A stretch of DNA of 64,000 nt from an uncultured Desulfobacter sp. (GTDB lineage: Bacteria; Desulfobacterota; Desulfobacteria; Desulfobacterales; Desulfobacteraceae). The notes under the pieces were generated by a model. The model was not told the origin of the DNA, ran no database searches, and saw nothing but the letters and a program-made list of their open reading frames with translations. The position numbers were made by a program, and so were the translations under genes. Shown one piece after another: positions 1 through 64,000 of the stretch (position 1 is its first letter; each line of letters begins with the position of its first letter). Location: assembly GCA_963665095.1 (NCBI GenBank), contig OY762069.1, positions 1,824,001-1,888,000 of the forward strand, written 5' to 3'.

Positions 1-1654
1 GAATACCGCACCCATTATCTTCAATCTCAATTATAATATACCCGTCTTGATACCCTGTCCGAATGAGAATAACAGGGCGCTCGGAAAGGCTTACGGCATG
101 AATGGCATTTTGCAGAATATTCACCAGGGCATGTTCTATCATACCGGGGTCAGCAAACAGATCCGGTCCTGCAGAGCTTAAATCCAGGATCAGATGAATA
201 CCCTCCAGGTCTTTCTGTAAAAGCTTCAGAACCAGTTCAACTTTCTGATTCACAGGAAAAAATTCCTGTCTGGGCTCCTGGTCCCTGGCAAAGGCCACCA
301 GATTCCGGGTCAGATTTTTGCCTCTTTGGGTCTGCTCCAGCACCAGCTCAAGAGTGTCTTTGACGCCGGGATCCCGGCAATCCATAAGAGAGAGTCCCAC
401 ATTACCCATGATAATCCCCAGGATATTGTTAAAATCATGGGCCATCTTCCCGGCCACCTGCCCCACCAGGGCCAGTTTCCTGGCTTCGGCAACTTCGGCC
501 AGGGCGTTCATTTTTTCGGCCTGGATCTGCTTCCGGTCACTGATGTCCCGCAGGGCGGTTATGCGGATCCTGCGGCCAAAGGCATTGAACATCCGGCCCT
601 GGATTTCAGCGGGAAAGGTGGTTCCGTCTTTGCGAAGGGCCGTGACCTCATAAGGTTTTTCATACCCTGATAAAATATTATTTTTCACCAGATCCCTGTC
701 ACTGGGCAGTATCCACTCCATACCGTAACGGCCCACAGCCTCATCACGGGTATAGCCGAACATCCTTTGGGCTGTAAGGTTCTGGTCCAGACAGATTCCC
801 TGGTCAGAGAGGAAAATAGATTCAAAAGAGGCATCTGAAAGGGCTGCCAGCCTTGCCTGACTCTCCTGCAGTTCCTTTTGGGCCCGGACCTGGTCTGTAA
901 TGTCCCGACAAAGACAGAACACCACCCGGGACCCTTCCCATATCCCCACATTTGTGCTGACCTCGGCATCAAACAATGAGCCGTCTTTACGGCAGCAGAT
1001 GGTTTTAAACACCTCGCCTGCAACCGGTGTGGCGTTTATCCGTTCAAGGATATGGGACTTGGGGAATTTTGCATCCCAATCCCAAACGTTCAGGTCCGAT
1101 ATCTCTTCCATGGTGTACCCAAGTTTTTGGGCAAAGGCGTGGTTCGCATCCCTGACCCGGCCATGCTGGTCCACGATCACAATGCCTTCCCGGGTACCCT
1201 CCACAAGAAGCCGCAGCCAGGCAACCTCTTTTTCAAGGCCTGCCTGTTTTTTCCTGTTCTCCTTTTCCAGTCGAGCCGCCTGGACAGCAAGATCAAGGTT
1301 CAATTGAAGCTCAACATCTGAACAGGTATCTGGAAGAATTCGAAAAAAATGGGGGTTTCTCCGGGGTACAAGCTTTCCCAAATCTTCCAGCCCGGCCAGG
1401 AATAAAGTAGGGACTGCCCCCTGTTGCCAGAGAATGGCCGCACGTTCCAGGGATGACCGTCTGCCCTGCAAAGCAAGATCCGCCACAACAATCTGTGGAT
1501 AATCTGATATGGCAAGCGTACTATCATCTTCCGGAAAACAGGGATGGCAGGAGACAATAAACCCAAGTCGGCTTAAACGTGCCTCCAGATCCGCACACTC
1601 AGGGCCGGGGTCCATGGCGACCCAGACGGCTTTTGTCTCTTTGTGTTTGCCCAT
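1..1654 (-). CDS. PAS-domain sensor histidine kinase (3' end runs off the window)
   Basis: Not in the ORF track because it is open at the edge. ATG at 1654 is in frame with the H-box GKMAHDFNNILG at ~450-415; PAS-like segments lie upstream. Confidence 0.8.
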   Translation of the reverse strand, partial: MGKHKETKAVWVAMDPGPECADLEARLSRLGFIVSCHPCFPEDDSTLAISDYPQIVVADLALQGRRSSLERAAILWQQGAVPTLFLAGLEDLGKLVPRRNPHFFRILPDTCSDVELQLNLDLAVQAARLEKENRKKQAGLEKEVAWLRLLVEGTREGIVIVDQHGRVRDANHAFAQKLGYTMEEISDLNVWDWDAKFPKSHILERINATPVAGEVFKTICCRKDGSLFDAEVSTNVGIWEGSRVVFCLCRDITDQVRAQKELQESQARLAALSDASFESIFLSDQGICLDQNLTAQRMFGYTRDEAVGRYGMEWILPSDRDLVKNNILSGYEKPYEVTALRKDGTTFPAEIQGRMFNAFGRRIRITALRDISDRKQIQAEKMNALAEVAEARKLALVGQVAGKMAHDFNNILGIIMGNVGLSLMDCRDPGVKDTLELVLEQTQRGKNLTRNLVAFARDQEPRQEFFPVNQKVELVLKLLQKDLEGIHLILDLSSAGPDLFADPGMIEHALVNILQNAIHAVSLSERPVILIRTGYQDGYIIIEIEDNGCGI

Positions 1655-2110
1655 ATCAAATCCCATAACCTAAAAACACCGGTTCGCAAACGACCGGAAA
1701 GGAATGTGACCTAACCCTTATCTTTTTCTATGGGCAAAAGCAAATTCTTTATAGTGTTAATCGGCATGTCTAATCCCGGCCAAGTGCCTTTTTTGACCAG
1801 ACCCGCCCCCATATATTGTGATCGAGGTAAAATTGAAAATCTAAGCCATAATAGACATCGGTGTCGCTTATACCCAATTTTAAAAATAAAGAATCTTGGA
1901 CCGCTGACTCTCAATAACAGCCATGGGCTGACCTGGCATATCAGCACTGAGGTACAGCCCACTGAATCAAGGGGCCTGAAGATTGCAAGATGATAGACAG
2001 CATTAAGAGTATGGTTCCAGCAGCCTTGCCGGATACTTATTTTTTTTCGACATTTAAAATGTAAAAAAGGCATTGCCGCCGGAAAGCAATTTGGTCGTAG
2101 ATCTTTATGG

Positions 2111-3003
2111 CTGAAGTTCGACAGTTAGTTTGCTCAAAACAGTGAAGAACCCCGAAAATACGTTGCCAATATGTAGGAAATGGACGGAAGGTAGTGCCAC
2201 AGAATCAAACGTTTTTTATTGTAATATCAATGTTTGACTTATAATATAGGAATGTCTTTAATAGTTAAGAGGCCCTCAAATGTTTGCAAGAATAAAAAAG
2301 TCCGGCAAGTATCAATATTTGCAGATAGTCGAGAATAGAAAGGAACAGGGTAAGGTCAAACAGCGGGTGATTGCAACAGTCGGACGACTGGATCACCTCC
2401 ATGATAAAGGCAGGGTTGAAACCTTGATCCGGTCCCTGGCCAGATTTTCGGATAAAGCGCTGCTGATCCTTTCCGGGCAAAGTGACGTTAAAGCGGAAAG
2501 CTTAACCATCGGCCCGACATTAATTTTTCAAAGGTTATGGGAAGAAAGTGGAATTCAGGACGTCATCAGATCTTTACTTGCTGAACGGAAATTTGAATTT
2601 GACCTAGAACGGGCGATTTTTCTTACGGTATTACATAGATTGATGACCTCCGGGTCTTGATCAGCTGGTCATGTGTTTTGCAGTTTTCTTGCTCTTTTAT
2701 TGCGAAAAGATCTCGACCGGTGCCTGGCTGAAAATGGATATCATTTTGAATGGAATGATATCAAACAGGACCTGAAAGCACTGAAACGAGTTGAGATTGA
2801 AGAAGATGGTCAACGTTTCTCAATCAGAAGCGAATGTAAGGGGGTATGCGGAAAGATATTTCAATCGGTGCGGGTCGCTCTTCCTTCGACAATTAAGGCG
2901 CTAAATTGATGTAAAAAAGGTAACCGGGTAGTGCCAAGACTTTTTTGTTGTAGGCTATCGCATTGAAATAAAAGAATATTTAAAATCAACTGTCGAAAAT
3001 CAG
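2111..3003 (+). mobile_element. IS1634-family element, internally deleted (non-autonomous)
   Basis: Imperfect terminal IRs CTGAAGTTCGACAGTTAGTTT / CTGATTTTCGACAGTTGATTT (rc). GTAGTGCCA occurs near both ends. It encodes only the N- and C-terminal transposase pieces. Confidence 0.8.
2280..2909 (+). pseudogene. IS1634-family transposase remnant
   Basis: N-terminus MFARIKKSGKYQYLQIVENR..VKQRVIATVGRLD stops at 2660 and is joined directly to the C-terminal GHVFCSFLALLL segment; the catalytic middle is missing. Confidence 0.8.
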
Positions 3004-3774
3004 TTTACAGATAAAATTGGGGGGGGGACTGGCAAACGCCGGTCCCCGATTTACTTTAAAAACATCATACCTTGTGCCAAGCCGTTATGACAAGGATATT
3101 GAGACTACAAACGATAAAGCTCACCCTCGAATTGTGGGAGGCCGAAGGACTGAAAAAAGAATTGAACGGCTTTATTGACAAGGGTTCAGGTCCACAATGA
3201 TACCATTATTGCGGTCTGCTAAAAAATTTGAATTAGTAGGAATCGGAACCCCCAGGATACACGTAATATTGCTCGCTGTTTTGATGATTTCAAAAGTGTG
3301 GACGTACAGATAAGATGAGAAGGCTGGAACCCACCGTGGTATAATTTCACGGTAAGGAAAATTTAATAAAGGAGGTACCAGCCATGAAACGTAATATCAC
3401 TATTGGTATGGATTTGGGAGATCAGAAAAATGTGGTCGTTGCAATGGATGAAACAGGAAAAGAAATTGAAACAAAAACCATTGTTGAGTCGCATTTTATC
3501 CTGACTTAAATTTTCTAATTATTTTGAACAGATTAAATCTTTTCCATATTATTTAAGACAGCTACAGAAGTCGCTGCGCTCCTTCTCAGTAGGTTTTTAA
3601 GGCATAGGCAGAACAGCTTGAATAAAGCAGAAAGGGGAAGCAGGTAATCCCCACTTCCCCTGGCGCATTATTCAATGCTGCCTGCTTCCGGCTATCCCTT
3701 ACCAGGTTGCTCCTCAGCAGAGCCCGGCTCCGTTTCACCGAAATCGTAATATTCTGCTCTATGGCTGTTTTTTC

Positions 3775-4584
3775 TTAAAAAATTTCCGATGAAGCAATGC
3801 GGACATGCTCTGCAGATACCGTCATTGATTTTTCTGCCGCAGCAGCAATCAATGAGCCTCTGGCAAGATTATTCGCCTTTCGTAAAAGGCCGCCGGAGCC
3901 TTGATGAATCGCAGTCACCGCCTGGTCAGAAAAAAAGTTGGTGTCAACACCGCATAGTTTTAAATGATGGATCAGGTAAGTTTTCATTCCAGCCACATCC
4001 AGACCATCCAGATGGCTTTTAGCCACAATCCTGGATGCAAACGGGATTGACGTCCGGTACTGAAGCTTATCTATCAATGTCGGCTGACCTGCAAGGATCA
4101 CAGGCAGCCAGGGCATGGCGTCTTTTTCAAATTGAACCAGGGTGTGAAGTTCGGCAAAGACTTCCATGCGAAGCAGAGATGCCTCATCTATAATCAAAAC
4201 GGTTTTGATCTTTTTTCCCAGGACGAATTCACGTATTTCATTTTTAATAATGGAGATCATAACAGCGCGGGACGTCGATGTCCGCTCTATGCCCAGTTCT
4301 TCAACAATCTGCCGGTAAAGTTCCATGATGGAACCGCTTGAGGCCGTAACATAAAAGACTTTGTATTCCGAAGGGTGTAGGGATGAGGCGGCATACCTTA
4401 AGGCGGTGGACTTTCCGCTGCCCACATCCCCTGTGATAACCGCACTGCAGCCAAGTCTTAAGGAATAATCAATCCGATTTTTAACGCCCGAGACCTCCGG
4501 GGTGACCAGGATATCATTGATTTCTATCTGCGCCGGGAAGGCCTCCCTGGATAAGCCAAAAAAGGTGCGATACATTTCACTCAT
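3775..4584 (-). CDS. ExeA/TniB-like AAA+ ATPase (transposition helper)
   Basis: Walker A GDVGSGKS, Walker B LIIDEA, LAGQP motif; start overlaps the transposase stop. Confidence 0.88.
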   Translation of the reverse strand: MSEMYRTFFGLSREAFPAQIEINDILVTPEVSGVKNRIDYSLRLGCSAVITGDVGSGKSTALRYAASSLHPSEYKVFYVTASSGSIMELYRQIVEELGIERTSTSRAVMISIIKNEIREFVLGKKIKTVLIIDEASLLRMEVFAELHTLVQFEKDAMPWLPVILAGQPTLIDKLQYRTSIPFASRIVAKSHLDGLDVAGMKTYLIHHLKLCGVDTNFFSDQAVTAIHQGSGGLLRKANNLARGSLIAAAAEKSMTVSAEHVRIASSEIF

Positions 4585-5837
4585 AACAGTTGCCCTCCCT
4601 TGTAATTTGAGGGTTCAGGCATAATCCGGATATCATTTTCGTTCCAGCGGTGCCGCTTGACCCGACAGTTCACAGCAAGGTCCACCGGGGTTAACAAGCC
4701 ATAAGACTTTGCTTTATAGATAACTTCAGCCTGCAAAGGGGTGTCCTCATGGTACTTTACATCCACATGTCTGCCGATCAGCGCAACCGGGGCCTCAAAC
4801 ATGTTGCCGTCAAGGGTGATGGTTCGGTCCTTTGCCACCTTGCGCCGGGCGGTTTTGCGGAAGTGGTCTTTCAGATCCGGTGGGGCGGTACGGATGCACT
4901 CCATGGCCGAGGTAAATCTTTTAAACGGTGATTCGCCTGTGGAGCTGTGTTTACGCTGATGGTACTCATTATGAAGCCACTTCTCAAATGCCCCATTCAG
5001 ATCATCCAGGGTCTTACCTGTAAATCTTTGCAGAAACTGAAGCCGAACCGTTCTGAACCAGCGCTCGATTTTACCTTTCCCCTGGGGCTTATATGGCCTT
5101 GCATGGATTAAAGCGATGGACAGAGACGCTGCTACATATTTTAAATGATGGGATCTGAACGCAGGACCGTTATCTACATACAGCTTGCGGGGAAGCCCAC
5201 GGCTCAAAAAAGCCTGCTCCAGCACCATAAGATAGGTCTTCAGATTCTCAGATAAATAAAAACCTGCAGCCGTAACCAGCCTGGAATGATCGTCCATAAT
5301 GGCAATCAGGTACGTTTTTCTTTGCTTATCCTGAACCAGGACTGTAGGGCCGTGCATGACGTCGCTTTGCCACATATCATTGGGGTGCGGGGCTTCAAAC
5401 TTTCTTCTATCCTCTGGCCGGGCCGTGTTCATTAGCCCCCGGCCGCGTAAAAAACGGTATACACTGGATGGACTGTATGTCTGGCATGTAGTTTTTTGAA
5501 GTGAACAGATCAATGTATCGACTGTCGCATCAGGCTGGTCTAACCGGAGTTTGATTAGTTGAGATGCAGTCTCGTCATCGAATACCCTTGATTTTCCCTG
5601 GTCTGAACGGTCTTTGGGGTAAAGAGACTCTATTCGACCGTTATACTGCCGGACCCATCCCAGAATCGTACTTCTGGAAAGCCTGGTCCTTCCAGAATAC
5701 GGGATGGACCATTTGCGGGCGCACTTCTGCTGTAAAATTCGTTCTTTTTCACCGTAATCAAAATTTGTTCCGGTCACAAATTCACAAATGACCCCAAACC
5801 TGAACACGGCAACCTCTTTTTTCTGATTTTCTGTCAT
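4581..5837 (-). CDS. DDE (rve) transposase with Mu-like C-terminal domain
   Basis: WQSDVMHGP, DDHSRL, YVDNG and GKGKIERWF motifs; N-terminal HTH; RBS AAGGAGG. Confidence 0.92.
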   Translation of the reverse strand: MTENQKKEVAVFRFGVICEFVTGTNFDYGEKERILQQKCARKWSIPYSGRTRLSRSTILGWVRQYNGRIESLYPKDRSDQGKSRVFDDETASQLIKLRLDQPDATVDTLICSLQKTTCQTYSPSSVYRFLRGRGLMNTARPEDRRKFEAPHPNDMWQSDVMHGPTVLVQDKQRKTYLIAIMDDHSRLVTAAGFYLSENLKTYLMVLEQAFLSRGLPRKLYVDNGPAFRSHHLKYVAASLSIALIHARPYKPQGKGKIERWFRTVRLQFLQRFTGKTLDDLNGAFEKWLHNEYHQRKHSSTGESPFKRFTSAMECIRTAPPDLKDHFRKTARRKVAKDRTITLDGNMFEAPVALIGRHVDVKYHEDTPLQAEVIYKAKSYGLLTPVDLAVNCRVKRHRWNENDIRIMPEPSNYKGGQLL

Positions 5838-5940
5838 ACTTCCTCCTTAAAATTTGGTTCTAAGGGCTTGTATGACAGTATGATCCTTCGGTAAATCACA
5901 GCCTTCGGTAGGGTGGTTTAAACCTGATCCAGCCCCATGG

Positions 5941-6387
5941 TTAAATTGAACTGGTAACCGGGATTTTACCCATACCGATTAGCTTGATAAAACCAGCAAC
6001 CACACCTTTGTCCCAACTGTTGGACAGGTAGGCCGCTATATTTCGTTTCAATGCAGTAAACCAAAAATGCTGTCGACTCCAGGAGAGTTCCGGCAGATAC
6101 CGGTCTGTGTATAGACGACTCATAATGCTGGTAAGGATTTGCCAGATACTGGCCTGGAACCTCTTGAAAAAACCATATGGCTTCAATTTGAATACGGTTT
6201 TGCAATAGGGGCAGCGATATCGCTTCAAATACACCCCTTGATCAAATCCATCAAAAAAGGAGAGTACAAAGCCGTGTCCCCACAGCCTGGAGTCGTTGCA
6301 ATGTGGACATCGTGACGGTTTTGGCCATGTAAAATTTTTGCCCTGCTTGAAAATTTGCTTGATATCAGCTTTGACCTTTATTATCAT
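5941..6387 (-). CDS. Transposon-associated Zn-ribbon protein (DUF6431-like)
   Basis: CPHC...CPYC pairs; first gene inside the element ends. Confidence 0.65.
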   Translation of the reverse strand: MIIKVKADIKQIFKQGKNFTWPKPSRCPHCNDSRLWGHGFVLSFFDGFDQGVYLKRYRCPYCKTVFKLKPYGFFKRFQASIWQILTSIMSRLYTDRYLPELSWSRQHFWFTALKRNIAAYLSNSWDKGVVAGFIKLIGMGKIPVTSSI

Positions 6388-7925
6388 TTTTATGGTTGTT
6401 TTGGGATTTTATAAATCCCGGTCTTAAGGGCGAGGCTCTGCAAAGCTTTTCGCCCTTTTCATTTTTGTCAGAATGCTTTGATCAGAACCTGTACAGGATA
6501 ATTTGAGAAAAATGGAACTTTGTCAATTTAATATGAAAAATTTGGCGGGTTTTTGTTCAGGTTATTTCGGGAATCTACACCATTCGCAATACAGAACTTT
6601 CTCTCCGAAAATTTTTCTCCCGATATTGCGATGCCACTGTTGCCATTGAAGCTGGGACCCATTCTCCGTGGATTAGTAGGTTGTTAAAAGAAATCGGTTG
6701 TACCGTATATATTGGCAATCCACGAAAATTAAGGATTATCTGGGACAGCAATGATAAATCAGATCTCCGGGATGCAAGAATTCTTGCAATGGTTTGCCGG
6801 GTTGAACCCAGATTGCTATGGCCAATAAAGCATAGAGACAGACAAGCCTATGCTGATTTAGGGATCATTAAAGCAAGAGACACCCTGGTGCAAAACCGTG
6901 TTCGAATGATCAATCATATCCGTAGTGTTACCAAAACAAGTGGCAGCAGAATCCCAAAATGCAGCACACCAAGTTTTTCAAAACGGGCGCCAGATTACAT
7001 ACCAAAAGAATCAAGAGGGTCGCTTGACCCATTAATAACCACGATTGATCACCTGACTCAACAAATTAAAGAAATGGATCGTCAAATCAACAAATTATGC
7101 AAAAAGTATTCTGAAACTGAAAAATTACTTCAAGTACCGGGTGTTGGTCCAATCACCGCCTTGGCTTTTGTTTTAACAATAGAAGATCCCCATCGTTTTA
7201 CAAAAAGTCGCCAAGTAGGGGCTTTCCTGGGATTGACACCTAAACGAGACCAATCTGGGAAATGCGATAAACAACTACGAATAAGCAAGGCGGGTAATAC
7301 ATATTTAAGATCTTTGCTTGTCAGTTGTGGACATTACATCATCGGCCCTTTTGGGCCAGAATGTGATTTGCGCGCATTTGGATTATCAATAGTTTTACGT
7401 GGTGGCAAAAATGCAAAGAAGCGTGCCGCGGTAGCTTTGGCCAGAAAACTTGCTGTTCTACTACATAGGTTATGGATAAGTGATCAGAAGTATAATTGCT
7501 TTTATAGTGACGTTGCTAACACAGCTGCATAGGTTTGATTTAAACCCATGACGTCCTGTCCAGGAGACTGCGGACTATCCCTTGCACCGATTTGAAGTGG
7601 ACCCCATGTCAAGACCGATTTTAACGTTTTTTAAGCTACATTTTCTCTGTTTCTAATTTCGAATCAGCCTGTTAAAGACCCTCTTTTCCGGCATATTTTT
7701 CTTGATATTTAATACCGCTATGTTATCCTCCCGCCGCCAACCCGGAGGATAGGGCAATGCTGGGAAGCAACCTGAGCGCCGTGGCTGGCGACGAAGACAT
7801 GGGGGCAGTATACGTTTAATGTATGCTGTCCTTCCCCCATGTTTTTGTCCTTAATGCGTTAAATCCTCGCGCCTTAGCGCGAAATCAATACCCCGTAGGG
7901 CCGCCGGAGGCATCAGGCCTTTCCT

Positions 7926-8732
7926 TTAAGCCGCTCGATAGACCGAAAACGGCACCTTATACCCCAGGGCTGAATGAAGTCTCTCCCGATTATAAAACCC
8001 GATAAACGCTTTTAACGATTGCTGAGCCTCTCTTACCGTTCTGTAGTCCTTCAAATAGACTTCTTCGTATTTAATCGTTCTCCACAGCCGTTCCACAAAA
8101 ACGTTGTCCAAGGCTCTGCCCTTTGAATCCATGCTGATTTTGATGTTTTTAGCCTGGAGTATCTTCAAAAATTTTAATGAAGTGAACTGACTACCCTGGT
8201 CAGTGTTGAAAATCTCAGGTGTCGATACAATCAATGCCTCCTCAAGGGCCTCAATACAAAATGTATTCTCAAGGGTGTTACTGAGGCGCCATGAAAGGAC
8301 ATATCTGCTAAACCAATCCATAACCGCCAATAAGTACATAAATCCGTTTCCAATTCTAATGTATGTGATATCTGTACTCCATACCTGATCTGGCCTGTCA
8401 ATTACGGCATTTTTCAGCAAATAGGGGTAAACTTTATGGCTTTCATCCCTCCTTGTTGTTTTAGGTCCTGGGTAAATCGCTTCTATTCTCATCAGCTTCA
8501 TCAGGCGCTGTACTCGTTTCCTGCTTACCGGATACCCCATATTGTTCAGCCAGGCTGTAAGCCTACGGCTTCCATAAAAGGGGGTTTTGGTATGCTGCTC
8601 ATCAAGCAGATCCATAAGGGTTAATGTATACGGGCTTATGGCTACCGGCCTGTAATACAACGCCCCTTTTGAAACCTGAAGCAGTTCACACTGCCGGTTA
8701 ATGCTGATGGAAGGATGTTGTTTATCTATCAA
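7926..8732 (-). CDS. IS3 transposase OrfB (DDE integrase core)
   Basis: YGSRR, WSTDITY, NTDQGSQF and DNVFVERLW motifs. Confidence 0.92.
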   Translation of the reverse strand: MIDKQHPSISINRQCELLQVSKGALYYRPVAISPYTLTLMDLLDEQHTKTPFYGSRRLTAWLNNMGYPVSRKRVQRLMKLMRIEAIYPGPKTTRRDESHKVYPYLLKNAVIDRPDQVWSTDITYIRIGNGFMYLLAVMDWFSRYVLSWRLSNTLENTFCIEALEEALIVSTPEIFNTDQGSQFTSLKFLKILQAKNIKISMDSKGRALDNVFVERLWRTIKYEEVYLKDYRTVREAQQSLKAFIGFYNRERLHSALGYKVPFSVYRAA

Positions 8733-8742
8733 CCCCCTTCTG

Positions 8743-9027
8743 TCAGAGATTGATTGTATTAACCTTTTTTTTTAACCAGTCATTCTCAACTTCGAGCTGA
8801 CCGATTTTCTTATATAATTCGTCTATTAGATTCTGAGTATCATTTGGGCTTTTCTTTTTCGCTGATGAAAACAACGTCGGAAGACCCTCTATCGCTTCTT
8901 TCTTCCATCTGTTTAACATAGTTCGATGAACCTGGTATTTGGATGACAACTCCGCAAGAGTTTCATTTTCTCGAATCACATCAACTACAACTTTAGCTTT
9001 GAACTTTCCGGTATAATTTTTTCTCAT
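8743..9027 (-). CDS. IS3 transposase OrfA (HTH)
   Basis: MRKNYTGKFKAKVV..WLKKK; RBS AAGGAGG upstream of ATG 9027; A9G run at 8764-8773. Confidence 0.88.
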   Translation of the reverse strand: MRKNYTGKFKAKVVVDVIRENETLAELSSKYQVHRTMLNRWKKEAIEGLPTLFSSAKKKSPNDTQNLIDELYKKIGQLEVENDWLKKKVNTINL

Positions 9028-9538
9028 GGACCTCCTTTTTCGGTACAAATTTGAACCGGGTTTTTATCACCTCATATGTACCTTAGCAACTGGTTCAAAT
9101 TTCGGGGTCCATTATAATTAGCTGCCGCTAATAAACATAACGAGTGCGCGTAACAGATTGCAGCTCCTGCCGACGGATCTTAACATGCACCGGGACAATG
9201 GCAGGTCCCCCAAAGAGTGCGAATGGAAGCGTGACGGTTTGGGTTTTAAAAAGGGGTGAGATAAAAACCCGCTCCAGCGGGAGCCAATTCCCTCCGACGG
9301 GCAGTTTTTGTGGTGCCCATTCTCAGGACTGGCTCCCACTTCCGCTGGACTGAGCGGTTAAATTAACACCCATAAAATTGATGTTCGTGAATCGAACACT
9401 TGACTTGCCTTCTCATGGAAGGGATAGTCTGGGGTACTCATCGCCCTCTAAAAATAAGTTGGCCTCGAAAGTAGTCCTCACTATTGACACATGATCTATG
9501 TTTACCGCCGTGAGCTCATAGGTGGTGTTCCTTCGATT

Positions 9539-10261
9539 TTACAGCACATTGAACAATGCATTTTTGAACGCCAGGAAGCTTGGCATGTCTATCCTGGTCC
9601 AATCTACGGTTCCGTCGTTAACCAGCTCACAAAGCTGTTTTCGTGATGTCTGTCCCTCAAGAATTTCTGCCAACTCTTTTTTTAGGGATTGTGGCGATTT
9701 ATCATTGCCTGATCGATTTTCCAGGGAATTGCATCCCTGATATGGGTTGTCCTTAACAGCACATATAATCCAAGCTTCGGATTTTGGTTTGGGGACCATT
9801 GGCACTCCTTTTTCATAACCCTCATCCTTGAATCCCCTGATTATTGAATCCTTTTTATGTTGCCAGAGCCCACGATCCGCAGATGCAGATCCGTCAGAGT
9901 CTCTGAAAAGAACAGCTATCACCTCATCATCATTAAGTTCTTCTTCTTTGTCTTTTGCAGCCAACGCCAGAGCCCTTGCATTACGGTAAAAATATTCGGT
10001 CTCTTTTGGTTTCTTATTACCAGGCAGGCTCAAGTTTCTTCTGTTATTTTTATATATCGATGCCCTTGATTTTAATTCGCCTTTTGAAATGAAACCGTAG
10101 GCGTGGCTTTCGATAAAAGAATATTTAATTCGTTGTTCAGCCATTTGGGAGATAATTATCGCCAAAGGCCCCTGCAAGTGGTATTCGCCCTCACATTGAG
10201 TCAATCCGTTGGAACAAACACCAAGGTCAGTAGGCCCTTCCCCACTAAGAAGAAAGTACAT
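9539..10261 (-). CDS. TOPRIM-like (DUF4276/RloB-like) putative nuclease
   Basis: LLSGEGPTD, FRDSD (DxD) and KSEAW motifs; likely ATG at 10261, immediately after the ATPase stop. Confidence 0.6.
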   Translation of the reverse strand: MYFLLSGEGPTDLGVCSNGLTQCEGEYHLQGPLAIIISQMAEQRIKYSFIESHAYGFISKGELKSRASIYKNNRRNLSLPGNKKPKETEYFYRNARALALAAKDKEEELNDDEVIAVLFRDSDGSASADRGLWQHKKDSIIRGFKDEGYEKGVPMVPKPKSEAWIICAVKDNPYQGCNSLENRSGNDKSPQSLKKELAEILEGQTSRKQLCELVNDGTVDWTRIDMPSFLAFKNALFNVL

Positions 10262-10262
10262 G

Positions 10263-11453
10263 TTACGCCTCTCCTGATTCGAGGCTTTGGATTTCTTCAT
10301 CCAGTTCCGTCAGGTTCGTGTCAACAAACACCTCTCCCGGTCCCATTACAGTTAATTTTTCAGCAATGGATGGAATTGTAAAAAATTGAATGGCTTTCGA
10401 GATACCTGTTGGCGTTTTGTAAAGATAAATAACCCCGGATTTGGCAACTTCATCACTAAGATAGTTAAGGATCAACGGGCTATGCGTCGTTACAAGCACC
10501 TGTTTGTCGGTCTGGGTAAGTATGTCTATTATGAATTCAGTCACTTCCGGGTTTATTCCATTTTCAATTTCATCAAAAAGTAAAAAGCTGTGTTCAGATT
10601 GAAGTTCGGCCAAAATAGTTATCAGCCGCAGCATACCATCATTCACATGACGTGCCTCTGTTTTCATTCTTGGGAAAAAGGTACGCATGCCGGATTCAAG
10701 GCTGTCATATTCCTCTACAATCTCTAACTGTTTCCAACCCGAACGAAGAGATTTAACGCCAACGGATAACAATTGAGGATAAACCTCTTTCAGGCGGGAT
10801 GCTAAATCGCCACGTTTTGTCAACCCGAGTTCATATAGAAAAGCAGAGAGTTTTTGCCCACCAAGCCCAAGCGCACCGGCAGATTCTCTTGTCCGTTGTC
10901 GCAGATGTTCAGGCGAAAGCAAATCAAGGGAATTCACCTTTTTCAAAAAATTCTTGCACTTTAGAATCGAATTCGGCAACAGATCTTCTTTTAGAGCTGA
11001 AAGAATTGAACCTTCATATTCAAAAGCAATCTGCATCTTCGATTCGTTTTCCTCAGCCGGATTCTCATGAGAAGTTATATAAACAATACCCTTTCTTACG
11101 ACCAATGAGGACTCATAAAGTTCAACGCGCTCCTGTGTACAATGTTTCATTGAAGGGTTAAAGCTTGCCTCCCAATAACCGATTTTTTGGTCATTGGTAT
11201 CTGCAAAGGAAATAGTTGCATCGATATTTCCTTTCTTGGTTAATTTAGACTTCAGGTCTGAAGTATCCCACTTTCTTTCTTTGAGCCAACCCGTAATGTC
11301 GCCTTTGATAAGTTGAGAAGCAAAATCAATAAATTGAAGAACCGTTGATTTACCTGATCCATTCAAACCGATCAAGCCGGTAAATTGTCCAAGGTCAATC
11401 CTGAAATCAACAAGTGATTTGAAATTATTTGCCTCAATAGATTTTATTCTCAT
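10263..11453 (-). CDS. ABC-type (AAA_21) ATPase
   Basis: Walker A GLNGSGKST, signature-like NDGM, Walker B LLFDEIENG, H-loop VTTHS. Confidence 0.88.
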   Translation of the reverse strand: MRIKSIEANNFKSLVDFRIDLGQFTGLIGLNGSGKSTVLQFIDFASQLIKGDITGWLKERKWDTSDLKSKLTKKGNIDATISFADTNDQKIGYWEASFNPSMKHCTQERVELYESSLVVRKGIVYITSHENPAEENESKMQIAFEYEGSILSALKEDLLPNSILKCKNFLKKVNSLDLLSPEHLRQRTRESAGALGLGGQKLSAFLYELGLTKRGDLASRLKEVYPQLLSVGVKSLRSGWKQLEIVEEYDSLESGMRTFFPRMKTEARHVNDGMLRLITILAELQSEHSFLLFDEIENGINPEVTEFIIDILTQTDKQVLVTTHSPLILNYLSDEVAKSGVIYLYKTPTGISKAIQFFTIPSIAEKLTVMGPGEVFVDTNLTELDEEIQSLESGEA

Positions 11454-11497
11454 GTTTGTATGCTCTTTGTGTAAGAAAGTTTTGTATTACAATACTA

Positions 11498-14350
11498 CTA
11501 TTCTTCAAATTCTGCTGTCTTGAATCTTAAAACACTGCAATTTTCTTTAACTGTTCTCTGTAGTGCTTCGTCGAATCCATCTGCTGATCTTGCCTCTACC
11601 TCTATTTTAATTGCCACTTCTACGCCGACCTTGGATGTAAAATGCTGAACCACTTCATCGACAATGTCAGAAAAACTCATTGTTGCCTGGACCGGATCAA
11701 GGTCCACTGTGCCATAGAACTGTTTTTTTATAATCGTAGGGATAGGAGGTGCGGTTCCTGAATCATCGCCGCCAGAGGATGGTGTCCCTCCTTGAGGCTG
11801 ATCACCCGTCCCTGGGGATGGAGTGCTGCCTCCAGTATCAGTTGGATTGGCATTTCCCTGACCGGGTGCCGGTTCGGCGGTTTTATTCAGATATTGAATT
11901 GCTGCTTCACGTTCAATCAACAATGAAGAGTCATCAATCGTAATAATGGCGCTGGAACCAATGGCAAATCCCAGATATCGTTCCTGCTCTTTTCCTGACG
12001 CGAAGCCGAAAAAATCTTTGCTGACCAGTCCATTTTCAATGACGGTTCTAAAAACCTGCTCGTTTAATAAACGTGGCATATATAGATAATTACAACTGTC
12101 TTCCCAAACCTTCAGGGCGCTAATATCGGTCACACCATCTTTAAAATACCATTGATTGAGGTGATTGCGAAGATGGATGGGGCTCCATTCAGAGATCAGC
12201 CATTCTTCCTCTTTTAGAATATTTCCAATTTCCGCAGATAGATCTTGTGCAAAAGTAGACACACTAACAGCTTCCCAGGTCAGTTTGGGCTTTCCATGAA
12301 CCAAATCTTCAACCGGGCATAAAATCCATTTATATGCCTCTCTTAAAATTTGCTGTAAATTCTTTTCCGAGGCTTGTTTTTGCTTTTTGGCCTGATTAAT
12401 CTGGAACAGATCAAGGTTTAGTTTTCCTGCGTCAATATCGGATAAAATTTCTTTCCATGCTATATACGTCCGGCCATAATCTTTGAGACGGCTTAGGACA
12501 TCATGATCTACAGCCATAAACAGCAAACGGTTCTGCTTCTGCCTTGGTTGGTCCCCTCTGAATCGTAGTATTTTTTCTGCGGTGGAGATCGCCTGACTTG
12601 GATCTGCTTTGGTATATGCCGCCTGTATATCCGGCGGCAGGATAACCAGTCTCGGGCCGTTGCCAAAATCATCTGGGACATCACTTGACGGGGTAAAAAT
12701 ATGGACACCGGCAAAACAATGCCTGCTTCCGAATAATTGCCTGAGCCTGTCTTTCAACAATGGAATTAACTGCAAACGTGTATCAATCTGTCTTTTACGA
12801 CTTTCCATCTCACGACGCAGATTGGGTTTTGTATCCAGCCAGAATCTGTCCCCATCTGAATAAAGGTATTGCAGCTTATCTCTAAGCCTTTTTAAAACAT
12901 CTTCAAACACGCCCACAGGTTGCCCTGGCTGTGCGCACCCTAAAAGAATCCTTTCCACAGGCAGTCCCTTGACCATCTGGGCGTCACTGGTAGGGGCACT
13001 GCCCAAAAAGATGGTACGCATGGATCGCCGGGCCGCCTGAACCCCGCCAAATCGTGTATCACGACCATCAATCTCGCTTGGCTCCGAACGGGGACCATCC
13101 ACTTCTTTTTCAATGACCGGCTCCCATCCCTGGGGTAAATAATGGATGCTTTTGTTACGCACATTGGTATCCTCCAGATCAATTGATCCAGGCATAATCA
13201 AGGCATCCCGATTGTCAGAGTTCCAGAGTCGATGAATGACAATGGCCATATACTGTAACACGCCACGGGTCCGCTGAAATTTATCCAGAGTGGACCAGTC
13301 CTCGTATAACCGGTCAAAGATCTCCGGGTGGATGGGGTAGGAGTGGCAAAGCCTTTCAAAATAGTCATTCGACTGGGTTTCAATGGGGAATTTTTCACTG
13401 TTGGCCCGGTAATAATCAAAAAACCGGCTTGCCACTTCTTTGACCTGGGAAGGTTCACCCGCATACTCAAAAAGGCGGCGACGAACTATTTCAAATGCTT
13501 CGGTGCTGGCAACAGGTTTCCAGACAGATTCCACCCTGGCAAAATACTTTTCCAAAGCATTGAGCGCCCTTTGGCCCATACTCCCGCCAATTTCCAACTC
13601 AGATTCCGGTAAAGAGGCCAAAAGAATCGCATTGGGGACTAATTTCATGGATTCGGTCAGCGCCTGGATAAAGCTCATGTTGCTGTCAAAAGTCCCTGCT
13701 TTGAACTGCTGCCCTGATTCCAATTGTCTGATAAATGCCAGCAATTCATCCATTAAAACAACACATGGAGCTGCTTTTTCAAGCAATTGACGGATGGTCT
13801 CTTTTCCGGGAGAGGTGCCGTCAGCATCACTGTCAGCAACCATTGAATAGCCCTGTTCACCCAATAGTTGCCAGGCCAACTCCCCCCACAGGGTTTTTGC
13901 TGTGATTTTTCCATGGATTTGGGGTTGGCTGGGAGACAGTTTAATACCGTCAATAACAGCCACTTTCGCCACAGGAAGCTCACTGATGCCCGCCTCATCC
14001 AGAATTGGCGGAATACCTTCTAACTTATCAGTGGTCACCGTCCTGTTCGCAAGGTGCATGACGGCAAGCATGGTATGTGTTTTGCCACCGCCAAAAGCAG
14101 TCTGCAACTGAATGACAGGATCACCATCTTTGCCGCTTAAACGCTGGGCAACTGAGATCAAAAGCAGTCTCATACCTTCGGTAATAAAGGTCCGTGAAAA
14201 GAATTTTTCAGGGTCCTGGTATTCCGGAGGTGCTGAACCCGATGCAACCTGGGAGATATCGGCTGCAAACTCAGATTGTTTAAATGAACCTTCTAAAACA
14301 TCAGTATGTGGCTTGGCTATCTCTCTCCAGGGTTTCACGGAACTGTTCAT
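11498..14350 (-). CDS. DUF499 AAA+ ATPase
   Basis: N-terminal [15 protein letters not shown], Walker [29 protein letters not shown]. Confidence 0.9.
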
Positions 14351-14370
14351 TTATTGCCTCAATTAATATA

Positions 14371-17262
14371 TTAAAAATCAAGTTCAAGTTGACGGTCTCG
14401 TTCAGGGGTAACGGTTTCCTGGGATGCTGAAACTATTGCATGCCAGGAGCCTATTAACTCATTATAGGCCCGTGCTTCTTCCGCCCATTTTTTTCTCTCG
14501 CATTGTGTATATAGATGGTAAGCTAATTGCCTTATTGCTTCGCCTTTCTCCGGCATTTTTGCCAACAGTGCCCCCGCTTCAGTCTCTCCTTGCTGATTCA
14601 GCACTCTTATCATTTGATGGCATGCTTCCCATATCGGGGTTCGTTTGTCTTTCTGGGGGTCCCAATCGGTGGGGTATTCGTTCCATTTCAGAAGACGAAC
14701 TTTTCCTCCGCCAGAGACCGCTACTCCGGAGTCAGCAACACCATCTACTGTTGTTCCTTTTGCCTGGGCTAAAACATTTGCTTCACCAAATAAACCTTCA
14801 CCCCAGCCAAATTGTCCAAACCAATCATCACAAAATAAAGTATCTGAGTCAAAATTCCCGCTATCTGGGTTTAGGTAATCAGAGATAGATTTATTTATAA
14901 GAATAAGAGCATCGTGAACGCTCATTTGACTCCCATCCTGATTTAGCACACCATTATAACTGGAAAAAATTGCCATTCCTGGGCCGATGGCAGCTTGAGC
15001 CAAATCAACTGGTGCTATTGGGAGAACCCCCTCCGCACCTCCTATCATTGCTTCTAAGGCTTCTGGCATCTTCAAACGAAGTTCTTTCTGAAATTGTCGT
15101 CGAGAGATTGAATTACAACTTATACTCCTTTTTTTACAAATTAAAACGACAGAGGATGCTAATGCATTAGAAGCTATTCCTCTGATTCTTGAGGATTGTT
15201 CTGATCGTATTGGCCAAGTGCCGACGATTGAAAAGTTTGCTTCGATAATGGCTTCTAAAAAGGTTTCCCATCCAGGACTTGAAGTCATATCCGATTTTGT
15301 TTCAGATTGTTTAAATGCGTAATAAATCGAAACGGGAAATGCCGGATGAGATGTTTCAGACATCTTTTTAATCGCTTCTGTCATCCCCTCCATGAAAAAT
15401 TGTTCAGCAACTTTTTTTGTGCCATGTCGATCAGTTGTAGCAACCAACTCTTCTGCTTTTGGAGTCGTTAGGGTTGAGAATAAACTTGGAAAGATATTTT
15501 TCAAACTTTGCCGCATCCAAATATAAAAAAAATCTGATAAATCCGCATAGCCTATGTTGTCATAATAGGGAGGGTCTGTAGATATAATTTTTTCCAAATT
15601 ATAATTTTCATGAATTGCATTTTTTTGATAAGCAGAACCCAGCCCCTTCCCATTAATTTTTAATAAACATTGTACTTGATAATCGAGATTTGTTGTAAAT
15701 CCACCAACAACATTTTCGATTATATTTGCTTCAGCAAAATCCCAAACCATTGGAATTGCGTGTCTAGAAAAAAGGTACATCACCTTCTCATTGCCAGCTC
15801 GCCATCCTGTTAGGGCATTGTTAAAATCGGCGCATCTATCAATGACAAAGCTTAAATATACTGCTATTGCATCACCATACGCAGTGGCACTAGTTCCACC
15901 AGAATCGATACCACATCCATCATCATCCATTCCTTTCTTTGTTGCATCTTCTATAGCTTTTAAACGAGCGGCCTCAACTAAATTGGATAATGTGGTTAGA
16001 GCGACCAATTGTCTATTGGTGAAAAGGTCTTTATACTTCTTCATGCCATATTGTTGAATGCGGAAGCCTAATGCCTTTTTGGGTAAATCGATTTCTGGAG
16101 CTTCACTGACATGAATATCTAATATATTTTTTTCAATTTCCTTGTTTGGCGATAAATAAACACGCTGCCTTTGGCCTTGAACAACTATAGCCATCAACCT
16201 ATATTTCATTCGGCCTGCTTGCGCTTCTTTACGAATATACTTCAAAGGTATTGCGGTATTAGATAAGATACAAGTTCCACCGCCCCTATTCATTGTGCCT
16301 CTTAAAAAGCTATCTGGTTGTTTACCTATCCTTACCTTAAATTCATAACCCTGATTTTTTGGAACTGGTTCTACCCAAGCTTCTTTTCCTTTCTTATTGC
16401 AAAGAATAAAAGAACGAACTAAGGGTATATCCACCTCATTGTATGCTGGATTTGGACTTTTGACTGTCCTAGCCCAGATCCAAGCGATTACTTTTAGTTC
16501 TTTCCCTACATATTCTTTCAAATCCTCTCTTATATAAGCCATTTCTGGTGTGACTTTAACTTTGGGATACAATGGATCTAAAGTCTTTTGGGCTTCATGG
16601 TGTATCCAATAACCATAGCGCCTCACATCTTCGGCCAATCCCTTTATACCTGACCATTTATTTATTAAATCAAGTTGATTTTGTTTTCGGGGCATGGGGC
16701 CGATTGGCTTAATATCTACAAATTTGGGAGGAATTTCTATCATCGATTTGTTTATCATAACCGCTATTGGATTCAAATCAGTTGCATAGCTGTTTAATCC
16801 GAGTCTTTGAGCTTCTAACGGTATCGCACCGCCCCCAGCAAAAGGATCATGAAACGAGGGAAGTTCTTCTGGGTTGAATCCTGGTTTGCCTTTATTGAGA
16901 TCACAGGTTTCTTTCCAGCTTTTTTTGATAGCAGCTATTGCTCTATCAAGAACTAATACATTGTCACTATTTTCCCACTTTACTAACTCTCGTATAATTT
17001 CAAATAAATCTTCTCTTTCACGAGCTGCTTGGGTTTTTGTAATCTTATTTGTCCAGCCACGTTCACCTCCAGGATCATTTACCATTTGAGCAAAAATAAC
17101 TGCTCGTGCGGCTGCGAGAGGGCGTCTTGCCCACCATAAATGGATACCCCGGGGATGGGGGCCTATCCCGGGCATTTTTTCATAGGCGCACGCAGCATTA
17201 ATATCGTCAAGAGGCAAAGCGACTTCTATTAATTTTTTCGGTATATTTATTTTGTCACTCAT
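14371..17262 (-). CDS. DUF1156 adenine-specific DNA methyltransferase
   Basis: KKLIEVALPL, HLWWARRPL, DPFAGGGAIPLEA (SAM binding), TDPPYYD (motif IV). Confidence 0.9.
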   Translation of the reverse strand: MSDKINIPKKLIEVALPLDDINAACAYEKMPGIGPHPRGIHLWWARRPLAAARAVIFAQMVNDPGGERGWTNKITKTQAAREREDLFEIIRELVKWENSDNVLVLDRAIAAIKKSWKETCDLNKGKPGFNPEELPSFHDPFAGGGAIPLEAQRLGLNSYATDLNPIAVMINKSMIEIPPKFVDIKPIGPMPRKQNQLDLINKWSGIKGLAEDVRRYGYWIHHEAQKTLDPLYPKVKVTPEMAYIREDLKEYVGKELKVIAWIWARTVKSPNPAYNEVDIPLVRSFILCNKKGKEAWVEPVPKNQGYEFKVRIGKQPDSFLRGTMNRGGGTCILSNTAIPLKYIRKEAQAGRMKYRLMAIVVQGQRQRVYLSPNKEIEKNILDIHVSEAPEIDLPKKALGFRIQQYGMKKYKDLFTNRQLVALTTLSNLVEAARLKAIEDATKKGMDDDGCGIDSGGTSATAYGDAIAVYLSFVIDRCADFNNALTGWRAGNEKVMYLFSRHAIPMVWDFAEANIIENVVGGFTTNLDYQVQCLLKINGKGLGSAYQKNAIHENYNLEKIISTDPPYYDNIGYADLSDFFYIWMRQSLKNIFPSLFSTLTTPKAEELVATTDRHGTKKVAEQFFMEGMTEAIKKMSETSHPAFPVSIYYAFKQSETKSDMTSSPGWETFLEAIIEANFSIVGTWPIRSEQSSRIRGIASNALASSVVLICKKRSISCNSISRRQFQKELRLKMPEALEAMIGGAEGVLPIAPVDLAQAAIGPGMAIFSSYNGVLNQDGSQMSVHDALILINKSISDYLNPDSGNFDSDTLFCDDWFGQFGWGEGLFGEANVLAQAKGTTVDGVADSGVAVSGGGKVRLLKWNEYPTDWDPQKDKRTPIWEACHQMIRVLNQQGETEAGALLAKMPEKGEAIRQLAYHLYTQCERKKWAEEARAYNELIGSWHAIVSASQETVTPERDRQLELDF

Positions 17263-17265
17263 GTA

Positions 17266-20200
17266 TCAGTTCTCAAGTGTTTGTTCAGGATCAACCGCTT
17301 TAGAAAGCAAATCCTGAAGATCATAATTTATACTGGCCACGCCAAAATCCGGTTCAACATGGAATGGATTCTTAATGTAAAACGGTCCCTCGTAAGTGTC
17401 ATTATCAACAATCACAACAGCAAGGATGAATTTATCAGCCTGATTCAAACCATATAAAATTTCGTTGCGGCTGACCGTAATTGTACTCTGGCCCTTAGAC
17501 CGGCCCTTGACTTCGATATGGCGATCCATTTTCATAGATCCGTCAGGGTTTACGGGTGGCCGGGCCGTTACATCCCAACCGCATTTTTCAGCACCGACAT
17601 CTTTAACTTCATGACCAAAGCCTTTTTCTAAATCCATTACAGCTTTCATGGCAATACGTTCGACTTTGGCTTTTGCCTCAGCATCAATGGGGGATTGAAC
17701 CTCACCTTTACGATGGGCCAAAAGACCCTGGGGGATTACCAATGCCCCGCCAATAATCACAGGAGTGCTTGAAACCACATTACGCATGGTTTCTATTTCA
17801 GATTCTCTTTGTTTCAGCCTTGCGGTCAGTTCATCAACCCTGCGCCGGGCCATTTCTGGCTGCATCCGTGGTTGTTTTCCTGAACTGACATCATCTTTTA
17901 ATTTGATATACCGGTCAGACCAGTAATTGATCTCTTTGACAAGGCGCTCTTTCACCGCCGTGATTATTTTGTCCGCCTGTCTTTCCCGGCGCTCTTTGAT
18001 TTCTTTGTAATGATCAGGAACTAAATTGGCCGTGGCATGGTTAAGCGCCAGTGATTCCAGATTATTACTTAACCAGGGCGCTTGCAGAATATCCTGGACT
18101 AAATTTTTGTCGTAATCATCGATTGGCAGCAGATCAAGGTGAGGTGCCCAACCGGCGTTGTAAGAATTTCCACCCCCATCAATTTCAACGAACTGCAATC
18201 TCCTGGAAGCGACTCTGGGGGCTTGGGTGCCCACACCTGATGTCTCTCGAACGCTGTGATCCACCATGAACATCACCCGTGGGGTCTGACCATCATCATT
18301 GGGATCTACCATGACCGCGCCTTGCTTTAATTTTGCTCTATGGGCCTGGAGAATAAGGTCTGTACTGGCATGCATAAGCGGATGCCCTGGATGAATCAAA
18401 TCCGCCATGGGTTTATTATATTGGCGAATGGCATGTTTTTCAAAACAGATGCGTTCGTATTTTTTCAGCACAGGTGTCCGTGTCTCACCGATGACTCTGT
18501 CCCGTTCCCGAATAGACGCGGGGACATGACGGATTTCAAAGCGGCCTGATTCACGGGATCGGATCTCGCCGCCAAGGGATTGAAACGCCTCTGTAAAAAA
18601 AGATCTTATGAAATAAGGCTGGAGCTTTCTTGCCTCTGCCTTCTCCATCTCCTCTTTAACTGCGTAAAGATCTTCAAGGCTCATATGCTGCTCAACTAAA
18701 GCATTCCGTCTCAGGATATCTTTTAACCGTTCAGTATCCAGGGTATTGTCGATCACCTCATTCATCCGGGCTTTAACTTCCGGATCTTCCCCATACCGAA
18801 TCGCCTTGATAAGAAGATCTTTTAAAGAGACATTGTCAAACGCTTCTCCCAATACATCGAACACCTTGCCACCCAGGGCTTCTTTTTCAATTTCTATTTT
18901 AGTGAAAAGTTTTTGAAAAACTTCACCCTCCCTGGTTTCACTGGCGACAATATTCCAGAGGTGGCAAACTTCTGTCTGTCCAATTCGATGAATACGGCCA
19001 AATCTTTGTTCCAGGCGATTCGGATTCCAGGGCAGATCATAGTTGACCATCAGGTTTGCATTTTGCAGGTTAACACCTTCACCTGCTGCATCTGTGGCAA
19101 TCAAGATAACGACTTCAGCATCGTTTCTGAATTCTTCCTGGATTTTTCGACGGTCATCACGATTTGTGCCGCCATAAATAATTCTGACCGCATTGGGATC
19201 GCCAAGCATGTCCATGATCTTGCTTGAAAGGTAGTTTAAAGTATCCTTGTGCTCTGTGAAAATAATCATTTTTCTTCGGCTTCCCGCAGAATTGAGCATC
19301 TCAGGGTTATTTTGCATCAAGCTGGACAACTCTTCCCATTTTTTATCCATGTTGGACTGAACAACATCAAAGGCCTGAAGCTCAAGCCGTTTAAGGCTTA
19401 AAATTTCCGCTTCCAGTTCAGGCACTGTTTCCGCTGCGGTTGCCTGATCCACCACCTGTTCAGCAAAAATTTCATATTCTTCTGCATTGAGATCTTCATC
19501 AAGCTCATCCAGATTATCAGGTAGATCAATTGTCTTTTGAACGTTGTAAGTGCCAACGGTTTCAGCGACCCCGTCACTTCTGACCGCCTCCCCCCTGGCC
19601 AACAGTTTTGTTTCTTCCAGGCGGGATTCCAGGCGTTTACGGCGGCGTTTAAGCGATTGGAATATGGCCTCCGGGCTTGATGCAAGTCGTCTTTGCAGCT
19701 GGGTCAAGGCGAACCCGATTGTATTCTTTTTCTTGCCGTTCAGCTTATCCGCACGGTTCATCTCTTCCCGAACATATTTGGTCACTTCAGAATAGAGTTC
19801 GGCTTCCATGTCGGAGAGTTGATAGTTGACTGTATACGCTTTACGTTCCGGGAATAATTTAGTGCCGTCAAATTTCAATAATTCCTCTTTGACCATTCGA
19901 CGCATCATATCCGACACATCCACTTTATGGGCACCTTCACGGAACTTGCCATAAAAACGGTCTCCATCAAGCAGGGACAGCCAGATCTGGAAATCTTCTT
20001 CTTTGCCGTTGTGCGGTGTTGCCGTCATTAAAAGGAAGTGACGAGTGATTGAGCCTAAAAGTTCCCCAAATTGGAACCGTTTTGTTTTATTGACCTTATT
20101 GCCAAAATAGCTGGCTGATAATTTGTGGGCCTCATCAACGATCACCAGGTCCCAGTCCGTATTTTTTAGTTTTGCCTGGAAGTCCTCATTTCGGGATAGC

Positions 20201-20823
20201 TGATCCAGCCTGCAGATAAGCCGGTCTGCTTCGTCAAAAAAATTGCCGGTGGCGCATTGCTCCTGCTTCTCTTTACTGAAAATTTCAAATTGGATGCCGA
20301 ATTTTTCAAGCAGCTCATCCTGCCACTGCTCAGACAATGAACCCGGACAAACAATTAAAATCCGTTTTGCATCGGCCCGCATCAGTAATTCACGAATCAG
20401 GAGCCCGGCCATTACAGTTTTTCCTGCTCCCGGATCATCGGCAAGGACAAAACGCAGGGGTTGCCGGGGCAGCATGGATTCATACACGGCTGAAATTTGA
20501 TGGGGAAGAGGTTCTACATTTGAAGTGTGGACGGCCATCATGGGGTCAAACAATGCGGCCTGGGAAATACGAAAGGCTTCAAGACCGAGTTTAAACTCCT
20601 GGCCAGGCGCATCAAAGGCCCAGGGTCTTCCGGCCTTGGCAAGTTCCAGACGACTTTCATCGGATCTAAACAGCATCTGCTCAGCAAGACGGCCTTGACT
20701 ATCCTTATAATATACGGTGAGAGCTGAGTCGCCCACCGGTTCAACCTGTACGATTCTGACGACCTCTTCAGGCTGAATACCCCTTATCTGGGCATCTTTT
20801 TTTATATCTTCGAGTCTAAGCAT
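17266..20823 (-). CDS. SNF2-family helicase with C-terminal DUF3883 (PD-(D/E)xK-like) domain
   Basis: [31 protein letters not shown]-terminal GWDV...HIEVKG. Confidence 0.9.
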
Positions 20824-21096
20824 TCATTCCCCCGCCCCCAACACTGTTTAATTATGTCCCATGGATGTCCCGCACAAGCAGTCAAAAATTTGGTTACTTA
20901 TACCTTGAAAAAACTAATCTAAGATTAAAATTGTATAAACGGAACATCCTTTACATTTTGAAAGATTACTGGTTCGGCCACAGCTAACTTTCTTTATTTT
21001 TCAGATATCAAACCAATTATCCGGATACAACGATTATTCGACTGATGACTATATCAAAAATAGATTTTCATGAATACAGGAGATAATAGTCAAAGC

Positions 21097-21756
21097 TTAC
21101 CCGCCCCGGGAAAGAGGTAAGGCATTCCTCCTGAACCAAGAGGCTGGAGCCATTTTGCGAAACTCATTTATTTTAAATCTAAAGGGGCAAACACCAAGTC
21201 TTTTTCCACATCCGCAAGGACAGGGCCTTTTATTTGCTTTCCGCTTTTTAAGACCTAACAACGCAACAGCTTGTTCGACTTGACAACGTTCTTTTAAATC
21301 AAAAATGGCGGAATAGTCGTCTATGAGTCCCGTGGTTCCGTGTCCAAGTTCACCCAATACAAACGCCCCACCGTTTTTTAACTTATACGAGACCGCATAG
21401 AGATATGGAATCAAGCACTTGTCTGTAAAGCCGCTTAAATCGGGAGTGCTGTATATTTTTTTTAGAAGTCTTAATGGAGATCCGAGGCAAAGCGATCCGT
21501 CTTGGTTCACATGATGATCAGCCTCACGAGGTATTTTCCCGCCAGTTTCTCTTACCGTCGGGATACTGCTCGGGAATTGATCCGGGATAATAATTTCAAG
21601 CTTGTATGAATCTTCTACTTCATCATTGCCATCTACATTGGCGATGAATCTAAAATTCCCATGTAAGCGGACACTGGAATCTAAGCTTGGAGAAATTGAC
21701 ATGCCCGGATAATCGTCCAGAAATTGTTCCAGATTTTTTAATGCATTAAGCCCCAT
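21097..21756 (-). CDS. E2 (ubiquitin-conjugating-like) protein with C-terminal SEC-C-like Zn motif; CBASS accessory
   Basis: IPDQFP..P, HVNQDGSLCLG (catalytic Cys), CPCGCGKRLGVC; lies directly downstream of the CD-NTase. Confidence 0.75.
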   Translation of the reverse strand: MGLNALKNLEQFLDDYPGMSISPSLDSSVRLHGNFRFIANVDGNDEVEDSYKLEIIIPDQFPSSIPTVRETGGKIPREADHHVNQDGSLCLGSPLRLLKKIYSTPDLSGFTDKCLIPYLYAVSYKLKNGGAFVLGELGHGTTGLIDDYSAIFDLKERCQVEQAVALLGLKKRKANKRPCPCGCGKRLGVCPFRFKINEFRKMAPASWFRRNALPLSRGG

Positions 21757-22194
21757 TTATTACCATTTCCACGGCCTGTTTGATTCCTGCCGGTCAATAG
21801 TATGTCTTTTGGGAGTATGTCTTTTGGGTATTATGTAACTGGTTGTGGTTGCACCTATGCCCATGTGTTTGGTTAAATTTGATTTGTTGAGCTTTAATCC
21901 AAACTTACTTTCCACTATCTCGCAAAGAAATTCGGTATTGTCTGTAGACAAAATATGTTGAACGTCCTTTTGCGCTTGGAAAAGCCAGGCAAAAAAGTTT
22001 TTTTCGAGCATAAGATGGGCGCTGTCTGGTCTATACCAACGGTCCGCAAAATCCTCATCAGGGTCCACTGGGTTCGGGACTTTGGGTCTTACAGGATTGA
22101 CGAATTCTCCCATCCTTTCCAATATACCCATCAGAGCGGGTACTACATCAGCATCCCCATTATATGCCCGTGAAGCCAATGTTGTGATAATTAT

Positions 22195-23511
22195 CAGTAG
22201 TGTCCGGTTAGGTTTTTGCTTGCGCTGTACTTGTGATTTTTTGATCTTTGACAATATTGTCTCTGTTTAAACCCTCAGTCGCACCCTGGTTCTGCTCGAT
22301 CAGATCATTCAAGATGGCTGTTCTTAGCTGTCGAACCCTTTTAACAGAAACCTTCTCGTTAAATTCGTCTCGGCAATAGATTGCCAGCAACAGGTACGTG
22401 ATGAGGCCACTAAGGATTTGCACCATGAGGCCATATTCACTACGGGCAATGAGGTGGTAAACTTTCAGGTGCTCTTTCCACCATTTGAAAAAATCTTCAA
22501 TGGTCCACCGGAGTTTATAAACGGTCGCTATTTGTTCTGCTGTTAAATCATGCCTGTCCGTTGCCACATAGTATTTCACACCGGCAATTTTATAGCCAAC
22601 AACCCGAACCGGCATTTTCGTCTGGTTTTGATTCGGAGTGCCAAGAAGAACCAGAGCGTCATAAAAGATGTAACTGTCAGCGTTGACTTCGTGAGTATCA
22701 ATTACCGTTCTGGTTGTTTTGGCTTTTATACGGCAAACAAAATGCTTGCCCTGCGCCTGAAGCAGATCAAAATCGTGATGTGATTGATAACCACGATCCA
22801 TGACACCAGTTTGCCCTTTGGAAAGTATCTTTGGAACAAAAGGACGCTCAGCTCCATTGCCCTCTGTCAGAAATATTTTGTTTGGAATGCCGTGATTAAT
22901 ATCAAATCCGCAATGTGCTTTGGCTTTCTTGCTTCCTTTCCTGTAGTTGGCCCAATGCATTGAAAGAACAGCATTTATAAGACTGCCGTCAATGGATACC
23001 AGATCGCCCAACTCAGCATGCTCCTTTGGTAGACACCCAACAGCCTGTTTATAAAGGTCTTCGAACAAAAATTGCAGTTGTTCAAGCCCTCGGTGGTTGA
23101 CTGCTTCGCAAAAGCTACTGCGGCTGATACCGCCTTCCGGAGCAATATGTTCTTTGGCAAAAATATTTTCCTTGAGATCTTGGACTAAATGCCGGGCTGA
23201 TTTGTGTTCCTGCAGATGGAAATAAATCAGGGCATTTATCTGGTCTTCGAATGTCATTTTTAACGGTCGGTCTCCTCGAGATTTCAATTCTGGTGCTTGT
23301 GGAAACGACCTTATCAGAGGGTCACGAAACTTGTCAAAATTCAGGGACTGTATTGTGGCTTTGGTAATTGAAATGCGCGTCATTTGGGCTCCTTGATAAA
23401 ATTTTTCAAGGCGCGCAAAAATTTTTACGCACATTTGTCAACATAAAAATGACGTTTTTTTGAATAATTTTAGATGTTTTTTATATGCAACAACCTAACC
23501 GGACACTACTG
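22195..23511 (-). mobile_element. IS4-family insertion sequence
   Basis: Perfect IRs CAGTAGTGTCCGGTTAGGTT; 9-bp target duplication GATAATTAT (22186-22194, 23512-23520). Confidence 0.95.
22208..23383 (-). CDS. IS4-family DDE transposase
   Basis: SIDGS, MDRGY and YKLRWTIEDFFK (YREK) motifs; RBS AAGGAG before ATG 23383. Confidence 0.92.
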   Translation of the reverse strand: MTRISITKATIQSLNFDKFRDPLIRSFPQAPELKSRGDRPLKMTFEDQINALIYFHLQEHKSARHLVQDLKENIFAKEHIAPEGGISRSSFCEAVNHRGLEQLQFLFEDLYKQAVGCLPKEHAELGDLVSIDGSLINAVLSMHWANYRKGSKKAKAHCGFDINHGIPNKIFLTEGNGAERPFVPKILSKGQTGVMDRGYQSHHDFDLLQAQGKHFVCRIKAKTTRTVIDTHEVNADSYIFYDALVLLGTPNQNQTKMPVRVVGYKIAGVKYYVATDRHDLTAEQIATVYKLRWTIEDFFKWWKEHLKVYHLIARSEYGLMVQILSGLITYLLLAIYCRDEFNEKVSVKRVRQLRTAILNDLIEQNQGATEGLNRDNIVKDQKITSTAQAKT

Positions 23512-24308
23512 GATAATTATGGAAATGGGTTTCGAGTCGGGATTTTTCTTGCTCCAGCTATCCCTATGTCTCTTTAGTAGCTGTATCACGCGCTGTAAAG
23601 GGGTTTTTCTCGTGAATAAAGGAACATCATCAATCTGGGCCTTTTCTAAAGCAACGACCGTTTGTTGTGGGTTCATTCGATATTCAAACCATTTGGCATA
23701 TCCTTCTGGATTACTAATATTCCAGTCTTTGCAGATATGCTTGAAGTCTTTATGCCGATCATCAGTAATTGAAACTGTTAATTCGGATGCTGAGCCTGCG
23801 ACAACATCATCCATTTTTGTTTCTATCAGAGACTCAAAAATAGCTTTACGCAAGTTTTCATCAGCAGGAATACACGGAACAATATCCATGTGAAAACTGA
23901 TCTCGTCCTGATATTCAAGCCGCCAGCAGCGATGTTTTGCTTCAAGTTTATTTTTGATACCACGAGCCTTCCGATAAGCCTCAAGCTCATCACCGATTAG
24001 AATTTTTAGGGCCTCTTGGGTATCGGAATCTTTGCGAACCCCCTCCTGGAGCTTGCAGGCAAGATCAAGATCATATTCTTCACTGTCATCTATGGGGCGA
24101 ATGGCTGTTCCTAATCGGAAAGACCCTTGTGGAAAAATATGGGGTTGATTTATCGAAACGGCTGATTCATCACGATCAAACCACGCCCCGAGATCTTCAT
24201 ATCTTTTACGGGCTTTATCATATGCAAAATCCGGCAGTTCCAGGCCTTCTATTATGTGGTTGAGTATGACTGCTTTCTGCTCATTAGTGACCAATATTTG
24301 TCTCCTTC

Positions 24309-25238
24309 TTATTTAAGAAACTGAATGAGAGCTGGGGATTCATGCGTGAAATCATGATCAGCTTTTGTTACGAGGTCGTCTATTTTTGACACATCATCCA
24401 ATGGCAATGGCAAATCGGATTCAAAGTCGATCCGCTTAATTTGGTCCGGTCGAAGTTGCAAATTCAGGTAATTCATTGCACTCTGACTCTGTAAGGATAG
24501 AATGAAATTGATAAAATCTTTGTTTTTCCAGCCATTGAAAAGCCCCCACTTGCGATGACGACTGGTTTCGTACATTGTTTTGGAATGACCGGTGCCAATC
24601 GTCAGGACCTGGATGTCATCTTGTTTTATTCCAAGGCGTTTTTGTGCATCAATAACTGCTGCCAATGCCGGATTATTAGCCCAAAGACCGCCATCAGCGA
24701 GAAGATAATGCTCAAGCTTAAACGGATCAAAGTAAGTTGGCGCTGCGCAGGAAGCCATTACTGCATCCTTAACCAATACCCCGTTATCCCGGGTGAAATC
24801 CTTGGAATAACCTGACTTCAAAACATGGACACACCCATTTCCAATATCTGTGGACGGCATCAGTAATGGTTTTTGGATTTCGCCTAAACATTTGTCCTGG
24901 AATGCCTCTTTAAGAACATTTTCCAGATATTGAGCACTATATATACTCTCAAACATAGGTTGAATCTTGTTTTTCAGTTTTCTTCCAGGCCAGTGCAATT
25001 TCTTTTTTTGAAAAATACCTGCACCATGTTTTTTGTACATTGTAATTACATCAGCCGGCTTCATGCCAGTAGCCAACCCGGCTGCTATAATTGAACCAGT
25101 GCTTGTCCCGGCTATCATATCGAACGTGTCAAATAAATTTATTTTAAGGCGTTCTTCGATACATCTTAGAATATGGGCGGGATAGACACCGCGAATCCCT
25201 CCGCCATCGATGCTCAATATCCTGAATATCTGACCCAT
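24309..25238 (-). CDS. Patatin-like phospholipase, CBASS effector (CapV-like)
   Basis: ILSIDGGGIRG, GTSTG, ADGGLWANNP; adjacent to the CD-NTase; start moved to ATG 25238. Confidence 0.88.
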   Translation of the reverse strand: MGQIFRILSIDGGGIRGVYPAHILRCIEERLKINLFDTFDMIAGTSTGSIIAAGLATGMKPADVITMYKKHGAGIFQKKKLHWPGRKLKNKIQPMFESIYSAQYLENVLKEAFQDKCLGEIQKPLLMPSTDIGNGCVHVLKSGYSKDFTRDNGVLVKDAVMASCAAPTYFDPFKLEHYLLADGGLWANNPALAAVIDAQKRLGIKQDDIQVLTIGTGHSKTMYETSRHRKWGLFNGWKNKDFINFILSLQSQSAMNYLNLQLRPDQIKRIDFESDLPLPLDDVSKIDDLVTKADHDFTHESPALIQFLK

Positions 25239-25248
25239 GCCCCCCCTC

Positions 25249-25482
25249 TTACTTTTTATCCTCTGGCGGGCATGGGTCATTACCATAACTGTTCCCGGCG
25301 CGAATCCTTCCGTTTTCACCATGAATTTTTGTATCTGACTTTTGATTTCTGGCGATACTTTCTGCAACTTTAATGGCTTGTTTCTGTGTCTGGGTCACTT
25401 TAGTTGCCTTTGTATTCCCTTCACCTTTGACGGCCCATCCATTCGAATGTTTTACAACATGCTGATTTTTACCTTTTGGCAT
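25249..25482 (-). CDS. DUF2188-family small protein
   Basis: NQHVV..GWAVKGEG..TQKQAI..A..IA..IHGENGRI..SYGNDP; RBS AAGGAGG. Confidence 0.8.
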   Translation of the reverse strand: MPKGKNQHVVKHSNGWAVKGEGNTKATKVTQTQKQAIKVAESIARNQKSDTKIHGENGRIRAGNSYGNDPCPPEDKK

Positions 25483-25636
25483 AATACTGCCTCCTTATAA
25501 TAGTTTTTATACACTGATTAAAAATAACACTTCAAAGTATAGTGTCAATATCAAAAAAGAGTTTTTTTTAAAAAAACATACTTTCTAATATCACAAAATG
25601 CCATTAATATCACATTAACGCATTTTTAATGATAAT

Positions 25637-25670
25637 TTTGACATGTATGACAACTTTATGGTATGTCAAA
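25637..25670 (+). promoter_or_regulatory. sigma70-like promoter overlapped by an inverted repeat (putative operator)
   Basis: TTGACA (25638-25643) and extended -10 TGgTATGTC; IR TTTGACAT-N18-ATGTCAAA. Confidence 0.5.
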
Positions 25671-25673
25671 GTC

Positions 25674-26825
25674 ATGGAAAATATAAAATTAAAATGTATA
25701 GGCTCAAATATCAGATGGCTAAGACAGCAAGATGGACTTACGATTGCAGAGTTAGCTTCTCGGGTCGGCATAAAAGCTGTTCCATTAGGAAGGATAGAAC
25801 GGTCTGAAAATGTTCCGTCAACGTCTGTTCTTTACAATATGTCAAAGGAATTCAAGATCCCCATTGATGCCTTTTTTTCGGAAAGCATAGAGAAACTTCA
25901 ATCATATAAACAAAAGGCGTCAAAACAGCCGACGCAGATTAATGAAAAATATTTTTTGGGGAATCTATCTCAGAATACCAAAAACATGGTGATAGAAATT
26001 ATTGAATCTATCAAGAATTTAGAAAAAATTTGCGAAGTGAAAAAACATGCAAATATTCCATTACTTATCCCATTTATTGAAGACAGACATGGAATAGAAA
26101 ACCTTGCCGCAAAAGTTCGTCAATATATGGATATCGGCAGTGGTATTGCCTTTGATTATTTTGAACTCTTCGAAAGAAAGGGGCTCAAAGCGATTTCGAT
26201 TCCATTGCCTAAAAATATTTTTAGTTTTTCCTATTATGATCACATCTATCAAAACGCCTTTTTTTTCATCAACTCGAAAACAACACCGGAACGACAAACT
26301 TTCAGTTTGGTATACGAATTAGGTCGCCTATTAATATCTTCTTATTCAATTCAGCGAGCCGAAGAGCTCTTTCCAGACGACGATTCTGCAGAATTCGATG
26401 AAAAACCGTTTACGGTTCACAGAGCAGCCCGCCTATTCGCAGCAAGCTTTTTGATGCCCAAGGTAAACATTCATAATACCGTCGCTCAATTAAATGTTAA
26501 GAAGAAAGGCTGGTCATACGAGTTATTGCTTCGGGTTAAGCATAGATATGGTGTTTCCGCTCAAGCATTGTTGATAAGGCTACAGGAACTTGATCAAATA
26601 GATAGTGCTATGGCTGAAATTTGTAATAAAAAATTACAAGCCTACTACGAGGAAACTGGATATAAAGAGCCTGGATCATCCAAAAAAATTTTAATCCCCA
26701 ATGGGAGATTATGGGATTTACTGTTAATTGGTGAAAGCATTGATGACAAAAAAAACGAAATTGAACAAATACGTGACATATTAATAAAATGGAAGCTTCC
26801 CAATAAAAACTGGGATGAAATTTAG
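25674..26825 (+). CDS. XRE HTH + ImmA/IrrE-like domain regulator (degenerate HExxH)
   Basis: IGSNIRWLRQQDGLTIAELA HTH; ERQTFSLVYELGR in place of HELGH; AARLFAASFLMP. Confidence 0.8.
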   Translation: MENIKLKCIGSNIRWLRQQDGLTIAELASRVGIKAVPLGRIERSENVPSTSVLYNMSKEFKIPIDAFFSESIEKLQSYKQKASKQPTQINEKYFLGNLSQNTKNMVIEIIESIKNLEKICEVKKHANIPLLIPFIEDRHGIENLAAKVRQYMDIGSGIAFDYFELFERKGLKAISIPLPKNIFSFSYYDHIYQNAFFFINSKTTPERQTFSLVYELGRLLISSYSIQRAEELFPDDDSAEFDEKPFTVHRAARLFAASFLMPKVNIHNTVAQLNVKKKGWSYELLLRVKHRYGVSAQALLIRLQELDQIDSAMAEICNKKLQAYYEETGYKEPGSSKKILIPNGRLWDLLLIGESIDDKKNEIEQIRDILIKWKLPNKNWDEI

Positions 26826-27078
26826 GCCCACAACAATTTTGAACCCTCAATAATTCAGGAAGTTCAGGTTGGGACAGATCAAAACGAGAAGACTGTCAAT
26901 CAAAGACAGAACTTGAAAATCGTCACAATTGTAAAACTAAGTTCGATATATAAACAACCAAAGATGATATTTCGGTGATAACGGTAGAATATGAATAAGT
27001 ATGGACCCAATCCCAACAAGCAAAAACTGAGGACTATATTCGAGATATAAATCTCAAAATGCCTATTTGATACCCCCA

Positions 27079-27405
27079 GACTATTATTAATATTCAATAC
27101 TTTGAGATTGCTTGTTTTTCAGGATTTTTGATATTGATAATGAGCGAGCCCTATTATTATCAGTCGCCCAAGCCGATTTAGAATCCGCATTCAATAACAT
27201 AAGCATTGTTTAGGGGGGGGGGGGGCAATTTCCCCCGGAGGATCATGTCAAAAAATCGAAATCTTTTGATTTTTATAATGTTGGTGGGAATGCCTGTTAT
27301 TTTTGCAACGTAATTTTTTGTCTCTTAAGGCATCTGCCCTGGTCGGGTATCCAGGTTCTCCATTCCCGGTTATATGCGGGGGTGACGCCCGACTCCCTGG
27401 CTGTA
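27079..27405. repeat. ~320-bp direct repeat, copy 1
   Basis: Near-identical to 30648-30966; differs by a few substitutions and by homopolymer lengths (G13 vs G6, A6 vs A5). Confidence 0.95.
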
Positions 27406-27603
27406 ACCAAGCGGGGTCATGCAGTTTTGATAGACCGCATAACTACCAACTTCTTCTAGTTGGCTTTTGACAAGTCTTCTTCCACGCTTAGGAGAAACTA
27501 TCTCCCCCAACGGCTTCCACGCCACCTCAACCCCATCCAGCAGTTTTTCCATAAATAAAGAAATCTTCTGTGTATTCCGTGTATTCCGTGGTTCCACACT
27601 CAT
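27406..27603 (-). pseudogene. hsdS: Type I R-M specificity subunit, N-terminal fragment
   Basis: FMEKLLDGVEVAWKPLGE.. is typical of an HsdS start; truncated at the repeat boundary. Confidence 0.75.
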
Positions 27604-28415
27604 AAGCTGCCGCCCTCCAGCCGTTGAATGCTGCTATCTTCGGTCAGCAGACGCATCTGATGAATGGCCGTATTATTCAGCAGCCTTAATCGTTCGCCCT
27701 GGGGAAGCGCCTGCTGGATCAAGTGCGCATTCAAGGTCTCGAGATTGGCCAGACACACCAGTTGAGAGACATTGGCGTAGTCACGCATATTCCCTTTTTT
27801 GTCCGGGTCTTCATTCCGCCATTGTTTTGCAGTTTTGCCAAACAGCGCCATATTGAGCAGGTCGGCCTCCGAGGCATAAACCAGGCTGATCTGCTGTTGG
27901 GTCAAGGCCGGTGGAATAAGGTTTTCTTTTACCGCATCGGTGTGAATCCGGTAGTTGATTTTGGTCAGCTGGCGTTTGACATCCCACCCCAGCTGTTTGT
28001 GCTCCGCCGCTTTGAGCCGCTGGAATTCTTTAACCAGATAGATCTTGAATTCGGCACTGATCCACATACCAAACTCAAAAGCGATATCGGGATGGGCATA
28101 GGTGCCGCCATAGCGCCCCGCTTTTGCCTGAATACCGATGGCATGGGTTTGTGCCACCCACTCTTTCACACTGATCTTATAGCTGTTTAACCCTGCCTGA
28201 CTTTTAATTATGGCGAATTCGCCCCAATTAAAATCGGGGTTGTGCACTCGCTCCCATATCCCAAGGTACTCAAGGGTATTACGGTTTCTCAGCCAGTCAG
28301 AAATAAAGAACGCACCATCTTTTGAACGCAGCATGTCGGTTAAGGAAATGTAATCCTCCTGGGTCACGCGGATGGTTTCATTCAGTACCGTGATGGTTTG
28401 CAGTTTTTTACTCAT
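27600..28415 (-). CDS. KilA-N domain DNA-binding protein
   Basis: DYISLTDM, WLRNRNTLEYLG, GRYGGTYAHPDIAFEF; lies between hsdM and hsdS. Confidence 0.85.
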   Translation of the reverse strand: MSKKLQTITVLNETIRVTQEDYISLTDMLRSKDGAFFISDWLRNRNTLEYLGIWERVHNPDFNWGEFAIIKSQAGLNSYKISVKEWVAQTHAIGIQAKAGRYGGTYAHPDIAFEFGMWISAEFKIYLVKEFQRLKAAEHKQLGWDVKRQLTKINYRIHTDAVKENLIPPALTQQQISLVYASEADLLNMALFGKTAKQWRNEDPDKKGNMRDYANVSQLVCLANLETLNAHLIQQALPQGERLRLLNNTAIHQMRLLTEDSSIQRLEGGSL

Positions 28416-28417
28416 CT

Positions 28418-29977
28418 CTATGCCCCCTCGATTTCAGCCACAATCGCATCAATATCCGCGCGCAGCTCATCAATCCTGGCCACGGTGGTTTTCAGTTCGG
28501 CATTGAGCCTGGTAATATCAATCACCTCGCGGGTGTCTTTGGCTTCGACATAGGAGCTGACCGACAGGTTGTAATCGTTTGCAGCTATCCGGTCGTGATC
28601 TACGGACTGGGCAAAGTGATCCACCTTCTCTTTGCTGTCAAAGACCTGCATGATCTGCTGGATATGCGTGTCGGTGAGCACATTGTTGTTGGTCTCTTTC
28701 TTGAACAGGGAGCTTGCGTCAATAAACTGGGTGGTGGTGTCGGTTTTGTGTTTGGACAGCACCAGAATGTTGACGGCAATGGTGGTGCCGAAAAACAGGT
28801 TGGGCGCCAGCGAGATCACGGTCTCCACATAGTTGTTATCCACCAGATACTGGCGGATTTTCTTTTCCGCACCGCCCCGGTAGAAAATTCCGGGAAAGCA
28901 GACAATGGCCGCACGGCCTTTGCCGGAAAGATAGCTCAAGGCATGGAGCACAAAGGCAAAATCGGCCTTGGATTTCGGGGCAAGTACACCGGCCGGGGCA
29001 AAGCGGTCATCGTTAATCAGGGTCGGGTCGTCTGCCCCTTTCCACTTCACTGAATAGGGCGGGTTGGAAACAATGGCATCAAAGGGTTTGTCATCGCCGA
29101 AATAAGGGTCGATCAGGGTGTTGCCCAGCCGGATATTGAACTTGTCGTAGTTGATGTTGTGCAAAAACATGTTCATCCGCGCCAGGTTGTAGGTGGTGTG
29201 ATTGATCTCCTGACCGAAGAAGCCCTCTTCAATGATATGGGCGTCAAAATGTTTCTTGGATTGCAGCAGCAGGGAACCTGAGCCGCAGGCCGGGTCATAA
29301 ATTTTATTGACACTGGTCTGTTTGTGCATGGCAAGCTGGGCGATCAGCCTGGATACATGTTGCGGGGTGAAAAACTCGCCCCCGGATTTACCGACGTTGG
29401 CGGCGTAATTTGAGATGAGAAACTCGTAGGCATCACCGAACAGGTCGATCTGACTTTCGTGGCCTTCATTGTAAAAATCGGCACCAAAATCCAGCCCGGC
29501 CACCCCCTTGAGTACAGCGGCCAGACGGGTGTTCTTGTCGGCAACGGTGTTGCCAAGGCGGTTACTGGTGGTGTCGAAATCGGCAAACAGGCCTTTGATG
29601 TCACGCTCTGACGGGTAGCCATTGGCGGAAGCTTCAATGGCGGCAAATATGGCGGCAAGATCCGTATTTAAGCCCTCATTGGTGTTGGCGCCTTCGGCAA
29701 TATTGGCGAACAGTTGGCTGGGATAGATAAAATAGCCCTTGGTTTTAACGGCATCATCTTTGATCTCGGCAGTGATCACGCCATCATCCAGTTCCGCATA
29801 GTTAATGCTGTCATCGTCGGCTTCGATGTAGTTGGCAAAGTTTTCACTGATGAAACGGTAAAACAGGGTGCCGAGTACATATTGCTTAAAATCCCAGCCA
29901 TCCACTGCGCCACGTACATCATTGGCGATCTGCCAGATCTGGCGCTGCAGTGCGGCGCGTTGTTGGTTGCCTGTCAT
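28418..29977 (-). CDS. hsdM: Type I R-M methyltransferase subunit
   Basis: [28 protein letters not shown]. Confidence 0.95.
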
Positions 29978-30011
29978 CTATAAACTCCTGATTTAAGTAT
30001 TCGGCTTTGTT

Positions 30012-30206
30012 TTAATCATCTTGTTCATTGCCTGTGGCCGCGCCGCCTGATCGCACCCACTGGTCTACTTCATCTTTCTTGAATTTCCAAAGACGGCCGA
30101 TTTTGTGGGCGGGCATGCTTTTTTCGCTTATCCACTTATATACGGTATCTCGCTTGATTCCGAGATAGTCGCCAATTTCATCTACGGACAACCATCTGTC
30201 TTCCAT
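30012..30206 (-). CDS. Excisionase-like HTH DNA-binding protein
   Basis: MEDRWLSVDEIGDYLGIKRDTVYKWI..PAHKIGRLWKF; GGAG RBS. Confidence 0.85.
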   Translation of the reverse strand: MEDRWLSVDEIGDYLGIKRDTVYKWISEKSMPAHKIGRLWKFKKDEVDQWVRSGGAATGNEQDD

Positions 30207-30647
30207 TTTCAACTCCATCATTCTTTGAGGACCGTGCCATTTTTAAATGTCTGACGGCTCGTCAATTTGTTTAACCGGACGGCATCCCACAGGGATACAA
30301 TCCGGCTACATTGGGTTAAACAGGGTTAAGATATATAGATGAGATGAAAAAATCAATTTTTCTTTCCGGATATAACCGTGTCCAGCCGAATTCCTTCCCA
30401 TCTCAGTACCGTTAGAGCTAAATAGAAAAAGTGGCAAGGCATCCGACATGTTCTCCGGTTCTCCGGCAAGTAAGGCTCAAACAAATCAGAACACAGGAGG
30501 AAACTTTTGTCTTCCATGAAAAGGCAAGTCAAAGGCTATTTCAAAGCAGCGCTCAATAACAAAAGCATTGTGGCAGGGGCGTTTCAAATTTCACACCGCA
30601 GACTATGTCAACATCGGAATCCCTTCAATGATGGATCTAAAAGTACG

Positions 30648-30966
30648 GACTATTATTAATATTCAATACTTTGAGATTGCTTGTTTTTCGGGATTTTTGA
30701 TATTGATAATGAGCGAGCTCTATTATTATCAGTCGCCTAAGCCGATTTAGAATCCGCATTCAATAACAGAAGCATTGTTTAGGGGGGCAATTTCCTTCGG
30801 AGGATCATGTCAAAAATCGAAATCTTTTGATTTTTATAATGTTGGTGGGAATGCCTGTTATTTTTGCAACGTAATTTTTTGACTCTTAAGGCATCTGCCC
30901 TGGTCGGGTATCCAGGTTCTCCATTCCCGGTTATATGCGGGGGTGACGCCCGACTCCCTGGCTGTA
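30648..30966. repeat. ~320-bp direct repeat, copy 2
   Basis: Same boundaries as copy 1 (GACTATTATT...CCCTGGCTGTA). Confidence 0.95.
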
Positions 30967-31461
30967 TCGGGCATGAGCTGTGCCAGTTCCATATTCCCTT
31001 TGTCGGAAAACGGCATTGGGATTAAAGTTTGCTTTCAGCCTGGATCACCTCTTTGATGAGATCTGAATCCTCACCAAAGGATCTGGTATAGAGAAGACCG
31101 CTTTTGCCCATGGTGGAGTTCCTTGGTTCAGCTGATTTTTTGAAACAGGTTGATCGCCCCCGCCCACACACACATAATTACCACAGATTGCCCCTCTCCA
31201 TTGAGCTGGATTCGAAATTTGACTTTTGAAAAGTATTTAGTATTATGTATCGAACTCTATGTACTATTGCCTACGGAGTGGGTGCTTAATGCTCTTCAGA
31301 TATTGCCATTGAAGATATTGCTTGTTTGAGTTCTTGTAAATATTTAGTTCGTGTTGTATGAATTCTTTAACGGCAAAAGAGATACTGTGATTGCTTGAAA
31401 CGATTACCTCAGTGGAAGGGAATGAAAATACTGACACCGTTTAATTTAATAAAGGAGATAT

Positions 31462-32085
31462 ATGAAGACCGAGCACGAATGTATTCGAAGGGTTCTTGGA
31501 GCGCAAAACAGCGAAGAACTGCTGGCCGGTTACAAAGACTGGGCCGGTGGATACGACAACGATTTGATTGAATTGGGGTATGTGGCTCCCATGCTTACGG
31601 CCCAAGCCCTTATTCGTGAAGTTGATAATGCTTCTGCCAGGATACTGGATGCTGGATGCGGAACAGGACTTGTTGGCCAGTGTCTTGCCGAGTTAGGATA
31701 TCGTGAGCTTGACGCTTTGGACTATTCCCGGGAGATGCTCACTGAAGCCAGAAATAAAGGTGTGTACAAATCACATATCTGCGCGGATATGAATCAGGCA
31801 CTGGATATTCCAGCCAATACATACGACGCAGTTATTTGCGTGGGAGCCTTCACGCTCGGCCATGTGCGCCCCGAGGCCATGACTGAACTGGTCCGGATCA
31901 CCAGGCCAGGCGGAGCAATCAGCTTTACGGTCCGGGATGAAGCTTTTCAGGCCCACGACTACCGCTCCCATATGCTCAAGATGGAGGTAGATGGCGCTTG
32001 GGAAGTGAAAGAATTGCGGCGGGAGGATTACATTATAAAAGAAGAGTCGTCATGCAGACTCTGCACTTACAGGGTCGCAGCTTGA
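31462..32085 (+). CDS. Class I SAM-dependent methyltransferase
   Basis: ILDAGCGTGLVG; RBS AAGGAG. Confidence 0.88.
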   Translation: MKTEHECIRRVLGAQNSEELLAGYKDWAGGYDNDLIELGYVAPMLTAQALIREVDNASARILDAGCGTGLVGQCLAELGYRELDALDYSREMLTEARNKGVYKSHICADMNQALDIPANTYDAVICVGAFTLGHVRPEAMTELVRITRPGGAISFTVRDEAFQAHDYRSHMLKMEVDGAWEVKELRREDYIIKEESSCRLCTYRVAA

Positions 32086-32477
32086 TCGTTGAGTACCATA
32101 AATCCGGATTTTTTTATTTCTCATCAGATTTTAAGATCCGGTAATTGACAATCGTATATCCATGGTGGTATAGCCCGCTCTGAATATTATCAACATTATT
32201 TATCGAAGGTTTTTTTTGCTTTCTAAATTATTAGATATTGTGCCGGTCGTTACTGATAGAAGATAATCAGAAATGTGCTGGTGTAAATTTTAGTTTAGCC
32301 CATCCATGTATTCATACGGGGGGCAGTTATAGTTTCCGTTCGGAAATTATCTGCCACTCGTCTTTTCTGTATTATCTTTTGTCTGTAACACTCCCTTTGC
32401 TTAAAATATAGTTTCATTTCGTATAGTTAGAATAATTTTTATCTAACATTATTCAATTATTTTAAAGGGAAAAAACA

Positions 32478-33038
32478 TTGAAATTCAGAATATCAAAAAA
32501 AGAAGAACAGCCAGAAATAGAAAAAATTCACAAAGCCGCATTCGAAAAAACAGAAGGTGCACAAAAAGCTAAAATAATAGCTGATCTGGTTCACGATTTA
32601 TTTGAAGATGAAACTGCCATGCCCATACATTCATTTGTCGCACAGGAAAATAGAAAACTTCTCGGGCATGTCCTGTTTACAAAAGTGACCATCACCGATT
32701 GTCCGGTAGACGTTGAAGCACGGATTTTAGCTCCACTTGCAGTCCGACCGGAGTGTCAATCTACCGGGATCGGCACAGGTCTTATTAAGGAAGGATTACG
32801 CCGACTTAAAGAAGAAGGAATTGATCTGGTTTTCGTCTTGGGACACATTGACTATTACCCGAGATCAGGATTTATCAACGATGCTCAAAGTCTGGGGTTT
32901 AAAGCACCGTATTACATTCCCGAAGAGTTTGCCGATGCCTGGATGGTAATAGCGCTTGCCACCGGAATCATTGGTAAGGCTAAGGGGAGAGTGCAATGTG
33001 GTGATGTACTTAATCAACCCGAGCACTGGAGAGAGTAA
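32478..33038 (+). CDS. GNAT N-acetyltransferase (YhbS-like)
   Basis: [29 protein letters not shown]. Confidence 0.88.
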
Positions 33039-33118
33039 TGAATACTATATCAAAAACAGGTCGTGTTCAAAGCCCAGGAAAAGGTGGAATCTATAAAAAA
33101 AATGATCAAGGAGGAATT

Positions 33119-33892
33119 ATGAATGATAAAAATAAATCCATTCATGAGTTTGATCGGGAATTGATTTGCAGGTATTTTGCAAACCTGAACCGGCAGGGGC
33201 CAGGCAGCCCTGAGGTAACCATTAAAGCATTGAGCTTTATCGATAATCTTGACGACAGGTCTCTTATCGCCGATATCGGCTGCGGATCAGGCGGGCAGAC
33301 AATGGTATTGGCGCAGAATGCGCCAGGGCAAATTACAGGTATTGATATTTTCCCTTTATTTATTGAGCTGTTCAACCGGAATGCCGAAAAACTTGAGCTC
33401 CAGGATAGAGTAAAAGGTATTGTCAAATCCATGCATGATCTTCCCTTCAAGGAAGAAGCGTTGGATCTTATATGGTCGGAAGGCGCGATCTACAATATTG
33501 GATTTGAACGCGGGCTTAATGAATGGCACAAATACCTGAAAACCGGAGGTTATATAGGTGTTTCCGAAGGAACATGGTTTACAGAGCAACGCCCTGCAGA
33601 AATTGAAGCGTTCTGGATGGATGCCTACCCGGAAATAGACACGATTTCCAATAAGACAGACCAGATGCAAAAAGCCGGATATCTACCCGTCTCTGTTTTT
33701 GTTTTGCCTGAAAGCTGCTGGACTGAAAATTATTTTGCGCCAAAGGAACCCTTGGACAAACTTTTCCTTAAAGAAAATACAGGCAATAAGGCTGCCGAAG
33801 AATTTATTGCCAACCAACGGCATGAAGCCCAATTGTATAGCAAGTACAAAGCGTATTATGGATATGTTTTCTATATAGGGAAAAAAATTTAA
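33119..33892 (+). CDS. Class I SAM-dependent methyltransferase
   Basis: [38 protein letters not shown] supports ATG 33119. Confidence 0.88.
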
Positions 33893-33971
33893 ACCAGCCA
33901 ATACACCGGGCGGCCGCAGGCCGTCCGGTGATCAGTATATTGTTGACCAATATTGAAATGTGATACAGTCC

Positions 33972-35513
33972 CTATATCTTCTCAAGAAGTTGTTCATAGG
34001 TAGACAAACCGGTAACCTCTGCCGCCAGCGTGGTAAGAGGAACAATATCCTCCCGATTTATATGAGCAATTGTAAATTTTCTATTAAGAGCCATGAGCTG
34101 TTTAAGGCCGACTGACACTCTGTTGAGATATGAATAAAGACCGATTGCCCCGGTGGGAATCTGATCAGCTTCCTTGCCATATTCACCTTTTATAAGACGG
34201 AAATCAGCGAAAATTTCTTCAACGGTAGAACCGAACCGGCTGTAGGTTTTTGGTACAGTCCCGTTTTGAATGGCTTCTCCAATTTGGCGTCCTACGGTAG
34301 CAGAAGCCATGGCAGAACGGCCCAGAGCTATCATAGTGATATAAGGAGCTCCGAGCGCAAGTCCTTTGAATATCTGATCTTCTGTTGCAAATCCGCCGGC
34401 CATAGCAATTGGCGGGAGTGGTTTGTTATTTTTTTCAAGCTTTTTCAGAATACGGTATACAATGGTTTCAAGCGTTACCGTGGGCATGCCCCATTCATTC
34501 ATCATTTTTACGGGACTGTGTCCTGTTCCGCCGCCAGCGCCATCAAGGGTAACAAGATCAACCTTTGCTTCAGATGCAACTTCAAGAATGGTACGGATAT
34601 CCCGTGGATCAAAAGGGCCTGTTTTAAAACAGATACGCTTTGCTCCTGATTCTCTCAATTGGGCAACGCGTTTTAAAAGATATTCAGGAGTCCATATAGG
34701 CAATTTATCGATCTTTTCAAAAACAGGTCCGATCCCTTTTGAAAAATTTTCTGCAATCTGTGGATCTTCCGGATCAGGGATAATGTTATACCCGAGTTTT
34801 TTGAAGTTAAGTGCCGTTTTGAAATCGGTGATTTTACTCATGCCCTGAATACCTTTTGCGGCCTGCCCGAATTTAAGCTCAACAGACCTGATGCCAAGAT
34901 ACTTAATGGCATATTCAAGAACGCCCAGATAGTCGTCATCAAAATTTGCCTGAAGAACGATATCTCCCTTGCCTTTACAGTATTTTTTGTAGGTTTGAAC
35001 CATTTTTTCTAATAAAGGAGACTTCACAACTTTCTGATTTTCTGTGGCCAGCCCTGGGTCCTTGGCAACGACCGCCTCCCCGATAACAACAGGAACGCCA
35101 AAAATAGCTGCGCCGGTGTAATATTCTTTCCATGCAAGCTTTGCGATTGCCGGAAGAATAAAGGGGCCGGTAATACTGGTTTTATGGTGAATCCCAAAAC
35201 TTGATGAAATTTCAGCATAGGGGAAAGCTGTTTTATATGGATCTTCGGGAGCGCCCCAGGCACCGAATACGCGGCCATTAATATTAAAATGGGAGAAATC
35301 AAGGGGATACTTTTTTTCAGAGGCAAATTGGTATATATCGGAGGCAAAAGGAACAAGTGCTTCTGTCCCTCTAATGGCAGAAAGACCTATTTCACATAAT
35401 CCCGTGCAGTCACTGGTACAAACAGAACACATTCCTGAAACATCCGTAATGTGTTTGGGATTTCTCATCTTTGTATTGGTAATGGGACTTCCCATTGCTG
35501 GGCTGTAACTCAT
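33972..35513 (-). CDS. FMN-binding glutamate synthase family protein
   Basis: Cys cluster CSVCTSDCTGLC, ELKFGQAAKG, DGAGGGTG, AGGFATE. Confidence 0.85.
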   Translation of the reverse strand: MSYSPAMGSPITNTKMRNPKHITDVSGMCSVCTSDCTGLCEIGLSAIRGTEALVPFASDIYQFASEKKYPLDFSHFNINGRVFGAWGAPEDPYKTAFPYAEISSSFGIHHKTSITGPFILPAIAKLAWKEYYTGAAIFGVPVVIGEAVVAKDPGLATENQKVVKSPLLEKMVQTYKKYCKGKGDIVLQANFDDDYLGVLEYAIKYLGIRSVELKFGQAAKGIQGMSKITDFKTALNFKKLGYNIIPDPEDPQIAENFSKGIGPVFEKIDKLPIWTPEYLLKRVAQLRESGAKRICFKTGPFDPRDIRTILEVASEAKVDLVTLDGAGGGTGHSPVKMMNEWGMPTVTLETIVYRILKKLEKNNKPLPPIAMAGGFATEDQIFKGLALGAPYITMIALGRSAMASATVGRQIGEAIQNGTVPKTYSRFGSTVEEIFADFRLIKGEYGKEADQIPTGAIGLYSYLNRVSVGLKQLMALNRKFTIAHINREDIVPLTTLAAEVTGLSTYEQLLEKI

Positions 35514-35614
35514 TTTATTTTCTCCCTATGGTTTACTTTAAGCGGAATTATACTGGGGGATGGAGATGGGTCAACTTCAGGGGTAGACCCTGCTTCTTTG
35601 CAATATATTTTTTT

Positions 35615-38230
35615 CTACCATCGACCATCAAGAACCTCCCGGATAGTCTTAGACAAATCCTCCCGAAGGACAGGTTTCATTATAAACGCTTTGATTCCGG
35701 CCATCTCAGCCTTCTTTTTTGTGATCAATTCGCTATATCCCGTGCTCAACACAATTGGCATACCCGGAACCCTTTTAAATATCTGTTTGGCTAATTCAAA
35801 GCCGGTCATATGGGGCATGGTCATGTCTGTGATCACCAGGTCATAATTATCGGGGTTCCGACTAATTTCTTCCAGTGCCTTCCGGCTGTCATCAATGGCC
35901 GTGACCTTATATCCAAGCATTTCAATGGACATTTGCTGTATTTCCAAAATGGTGGGCTCATCATCAACCAAGAGTATCCGTTCTGTGCCGGCTTGAAGGA
36001 TTACTTCTCCCGAATCGCTTGTATCCTGATCGTCTGTTTCAAATTTAGGAAAATAAATATGTATATTGGTACCCTGGCCCGGTTCACTATAAATCCTTAT
36101 TTCCCCGCCGCAAGATTTTACGATCCCATGCACAACAGACAGCCCAAGGCCTGTCCCCTCTCCTACTCTTTTGGTGGTGAAATAAGGGTCAAAGACTTTC
36201 TCTAAAACAGCCTTATCCATGCCGTGCCCAGTGTCGCTAATTTCAAGAAAAAGGTAGCTGCCGATTTTTAGATTAAACCCAGGGAACAGAAACTCCAAGT
36301 TTGATATCTTTTTTTCTGAAAGGGAAACGCCGATCACACCACCTGTTTCTCTCATGGCATGATAAGCGTTGGTGCAAAGATTCATGACGATCTGATGAAT
36401 TTGCGTGGGATCTGCAAGTATTGTCCCTAACCCGTTAGGAATATCCTGTTTGATTTCTATTGTTGTCGGAAGTGTCGAACGTAAAAGTTTAAGTGCCTCC
36501 TTAATTATCAATTCTGGCTGTAACGGCTTTGTTTCTTGTTCTGACTGCCTGCTGAACAATAGAATTTGCTTAACCAGATCCCTTGCCCGAAGCGCTGCCG
36601 TTATAATCTGGTCCTGCATTCTCATAGTAGGATCGGCCGATGAAAGGGAGGTCTTAATCAGTTCTGCATAGCCTAAAATAGCACCCAAAATATTGTTGAA
36701 GTCATGGGCGATGCCTCCGGCCAGTGTGCCTACTGCCTCCATCTTCTGAGCCTGATGGAGCATAGCTTCCAGTTTCTTCGTCTCTTTTTCAGCCTGCTTT
36801 TGTTTTGTCAGCTCGATACCGGTACCTATAATGAAAGTTTCGTCGGAATGCTTGAAACTCTGGGCAACTAAAAGAAAAGGCTTTACCCCCCCATCTTTGG
36901 TCTTTATGTTAAATTCAGCGCTTTCACGGCCATATTTTAATACCCGTGTAACCGCATCTTTCATACTTGGTAGGTCTTGTTCGCGAAAAAACATTGATAT
37001 ATTGACATTCTGGAGTTCTTCCATGGAAAAACCCAAAAGATTTTTATGCTGGTAATTACATTTCGTTAAAAAGAACTGATCTCCTTTTTGTTTGTATAAA
37101 AAGAAAAGTCCTGGAAGGCTGTTAATAAGGTTATCGGAAAAATTCATTTCTTTAACCAAATCGTTTTTGATCTTTATTTGTTCCGTAATGTCACGGGCCT
37201 CAGCTAACAGAAAAGAAACATCTCCGTTTTCATCAAAAATTGGCGTTAGGCTAGTATCCATATCATGCACATCCTGGTTCGGCCGGGTGTGGATGGCATT
37301 AAAACGACAAAACTCACCTTTAGCACAATTGTTAATAGCTTCTTTTAACCGGGTTGTAGACCCATTTCCCTGCCACCATGGAGTTTCCCACAAAGGAGCC
37401 CCGATGACTGACGCTTCATCCTGTTCGATGAAATCCAAAGCGGATTGGTTGATTTTTGTTAATTTCCCGTCAACGGACAAGGTCCCTATGAACTGGAAAG
37501 TGTTGTGAAATATTGCGGCAAGCTCACGCTCCGCTTTTTTAAGCATGGCGTTTTGGGCGCGGATCTCTTTCATTGATGCCAGAACCAAAATAAAAAGAAG
37601 GGCCAAAAGAATAATTGTCAAACCTGCAATTTCCAGGATATAGGCACCCTGGCTTTTACGAAGGTCCCCCATATACTGCCCGGTGCCGATATAGCAATTT
37701 ATTTCTGGAATCCCAATAACAAAAGAAATTTTTTCCTGGGGGGCTGCCTGACCTGGCCTTTGATAGTGATACGACACATAGCCTTGCCCGTCCTTTGACT
37801 GTGCGACTTCTACCAATTCCCTTATGATATAAACACCATAATGATCTTTCAGGTCCCAAACATCACTCATTTCTTTTTCAGGCTCAAAGGGCTGGACAAG
37901 CATAATGCCGTCATAGGAGCTCATAAAAATATAATTTTTACCTATATGATCATTGTAAATCATCAGCCGGACACGATTGCGAATTTCAGTAAGAGCTTCG
38001 TTCCTGGATATTTTTTGACTACGGTATTCCATAAGAATTGGTTCTATGGAATTTCGGGCGATCTGAACAGATCGTTTTAAATGACGCAGTCTTTGCGCTT
38101 TAATTTCACCCATGTATTTGTAGGCGATGAAACCAGAGAAGCAGATGAACACAAAGCCAAGAACGATACCGGTAAAGATTACTTTATAGCGGTTCAGTTT
38201 TAGAATAAATGTTTCATTATCATTCGCCAT
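35615..38230 (-). CDS. Cache-PAS-PAS hybrid sensor histidine kinase
   Basis: Two TM segments around a Cache domain; AGGIAHDFNN, NLCTNA, GTGLGL; C-terminal receiver domain. Confidence 0.92.
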   Translation of the reverse strand: MANDNETFILKLNRYKVIFTGIVLGFVFICFSGFIAYKYMGEIKAQRLRHLKRSVQIARNSIEPILMEYRSQKISRNEALTEIRNRVRLMIYNDHIGKNYIFMSSYDGIMLVQPFEPEKEMSDVWDLKDHYGVYIIRELVEVAQSKDGQGYVSYHYQRPGQAAPQEKISFVIGIPEINCYIGTGQYMGDLRKSQGAYILEIAGLTIILLALLFILVLASMKEIRAQNAMLKKAERELAAIFHNTFQFIGTLSVDGKLTKINQSALDFIEQDEASVIGAPLWETPWWQGNGSTTRLKEAINNCAKGEFCRFNAIHTRPNQDVHDMDTSLTPIFDENGDVSFLLAEARDITEQIKIKNDLVKEMNFSDNLINSLPGLFFLYKQKGDQFFLTKCNYQHKNLLGFSMEELQNVNISMFFREQDLPSMKDAVTRVLKYGRESAEFNIKTKDGGVKPFLLVAQSFKHSDETFIIGTGIELTKQKQAEKETKKLEAMLHQAQKMEAVGTLAGGIAHDFNNILGAILGYAELIKTSLSSADPTMRMQDQIITAALRARDLVKQILLFSRQSEQETKPLQPELIIKEALKLLRSTLPTTIEIKQDIPNGLGTILADPTQIHQIVMNLCTNAYHAMRETGGVIGVSLSEKKISNLEFLFPGFNLKIGSYLFLEISDTGHGMDKAVLEKVFDPYFTTKRVGEGTGLGLSVVHGIVKSCGGEIRIYSEPGQGTNIHIYFPKFETDDQDTSDSGEVILQAGTERILLVDDEPTILEIQQMSIEMLGYKVTAIDDSRKALEEISRNPDNYDLVITDMTMPHMTGFELAKQIFKRVPGMPIVLSTGYSELITKKKAEMAGIKAFIMKPVLREDLSKTIREVLDGRW

Positions 38231-38418
38231 CTCTTCCTCTTTCGCATCCAGGTTGTGATCAGACTAAGCATGATCTATGAGATCGGACAAATACTTCTGA
38301 TAATGTATCAAAATTTTTTAAAGGTTTATATGATAAGTATTTGATGCTTCCGTTTCCGCATATCAAAACCCCCAAAAAGCCTCTGGACAATGAAAAAACG
38401 GCACTGTCGATAAAAGTG

Positions 38419-41400
38419 TCAGGCTATGGCTGAAAGAATTTGCCGCGTTTCCAGAAGTGCCCGGGAAATATTATTACGTTTGTGCCCCAGCTGTATGCGG
38501 GCGCTGGTCTTTTTCAAGAATTTGACATCGCCCTCTTTTCTCAGAGCCGCTTCCACATCGGTCAGACTCCGGGTCATGTGTTCCGCAGAGAATTCCAGAA
38601 CCAGCACATCAGGGGTCACATCCAGGCGTTTAACACCGGCCTTGATGGCAAATATGCGCAGCATAATTTTAAGCAGCATGTTTTCCGCGGGTTTGGGCAG
38701 TTTGCCATACCGGTCTTCAAGCTCCTTTTTCATGTCTGAAATATCCCCCACCCGGGTCAGCCGGGACAACCTTCGGTAGATGGTCAGGCGCTGCTCCACA
38801 GATTCGATGTACTCCTCGGGAAACCCAGATGACATGGAGGCATTGATTTCTGGCTCCAGAGGATCTGTCACATGCTCGCCTTTCATGTCCTTTACGGCAT
38901 GATCCAGCAGTTTAAGAAACATATCATAGCCCACCGCGGCAATGTGGCCGGACTGGGAGGCACCCAGCGCTGTGCCGGCGCCGCGGATCTGAAGGTCTTT
39001 CATGGCAATCTGGAAACCTGACCCCAGATCCCGGTGTTCCATGAGGGCGGCAAGGCGTTTTCTGGCATCTTTGGTCAGCCGGTCTTCATCGGAAATAAAC
39101 AGATAGGCATAGGCCTGGTGGTCGCCGCGGCCGATGCGGCCCCGAAGCTGGTAGATCTGGGAAAGACCAAAGCGTTCAGCCTTGTCAATGATCATGGTGT
39201 TGGCACTGGGGATATCCAGGCCCGACTCAATGATGGTGGTACAGACCAGGACATTGATATCCTGGTTGATGAATTTCACCATCACCTTTTCAAGTTCGGT
39301 TTCGGACAATCTGCCGTGGGCCACCCCGACGCTGGCATCAGGGACCAGTTTCTGGATATTTTCCGCTGCCTTGAAGATGGATTTTATATTGTTGTGCACA
39401 AAAAAGACCTGACCGTCCCGGGCCAGTTCCTTTTCAACGGCTTCCCTGACCAGGGCGTCATCATATGTGGTGATATAGGAGACAATGGGCTGGCGGTCTG
39501 CCGGCGGCGTGGTGATCACTGAAATATCGCGCATGCCGGTTAAAGACATGTGCAGGGTCCTTGGGATGGGGGTGGCAGACAACGCAAGCACATCCACACT
39601 GGCCCGTTTCTTTTTCAGGGCCTCCTTGTGCTTGACCCCGAACCGCTGCTCCTCGTCAATGATCAGAAGGCCCAGTGTTTTAAAGATAACATCCTTTTGC
39701 AAGAGGCGGTGGGTGCCAATGACAATGTCCACTGTGCCTGCTTGTGTACGTTTAAGAATGTCAGTCTGCTGGGTCCTGGTCCTGAATCGTGACAGACACT
39801 CTATGATTACCGGATAATTTTTAAACCGGTCCCGAAACGTGTTTAAATGCTGCTCTGCAAGAATTGTGGTGGGTACCACCAGGGCCACCTGCAAGCCATC
39901 GTTCACAGCTTTGAAAGCTGCCCGGATGGCCACTTCGGTCTTTCCATACCCCACATCTCCACACACCAGCCGGTCCATGGGAGTCTCTTTTTCCATATCC
40001 AGGTGGACATCATCAATGGCACGCAGCTGGTCCCTTGTCTCTTCATAGGGAAAGGATGCTTCAAAATCATTGTAATAGTTGTCCGGCCGGCTGAAGGCAA
40101 AGCCCTTGGCCACCCTTCGCCGGGCATAGAGATCCAGAAGATCGGCTGCCATCTTCTCCACTTCGGCACGGGCCTTGGCCTTGGAGTTGGTCCAGGATTT
40201 TGCCCCGATCTTGTCCAGTACCGGGGTATACCCGTCCACCCCAATGTACTTGCCGATTACCTCCATCCGGTCCACAGGCACATAAAGTTTGTCATCGTCC
40301 TGGTAGACCACCAGGATAAAATCCTGGGTAATGCCGGATACGGTCAGGCTGAAAAGTCCTTCATACCGCCCTACCCCGTGCTCCATATGGACCACAATGT
40401 CTCCGTCTTTCAACTCTTCCGGGGCTATGAATTCCGATTTCAGGTCCCGCCGGGCCGAGGCTCTGCGCCGGATCCGCTTGGGGCCGAAGATCTCCTCTTC
40501 CGTCACAAGGCAGAATTTCTCAAATGCCGGCACAAATCCGGTGCTGAGCCGCCCCACCGTATAAAAAATGCCCGAGGAAGCGGCTTCCATGGCAGCAAAA
40601 TTTTTACAGAACTGCGGCTCAATGCCATAGGGAGCAAGCAGTGAATTCAACCGTTTTGCCTGGGCCTCCTGGCTGAGCACAAACAAAATGCAGGCACTTT
40701 CACGGATTTTTCCCTCAATCCAGGTCACAAGAGGTTCTAATGGCGTGGCGTCTTTGGTACGGGTACGCAAAGATTCAGTCAGTGCCCGGTTGTCAGAACA
40801 GGCAGGGGTCAGCACATTGGCACGGGTCCGGTCCTCTTCCAGAATGATCTCTTTAAAGGAAAGGGTGTTCAGTGCCTGGATTCTTTTTTCAACTGTCTCC
40901 CAGTCCGGGCCGTTTAGTTCCGGAGGCAGGCACAGCTGTTTCTCATCAGCAAGTTCATTAAAACCGTTTTTGAGCAGGGCATAATGGTCCCGGGCCTTAA
41001 ACGCCAGACTCTGGGTACTGTCCAGGGCAATAAAAATAGTATCAGGAAGAAAGTCAAAAAGCGTAGACGGCGTTTTATATACAATGGGTAAAAGGCTTTC
41101 AATGCCGTCAAACCGCCCCCTGTCCCGAATTTTTGTGACATATCCCCTGATCTGGTCGGCCAAAAGTCCGGCCCGGGCACCTGCCTGGCGCAGGCGGGCC
41201 TGGACATGGGGCAGTTCCTCTTTGGTAATGACAGCTTCCGTGGCCGGAACAATGATAATTTCAGACAGCTCCCTGGTGCCTCTTTGAGAATAGGGTGAAA
41301 AATAGCGGATGGATTCCACAAGGTCTCCGAAAAATTCCAGGCGCACCGGCTGTTTGTGCCCCGGGGAAAATACATCCACAATGCCGCCGCGCACGGCATA

Positions 41401-41895
41401 CTCACCAGGATCTTCCACCAGTGTGGCCCTGCTGTACCCGCAGGCTTCAAGATTCTCAACAAATTTGTCCCGGTCAATTTCCTCGTTGGCCATGACCAGT
41501 TCACAAAAACCAGCCATCACCTCCCTGGGAATCATATATGATAAAAGGGTCTGAACGCAGGTAACCAGAATAAATTTATCCCGGATGGTTTCGGTAATCT
41601 TATACAGCGCCCCCATCCTTGCGGTACTCGCCTCCCTGTAGTAGGAAGAAGATTTAACGCCGGGGTATCGGGTGTCTGAAAAATTTACAATACGGCCCCG
41701 ATCCTCAGGCAGAAAAAATTGAAGATCGTTTATAAATGCTTCTGCGGTTTTGGGATCCGGCAGAACCAGCATCAAGGGCTGGTCAAATCGCTGATAGAGT
41801 GACGCGATGACCCAGGCTTTAGGGGCACTGCCGCCATCCAAGGTAACAAGGGTGTGACGGTTTTTTTTTAATGAGGAAAAAATGGTATCAATCAT
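38419..41895 (-). CDS. mfd: Transcription-repair coupling factor
   Basis: RGGIVDVF, CarD-like HGVGRY, GDVGYGKT, DEEQRFG, QLRGRIGR, TRCF C-terminus. Confidence 0.97.
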   Translation of the reverse strand: MIDTIFSSLKKNRHTLVTLDGGSAPKAWVIASLYQRFDQPLMLVLPDPKTAEAFINDLQFFLPEDRGRIVNFSDTRYPGVKSSSYYREASTARMGALYKITETIRDKFILVTCVQTLLSYMIPREVMAGFCELVMANEEIDRDKFVENLEACGYSRATLVEDPGEYAVRGGIVDVFSPGHKQPVRLEFFGDLVESIRYFSPYSQRGTRELSEIIIVPATEAVITKEELPHVQARLRQAGARAGLLADQIRGYVTKIRDRGRFDGIESLLPIVYKTPSTLFDFLPDTIFIALDSTQSLAFKARDHYALLKNGFNELADEKQLCLPPELNGPDWETVEKRIQALNTLSFKEIILEEDRTRANVLTPACSDNRALTESLRTRTKDATPLEPLVTWIEGKIRESACILFVLSQEAQAKRLNSLLAPYGIEPQFCKNFAAMEAASSGIFYTVGRLSTGFVPAFEKFCLVTEEEIFGPKRIRRRASARRDLKSEFIAPEELKDGDIVVHMEHGVGRYEGLFSLTVSGITQDFILVVYQDDDKLYVPVDRMEVIGKYIGVDGYTPVLDKIGAKSWTNSKAKARAEVEKMAADLLDLYARRRVAKGFAFSRPDNYYNDFEASFPYEETRDQLRAIDDVHLDMEKETPMDRLVCGDVGYGKTEVAIRAAFKAVNDGLQVALVVPTTILAEQHLNTFRDRFKNYPVIIECLSRFRTRTQQTDILKRTQAGTVDIVIGTHRLLQKDVIFKTLGLLIIDEEQRFGVKHKEALKKKRASVDVLALSATPIPRTLHMSLTGMRDISVITTPPADRQPIVSYITTYDDALVREAVEKELARDGQVFFVHNNIKSIFKAAENIQKLVPDASVGVAHGRLSETELEKVMVKFINQDINVLVCTTIIESGLDIPSANTMIIDKAERFGLSQIYQLRGRIGRGDHQAYAYLFISDEDRLTKDARKRLAALMEHRDLGSGFQIAMKDLQIRGAGTALGASQSGHIAAVGYDMFLKLLDHAVKDMKGEHVTDPLEPEINASMSSGFPEEYIESVEQRLTIYRRLSRLTRVGDISDMKKELEDRYGKLPKPAENMLLKIMLRIFAIKAGVKRLDVTPDVLVLEFSAEHMTRSLTDVEAALRKEGDVKFLKKTSARIQLGHKRNNISRALLETRQILSAIA

Positions 41896-42213
41896 TGTAT
41901 CTAAAAAGGCACTTCAGTCGGGCAATATGTCTTCCCGTAAAATTAAAAGGAATAATTCTAACCCGCTTATTTCATGGCATTTTGAAATATTGCTGGTTAA
42001 CAAGCCTTGGAATTTATCATTCCGGACATCACTGCGCAAGTTTTAATCCGACAATGCCTGTGTGAATTTTCTCTGATCGGCAATCCGCATGATTTCAAAA
42101 ATTCCTGACCCATGGGGCATTTCATCCATGAAGTTCTTAAAGCACATCAAGCCCCCCCTTCTTCAGGACCTTGCTCTATTTTATGGCCAAAAAACAACTG
42201 CGCAGACACCCGA

Positions 42214-43101
42214 TTATTTCCTGGGATGAAAGGTATTATGCATTTTGATCAGGTAATCCCTTGAAATATGTGTATAAATCTGGGTGGTGGAGATATCGGA
42301 ATGGCCCAGCATGGTCTGCACGGAACGAAGGTCCGCCCCGCCCTCTATCAGGTGGGTGGCAAAGGAGTGCCGCAGGGTATGGGGAGACACCGGCTTTAAG
42401 ATACCGGCGATGGCTGCCTGTTTTTTAATGATTTTCCAGAACGCCTGCCGGGTCATGGGGCGGCCGGCCCTTGCCGTAAACAGGTAATCGCTGGGAATCT
42501 GCTTTAACTCCAGGGGCCGGCCCCGGGTAAGCCAGAGCCTGCCTGCAGCCTGGGCCTTGGAGCCCACAGGCACAATCCGCTCCCTGGAACCTTTTCCCAT
42601 AACCCGGACCAGTCCACTGTCAAGGTTCACATCCAGCACTTTGAGGTTCACAAGTTCTGATACCCTGAGTCCTGCCCCGTACATGATCTCCATCATGGCA
42701 AGGTTTCTTAATCCTTTTGGGGTAGTGGACGGGCATGAGTCAAGCAGCATTTCAATTTCAGCGACCGAAATTACAGCCGGCAGGTAGCGGCCGGTTTTGG
42801 GGATATCAATATCCTTGATGGGGTTGGTGTGAATCAGTTTTTCACCGGTGAGATATTTATAAAACCCGCGGATGGCAATCAGGTGTCTTGCCCGGGATTT
42901 GGCGGACAGCCCCTGGCGGTTCAGCTGAACCAGCCATCCAAGGATGGCTGTGGCGTCTGCATGGGAAATATCGGGAATGCCGTTGCTTTCCAGATAGTTC
43001 AGATAGGAGGCAAGATCTGCGCTGTAGGCGGTGATGCTGTTGGGGGAAAGCCCTTTTTCAATGGTCAGGTAATCCATGTATGCGTCTGCCAACTCATGCA
43101 T
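42214..43101 (-). CDS. xerD: Site-specific tyrosine recombinase XerD
   Basis: GLRVSEL, GKGSRER, HTLRHSFATH, LGHSDISTTQIY; likely start MHELADAY at 43101. Confidence 0.88.
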   Translation of the reverse strand: MHELADAYMDYLTIEKGLSPNSITAYSADLASYLNYLESNGIPDISHADATAILGWLVQLNRQGLSAKSRARHLIAIRGFYKYLTGEKLIHTNPIKDIDIPKTGRYLPAVISVAEIEMLLDSCPSTTPKGLRNLAMMEIMYGAGLRVSELVNLKVLDVNLDSGLVRVMGKGSRERIVPVGSKAQAAGRLWLTRGRPLELKQIPSDYLFTARAGRPMTRQAFWKIIKKQAAIAGILKPVSPHTLRHSFATHLIEGGADLRSVQTMLGHSDISTTQIYTHISRDYLIKMHNTFHPRK

Positions 43102-43190
43102 ACCTTTGTCCTTTATCATAAAAAAACTGGTTATATTTATTTTATATACAGTGCATGGCGTTTCATGAATTTTTACACCGTGTTTTGCAG

Positions 43191-45431
43191 CTATTGAAAA
43201 AGCTCTGAAATACATCTGAATCCAATCGTATTGGAGGTAAATTCAGGCGTAAACAGCCCACGGGAGCTTATGGTGACGGTATCTTTGGCATTCCAGGCTG
43301 CGCCCTTGGCCACGCTGTACCGGATCTTTCGGCGGGTGGCAAATGGTGGATCCTGCGAATCGGTAGTCCACTCCATGACATTGCCAAGCAGGTCAGCCAT
43401 GCCAAAGGCATTGACGGCATGATCATAGGCATCCACAGAACTTGTGTCGGAAAGGCCTGAAGACTCAACGTTCAGGGCCATAGAGTTAAACTCATTGCCC
43501 CAGGGGTATTTAAGGGCCATATCTGTCCTGGCTGCCGCCTCCCACTCTGCTTCCGTTGGCAGCCGTCGGCCGATCCAGGATGCATAGGCAAAGGCATCAT
43601 CCACGCTGATCTGCACCACAGGGTGGTTTCTTTTGCCATGCAGGGTTGAACCGGGGCCTGTGGGCTGATGCCAGCACGCACCTTTAATAATGGATGATCC
43701 GGCCTGCTTTTTCCAGGACACGGCGTCGCCCTCTTTTTTAAAACGGGAATGATAAACTGTGCCAAACCCTTTTCTTTCCGCTGTGGTCACATACCCGGTC
43801 AGTTCCACAAAAATTTCAAACAATGCATTGGTCACGGGATATTTACCCATAAAAACCTGGGGCATGTCAAAGGGCTGCAGGGACAGACTTGATTTCAGTG
43901 CTTTTTCAGTGCCAATGGTATAGGTTCCGGCCGGAATTGTAACATATGCATTGTATTTTTTTTCACGCTCACCCAGGGTATCGTCAAACTGTTCGGCAAG
44001 CTCTCTGGCATTTCTGAACTCCTCCAGGGCTTTTTGCTCATCTTCATCAAGTTCATCAACCTCTTCAAGGTCCTCATCTTCGCCAAGATCAATTTCTTCG
44101 ATTTCCTGATCCTCATCCAGCTCAATGTCTTCGATTTCTTCAAGGGCCTCGTCATCGTCCAGTTCAACATCTTCGATTTCTGTGTCTTCATCTATCTCTT
44201 CAAGCTCTTCTAAGTCTTCATCTTCATCCAGTTCAACCTCTTCAATTTCCTGATCCTCATCACTTCCTTCGACCGCTTCAAGCGCATCTTCGTCCACCTC
44301 CTCGATCTCTGCGTCCAGGAGATCTTCGTCAATCTCCTCTACGTCACCATCCAGAAGATCCTCATCGACTTCTTCTATCTCTTCATCTTCATCAACTTCT
44401 ATCTCCTCAATTTCCTGATCTTCATCTATCTCTTCTATTTCTGCATCCAGAAGGTCTTCGTCAATCTCTTCAAGTTCATCATCTTCGTCCACCTCCTCGA
44501 TCTGTGCATCCAGGAGATCTTCGTCAATCTCCTCTACGTCACCATCCAGAAGATCTTCATCGACTTCTTCTATCTCTTCATCTTCATCAACTTCTATCTC
44601 CTCAATTTCCTGGTCTTCATCAATCTCTTCTATTTCCGTGTCCAGAAGGTCTTCGTCAATCTCTTCAAGTTCATCATCTTCGTCCACCTCCTCGATCTCT
44701 GCGTCCAGGAGATCTTCGTCAATCTCCTCTATCTCTTCATCTTCATCAACTTCTATCTCCTCAATTTCCTGGTCTTCCTCTACCTCCTCAATCTCCTCAA
44801 TCTCCTCTATTTCGCTATCATCTATCTCCTCAATCTCAACATCTTCATCTTCTGAAACCCCCTCACTGCCGCCACCGGCAGCGCCATCTGCATCATCATC
44901 AAAAATTCCGGCATTCAGACGATTTAATACCTTTTTGATCTGCTCAATAACATCAATGGATTCATTATCAGCATCAGGGGATTCTATTTTATCCAGAAAC
45001 TCAGCCACTGCTTTAAGAACATCCGCAGCCTTGGTCAGGTCAAAGCCGTCTGTTTTGACTGCATCACTGAAAGACTGCAAAAGACTGCTTTTAGCAGCCT
45101 CTGTCATATCAAAGGTGTTGGTATCAGTAATTGTTATCTCTTCCGGGTTAAGACCATCCCGGACAAGTTTACTTAAATCCGCGTTAATGGAAGATTTCAG
45201 GCTGGAAAAATTTCTTCTTTTGGACTTGAGTTTAGAGGGATTATCTCCTACATCCCAAATTTGTTGAATCAGGGTGTCGCTGTCAATGAAGTTAAGCTGC
45301 TGCACCGCGTCTTCGGAAACATAATAGGCACAGATGGCCTGCATGGCCTTATCCTTGACAGAACCGGGGCGGTAGTTAAGATTTTCTACTGCCTGTGTAA
45401 TACCGGACAGCGTAACGGATACATTGGCCAA
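43191..45431 (-). CDS. FGE-sulfatase (SUMF1/C-type-lectin fold) protein with a long Asp/Glu-rich repeat linker
   Basis: C-terminal YPVTN, HPVVQIS, RLPTEAEWE, GNVMEW, GFRC; roughly 280-aa acidic tract. Confidence 0.85.
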   Translation of the reverse strand: MANVSVTLSGITQAVENLNYRPGSVKDKAMQAICAYYVSEDAVQQLNFIDSDTLIQQIWDVGDNPSKLKSKRRNFSSLKSSINADLSKLVRDGLNPEEITITDTNTFDMTEAAKSSLLQSFSDAVKTDGFDLTKAADVLKAVAEFLDKIESPDADNESIDVIEQIKKVLNRLNAGIFDDDADGAAGGGSEGVSEDEDVEIEEIDDSEIEEIEEIEEVEEDQEIEEIEVDEDEEIEEIDEDLLDAEIEEVDEDDELEEIDEDLLDTEIEEIDEDQEIEEIEVDEDEEIEEVDEDLLDGDVEEIDEDLLDAQIEEVDEDDELEEIDEDLLDAEIEEIDEDQEIEEIEVDEDEEIEEVDEDLLDGDVEEIDEDLLDAEIEEVDEDALEAVEGSDEDQEIEEVELDEDEDLEELEEIDEDTEIEDVELDDDEALEEIEDIELDEDQEIEEIDLGEDEDLEEVDELDEDEQKALEEFRNARELAEQFDDTLGEREKKYNAYVTIPAGTYTIGTEKALKSSLSLQPFDMPQVFMGKYPVTNALFEIFVELTGYVTTAERKGFGTVYHSRFKKEGDAVSWKKQAGSSIIKGACWHQPTGPGSTLHGKRNHPVVQISVDDAFAYASWIGRRLPTEAEWEAAARTDMALKYPWGNEFNSMALNVESSGLSDTSSVDAYDHAVNAFGMADLLGNVMEWTTDSQDPPFATRRKIRYSVAKGAAWNAKDTVTISSRGLFTPEFTSNTIGFRCISELFQ
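44290..44775. repeat. 195-bp (65-aa) intragenic tandem repeat, ~2.5 copies
   Basis: TCGTCCACCTCCTCGATCT recurs at 44290, 44485 and 44680. Confidence 0.85.
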
Positions 45432-45709
45432 ATTAAGGCGTCCTCCTTAAAATATCATCCTGATTTAAGATAAAAGAAAAAGCAAAGTCAGAGCAACACG
45501 TAAGGCCCGGATATTTTTTTTAAGCCAGGCCTTGGTTTTAGCGTGCTTTTGATACAAACATTATGATATAAGATAATTTATATTTCAATTGAACAAAAAA
45601 ATCTTGAGCGCCTGAAAAAAAATCCCCGTGCCTATTGCGGATAAAATTGTTTGGTATTAAAAAAGCCTTGAGCGTTGATTTTTTATAATATGCAAAAAAT
45701 AAACATGAT

Positions 45710-46480
45710 ATGAGAAAAGTTTTAACAATTTCAGGACTGCGGGGCGGCAGCGGAAAGAGCATCACCGCCCTGAATTTGTCCGTATCGGTTGCTCTGTACG
45801 AAAAAAAAGTTTTACTGGTTGACTGTGATCCCCAGGCCGGTGCCTCGCAATGGTGTAAAGAGGCAAACCTGAAAAATGGCCACGATCTTGCCCAGGTTCT
45901 GTCCGGCAGAATCACAATTCCTGATGCGGTATCAAAGACGCCCATTGAGGGACTTGATATACTGCCTGCTGGCTTTGGACTATTTTCCCTGTCATTGAAA
46001 CTTACCAGGCGCAGGGATAATGAAAAATTGCTGCGTCTGGTTATTGATGAAGTCCTGGATGACTATGATATGGTTATTCTGGATGCGCCCTCATCCTGCG
46101 GGTATTTGAGCATTGCAGCACTCACGGCTGCTGACTGGCTGGCTGCCGTTGTTACGCCGGACCAAGACTGGATTAATGATTTTCATGCCCTGATTAAAAT
46201 TGTCCGGTATATCCGTAAATCACATAATGCACCACTTGGCATTGCCGGCATTTTGTTCAACCAATGCAACAGCAAAGAGGAGATGGAATATGGGACGGCC
46301 CCTGATGCTTTAGCACCGATTCGCCCACTGATTTACCAGACCATGATTCCCAGTGACGATACAGTTGACAAAAACCGGCCGAAAACAAGCCCTGTTGCCC
46401 TGTATGACGTAAAAAATCCTTTAGCTCAGGCATACCTGGGTATGGCCCAAGAAGTTATCTGTGCATTTAATCTGAAATGA
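45710..46480 (+). CDS. ParA/Soj-family ATPase
   Basis: Deviant Walker A RGGSGKS, VDCDPQ, ILDAP. Confidence 0.85.
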   Translation: MRKVLTISGLRGGSGKSITALNLSVSVALYEKKVLLVDCDPQAGASQWCKEANLKNGHDLAQVLSGRITIPDAVSKTPIEGLDILPAGFGLFSLSLKLTRRRDNEKLLRLVIDEVLDDYDMVILDAPSSCGYLSIAALTAADWLAAVVTPDQDWINDFHALIKIVRYIRKSHNAPLGIAGILFNQCNSKEEMEYGTAPDALAPIRPLIYQTMIPSDDTVDKNRPKTSPVALYDVKNPLAQAYLGMAQEVICAFNLK

Positions 46481-46490
46481 GGAGAACTCA

Positions 46491-46907
46491 TTGAAACTGA
46501 CCAATCCCGAATTCATCCAGGAGAGTGAAAAAGAGTTTATCGATACAATCAATGCGGAACTTGACTGGGATGTTATAGAGCAGCTGCTTCTGGACAAACA
46601 TGGTTTTGAAGTCCAGGACGATATCGAATACAAGGACGGCAACCTGGTCGTTTACAACAATGAAATTGCCTATAAATTTGATTTTGAAATAAAAGTTCCT
46701 CTTTCAGTCATATTTAACCGCAGCGGCGAATGCATGGACCTGTCTACCAGGAAAGAGCCCCCTGAAGAGGAAGCAAACCTGGGACCGAGCCATGCAGAAT
46801 CCGATGACAATACAGAAATCAGCGTTCGTCCGGACAAGCGCAAAGTTGAGGAAATGGCTGTTGAAATTGCTGATTTAATTTCTGAAATTAACAACGATAA
46901 ACAATAA
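46491..46907 (+). CDS. Hypothetical acidic protein
   Basis: 138-aa ORF, AGGAG RBS, co-oriented with the parA-like gene. Confidence 0.7.
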   Translation: MKLTNPEFIQESEKEFIDTINAELDWDVIEQLLLDKHGFEVQDDIEYKDGNLVVYNNEIAYKFDFEIKVPLSVIFNRSGECMDLSTRKEPPEEEANLGPSHAESDDNTEISVRPDKRKVEEMAVEIADLISEINNDKQ

Positions 46908-46919
46908 GGAGCTTAATGT

Positions 46920-48377
46920 ATGCAGGAGGACAGCAACATTAGTCGGGAGTCTGTCAGAAGCCAGTTGGATGAAATCCTTGCCAAGGAAATTGTATCATTC
47001 ATTGATGTTGATTCCAACGCAGCCATGATGTCGTTCAATCTTGCCACTATTTCCTGTATTATTATTATTGTTGAAAGAGAACGAGAAATTAAACAATTTA
47101 CAGATTCCCCGCCCGAACGATTCACCCGGGAAACTTTTACATCCGAACTTTCAGATATCGGGCTGGATCATGATGATTATCTTGAAAGTGCCGTTTCAAT
47201 CGTTATTAATTCAGGATATATCAGCACGCTTGCCACTAAAGAACTGAAGGCTGAAATGCCGGCATTTATGATGGCAGGTTTCTTGGATTCCATGTTTCCG
47301 GGCATGCAGGGACTGAATCTTATAGCATTTATTCTTCAAATAAATGAAGAGGTCAACTCCGGTCGTAAAAGTCTTCAACTTGCAAAGCAAAGTTTCGAAA
47401 CCACGCTGAAAACCAGGGGCGTTTCAGTTACCAGGGACAAGGCGGAAGAACGCGCCACAGAAATGGTTAAAGGCGTACAGCATGCCAGTGCGGTTCATCA
47501 GTCAAGACAGGTTTCAGCTCAGCTCAAGAAGGCAAATGTGAATAAACTGTCCATGCTGATGAAAAGCAGGAAACAGCGTACCGCGGGATTTCAGGAAAAA
47601 GTCAAAATCCAGAATCTGTTTGACAAAGGGCCGTCCAAAGAGGAGGCAGAAGCTGAAGAACAGAAACGTCAAAAAGCGGAAGAAGAGGCCCGGAAAGCTG
47701 CCGAGCTGGCCCAGCAGCTGGCAGAAAAAGAAGAAAAAATAAAGGAAGCGCAAGACACTGCCAAAGAGCTGGAAGAACAGCTTAAAGCTATTGAAGAAAA
47801 GGAAAGAGAGGCAGAAGCGGCCCGGGCGGAGGCTCAGGCGGCAAAAGAACAGGCGGAAGCCCTGGCTGCCCGGGAAAAAGAGATGGCTGAAAAAGAGGCC
47901 AGACTCAAAGCGCTTGAAGAAGAGATCCAACGACGGGAAGAAGAGGCAAAAAAAGAAGCCGAGGCCAAGGCAATGGCGGCACAGGAGGCAGACCATCCCA
48001 AAGAGAACGACGATATAGAATCCCGGATTGCTGAGTTTGAACAAAGTCTTGCCATGCCATGTCCTCTTTGTAACAAAGGGCGGGTTGAAGAAAAAGCCAC
48101 GGATAAGGGCAAGGTATTTTACTCCTGTACCCAGAAAGAGTGCCGATTTGTTTCCTGGGACAAGCCCTATCATTTTGAATGCCCTTTATGCAAAAATCCT
48201 TTTTTGGTTGAAACGGTTGCTCCATCTGGCATTCCAGGTCTAAAATGTCCCAGAGCGTCATGTTCATACTCCCAGGATAATCTGCTGGCCCCGGCCCAGC
48301 ACCTTGCCGCAGCCCAGGCATCAGCTGATCAGCCCAAAAAGAAGAAAAAACTTGTAAGAAGAGTAAAACGCCGTTAA
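46920..48377 (+). CDS. Coiled-coil protein with topoisomerase-type C4 Zn ribbons and a basic tail
   Basis: EAK-rich heptads; CPLC..C..C, CPLC..CPRASC; ends KKKKKLVRRVKRR. Confidence 0.75.
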   Translation: MQEDSNISRESVRSQLDEILAKEIVSFIDVDSNAAMMSFNLATISCIIIIVEREREIKQFTDSPPERFTRETFTSELSDIGLDHDDYLESAVSIVINSGYISTLATKELKAEMPAFMMAGFLDSMFPGMQGLNLIAFILQINEEVNSGRKSLQLAKQSFETTLKTRGVSVTRDKAEERATEMVKGVQHASAVHQSRQVSAQLKKANVNKLSMLMKSRKQRTAGFQEKVKIQNLFDKGPSKEEAEAEEQKRQKAEEEARKAAELAQQLAEKEEKIKEAQDTAKELEEQLKAIEEKEREAEAARAEAQAAKEQAEALAAREKEMAEKEARLKALEEEIQRREEEAKKEAEAKAMAAQEADHPKENDDIESRIAEFEQSLAMPCPLCNKGRVEEKATDKGKVFYSCTQKECRFVSWDKPYHFECPLCKNPFLVETVAPSGIPGLKCPRASCSYSQDNLLAPAQHLAAAQASADQPKKKKKLVRRVKRR

Positions 48378-48492
48378 CGGATCATTTTTTCATTAACAGA
48401 TTAACAATATTTTACACGTTTACTGTCTCAGGCCGGATTGACCGATGATATGATTCATGGCATAGTTTGGGTATGTTACAAAGAAACCACAT

Positions 48493-50658
48493 ATGCAAAC
48501 ATTTGAAATGCCCATGCCCAACTCTTTGAAAATCCAGGATGGTCCTTATTTTAAAACCATTGACAACGCAGCACCAGATATAATCATCCGAATCGGCAGA
48601 GACCGGATATTCAGACGTTTTGATGGAAACCTGGATGATCTGTACTGGCAGGGGGGAACCTGTCTTAACAAAAGCATTGACGCTGTCATGCCGCAGGATT
48701 CAGCTCAACGCCTTTCCGATGCCCTGGAGAGAACTTTCACAACAGGGCTTGTCCAGCATCTGGAATATACCCTGACCTCAGGGGATCGCACCTTCTACTA
48801 TAATGCCTGCATAGTCAAATACAGTGATGATGAAGCGATAGTTCTTGTCCGGAATATTACCCGGAAACGGAAAGATGAACAGGAACTTACTGAACAGTAC
48901 TCGCTACTGGAGAGACGATTTAAGAATCACAGGACAAATCTGTCCAGGGCGGAAAGAAAATATCAGGACATCTTTCATCATTCCGGTGCGCCTTCCATCA
49001 TAGTTGAACAGGACCGAACCATCTCCATGGCAAATCAGAAATTTTCTAAATTCATCAAATTCTCCCGGGATGAAATCGAAGGCCACAAAATGTGGACTGA
49101 TTTTGTGCACCCCTTGGACCGGGATATGGCCACGATGTATCATTTTGCCAGAAGACAGGGAGCTATTGATGTTCCCGGTGAATACGAGTGCCGTTTTGTT
49201 GATCGGAACAGTGCCATAAAATCGGTTATTGTCAAAGTGGGTTTTTTGTCTGACCCGGGCCGCACGGTGATTTCAATTATAGATATCACATCGCTGAAAC
49301 AGAAGGAAAAAACGATTCGGGACCGGGAAAGCCTTTACAGTGCCATACTTGAAGGGTATGACGGCCTTATCTATATCATTGATAAATCCTATCACATCCA
49401 GTTTACCAATGAGAAAGTCATTCAGCTTTTAGGAAAGGATGTCACCGGTAAAATCTGCTACCAGGTTATTCATAATCGGCAGTCTAAATGCCACTGGTGC
49501 GTCGCTGAACAGGTATTTGAAGGCAATCGGGTCCGGTTTGAGATAAAAAATCCCCATGATAAAAAATGGTATTACAGTGTGAATGTGCCGGTGACACTGT
49601 CTGACAATTCCATATTCTGCCAGACCATGATCGTTGATATTGATGAGGCCAAGAAAAACGAAGAAGCGCTGCGGGCCAGTGAGGCACATTTCCGCGAAGA
49701 AAACTCCCGGCTGCGCAGCAGCATAGATGACCGCCAGGGGTTCGGAGACATTGTGGGAAAGAGTCGCCTGATGCAGGAAGTTTATGAACTGCTTCTTCTG
49801 GCGGCATCTTCTGAAAACAACGTCATTCTTTACGGAGAATCCGGTACCGGCAAGGAGCTGGCAGCCAAGACCATACATGATATGAGTAACCGGCGCACCG
49901 GCAGATTTGTCCCCATCAACTGCGGCGCCATACCCCAGAACCTTTTGGAAAGCGAATTTTTCGGATATAAAAAAGGCGCCTTTACCGGTGCTCATGCAGA
50001 TAAGGCCGGGCTGCTGGATGAGGCAGACAAAGGCAGCCTTTTTCTTGATGAGATAGGCGAAATTGAGACCGGATTTCAGGTAAAGCTGCTCAGGGCTATT
50101 GAGGGTGGGGGATACACGCCTGTGGGGGGAAGCAAACTTCTTCGACCTGATTTGAGGATTATTGCCGCTACAAACCGCAATCTGACTGAGAGAGTAAAAA
50201 AAGGAGAAATGCGCTCTGATTTTTTTTACCGGATTCATGTCATTCCCATTTATCTGCCACCGCTAAGAAACCGTAAACAGGATATCCCTCTGCTCATTGA
50301 ACACTTTCTCAAGGCGTATGACCGAAAGATCAGGCCCAGAATCACCTCAAATGTCATGCAGACGATGATGGAACATGACTGGCCCGGTAATGTCAGGGAG
50401 CTTCAGAATGTCCTTTACCGGTTTGTCACCCTGAAACGACTGGACCTGAACGATACAGTTCTGCCGGCTGAAAGCAGTATGAAGCTCGCGCCGGCAGTAT
50501 CGACGGATACATCACTGGCAGATGCAGTTGCCGGATTTGAAAAGCAGGTCATTTTATCCGCCCTGGATCAGTTCAGATGGAACCGGACTCAGGCAGCCAG
50601 GCATCTCGGGATCGGCCTTCGAACCCTCCAGCGAAAAATGAAACTTTACTCTATTTAG
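48493..50658 (+). CDS. PAS-domain sigma54-dependent transcriptional activator
   Basis: GESGTGKE, GAFTGA, FLDEIGE, WPGNVREL, Fis-type HTH. Confidence 0.95.
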   Translation: MQTFEMPMPNSLKIQDGPYFKTIDNAAPDIIIRIGRDRIFRRFDGNLDDLYWQGGTCLNKSIDAVMPQDSAQRLSDALERTFTTGLVQHLEYTLTSGDRTFYYNACIVKYSDDEAIVLVRNITRKRKDEQELTEQYSLLERRFKNHRTNLSRAERKYQDIFHHSGAPSIIVEQDRTISMANQKFSKFIKFSRDEIEGHKMWTDFVHPLDRDMATMYHFARRQGAIDVPGEYECRFVDRNSAIKSVIVKVGFLSDPGRTVISIIDITSLKQKEKTIRDRESLYSAILEGYDGLIYIIDKSYHIQFTNEKVIQLLGKDVTGKICYQVIHNRQSKCHWCVAEQVFEGNRVRFEIKNPHDKKWYYSVNVPVTLSDNSIFCQTMIVDIDEAKKNEEALRASEAHFREENSRLRSSIDDRQGFGDIVGKSRLMQEVYELLLLAASSENNVILYGESGTGKELAAKTIHDMSNRRTGRFVPINCGAIPQNLLESEFFGYKKGAFTGAHADKAGLLDEADKGSLFLDEIGEIETGFQVKLLRAIEGGGYTPVGGSKLLRPDLRIIAATNRNLTERVKKGEMRSDFFYRIHVIPIYLPPLRNRKQDIPLLIEHFLKAYDRKIRPRITSNVMQTMMEHDWPGNVRELQNVLYRFVTLKRLDLNDTVLPAESSMKLAPAVSTDTSLADAVAGFEKQVILSALDQFRWNRTQAARHLGIGLRTLQRKMKLYSI

Positions 50659-50691
50659 GGTTACCACCCTATGACCACACCGGCACAAACC

Positions 50692-50901
50692 ACGCCAAAC
50701 TTGACGCACTAATAATATATACAATAAAATCAAAATATTACAAATAAAACCCGCAAAACTATGCCAACTTTGACGCACATCACAGCCTCTATATATTTAT
50801 AAACAAAATACGCATTCCAAACCTCTATTTTATTTTAGCTTAAATTTCTATGACTTAATAATTAAATGGCCGGCATTTTCCTTTTTGGCATAAATATTGA
50901 T
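50692..50901 (+). promoter_or_regulatory. Putative sigma54 promoter with two enhancer (UAS) sites
   Basis: ACGCCAAACTTGACGCAC (50692) and ATGCCAACTTTGACGCAC (50761); AT-rich spacer; TGGCAT-N5-TTGAT at 50886-50901. Confidence 0.6.
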
Positions 50902-50971
50902 CTAACTCATTTTAGAAATGATGAAAACATGCTGAAAATTGAATAATTAACAATAACACAAGGAAAGCCCC

Positions 50972-51136
50972 ATGCAATACAGATTTGAAAATGCGTATGA
51001 TTCGAACACTGCAAGGTTGCAGGTTTTGGTTCAAAGAAAAAAGAAAATCAGCACCCAAAAGAACACCCGCTCCATAAAAGCGCTTCCCACCCTCCTGCTC
51101 GGAACGATTCTGGCGGTAAAAAAGGCGCTTGTTTAA
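50972..51136 (+). CDS. Small basic hypothetical protein (54 aa)
   Basis: AAGGA RBS; MQYRFENAYDSNTARLQVLVQRKKKISTQKNTRSIKALPTLLLGTILAVKKALV; below the ORF-track cutoff. Confidence 0.4.
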   Translation: MQYRFENAYDSNTARLQVLVQRKKKISTQKNTRSIKALPTLLLGTILAVKKALV

Positions 51137-51196
51137 CAATCCCAGGTGTGTACGGTTTCAAGCCTACACTGAAACCAGTTCCTTCACTGACAATAA

Positions 51197-51232
51197 CGGC
51201 AAACCCTTCTAAAATGAGGGGTTTGCCGCTTT
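51197..51232. terminator. Hairpin terminator between convergent units
   Basis: CGGCAAACCCTTC-loop-GAGGGGTTTGCCG. Confidence 0.65.
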
Positions 51233-51249
51233 AAGTTCTCCCCTGCCCC

Positions 51250-51987
51250 TTACTTTACAGCCATCATAGAGGCAAAATTAAACCATTTCAGCCAGAGATT
51301 GAATGAGGAAAACCCAGCCTTTTTGATACGCTGTTCATGCTCGGCTACGGATTCAGGGATCAGCACCTTTTCCAAGGCATCCCGCTTCTGACTGATTTCA
51401 AGATTGGTATATCCGTTCTCCCGTTTAAACTGGAAATATGTCTCCTGTTCGAGCTTATTAAGGTCCTGGTCCGGATGAACTGTTTTTTCCGTTAACAGCA
51501 TTACCCCGCCCTTATTCAAACCATCATAAACAGACTGGACAAGCTGATCTCTTTTTTCAGGATCCAGAAACTGTAATGTCAGGTTAATGACCACAATTGA
51601 GGCATTGGTGATATGTATATCCTCAATATGTCCACATACCAGGTCAATGCAGGTACTACCCGGATGGGCATGAAGCCGTTTTTTATATCTTTGAATCATG
51701 GGCATGGAACTGTCCACACCGATCAACCTGAAAGGCGTCGAACCAAAACAGTCTGACAGCAGAATGCCAAAGTTTCCATGGGAACATCCCAGATCAAAAA
51801 TATTTGTACCGGGTTTGTAATAGTGGTGACTGATCCTGACCTGCTGTTTTAATGTCTCTCCATATAAAGGGACAGACCTGACCAGCATATCGTCAAACAC
51901 CCGGGCCACCTTTTCGCTGAACCGGAAGGGAGTAATAGTGGTTAGTTTATTTGAAAACACCTTATCTTTAAACATAATACTGTCCAT
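51250..51987 (-). CDS. cmoA: Carboxy-S-adenosyl-L-methionine synthase
   Basis: F.F...VA.VFDDMLVRSVPLY, DLGCSHG, NLTLQF, EISQKRDALE, WFNF. Confidence 0.9.
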   Translation of the reverse strand: MDSIMFKDKVFSNKLTTITPFRFSEKVARVFDDMLVRSVPLYGETLKQQVRISHHYYKPGTNIFDLGCSHGNFGILLSDCFGSTPFRLIGVDSSMPMIQRYKKRLHAHPGSTCIDLVCGHIEDIHITNASIVVINLTLQFLDPEKRDQLVQSVYDGLNKGGVMLLTEKTVHPDQDLNKLEQETYFQFKRENGYTNLEISQKRDALEKVLIPESVAEHEQRIKKAGFSSFNLWLKWFNFASMMAVK

Positions 51988-52235
51988 TTAAATCGGCCGG
52001 TTATACCCTATTTGGTAGTTTTTCGCAAGGTCGTCTTTCAATTTGATTTTTCCATCACACAGGCTCATCTCTGACACCCGGAATTGTTCCCGATTAAGGG
52101 ATGAATAAAACAGGACAAGGGTTTGTGGCTGTTTCATTGCTTGACTGTTATGGAACACAATGATATTTTCAGCTAGTCATATCTGAAGAAAAGCAATTCA
52201 CAACATTCCAGGCAAATGAATCAGGAGGTCAGGGC

Positions 52236-53375
52236 ATGGAAATCATCGGCATTGATGTGGGTTTCGGTTTTACCAAAGCTTATAACGGCCATAAGTCTGT
52301 TATTTTTAAATCCCTGATCGGCGACGCTGCCGACATCCAGTTCAGGTCATCCTTAGGGGACAGCGCAGCGACTGCCAACCTCCATATTACACTTGATAAC
52401 AAAACCTATTTTCTGGGTTCCTATGCAGAAAGTCAGTCCAATATTGCTGAGTACACGCTTGATCAGCACAAAATGGTGGAAGAATTTATTAAAATTCTGG
52501 CCATTGCTGCGGTGGGCATCTGCAGTTCGGAACAAGATGCGATTAATGTGGTTACAGGCCTTCCTGTAACTTACCTTAAGCGGGACAGCAAGCGATTCAA
52601 GCAGATTATCCAGGGTGAACACGAAATCATTTACCATCACCAGGATCGGCCGGATGAACGCAAAAAAATCAACATTGATAAAGTGCATGTTATTCCCCAG
52701 CCCATCGGATCTATTTTCAACCTGATTTTTGATGACCAGGGCAGAATTTGCGACCGGGCTTTAGCAGCATCCAAACTCGGGGTTGTGGATATTGGATATA
52801 AAACAACGGATTTTTCCATTTTTGATCATCTCCAGTATATTGAAAGGGGATCTTCAACCATGGACACCGGGATTTCAAAATGTTTTTCAGGGATTGCCGC
52901 CAAGCTTCGCCAGGAGAGCGGCATTAACGTTGAGTTATATAAAATTTTCAAATTTATTGATTCCGGGATAATTAAAATAAAAGGCCGGGAATACAACATT
53001 GTAAACCTGAAGAAAAGAGTATACACCCATGCGGCATCTGCCATCGCGTCGGATTTGAATCGGCTGTGGGAAAATGACTGGGATATTGATTCAATCATCA
53101 TTTCCGGCGGCGGATCTATTCCCCTGGCCGAATATTTGATCCCGGAAATAGAAGGCAGTGTCATTCCCATACCTAAAAGCATTGATGCTCGTTTTAATAA
53201 TGTTCAGGGCTATTGCAAATTTGGTTATTACAAATGGGGTAAAGATAAAATTATTCCGGCGGTTCCTGCGCCTGCCCCCAAGCAAGGAACACCGGAAACG
53301 GCAGATGAAACCACTGAAACAGAAGATTCTGAAAAATCTGGAAAGGGACTTGCCTGGCTCAGGCGGCAGGGTTAA
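52236..53375 (+). CDS. ParM/StbA-family actin-like ATPase
   Basis: GIDVGFGFTK, VTGLP, IPQP, VDIGYKTTD, SGGGS, NVQGY. Confidence 0.88.
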   Translation: MEIIGIDVGFGFTKAYNGHKSVIFKSLIGDAADIQFRSSLGDSAATANLHITLDNKTYFLGSYAESQSNIAEYTLDQHKMVEEFIKILAIAAVGICSSEQDAINVVTGLPVTYLKRDSKRFKQIIQGEHEIIYHHQDRPDERKKINIDKVHVIPQPIGSIFNLIFDDQGRICDRALAASKLGVVDIGYKTTDFSIFDHLQYIERGSSTMDTGISKCFSGIAAKLRQESGINVELYKIFKFIDSGIIKIKGREYNIVNLKKRVYTHAASAIASDLNRLWENDWDIDSIIISGGGSIPLAEYLIPEIEGSVIPIPKSIDARFNNVQGYCKFGYYKWGKDKIIPAVPAPAPKQGTPETADETTETEDSEKSGKGLAWLRRQG

Positions 53376-53384
53376 CGTTTTTAT

Positions 53385-54149
53385 ATGAACATCGATGCTT
53401 TAACCAAGGTATTAAGCGCTGTGGCTGACGGCGCACTTCCTGTTGAGCGGGCTGTTGACCAGCTTCAACATCTCCCCTTTGAAGATATCGGACTGGCCCA
53501 TGTGGACCACCACCGGAGTCTGAGAAAAGGCTTTCCCGAAGTCATTTTTGGTCAGGGAAAAACCTCGGAACAAATCATTGCCATCCTTGATAAAATTCAG
53601 ACCGTAGAAAATATCGTACTTGTTACCCGCATAGACAGCAAAAAAGCCGCAAAGGTGATGGTACAATTCCCCAGTGCCCAATACTTTGACCAGGCACATC
53701 TGCTCAAAATCGAAACTCGGCCGCCTGAGATAACCGGACAAGGCACCATTCTGATCATCAGCGCTGGCACCTCTGATATACCGGTGGCTGAGGAGGCGGT
53801 TCTGACTGCCCGGGCCATGGGCAATGAGGTTAAGACCATTTACGACGTAGGCGTGGCCGGCATTCATCGCCTGTTCGCCCATCACCAGGAGTTGAAACAA
53901 GCTGCAGTAATTGTTGTTGTTGCCGGCATGGAAGGGGCGTTGCCCTCAGTGGTGGGCGGCCTGGTCAATGCCCCGGTAATTGCTGTGCCTACAAGCATTG
54001 GGTACGGTGCCAGTTTGAACGGCATCACAGCACTTTTAGGGATGCTGAACTCCTGCAGTTCCAATATTGCTGTTGTAAATATTGATAATGGATTCGGGGC
54101 TGGTTACATGGCTTCCACAATCAATCATGTGGGAATGGATCGCGTTTGA
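53385..54149 (+). CDS. larB: Nickel-pincer cofactor biosynthesis protein LarB (AIR-carboxylase-like)
   Basis: DHHR..RKGFPEVIFG.GK, AGTSDIPVAEEA, DVGVAGIHRL, AGMEGAL, VNIDNGFGA. Confidence 0.9.
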   Translation: MNIDALTKVLSAVADGALPVERAVDQLQHLPFEDIGLAHVDHHRSLRKGFPEVIFGQGKTSEQIIAILDKIQTVENIVLVTRIDSKKAAKVMVQFPSAQYFDQAHLLKIETRPPEITGQGTILIISAGTSDIPVAEEAVLTARAMGNEVKTIYDVGVAGIHRLFAHHQELKQAAVIVVVAGMEGALPSVVGGLVNAPVIAVPTSIGYGASLNGITALLGMLNSCSSNIAVVNIDNGFGAGYMASTINHVGMDRV

Positions 54150-54233
54150 AAAAAAAGTCACGCCTGTGTTGTGTGACAGAATAATTTTCACCTTGCCAGT
54201 TTGAGGCATAGCTGTTTATTTTCGTAAAATATT

Positions 54234-55382
54234 TTAAATCTGGCGACGCAGATCCAGTGCTTCCTTGTTCGAGGGTTCTATTCTTAAAATCCGATTCAGA
54301 TAATCATCTGCCTGAAGCACCTGTTTGTTATTAAAATAGAGTTTTGCGATCTGAAGTTTGGTTTTGACATCACCTCTGCGGTTTTCATCAACATTGAGAA
54401 AACACTCAAGGGCCTTTTCATGGTCACCGGTTTCAAGGTATATGGTGCCGGCCTTATACATCAAATCAAGATTGGCAGGGTTGTCCTTAATTGCCTGGGT
54501 GACAACCTGGGCAACAAATTCATACTCCTGATTTTCAAGGCAGATATCAATAATTCTTTCCTGGATCAACCGATTGCCACGGCTTTTAGCCATAACCCGT
54601 GAAAAAAGTACTTTTCCCTCTTTTCTAAACCCGTTCACCAGGAGTGTCTCCCCCAGGTGAACCGCTGAATCAAAATACCGGGTGCTCAGTGATACAATTT
54701 CCATGTATACCTGGGCCGCCTGTTTAAAGTCCCGACTGTCAATATAAAATTTAGCCAGATGACTTCGTGAGATGGTGTCCTGCTTGTTCACGGCAACCGC
54801 TTTCTGAAGACATTTTTCGCCGATCTCAGCTTTATGAGATTCAAGGTAAAGCAGGCCAAGTTTTCTTAAAATTCTTGATGCTGAGGGCTTGAATCTTAAC
54901 GCATTTCTGGTTGCATCAATGGCGCCTTCAATATTTCCTGACTCTTCACAGGTTCTTGCCTCAAGCATATGCAATTTAGCCTTGTCAGGATGATTGACCG
55001 CCTCCACAACGCTTCGTATTTTGAAATCCAGAGAAGCAAGGGTCAAGGGCTTAAGCAGATAACCGTCAATTTCATGCTCTGCCGCCTCTGACACAATATC
55101 ACGTTCGTTTTCTGCGGTAACCATGATAACCGGCAGATCCCGAAGGTCTTTATCGTGGCGCAGGTGGGCCAGCATCTGGCTGCCGTTCATTTCCGGCATA
55201 TTCCAGTCAACAATCACCAGATCACAGGAAGTATTTTTTAAAATATTTAAACCGGCCTTGCCGTTTTCTGCAAACAGGAGGTTTTTCCCGATTTCAAGAT
55301 TCCTAAGCATCTTGCGCAGAGTCAGGCGCATGCTCTTCATATCGTCTACCACCAGAATGGTCATGGTGTTTAAATCAATCAT
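54234..55382 (-). CDS. Response regulator with TPR repeats
   Basis: LVVDD, DWNMP, KP; helical TPR-like C-terminus. Confidence 0.88.
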   Translation of the reverse strand: MIDLNTMTILVVDDMKSMRLTLRKMLRNLEIGKNLLFAENGKAGLNILKNTSCDLVIVDWNMPEMNGSQMLAHLRHDKDLRDLPVIMVTAENERDIVSEAAEHEIDGYLLKPLTLASLDFKIRSVVEAVNHPDKAKLHMLEARTCEESGNIEGAIDATRNALRFKPSASRILRKLGLLYLESHKAEIGEKCLQKAVAVNKQDTISRSHLAKFYIDSRDFKQAAQVYMEIVSLSTRYFDSAVHLGETLLVNGFRKEGKVLFSRVMAKSRGNRLIQERIIDICLENQEYEFVAQVVTQAIKDNPANLDLMYKAGTIYLETGDHEKALECFLNVDENRRGDVKTKLQIAKLYFNNKQVLQADDYLNRILRIEPSNKEALDLRRQI

Positions 55383-57946
55383 ATTTGCGCTTCCTGAATA
55401 AACCGGTTCAAGTGGCCTTTAATCAGATCCGGCACAACCAACGCATCAGGCAGTTGGTCATCCGCTGCCATGGTTTCAATCTCAAAGGCGGCATGGCTCA
55501 GTTGCTCTGCGTTTACATTGGCTGCAGCGCCCTTTAGCGCATGGGCACAGGCCCTGACGGTTTCGGGGTCTGGATTGTCATCGAGAATGGCTGCCAGAAG
55601 ATTGTCCACAAGCTCTTCCGCCTCCTGGAAAAATGATTCCAATACGTCATCGGCAAGTTCTTCGTCATTGCCAAAGCGCTCAAATAATCCTGCCTGATCA
55701 AACACAGCCAAAGCCCTTGGCAATGAAACCGAATCCGCACCCAGGAGTGCACTTTTTTCAGGGGCAGGCTCGGTGTCAGATACAGGTATATCATTGCTTT
55801 TTTGTGTCAAATTGCCGGCATCTTGTCTGCCGGCTTTGAACTCTTCTATTATTGCCGCCAAGGCCTGGGGATTCACAGGCTTGGAAAGAAAATCGTTCAT
55901 GCCTGCATTTATACAGGTTTGTCTGTCTTTTTCAAAGGCATTTCCGGTCATGGCAATAATCGGCGTTGCAATTCGCTGCTCAGTTTGTTCAAACTCCCTG
56001 ATCCGGCGGCTGGTTTCATATCCGTCCATAACCGGCATCTGGCAGTCCATAAGAATCAGATCGTACCGGTTGTTTTTCACCTTTTCCAGCGCCATTTCTC
56101 CGTTGGAAGCGGCGTCCGTCTGATATCCCTGCTTTCTTATAAGCGCCTGGGCCGTTAGCACATTGGTTTCGATATCATCTACAATTAAAATTTTAAATGC
56201 CTGCTTTTCGCGTTCAGCAAGGGCATACCTGGTTATAATAGCCCGGTTGGCCGCCTGATTTGGAGAAGAAAGAACCAGGCGGATGGCATCCTGAAGGATG
56301 GTGCCGTCCAAAGGATAACTTAAAAACGCTGAAAAGCCTAAATCTTCAAACTCCCTGGCATCCCCTTTTTTGCCTATGGCAGTGACAATCATGCGTCGGA
56401 TCTCTTTTAATTCAGCATGTTCGCTAAAGGTTTTGCCTAAAGCCCTTGCATACCGGTCAGACTCACTGACCTCCATGATCACCACATGGAAGGGGGTAGC
56501 AGTGTCTTTTGCAAAAAGAACAAGATCTGTAATCTTGTCATGCGTGCAAGTTTCATAAGACGCTTTGATTCGGTCCAGCGCCTTTATAAGTCTGGAGCTT
56601 GGTTCAGGGCCGTCTGAAACAGCTGCCACCCGAATCTGATCCAGGGGGATAGAAGACAGATCCAGGGCCACCTCTTCGGGCGGCTGTTTTTTAAATGGCA
56701 CTTCAAACCAGAATGTTGACCCGATCATTTCAATGCTGTCAGCACCGACTTGTCCGCCCATCATTTCAATAAACATTTTACAAATGGAGAGGCCAAGCCC
56801 TGTGCCGCCAAATCGTTTGGTAATAGAAGAATCGGCCTGGACAAACGGGGTAAAAAGCCCTTTGAGCACCTCCTCACCAATCCCTATGCCGGTATCATCA
56901 ACGCTGAAATGAACCAGCGCCTGATCATCGGTATCATCTTTCAGTGTGACATTAAGACTCACGGACCCGGACTCCGTAAATTTGATGGCATTGCCGGTGA
57001 AATTTAAAATCACCTGGCGGATACGGCCGATATCCCCTTTTAAAAGCCTTGGCACATCCGTATCAATATTATAATAAAAATCAAGCCCCTTCTGTCTTGC
57101 CTGCAGTTCGGGCAAAGAGACAATATCCTTTACGGCAATATCCAGATCAAATGGCCGGATATCCAGCTCAATCTTACCAGCTTCGATTTTGGACAGATCC
57201 AGAATATCATTGACTATCGTTAACAGGGCTTTAGCGCTGTTATAGGCAATGTCAGCATGACGCCGCTGTTCAGCGTCAAGATCAGAGTCCAGAAGCACAT
57301 GAATCATACCTAAAACCCCGTTCATGGGATTTCGTATTTCATGGCTCATATTGGCTAAAAATCTGTCCTTTACTTCAATTGCGTTTTTAGCCTCCTCCAT
57401 GACTTTCTCCGACTCCTGCCGGATCATATTCATCTCTTTGGTCTGACGCCGTAAAGTTTTAGCCAGAGCCTGCTGTTTGTTGTGCAAAAGAATAAAAACA
57501 GACCCAAGGCCTGCGAACAAAACAGCCAGATAAATCATACGGTATTCATTCAAATTTAAGAGACCAGGCCCCCAGGACGGTCCGAAATAAAAGAAAACTA
57601 CCAGGGATGCTATAATAAAAAAACAGATGAACAGATCGCTTCTGTCCTCCATAAAAATACCGGCTGACAGGCAGAAAATAAACAGATAAAGGCCGGGACT
57701 GAAAATGCCGCCGGTAAAACAGACAAAAAAAGTTGTATATGCAATAAATACAAGCCCAACCGTCAATGCTTTGAACTTGGGTCGGGCATCCAATAAATAA
57801 TTTGCCGCCCAGATCATACAGATGGCTGCAATACCAGGGCCGATCATACTTAAGGCACCGGCATACAAACATAGTCCTGTCAAACTGAGTACAATGCCTG
57901 TCATTATCAATGACAGCCAAATTTGAATGTGTCTGTATGTTATCAT
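55379..57946 (-). CDS. Membrane hybrid histidine kinase with receiver and Hpt domains
   Basis: N-terminal TMs; FLANMSHEIRNP, GGTGLGL, MDCQMP, AHALKGAA. Confidence 0.92.
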   Translation of the reverse strand: MITYRHIQIWLSLIMTGIVLSLTGLCLYAGALSMIGPGIAAICMIWAANYLLDARPKFKALTVGLVFIAYTTFFVCFTGGIFSPGLYLFIFCLSAGIFMEDRSDLFICFFIIASLVVFFYFGPSWGPGLLNLNEYRMIYLAVLFAGLGSVFILLHNKQQALAKTLRRQTKEMNMIRQESEKVMEEAKNAIEVKDRFLANMSHEIRNPMNGVLGMIHVLLDSDLDAEQRRHADIAYNSAKALLTIVNDILDLSKIEAGKIELDIRPFDLDIAVKDIVSLPELQARQKGLDFYYNIDTDVPRLLKGDIGRIRQVILNFTGNAIKFTESGSVSLNVTLKDDTDDQALVHFSVDDTGIGIGEEVLKGLFTPFVQADSSITKRFGGTGLGLSICKMFIEMMGGQVGADSIEMIGSTFWFEVPFKKQPPEEVALDLSSIPLDQIRVAAVSDGPEPSSRLIKALDRIKASYETCTHDKITDLVLFAKDTATPFHVVIMEVSESDRYARALGKTFSEHAELKEIRRMIVTAIGKKGDAREFEDLGFSAFLSYPLDGTILQDAIRLVLSSPNQAANRAIITRYALAEREKQAFKILIVDDIETNVLTAQALIRKQGYQTDAASNGEMALEKVKNNRYDLILMDCQMPVMDGYETSRRIREFEQTEQRIATPIIAMTGNAFEKDRQTCINAGMNDFLSKPVNPQALAAIIEEFKAGRQDAGNLTQKSNDIPVSDTEPAPEKSALLGADSVSLPRALAVFDQAGLFERFGNDEELADDVLESFFQEAEELVDNLLAAILDDNPDPETVRACAHALKGAAANVNAEQLSHAAFEIETMAADDQLPDALVVPDLIKGHLNRFIQEAQI

Positions 57947-58145
57947 GGGACCTGGCTTTTAATTGTGTAAATTTATTATGGAGTGGAAGTCGTTCAATAA
58001 TAACCAGGCAAAAGATTGAATGTCAATTGTAAATACCGGCATTTACCCTGAACAGGGATTATTTAATTTTAATAAGCTTTTGTTTTTTTCTTGACAGCTG
58101 TGTAATTAATATATAATTAATCTTCTTAAGTAAAAGTGAATTATT

Positions 58146-58241
58146 ATGATTAGAATAAATAGCCAAAATATTATCAGCAGCCTGGTGGTCCTTATTATCG
58201 TGGAGGTGATTCTTGTCACCTCCTGGCGAAGGGGCGATTAG
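58146..58241 (+). CDS. ilv/leu attenuator leader peptide
   Basis: MIRINSQNIISSLVVLIIVEVILVTSWRRGD: 15 of 31 residues are Ile, Leu or Val. Confidence 0.8.
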   Translation: MIRINSQNIISSLVVLIIVEVILVTSWRRGD

Positions 58242-58261
58242 TGGCTTAAACTGATTGGATT

Positions 58262-58307
58262 AAAAAAGCCGTTACCAGCCCCGAAGGGGGGCGGTAACGG
58301 CTTTTTT
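58262..58307 (+). terminator. Attenuator terminator
   Basis: AAAAAAGCCGTTACC..GGTAACGGCTTTTTT; the 5' arm can alternatively pair with GGGGC..TAGTGGCTT at 58231-58247. Confidence 0.85.
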
Positions 58308-58328
58308 GCTTTTAGGAGAGTAACAAAA

Positions 58329-59999
58329 ATGATGAGAAGTCATATTGCAACCCGTGGTGTGGCAAGAGCCCCCCATCGTGGCCTGCTTAAAGCCCTGGGC
58401 TACACGGACAAAGAGATTGAACGGCCATGGATCGGCATTGCCAATTCCGCCAATGAACTGATACCCGGACATATGCACCTGGATAATATTGTTAAGGCCG
58501 TAAAAACCGGCATCAGCCTTGCCGGCGGCACACCCATGGAGTTTTCCACCATTGGGGTCTGTGACGGCATTGCCATGAATCACACCGGCATGCACTACTC
58601 TTTAGGGTCACGGGAGCTGATTGCCGACAGCATTGAAGTCAGTGCGACGGCCCACCCCTTTGATGCCATTGTTATGGTGCCCAACTGCGATAAAATTGTT
58701 CCGGGCATGCTCATGGCCGCGGCCCGGCTTAATATCCCCACCATTTTTATCAGTGGCGGACCCATGCTTGCGGGCCGCCACCCCCGGGACAGATCAAAAA
58801 AGGTGGACCTGATCACCATCTTTGAGGCAGTGGGTGCCGTCAAAACAGGCAAAATGACCGAGGAAGAACTGCTGGAGATGGAAAATGCAGGTTGCCCCAC
58901 CTGCGGTTCCTGTTCCGGCATGTTTACAGCCAACTCCATGAACTGCCTGACCGAGGCCATTGGCATGGCCCTGCCTGGAAACGGCACCATCCCCGCCCCT
59001 ATGTCCAGCCGTCTGCGCCTGGCAAAAGAGGCTGGTATGCAGATCATGGAACTGCTGGAAAAAAATATTACCCCGGACAAGATCATGACCAAAGAGGCGT
59101 TTATGAACGCCCTTGCTGTGGATATGGCCCTGGGATGTTCAACCAACACCGTTCTGCATCTCAAAGGCATTGCTTCGGAAGCCGGTGTTGATATCCCGCT
59201 GGAACTGATCAATGAGGTCAGTAAAAAAACACCCCATCTGTGCTCCTTAAGCCCCGGGGGAAAAGATCATATTGAAGACCTTGACGGTGCCGGCGGTATC
59301 CAGGCGGTGATGAAAGAGCTCTGTGACAACGGCATGATCAACACAGGCCTAATTACAGCCACGGGGAAAACTATTGCCCAAAACCTTGAAAATGCAAAAA
59401 TTCTGGATACAGACATCATCCGTCCGGTGGCAGATCCCTATCATAGGGAAGGCGGCCTGGCCGTACTTTTCGGCAACCTGGCCGAAGAAGGCTGTGTGGT
59501 CAAACAGTCGGCCGTACTGCCCGAAATGATGACCCATCAGGGTCCGTCCCGGGTATTCAACAGTGAGGAAGATGCCTCTGCGGCTATTATGGCACGGCAG
59601 ATCAATCCTGGCGATGTCATTGTGATCCGGTACGAAGGACCTGCCGGAGGACCCGGCATGCGGGAGATGCTGACACCAACCTCCGCCATTGCCGGTATGG
59701 GCCTGGATGACAGATGTGCATTAATTACAGACGGCCGGTTCTCAGGGGGCACCAAAGGTGCCAGCATCGGGCATGTCTCTCCGGAGGCGGCCCAGGGTGG
59801 CCTTATAGCCCTGGTGAAAGAAGGCGACCAGATCCGCATTGACATTCCCAATAAAACCATAGAACTGCTGGTGCCGCAGGATGAGATTGACCGGCGCAGG
59901 GTTGAGTGGAAAAAACCGGAACCCAAAATTAAAACAGGCTATATGGCCCGCTATGCCAGGATGGTGACATCTGCCGGCAACGGGGCGGTGTTTAAATAA
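58329..59999 (+). CDS. ilvD: Dihydroxy-acid dehydratase
   Basis: [42 protein letters not shown]. Confidence 0.97.
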
Positions 60000-60009
60000 G
60001 GAGAGAACC

Positions 60010-61704
60010 ATGAAAATGACAGGGGCAGAAATCCTCATTCATATGATCAAGGCCCAGGGGGTTGACACTATCTTTGGATACCCTGGCGGTGCCACCATTG
60101 ATCTTCACTGCGAAATCAGCAAACATGATGATCTTAAACATATTCTGGTCCGCCACGAGCAAGGGGCCGTACATATGGCCGATGCCTATGCCAGAGCCAA
60201 AAAGACAACAGGTGTGGCTTTGGTGACATCTGGCCCGGGGGCCACCAATACCGTAACAGGTCTTGCCTCAGCCCATTGTGATTCCATTCCCATAGTGGTT
60301 TTTACCGGACAGGTTCCCACAGGGCTTATCGGCAATGATGCCTTTCAGGAAGTGGATATTGTTGGCATTACCCGGCCCTGCACCAAGCATAACTATCTGG
60401 TAAAAGATCTTAATAAACTTGCCGCCATTATCCAGGAAGCCTTTTTCATTGCTAAATCAGGCCGTCCCGGACCGGTTCTGGTGGATCTGCCCAAGGATAT
60501 TATCCAGGCCCAGATCGAATTCCAAATGCCGGAACCGGTTAAAATGCGCACTTACAAGCCCAACTACAAACCCAATAAAAAGCAGATGAGCCGGGCGGTT
60601 GAGATGCTTAAAGAGGCACGCAGGCCGGTTATGTTTGCCGGCGGCGGGGTGATTTTATCCCGGGCAGGAGATGAATTCACCAAAATCGCACGGTACGCCA
60701 ATATTCCTGTTACGGCTTCTCTGATGGGACTTGGCGCCTTTCCAGGATCTGATCCCAACTGGCTTGGCATGCTTGGCATGCACGGTACGTACCGGGCCAA
60801 TATGAGCATCGGCCACAGTGACCTGATTTTCGCGGCCGGTGTCCGGTTTGACGACCGGGTTACAGGGAACCTGGAAAAATTTGCCAAGGGTGCAAAAATC
60901 ATTCAGATCGATATCGACCCCACCTCCATCCACAAAAACGTGGAGGTGGACTGCCCCATTGTGGGGGACTGCAAACTTGCCTTGGCCGGTATTGCTGAAC
61001 TGATGGAAAAGGAGCCGGCTGAGGCCTTTATGCAGGAGCGTGATCTCTGGCTGGACCGCATTGCTGAATGGAAACGCCTCTCCCCGCAGAAATATGACCA
61101 GTCCTTTGACACCATCAAGCCCCAGTATGTGGTTGAAAAGCTCTATGAAGTGACAAAAGGAGATGCCATTGTCACCACTGAAGTGGGCCAGAACCAGATG
61201 TGGGCTGCCCAGTATTACCATTTCGACAAGCCCAACCACTTTATCACCTCAGGGGGATTAGGGGTCATGGGGTTCGGCCTGCCGGCAGCTGTGGGGGCCA
61301 AGGCTGCAGCACCGGACAAATTAGTTGTATGCGTGGCCGGGGACGGCTCTGTCCAGATGAACTCCCAGGAGTTGATGACAGCGGTGGCCGCAGGTCTGGA
61401 TATTAAAATTGTTATCCTGAACAACCGCTTTCTTGGCATGGTCCGCCAGTGGCAGGAGTTTTTCTACGACAAGAACTATGCAGACACCAATCTTGAAAAC
61501 GCCCATCCGGATTTTGTGAAGCTGGCTGAGGCGTATGGCGCCAAAGGCTTCAGATGTGATGATCCGGCCAATGTCACCCAGACCCTTGAACAGGGGTTGA
61601 ATACAGCAGGCACCGTAATCATGGAATTTGTTGTTGAGCGGGAAGAATCGGTCTATCCCATGGTTCCGGCCGGCGGTGCCATTACTGATATGCTTTTAGT
61701 TTAA
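60010..61704 (+). CDS. ilvB: Acetolactate synthase large subunit
   Basis: FGYPGG, RHEQGA, TSGPGATN, GDGSVQMN. Confidence 0.96.
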   Translation: MKMTGAEILIHMIKAQGVDTIFGYPGGATIDLHCEISKHDDLKHILVRHEQGAVHMADAYARAKKTTGVALVTSGPGATNTVTGLASAHCDSIPIVVFTGQVPTGLIGNDAFQEVDIVGITRPCTKHNYLVKDLNKLAAIIQEAFFIAKSGRPGPVLVDLPKDIIQAQIEFQMPEPVKMRTYKPNYKPNKKQMSRAVEMLKEARRPVMFAGGGVILSRAGDEFTKIARYANIPVTASLMGLGAFPGSDPNWLGMLGMHGTYRANMSIGHSDLIFAAGVRFDDRVTGNLEKFAKGAKIIQIDIDPTSIHKNVEVDCPIVGDCKLALAGIAELMEKEPAEAFMQERDLWLDRIAEWKRLSPQKYDQSFDTIKPQYVVEKLYEVTKGDAIVTTEVGQNQMWAAQYYHFDKPNHFITSGGLGVMGFGLPAAVGAKAAAPDKLVVCVAGDGSVQMNSQELMTAVAAGLDIKIVILNNRFLGMVRQWQEFFYDKNYADTNLENAHPDFVKLAEAYGAKGFRCDDPANVTQTLEQGLNTAGTVIMEFVVEREESVYPMVPAGGAITDMLLV

Positions 61705-61720
61705 ATCAAGGACAACCATC

Positions 61721-62212
61721 ATGGAAACCAACAGATATATACTTTCGATCCTTGTGGATAATGAGCCCGGTGTCCTGTCCAGAATTTCAGGACTTTTTTC
61801 CGGCCGCGGTTTTAATATTGATTCTTTAAGTGTGGCGAAAACCCCTGATCCGGATGTGTCCGTGATCACCATGGTCACCTTCTGTGACGAACATATTATC
61901 GAACAGATTAAAAAACAGCTTAATAAGCTGATTAATGTCATCACGGTCAATGACCTGACCGGAAAAAAATATGTAGAGCGCCAGCTCGCCCTTGTAAAAG
62001 TGCATGCCAAAACAGAAAAGCGGGCTGAGATTATGCGTGTTGTAGATATTTTCCGGGCAAGGATTGTGGATGTGGGGTCGGCTCATTTTATCGTTGAAGT
62101 GGCGGGCTCTGATGAAAAGTTAAGTGCATTTATGGAACTGATGCAGCCCATGGGCATAGTTGAGATTGCCTCAACAGGCACCATCGCCCTTGGCAGGGAG
62201 AACGGAAAATGA
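61721..62212 (+). CDS. ilvN: Acetolactate synthase small subunit
   Basis: NEPGVLSRISGLFSGRGFNIDSL ACT domain. Confidence 0.95.
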   Translation: METNRYILSILVDNEPGVLSRISGLFSGRGFNIDSLSVAKTPDPDVSVITMVTFCDEHIIEQIKKQLNKLINVITVNDLTGKKYVERQLALVKVHAKTEKRAEIMRVVDIFRARIVDVGSAHFIVEVAGSDEKLSAFMELMQPMGIVEIASTGTIALGRENGK

Positions 62213-63870
62213 ATACTCAAGGCAAAAGAAAAAAAGCCCTGCTCTACGACACAACACTTCGGGATGGTATGCAGGGAGAGAACATTTTCTTTTCCCCGGA
62301 GGACAAACTCAAAATAGCCACGCGCCTGGATGATGCGGGAATCCACTACATCGAAGGGGGATGGCCCGGTTCCAACCCGGGTGCCCAGGCCTTTTTTGAC
62401 CTGGTCCGGAATAAAAAATTCAAACAGGCCAGAATTTGTGCATTTGGGTCCACCCGGCGGCAGCACTCCACCTGTGAAAAAGATACCAACATAAAGGCTT
62501 TGCTTGATTCAGGCGCGCCTGTGGTAACGATTTTTGGAAAATCCTGGGATCTTCATGTCACAGAGATCATGAACAACACTGCTGAAGAGAACCTTGCCAT
62601 GATTGAGGAGAGCGTGGCCTATCTTTGTGAAAAAAAACGTGAAGTGATCTATGATGCCGAGCATTTTTATGACGGATATAAAGCCAACCCTGAATTTGCC
62701 CTTGAAACCCTGAGGGCGGCCCTGAAAGGAGGAACCCGCTGTCTGGTGCTCTGCGACACCAACGGCGGCTGTCTCCCCTGTGACATTGACACCATCACCC
62801 GGAACACCATTGCGGCATTGAAGGAGTATGGGGATGTCATTTTCGGAGTGCACACCCACAATGACTGTGCCATGGCTGTAGCCAATGCCATCAATGCCAT
62901 CCATGCCGGGGCCACCCTGGTCCAGGGCACGGTGAACGGATATGGCGAACGGTGCGGCAATGCCGACCTCACCGCCATCATTCCCATCCTTACCCTGAAA
63001 ATGCACCGGGAGTGCATAGACCCTGGGAACCTTACCAAACTTCAAAATCTGTCCAGATTTGTTTCGGAGACCGCCAACATGCCGCCCGTCAGCTCCAGGC
63101 CGTTTGTGGGACGATCAGCTTTCACCCATAAAGGCGGGGTTCATGTGTCTGCCATCATGAAGAATCCCAAAGCCTATGAGCATATGGACCCCGAACTTGT
63201 GGGGAACCGGCGGCGGGTTCTGGTCTCCGAGCAGTCCGGCAAAAGCAATATTGCCTACAAGGCAAGGGAGCTTGGCGTGAATCTCGGGGATGATGAGTCC
63301 AGAAAATCCCTGATTGTTCAGAATATCAAGGAGATGGAAAATTACGGGTACGAGTTTGATGCGGCAGAAGGATCGCTCAAGCTGATCATGGAAAAACTCA
63401 CCGAGCAGTACCACTCCCATTTTGACCTGGAGTCTTTCAGGGTGGTGGTGGAAAAAGACAGGGAAAAGCCGTGCTATTCCCATGCCATGATCAAAATCCG
63501 GGTAGGGGATAAAACCGAAATCACCTCTGCAGAAGGAGACGGTCCTGTTTCCGCACTGGATAATGCCCTGAGAAAGGCATTGTCCGCCATGTACCCAAGC
63601 GTCCAGGATCTGCATCTCGTTGACTTTAAGGTCCGTGTGATTGACGGGTCCGACGGTACCGATGCACGGGTCCGGGTATTGATCGAATCCAGGGACACAG
63701 ACAATATCTTTTCCACCATCGGCGTATCCGAGGATATTATTGAAGCCTCATGGCAGGCTCTGGCAGACAGTTTCCAGTATAAACTTGCCCTGGACAATGG
63801 GGAGAACACCTCAGATACCACGCAATCCGATACAACAGATAAAGATAAATCAAATCGCAGAACAGCTTGA
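62209..63870 (+). CDS. cimA: Citramalate synthase
   Basis: YDTTLRDGMQGE, IEGGWPGSNP, GKSWDLHV, YDAEHF, HKGGVH. Confidence 0.9.
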   Translation: MNTQGKRKKALLYDTTLRDGMQGENIFFSPEDKLKIATRLDDAGIHYIEGGWPGSNPGAQAFFDLVRNKKFKQARICAFGSTRRQHSTCEKDTNIKALLDSGAPVVTIFGKSWDLHVTEIMNNTAEENLAMIEESVAYLCEKKREVIYDAEHFYDGYKANPEFALETLRAALKGGTRCLVLCDTNGGCLPCDIDTITRNTIAALKEYGDVIFGVHTHNDCAMAVANAINAIHAGATLVQGTVNGYGERCGNADLTAIIPILTLKMHRECIDPGNLTKLQNLSRFVSETANMPPVSSRPFVGRSAFTHKGGVHVSAIMKNPKAYEHMDPELVGNRRRVLVSEQSGKSNIAYKARELGVNLGDDESRKSLIVQNIKEMENYGYEFDAAEGSLKLIMEKLTEQYHSHFDLESFRVVVEKDREKPCYSHAMIKIRVGDKTEITSAEGDGPVSALDNALRKALSAMYPSVQDLHLVDFKVRVIDGSDGTDARVRVLIESRDTDNIFSTIGVSEDIIEASWQALADSFQYKLALDNGENTSDTTQSDTTDKDKSNRRTA

Positions 63871-63964
63871 CACCCAACAAAGGCGGCATGGTCATAAGGC
63901 CCTGCCACCCCAGATGAAACCTGTCGGTAACAGGCTGTTTTACAAAATACAAGGATACAGAAAC

Positions 63965-64000
63965 ATGACTTCAGAAAAACAAAAAATTATTGTGTTTGAC
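63965..64000 (+). CDS. leuA: Probable 2-isopropylmalate synthase, 5' end only
   Basis: MTSEKQKIIVFD resembles the LeuA start preceding TTLRDG; operon context; only 12 codons visible. Confidence 0.5.
   Translation, partial: MTSEKQKIIVFD

Follow-up and report, generated by a model that had tools for sequence, protein, structure and literature searches.

A disabled IS1111-group insertion sequence in an uncultured Desulfobacter, with candidate RNA guides that covary with its target and left end

An analysis of 64,000 nucleotides of contig OY762069.1 from an uncultured Desulfobacter sp. (the window) identified, at positions 3308 to 9421, a disabled copy of an RNA-guided insertion sequence of the IS1111 group, in an ISAcp5/ISCARN52-like clade. 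The probability of this reading is put at about 0.92. The copy has defined ends and a core, conserved catalytic residues, three guides that covary with DNA, covarying RNA helices, and intact siblings at other copies of its target repeat. Its assignment to the IS110-family bridge or seek RNA systems, made in a preliminary description of this DNA, is upheld by a match to NF033542 above the cut-off and by the covariation of three of the four guides with the DNA assigned to them. The general kind is already known; the clade is divergent and apparently uncharacterised. All coordinates are those of the window, on the plus strand except for two inserted elements on the minus strand.

The genome also has empty target sites, each with a single AG. 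These set the ends independently and agree with the AG core and ends proposed earlier. Insertion is without a true target duplication, with one AG in the empty sites and one at each end of the filled site (3308 to 3309 and 9420 to 9421). The left end, 3310 to 3316, is the segment read by the left donor guide and includes the -10 box (3311 to 3316) of a predicted circle-junction promoter, the -35 box of which is at 9400 to 9405. Besides this copy, 20 of 49 full-length homologues have the predicted layout, with 17 bp between the boxes, the same rule missing the other 29. A 10 bp subterminal inverted repeat starts 7 bp inside the left end, counting the core (3315 to 3324), and its partner at 9407 to 9416 is followed by a 3 bp extension. 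These repeats are perfect over 10 to 16 bp in all 49 homologues, and the 7 bp left and 3 bp right extensions are those by which IS1111 is defined. Non-coding sequence is also distributed as in IS1111, with 74 bp at the left end and 360 bp at the right, downstream of the gene. The joint of right end to left end expected of a circle is absent among the joints listed for four sets of contigs, which drop rare forms. Rfam models at their gathering thresholds have no matches in the window.

The window copy has been split twice. A 3098 bp IS encoding an orphan ORF, an rve transposase, and an AAA_22 ATPase occupies 3482 to 6579 on the minus strand, with a CCAT duplication at 6580 to 6583. Its rve transposase is closest to IS481, yet falls below the cut-off, and there are 13 further long copies of this IS in the same genome (G000). 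A 1524 bp IS3 is at 7593 to 9116 on the minus strand, where it interrupts the target hairpin in its inner stem, with an ATT duplication at 9117 to 9119. The excision of 7593 to 9119 made in the preliminary description was therefore correct, being the IS3 plus its duplication. The 348 aa enzyme proposed there can be obtained in frame, but this also requires removal of the 3098 bp IS, which had been omitted, and the 348 codons are free of stops only with a 4 bp (CCAT) duplication. Both excisions are found in nature, as contigs join 3476 to 6579 and 7589 to 9117 in three of the four runs examined.

Because the gene and the RNA are both split, the window copy is unable to act in cis. A search for uninterrupted homologues, as had been suggested, found copies with 99.1 to 99.5% identity at other sites, and these intact siblings sit at other copies of the same target repeat. 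It had been proposed that the element be rebuilt from this locus. Rebuilding is unnecessary, and inferior to the use of the intact copy L182, since such uninterrupted copies exist and the window copy carries three private missense changes.

The recombinase gene is in two pieces, 3384 to 3481, which encodes catalytic D10, and 6584 to 7532, which encodes E55, D93, D96, and S257 and matches PF01548 and PF02371. Profile matches and conserved residues give the architecture of IS110, an N-terminal DEDD RuvC domain together with a C-terminal domain bearing the catalytic Ser. Across 48 sequences, all five residues reach 95% conservation or more. NF033542 scores 197.7 bits on the piece in the window and 211.3 on locus L001, against a cut-off of 140. 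The enzyme has 28% identity over 286 aa to that of IS4321/IS5075 and 33% to the closest plasmid match, and the nearest named elements, compared by eye only, are ISCARN52 and ISAcp5. Relatives of the enzyme were found in just 3 of 401 genomes in a phylum-wide protein search, the source genome included. Viral contigs yielded neither a relative of the recombinase nor a copy of the target repeat.

The four stretches of sequence and the two scaffold motifs on which the RNA was first recognised are present as described. The plus strand of the window has just two copies of each motif, those of CGG-N9-TGCACC starting at 7571 and 9174, those of GAGTGCG at 9142 and 9215. The match scores given for them, 9/9, 4 in register, 7/9, and 7/8, are likewise accurate. 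Target guide 1 (the LTG equivalent, 7574 to 7582) is a 9/9 complement of the core and right flank, which lengthens to 10/10 if G7573 is included. Chance alone would give approximately 0.0014 such 9-mer matches in the 362 nt non-coding region. Target guide 2 (the RTG equivalent, 9150 to 9156) is 7 nt and matches 4/7 in register here. It is followed by a handshake-like dinucleotide (9157 to 9158) that repeats the two bases with which the left end begins. Donor guide 1 (the LDG equivalent, 9177 to 9185) ends in CA and not CT, as does that of IS621, and donor guide 2 (the RDG equivalent, 9223 to 9229) matches the right end at 7/7.

It is clear from 138 homologous loci, with 41 different guides and flanks, that covariation with the DNA to be read extends to three of the four guides, and that the guides are real. 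Compared with shuffled pairings, for which permutation p-values overstate significance as the homologues are kin, the right-flank guide matches 199 of 328 positions (shuffled 95.5±8.9), the left-flank guide 140 of 198 (56.6±6.6), and the left-end guide 71 of 112 (51.0±4.1). The signal holds for the flank guides when near-identical guides are thinned (84 of 144, shuffled 39.6±5.9, and 67 of 96, shuffled 25.8±4.9). Both target guides thus track the insertion site, as had been anticipated for the guides of loop 1. The left donor guide tracks changes in the left end, its positions 4 to 7 matching in 11, 13, 13, and 14 of 14 distinct guides. The right donor guide matches fully but is invariant, and it was fixed by the search pattern and the end-finding rule; it is a candidate guide. 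In 48 of 49 homologues the target-loop handshake dinucleotide equals the start of the left end, including four GT/GT switches; the donor-loop dinucleotide equals the flank at only one of 49 loci. It could be argued that the matches are due to chance, or are relics of a local duplication and do not function as guides, since three of the four are short or imperfect in the window copy. This is exceedingly improbable, however, given that register-specific identity over the 41 guides and flanks is far above permutation and a control with wrong pairs is negative (21 of 120, shuffled 29.3±4.9).

Two details of the original pairing have been revised. The first base of its 8-mer guides does not follow the DNA (2 of 33 for the left-flank guide), and the register is instead that of IS621, with a 9 nt and a 7 nt guide and one linker base before each. 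The single bulge in the left-flank pairing, though possible, is not needed, as homologues pair in register. With 4/7, the left-flank guide of the window copy is among the five weakest of 47 guide-site pairs. GTACAG terminates two of the four sites that share its guides and is also the commonest left half of the empty sites in the genome. At locus L153, which has the same guides, the right flank does not match. In the RNA, the match to the target's top strand is 5' of the match to the bottom strand, an order like that of IS1111.

Comparison of the RNAs predicts that the target loop is nested inside the donor multiloop, rather than in tandem with a second loop, which agrees with published structures for many IS1111 RNAs. 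The helix closing the multiloop pairs 7552 to 7555 with 9233 to 9236 and shows compensatory changes, and the 5' part of the target hairpin is at 7562 to 7592. This helix scores 244, against 182.6±7.9 in shuffled controls, and the tandem alternative scores 86 against 100.6±4.2. On these scores the tandem loops implied by the preliminary description are rejected. Its symmetric duplicated scaffold is exact in the window copy, TGCACC/GAGTGCG being in both inner stems, but this is a trait of a subclade (12 of 97 RNAs), and IS621 has already been described as having pseudo-symmetric loops. The scaffold might suggest two independent internal loops arisen by duplication of one module, and the closest relatives do permit a helix from the linker to the 3' side (76 of 95 cells). 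Against this, pairing of the 5' arm holds in 75 of 76 cells and shows compensatory changes, shuffled controls outscore the linker helix across 75 RNAs, and loop 1 has neither motif in 82 of 97, making such an origin very unlikely. The layout of IS621, with an upstream RNA and two separate internal loops, was not found, as the RNA here is downstream and nested. The single-sequence fold is only modestly stable (z -1.97). The inner stem of the donor loop is invariant in all 19 aligned RNAs, and both partners vary in 19 of the 34 stem pairs of a structure drawn from the same alignment.

The predicted domains are 80 nt for the target hairpin and 158 nt for the whole RNA. The size of the hairpin recalls ISEc11, where an 82 nt RNA with matches to the target alone sufficed for movement. 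Only the hairpin might therefore guide, with the protein reading the ends through the subterminal repeats and the donor matches vestigial or accessory. In favour of this, the left donor guide falls short of a full match (7/9), and its right counterpart, fixed by the search pattern, carries no weight either way. A solely seek-type RNA is nevertheless unlikely in view of the left donor guide following changes in the left end, the invariance of the donor inner stem, and the covariation of its closing helix.

For a four-guide nested RNA, the sequence of events would be that an intact 1485 bp element is released as a circle, in which the joined ends, from work on IS1111 and IS621, would form a promoter for the 348 aa DEDD/Ser recombinase and the RNA downstream of it. 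An RNA of approximately 160 nt would present a target hairpin of approximately 80 nt inside a donor multiloop, and recombination at AG would insert the element with one AG left on either side. Transcription, binding of the RNA by the protein, circle formation, and reprogrammability would be expected of an intact copy.

The host DNA on the left (3199 to 3307) is a conserved leader half, of about 110 bp, of a target repeat. The leader recurs at six other places in the source genome with 76 to 94% identity, running into an empty site, and comes before the first site of several arrays; a search of 251 genomes of the order gave five matches. The right flank (9422 to 9482) is the remainder of a two-box repeat of about 62 bp that has 27 copies in the source genome and is found in 35 of 121 genomes of the family. 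These repeats bound gene modules in the fashion of integron cassettes. Like attC arrays and CALINs, the sites are co-oriented between modules of one or two genes, often toxin-antitoxin pairs, and the modules recur among different neighbours. The ends of attC have the consensus RYYYAAC/GTTRRRY. The repeat here differs from attC, which was rejected as the target, in having two direct boxes at fixed spacing, none of those ends, and no consistent full-length hairpin.

The PF00589, PF01797, PF04986, and TIGR02249 matches of the genome were searched for a recombinase of the arrays, and no recombinase-like ORF common to the 17 array loci was found. The genome's single true integron integrase is at least 165 kb away from every one of the 27 sites, and two broken integrase remnants lie 0.5 and 5 kb distant from one. 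The integrase at 42214 to 43215 in the window was considered and identified as XerD. Targets of the clade do not in general have the two-box motif, which is at 5 of 8 close relatives, 1 of 52 flanks of the Acidobacteria type, and 0 of 44 others. No description of the repeat was found in the literature. It is possible, though tentative, that the Desulfobacteraceae have an integron-like cassette system so far undescribed, and that the element is a parasite of its recombination site. Such a system would have a conserved leader and two-box sites of about 62 bp other than attC, with no linked integrase.

As a tool or concept, the element is another orthologue in a heavily mined family, in which bridge or seek RNAs have been predicted for 93% of IS1111 elements and guides called for 32,190 bridge RNAs. 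Its specific value lies in the dozens of guides that nature has reprogrammed and in intact copies at 99% identity. The comparisons suggest that, in an element with subterminal inverted repeats, the RNA reads the element's ends as well and a handshake base pair is retained, a point relevant to the disagreement between the bridge and seek models. If so, a nested RNA would reconcile the two, with the short seekRNA representing a target hairpin excised from a four-guide RNA. A widespread repeat that acts like a cassette junction is also indicated by the guide and, if real, is a more interesting object than the element itself. The clade would then parallel the association of IS1111 with attC, and its guides would be a natural probe for such cassette systems.

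By eye, and for the proteins alone, ISCARN52 and ISAcp5, both of ISfinder, share with this clade the motifs DLGD and E.GTHS.W.SRL, the C-terminal motif RGG..A..RA..A.ARKLAVLLH.LW, and the conserved residues of the enzymes. In a literature search both names were found only in the seekRNA paper, which terms ISAcp5 a more diverged IS1111 relative (PMC11187229). Long non-coding regions are reported on both sides of ISAcp5, unlike the 74 and 360 bp here. In the same paper, ISEc11, ISKpn4, ISPst6, and ISPa11 share with this element the downstream non-coding region, the 7 and 3 bp extensions, a junction promoter (predicted here), the top-strand match 5' of the bottom-strand match, and an enzyme of 330 to 350 aa. 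The predicted 80 and 158 nt domains resemble their short (82 to 96 nt) and long (148 to 172 nt) RNAs (PMC11187229). ISKpn4 and ISPst6 insert at attC cassette sites, whereas the target here is neither attC nor REP. The enzyme is also distant, as seen against IS4321/IS5075, and the donor guides here are readable and the left one covaries, none being reported in the available part of PMC11187229. With IS621 and ISCro4 (PMC11208160, PMC11208158) the element shares the CT core (AG on the coding strand), the A-x4-G-x-guide register, a 9 nt left guide and a right guide of 4 to 7 nt, an LDG ending in A opposite the core, and a handshake dinucleotide after the RTG. It differs from them in its weak protein similarity (E 2.5e-10 and 8e-11), its downstream RNA with nested rather than tandem loops, sites read opposite to the orientation of the gene, a contiguous 7 nt right donor guide, and its long subterminal inverted repeats.

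The element runs from the AG at 3308-3309 to the AG at 9420-9421. Its left flank occurs six further times in the same genome, each time passing through one single AG straight into right-flank sequence; these empty sites define where the element ends and what its core is. The AG core claimed in the preliminary description is therefore borne out by empty sites of the same genome, and the guides, scaffold motifs and match scores quoted there were all as stated when checked against the sequence. Two multi-copy insertion sequences interrupt the element. The recombinase gene is split by one of 3098 bp (3482-6579; duplication CCAT) and the RNA by an IS3 (7593-9116; duplication ATT). With both excised by script, the element is 1485 bp and the gene has 348 codons without stops. 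The insertion-free state is natural, as contigs span both insertion points uninterrupted in three of four runs; in the fourth, X1, where all sampled words were present and which is possibly the source run, neither insertion-free joint was seen in the contigs. The 3482-6579 insertion has three genes (an orphan ORF, an rve transposase nearest to IS481 though below cut-off, and an AAA_22 ATPase) and 13 other long copies with duplications of 4-5 bp, one of them within an IS3 copy.

The uninterrupted homologues proposed as a check were found as three copies in two same-genus genomes, L182 (99.5%), L154 (99.4%) and L153 (99.1%), all with the 348-codon frame open. The insertion sites of L182 and L154 are further copies of the window copy's target repeat. 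L182 has seven differences from the window copy and L154 differs from it at the same seven, so only the window copy has these changes. Three of them alter residues (76, 176 and 179), two of which lie in columns that agree in 45/47 and 40/47 homologues; L154 has a change of its own, in the conserved G221. The 348-aa enzyme said to be rebuildable is thus recovered as an open frame, but with three private residue changes, and the window copy is disabled, gene and RNA alike. The intact copy at L153:316-1802 has the same guides, a left flank that is a module end and a right flank unmatched by its guide, possibly through insertion on a half match or through rearrangement afterwards. Both ends and the RNA region are kept, with a minimal gene or none, in short copies at L160:1491-1633 (about 430 bp), L161 and L048, which are possibly non-autonomous derivatives. 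An approximately 85 bp part of the right non-coding region (9265-9346) is a separate small repeat inside the element, being also free-standing in this genome and many family genomes, with up to six occurrences per genome.

The protein combines a DEDD with a Transposase_20 domain and scores above the NCBIfam cut-off for IS110 RNA-guided transposases. Conservation of D10, E55, D93, D96 and S257 is 95% or higher among 48 sequences of 40-89% identity. The element fits the IS1111-type layout as defined in PMC11187229. Its 10 bp inverted repeats are set in from the ends by 7 bp (left) and 3 bp (right), and perfect inverted repeats of 10-16 bp are present in all 49 full-length homologues. The left end is 74 bp and the right end 360 bp. 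Based on the sigma-70 consensus, the joined ends of the window copy form a predicted promoter (-35, 17 bp, -10), a rule satisfied by just 20/49 full-length homologues. The left end also contains an extended -10-like box (3337-3345), found by the same rule in 20/49 homologues, from which the integrated element could be expressed at a low level. It is well supported that the element is real and belongs to a known kind, the IS1111 bridge/seek recombinases.

For covariation, loci were collected by protein (21), by a 21-nt RNA pattern (at least 120) and by phylum search (3), the pattern being present in 138 of 144 loci among the matches listed. These gave 139 rows including the window, of which 119 had a right flank, 54 had a left flank and 51 were complete, again among the matches listed. 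Each test left out rows without a parsed guide or flank. Within a fixed register every distinct guide contributed one count, including those that were misparsed or shifted. Among the matches listed, target guide 1 (7574-7582) agrees with the right flank at 199/328 positions over 41 guides, against 95.5±8.9 when shuffled (maximum 136 in 20,000 permutations), and target guide 2 (9150-9156) with the left flank at 140/198 over 33 guides, against 56.6±6.6. Thinning left 84/144 against 39.6±5.9 for target guide 1 (18 well-separated guides) and 67/96 against 25.8±4.9 for target guide 2. A wrong-pairing control gave 21/120 against 29.3±4.9. The suggested covariation of the target guides with the flanks is therefore present, far above permutations; kinship of the homologues inflates the p-values, and the register-specific identity is beyond what shared descent alone would create. 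The window copy's own target guide 2 is matched at 4/7, among the five weakest of 47 pairs.

The first position of each compared segment does not follow the DNA (7/41 for guide 1, 2/33 for guide 2), so the target guides are 9 and 7 nt behind one linker base, and the second guide, previously read as 8 nt, is shortened accordingly. In L007, L008, L022, L051 and L069 target guide 1 is displaced from its scaffold position, or is longer, by 1-2 nt with its flank match kept, hence the register can slide. The dinucleotide 3' of target guide 2 is identical to the left end's opening two bases in 48/49 loci, including four GT/GT switches; its donor-loop counterpart matches the flank in 1/49. The claim that the second loop reads the ends holds for donor guide 1 (9177-9185), which covaries with the left end at 71/112 over 14 guides among the matches listed (51.0±4.1, maximum 66), but the 7/7 match of donor guide 2 (9223-9229) to the right end is built into the search pattern. 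Beside these counts, a seek-only variant of donor recognition appears unlikely.

A structural alignment used 19 intact relatives, hand-picked from 97. Retention of its 34 proposed pairs is 96%, and 19 of them have changes on both sides, the structure being derived from this same alignment. Pairing between the strand 3' of the last guide and a segment on the 5' side of the target hairpin is seen in 75/76 cells, and in 75 RNAs the closing-helix run scores 244 against 182.6±7.9. In 55/65 RNAs the 3' arm switches between G and A in step with GCC/GTC in the 5' arm. A tandem topology was rejected, its helices scoring 86 against 100.6±4.2 when shuffled (75 RNAs). As the pairing of the arms and their covariation beat this alternative, the target hairpin is nested in the donor multiloop. 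The predicted sizes are 80 nt for the target hairpin and 158 nt for the whole with the multiloop, and these domains appear to resemble short and long seekRNAs. The duplicated symmetric scaffold described previously is seen in the window copy, but exact shared inner stems are present in just 12/97 RNAs.

The intact element is, with a probability of about 0.92, a four-guide bridge recombinase. It would be released as a circle, with a promoter arising at the circle junction; the RNA guides would pair with both strands of target and of donor, and strands would be exchanged at AG. Transcription, binding and catalysis would be as in IS621 and ISEc11, from which we infer them. The nested four-guide RNA is a lead that could serve to test the bridge against the seek model.

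The element has inserted into an approximately 62 bp repeat that has 27 copies and contains two boxes a constant distance apart. Neighbouring repeats no more than 6 kb apart are co-oriented in 12/13 pairs, and the exact pattern is found in 35/121 family genomes, with 0 matches for the reversed control. The stretches between sites are modules of one or two genes, among them RelE/HTH, ParDE, HicB, DUF4160/DUF2442, Fic and RhuM. The 17 array loci give 17 alignments of 300 bp or more among them. In 14 of these, one end or both fall in a site in both loci; in four, each end is no more than 25 bp from a site; and the remaining three comprise a probable IS and two paralogous stretches. Module neighbours switch at the first box, which is the element's insertion point. 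Arrays of swappable modules (toxin-antitoxin pairs and others) bounded by co-oriented repeats, with homology between arrays beginning or stopping at sites, are present at G000:C1:5879994-5890156 (L145) and 2767227-2772439 (L146) in the same genome, and at L172-L181 and L185. No recombinase linked to the arrays was found among the genome's recombinase-family matches or in the 17 array loci. Set against the integron attC consensus and the label CALIN, the repeat is not attC-like and the arrays are without a linked integrase. A conserved leader of about 110 bp (3199-3309), with six other copies in the genome, precedes the first site in several arrays, a position resembling that of a primary attachment site. 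In a large metagenome subclade (L023-L139, about 52 loci) target sites begin GCGATTAC or GCCATA, and the flank of L024 has an imperfect palindrome. No published description of the repeat was found among the papers listed in literature searches, which is weak evidence of absence; the cassette-like repeat is a further lead.

Directly left of the element is an IS1634-like transposase in two fragments (2280-2909). Adjoining the element is a defence island (9539-29977) with an AAA_21 ATPase pair, a DUF499/DUF1156/SNF2 cluster, a CBASS cyclase with phospholipase, and a type I methylase.

No experimental study of the element's clade was found in the literature, and the available text of PMC11208160 has no relevant match to its end and RNA motifs. 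bioRxiv 2026.10.21.760802 describes 32,190 bridge RNAs in 86 models, which may include this clade. Further known work comprises PMC11208158, PMC13626964, PMC13604230, PMC12288879 and bioRxiv 2025.05.14.653916, 2024.01.24.577089, 2026.08.31.748434 and 2026.03.19.712850.

Donor guides lie in a multi-loop in many IS1111 RNAs according to the available text of PMC11208160, with which the nesting was compared by text only. Loop pseudo-symmetry has already been described for IS621. IS621 has the same register, with 9- and 7-nt guides after a linker base, and the dinucleotide after target guide 2 corresponds to its described handshake pairing. The enzyme itself matches IS621/ISCro4 weakly, and the best plasmid relatives are at most 33% identical to it. 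ISCARN52 and ISAcp5 share the clade motifs of its protein, in a by-eye comparison with sequences in the supplements of two papers.
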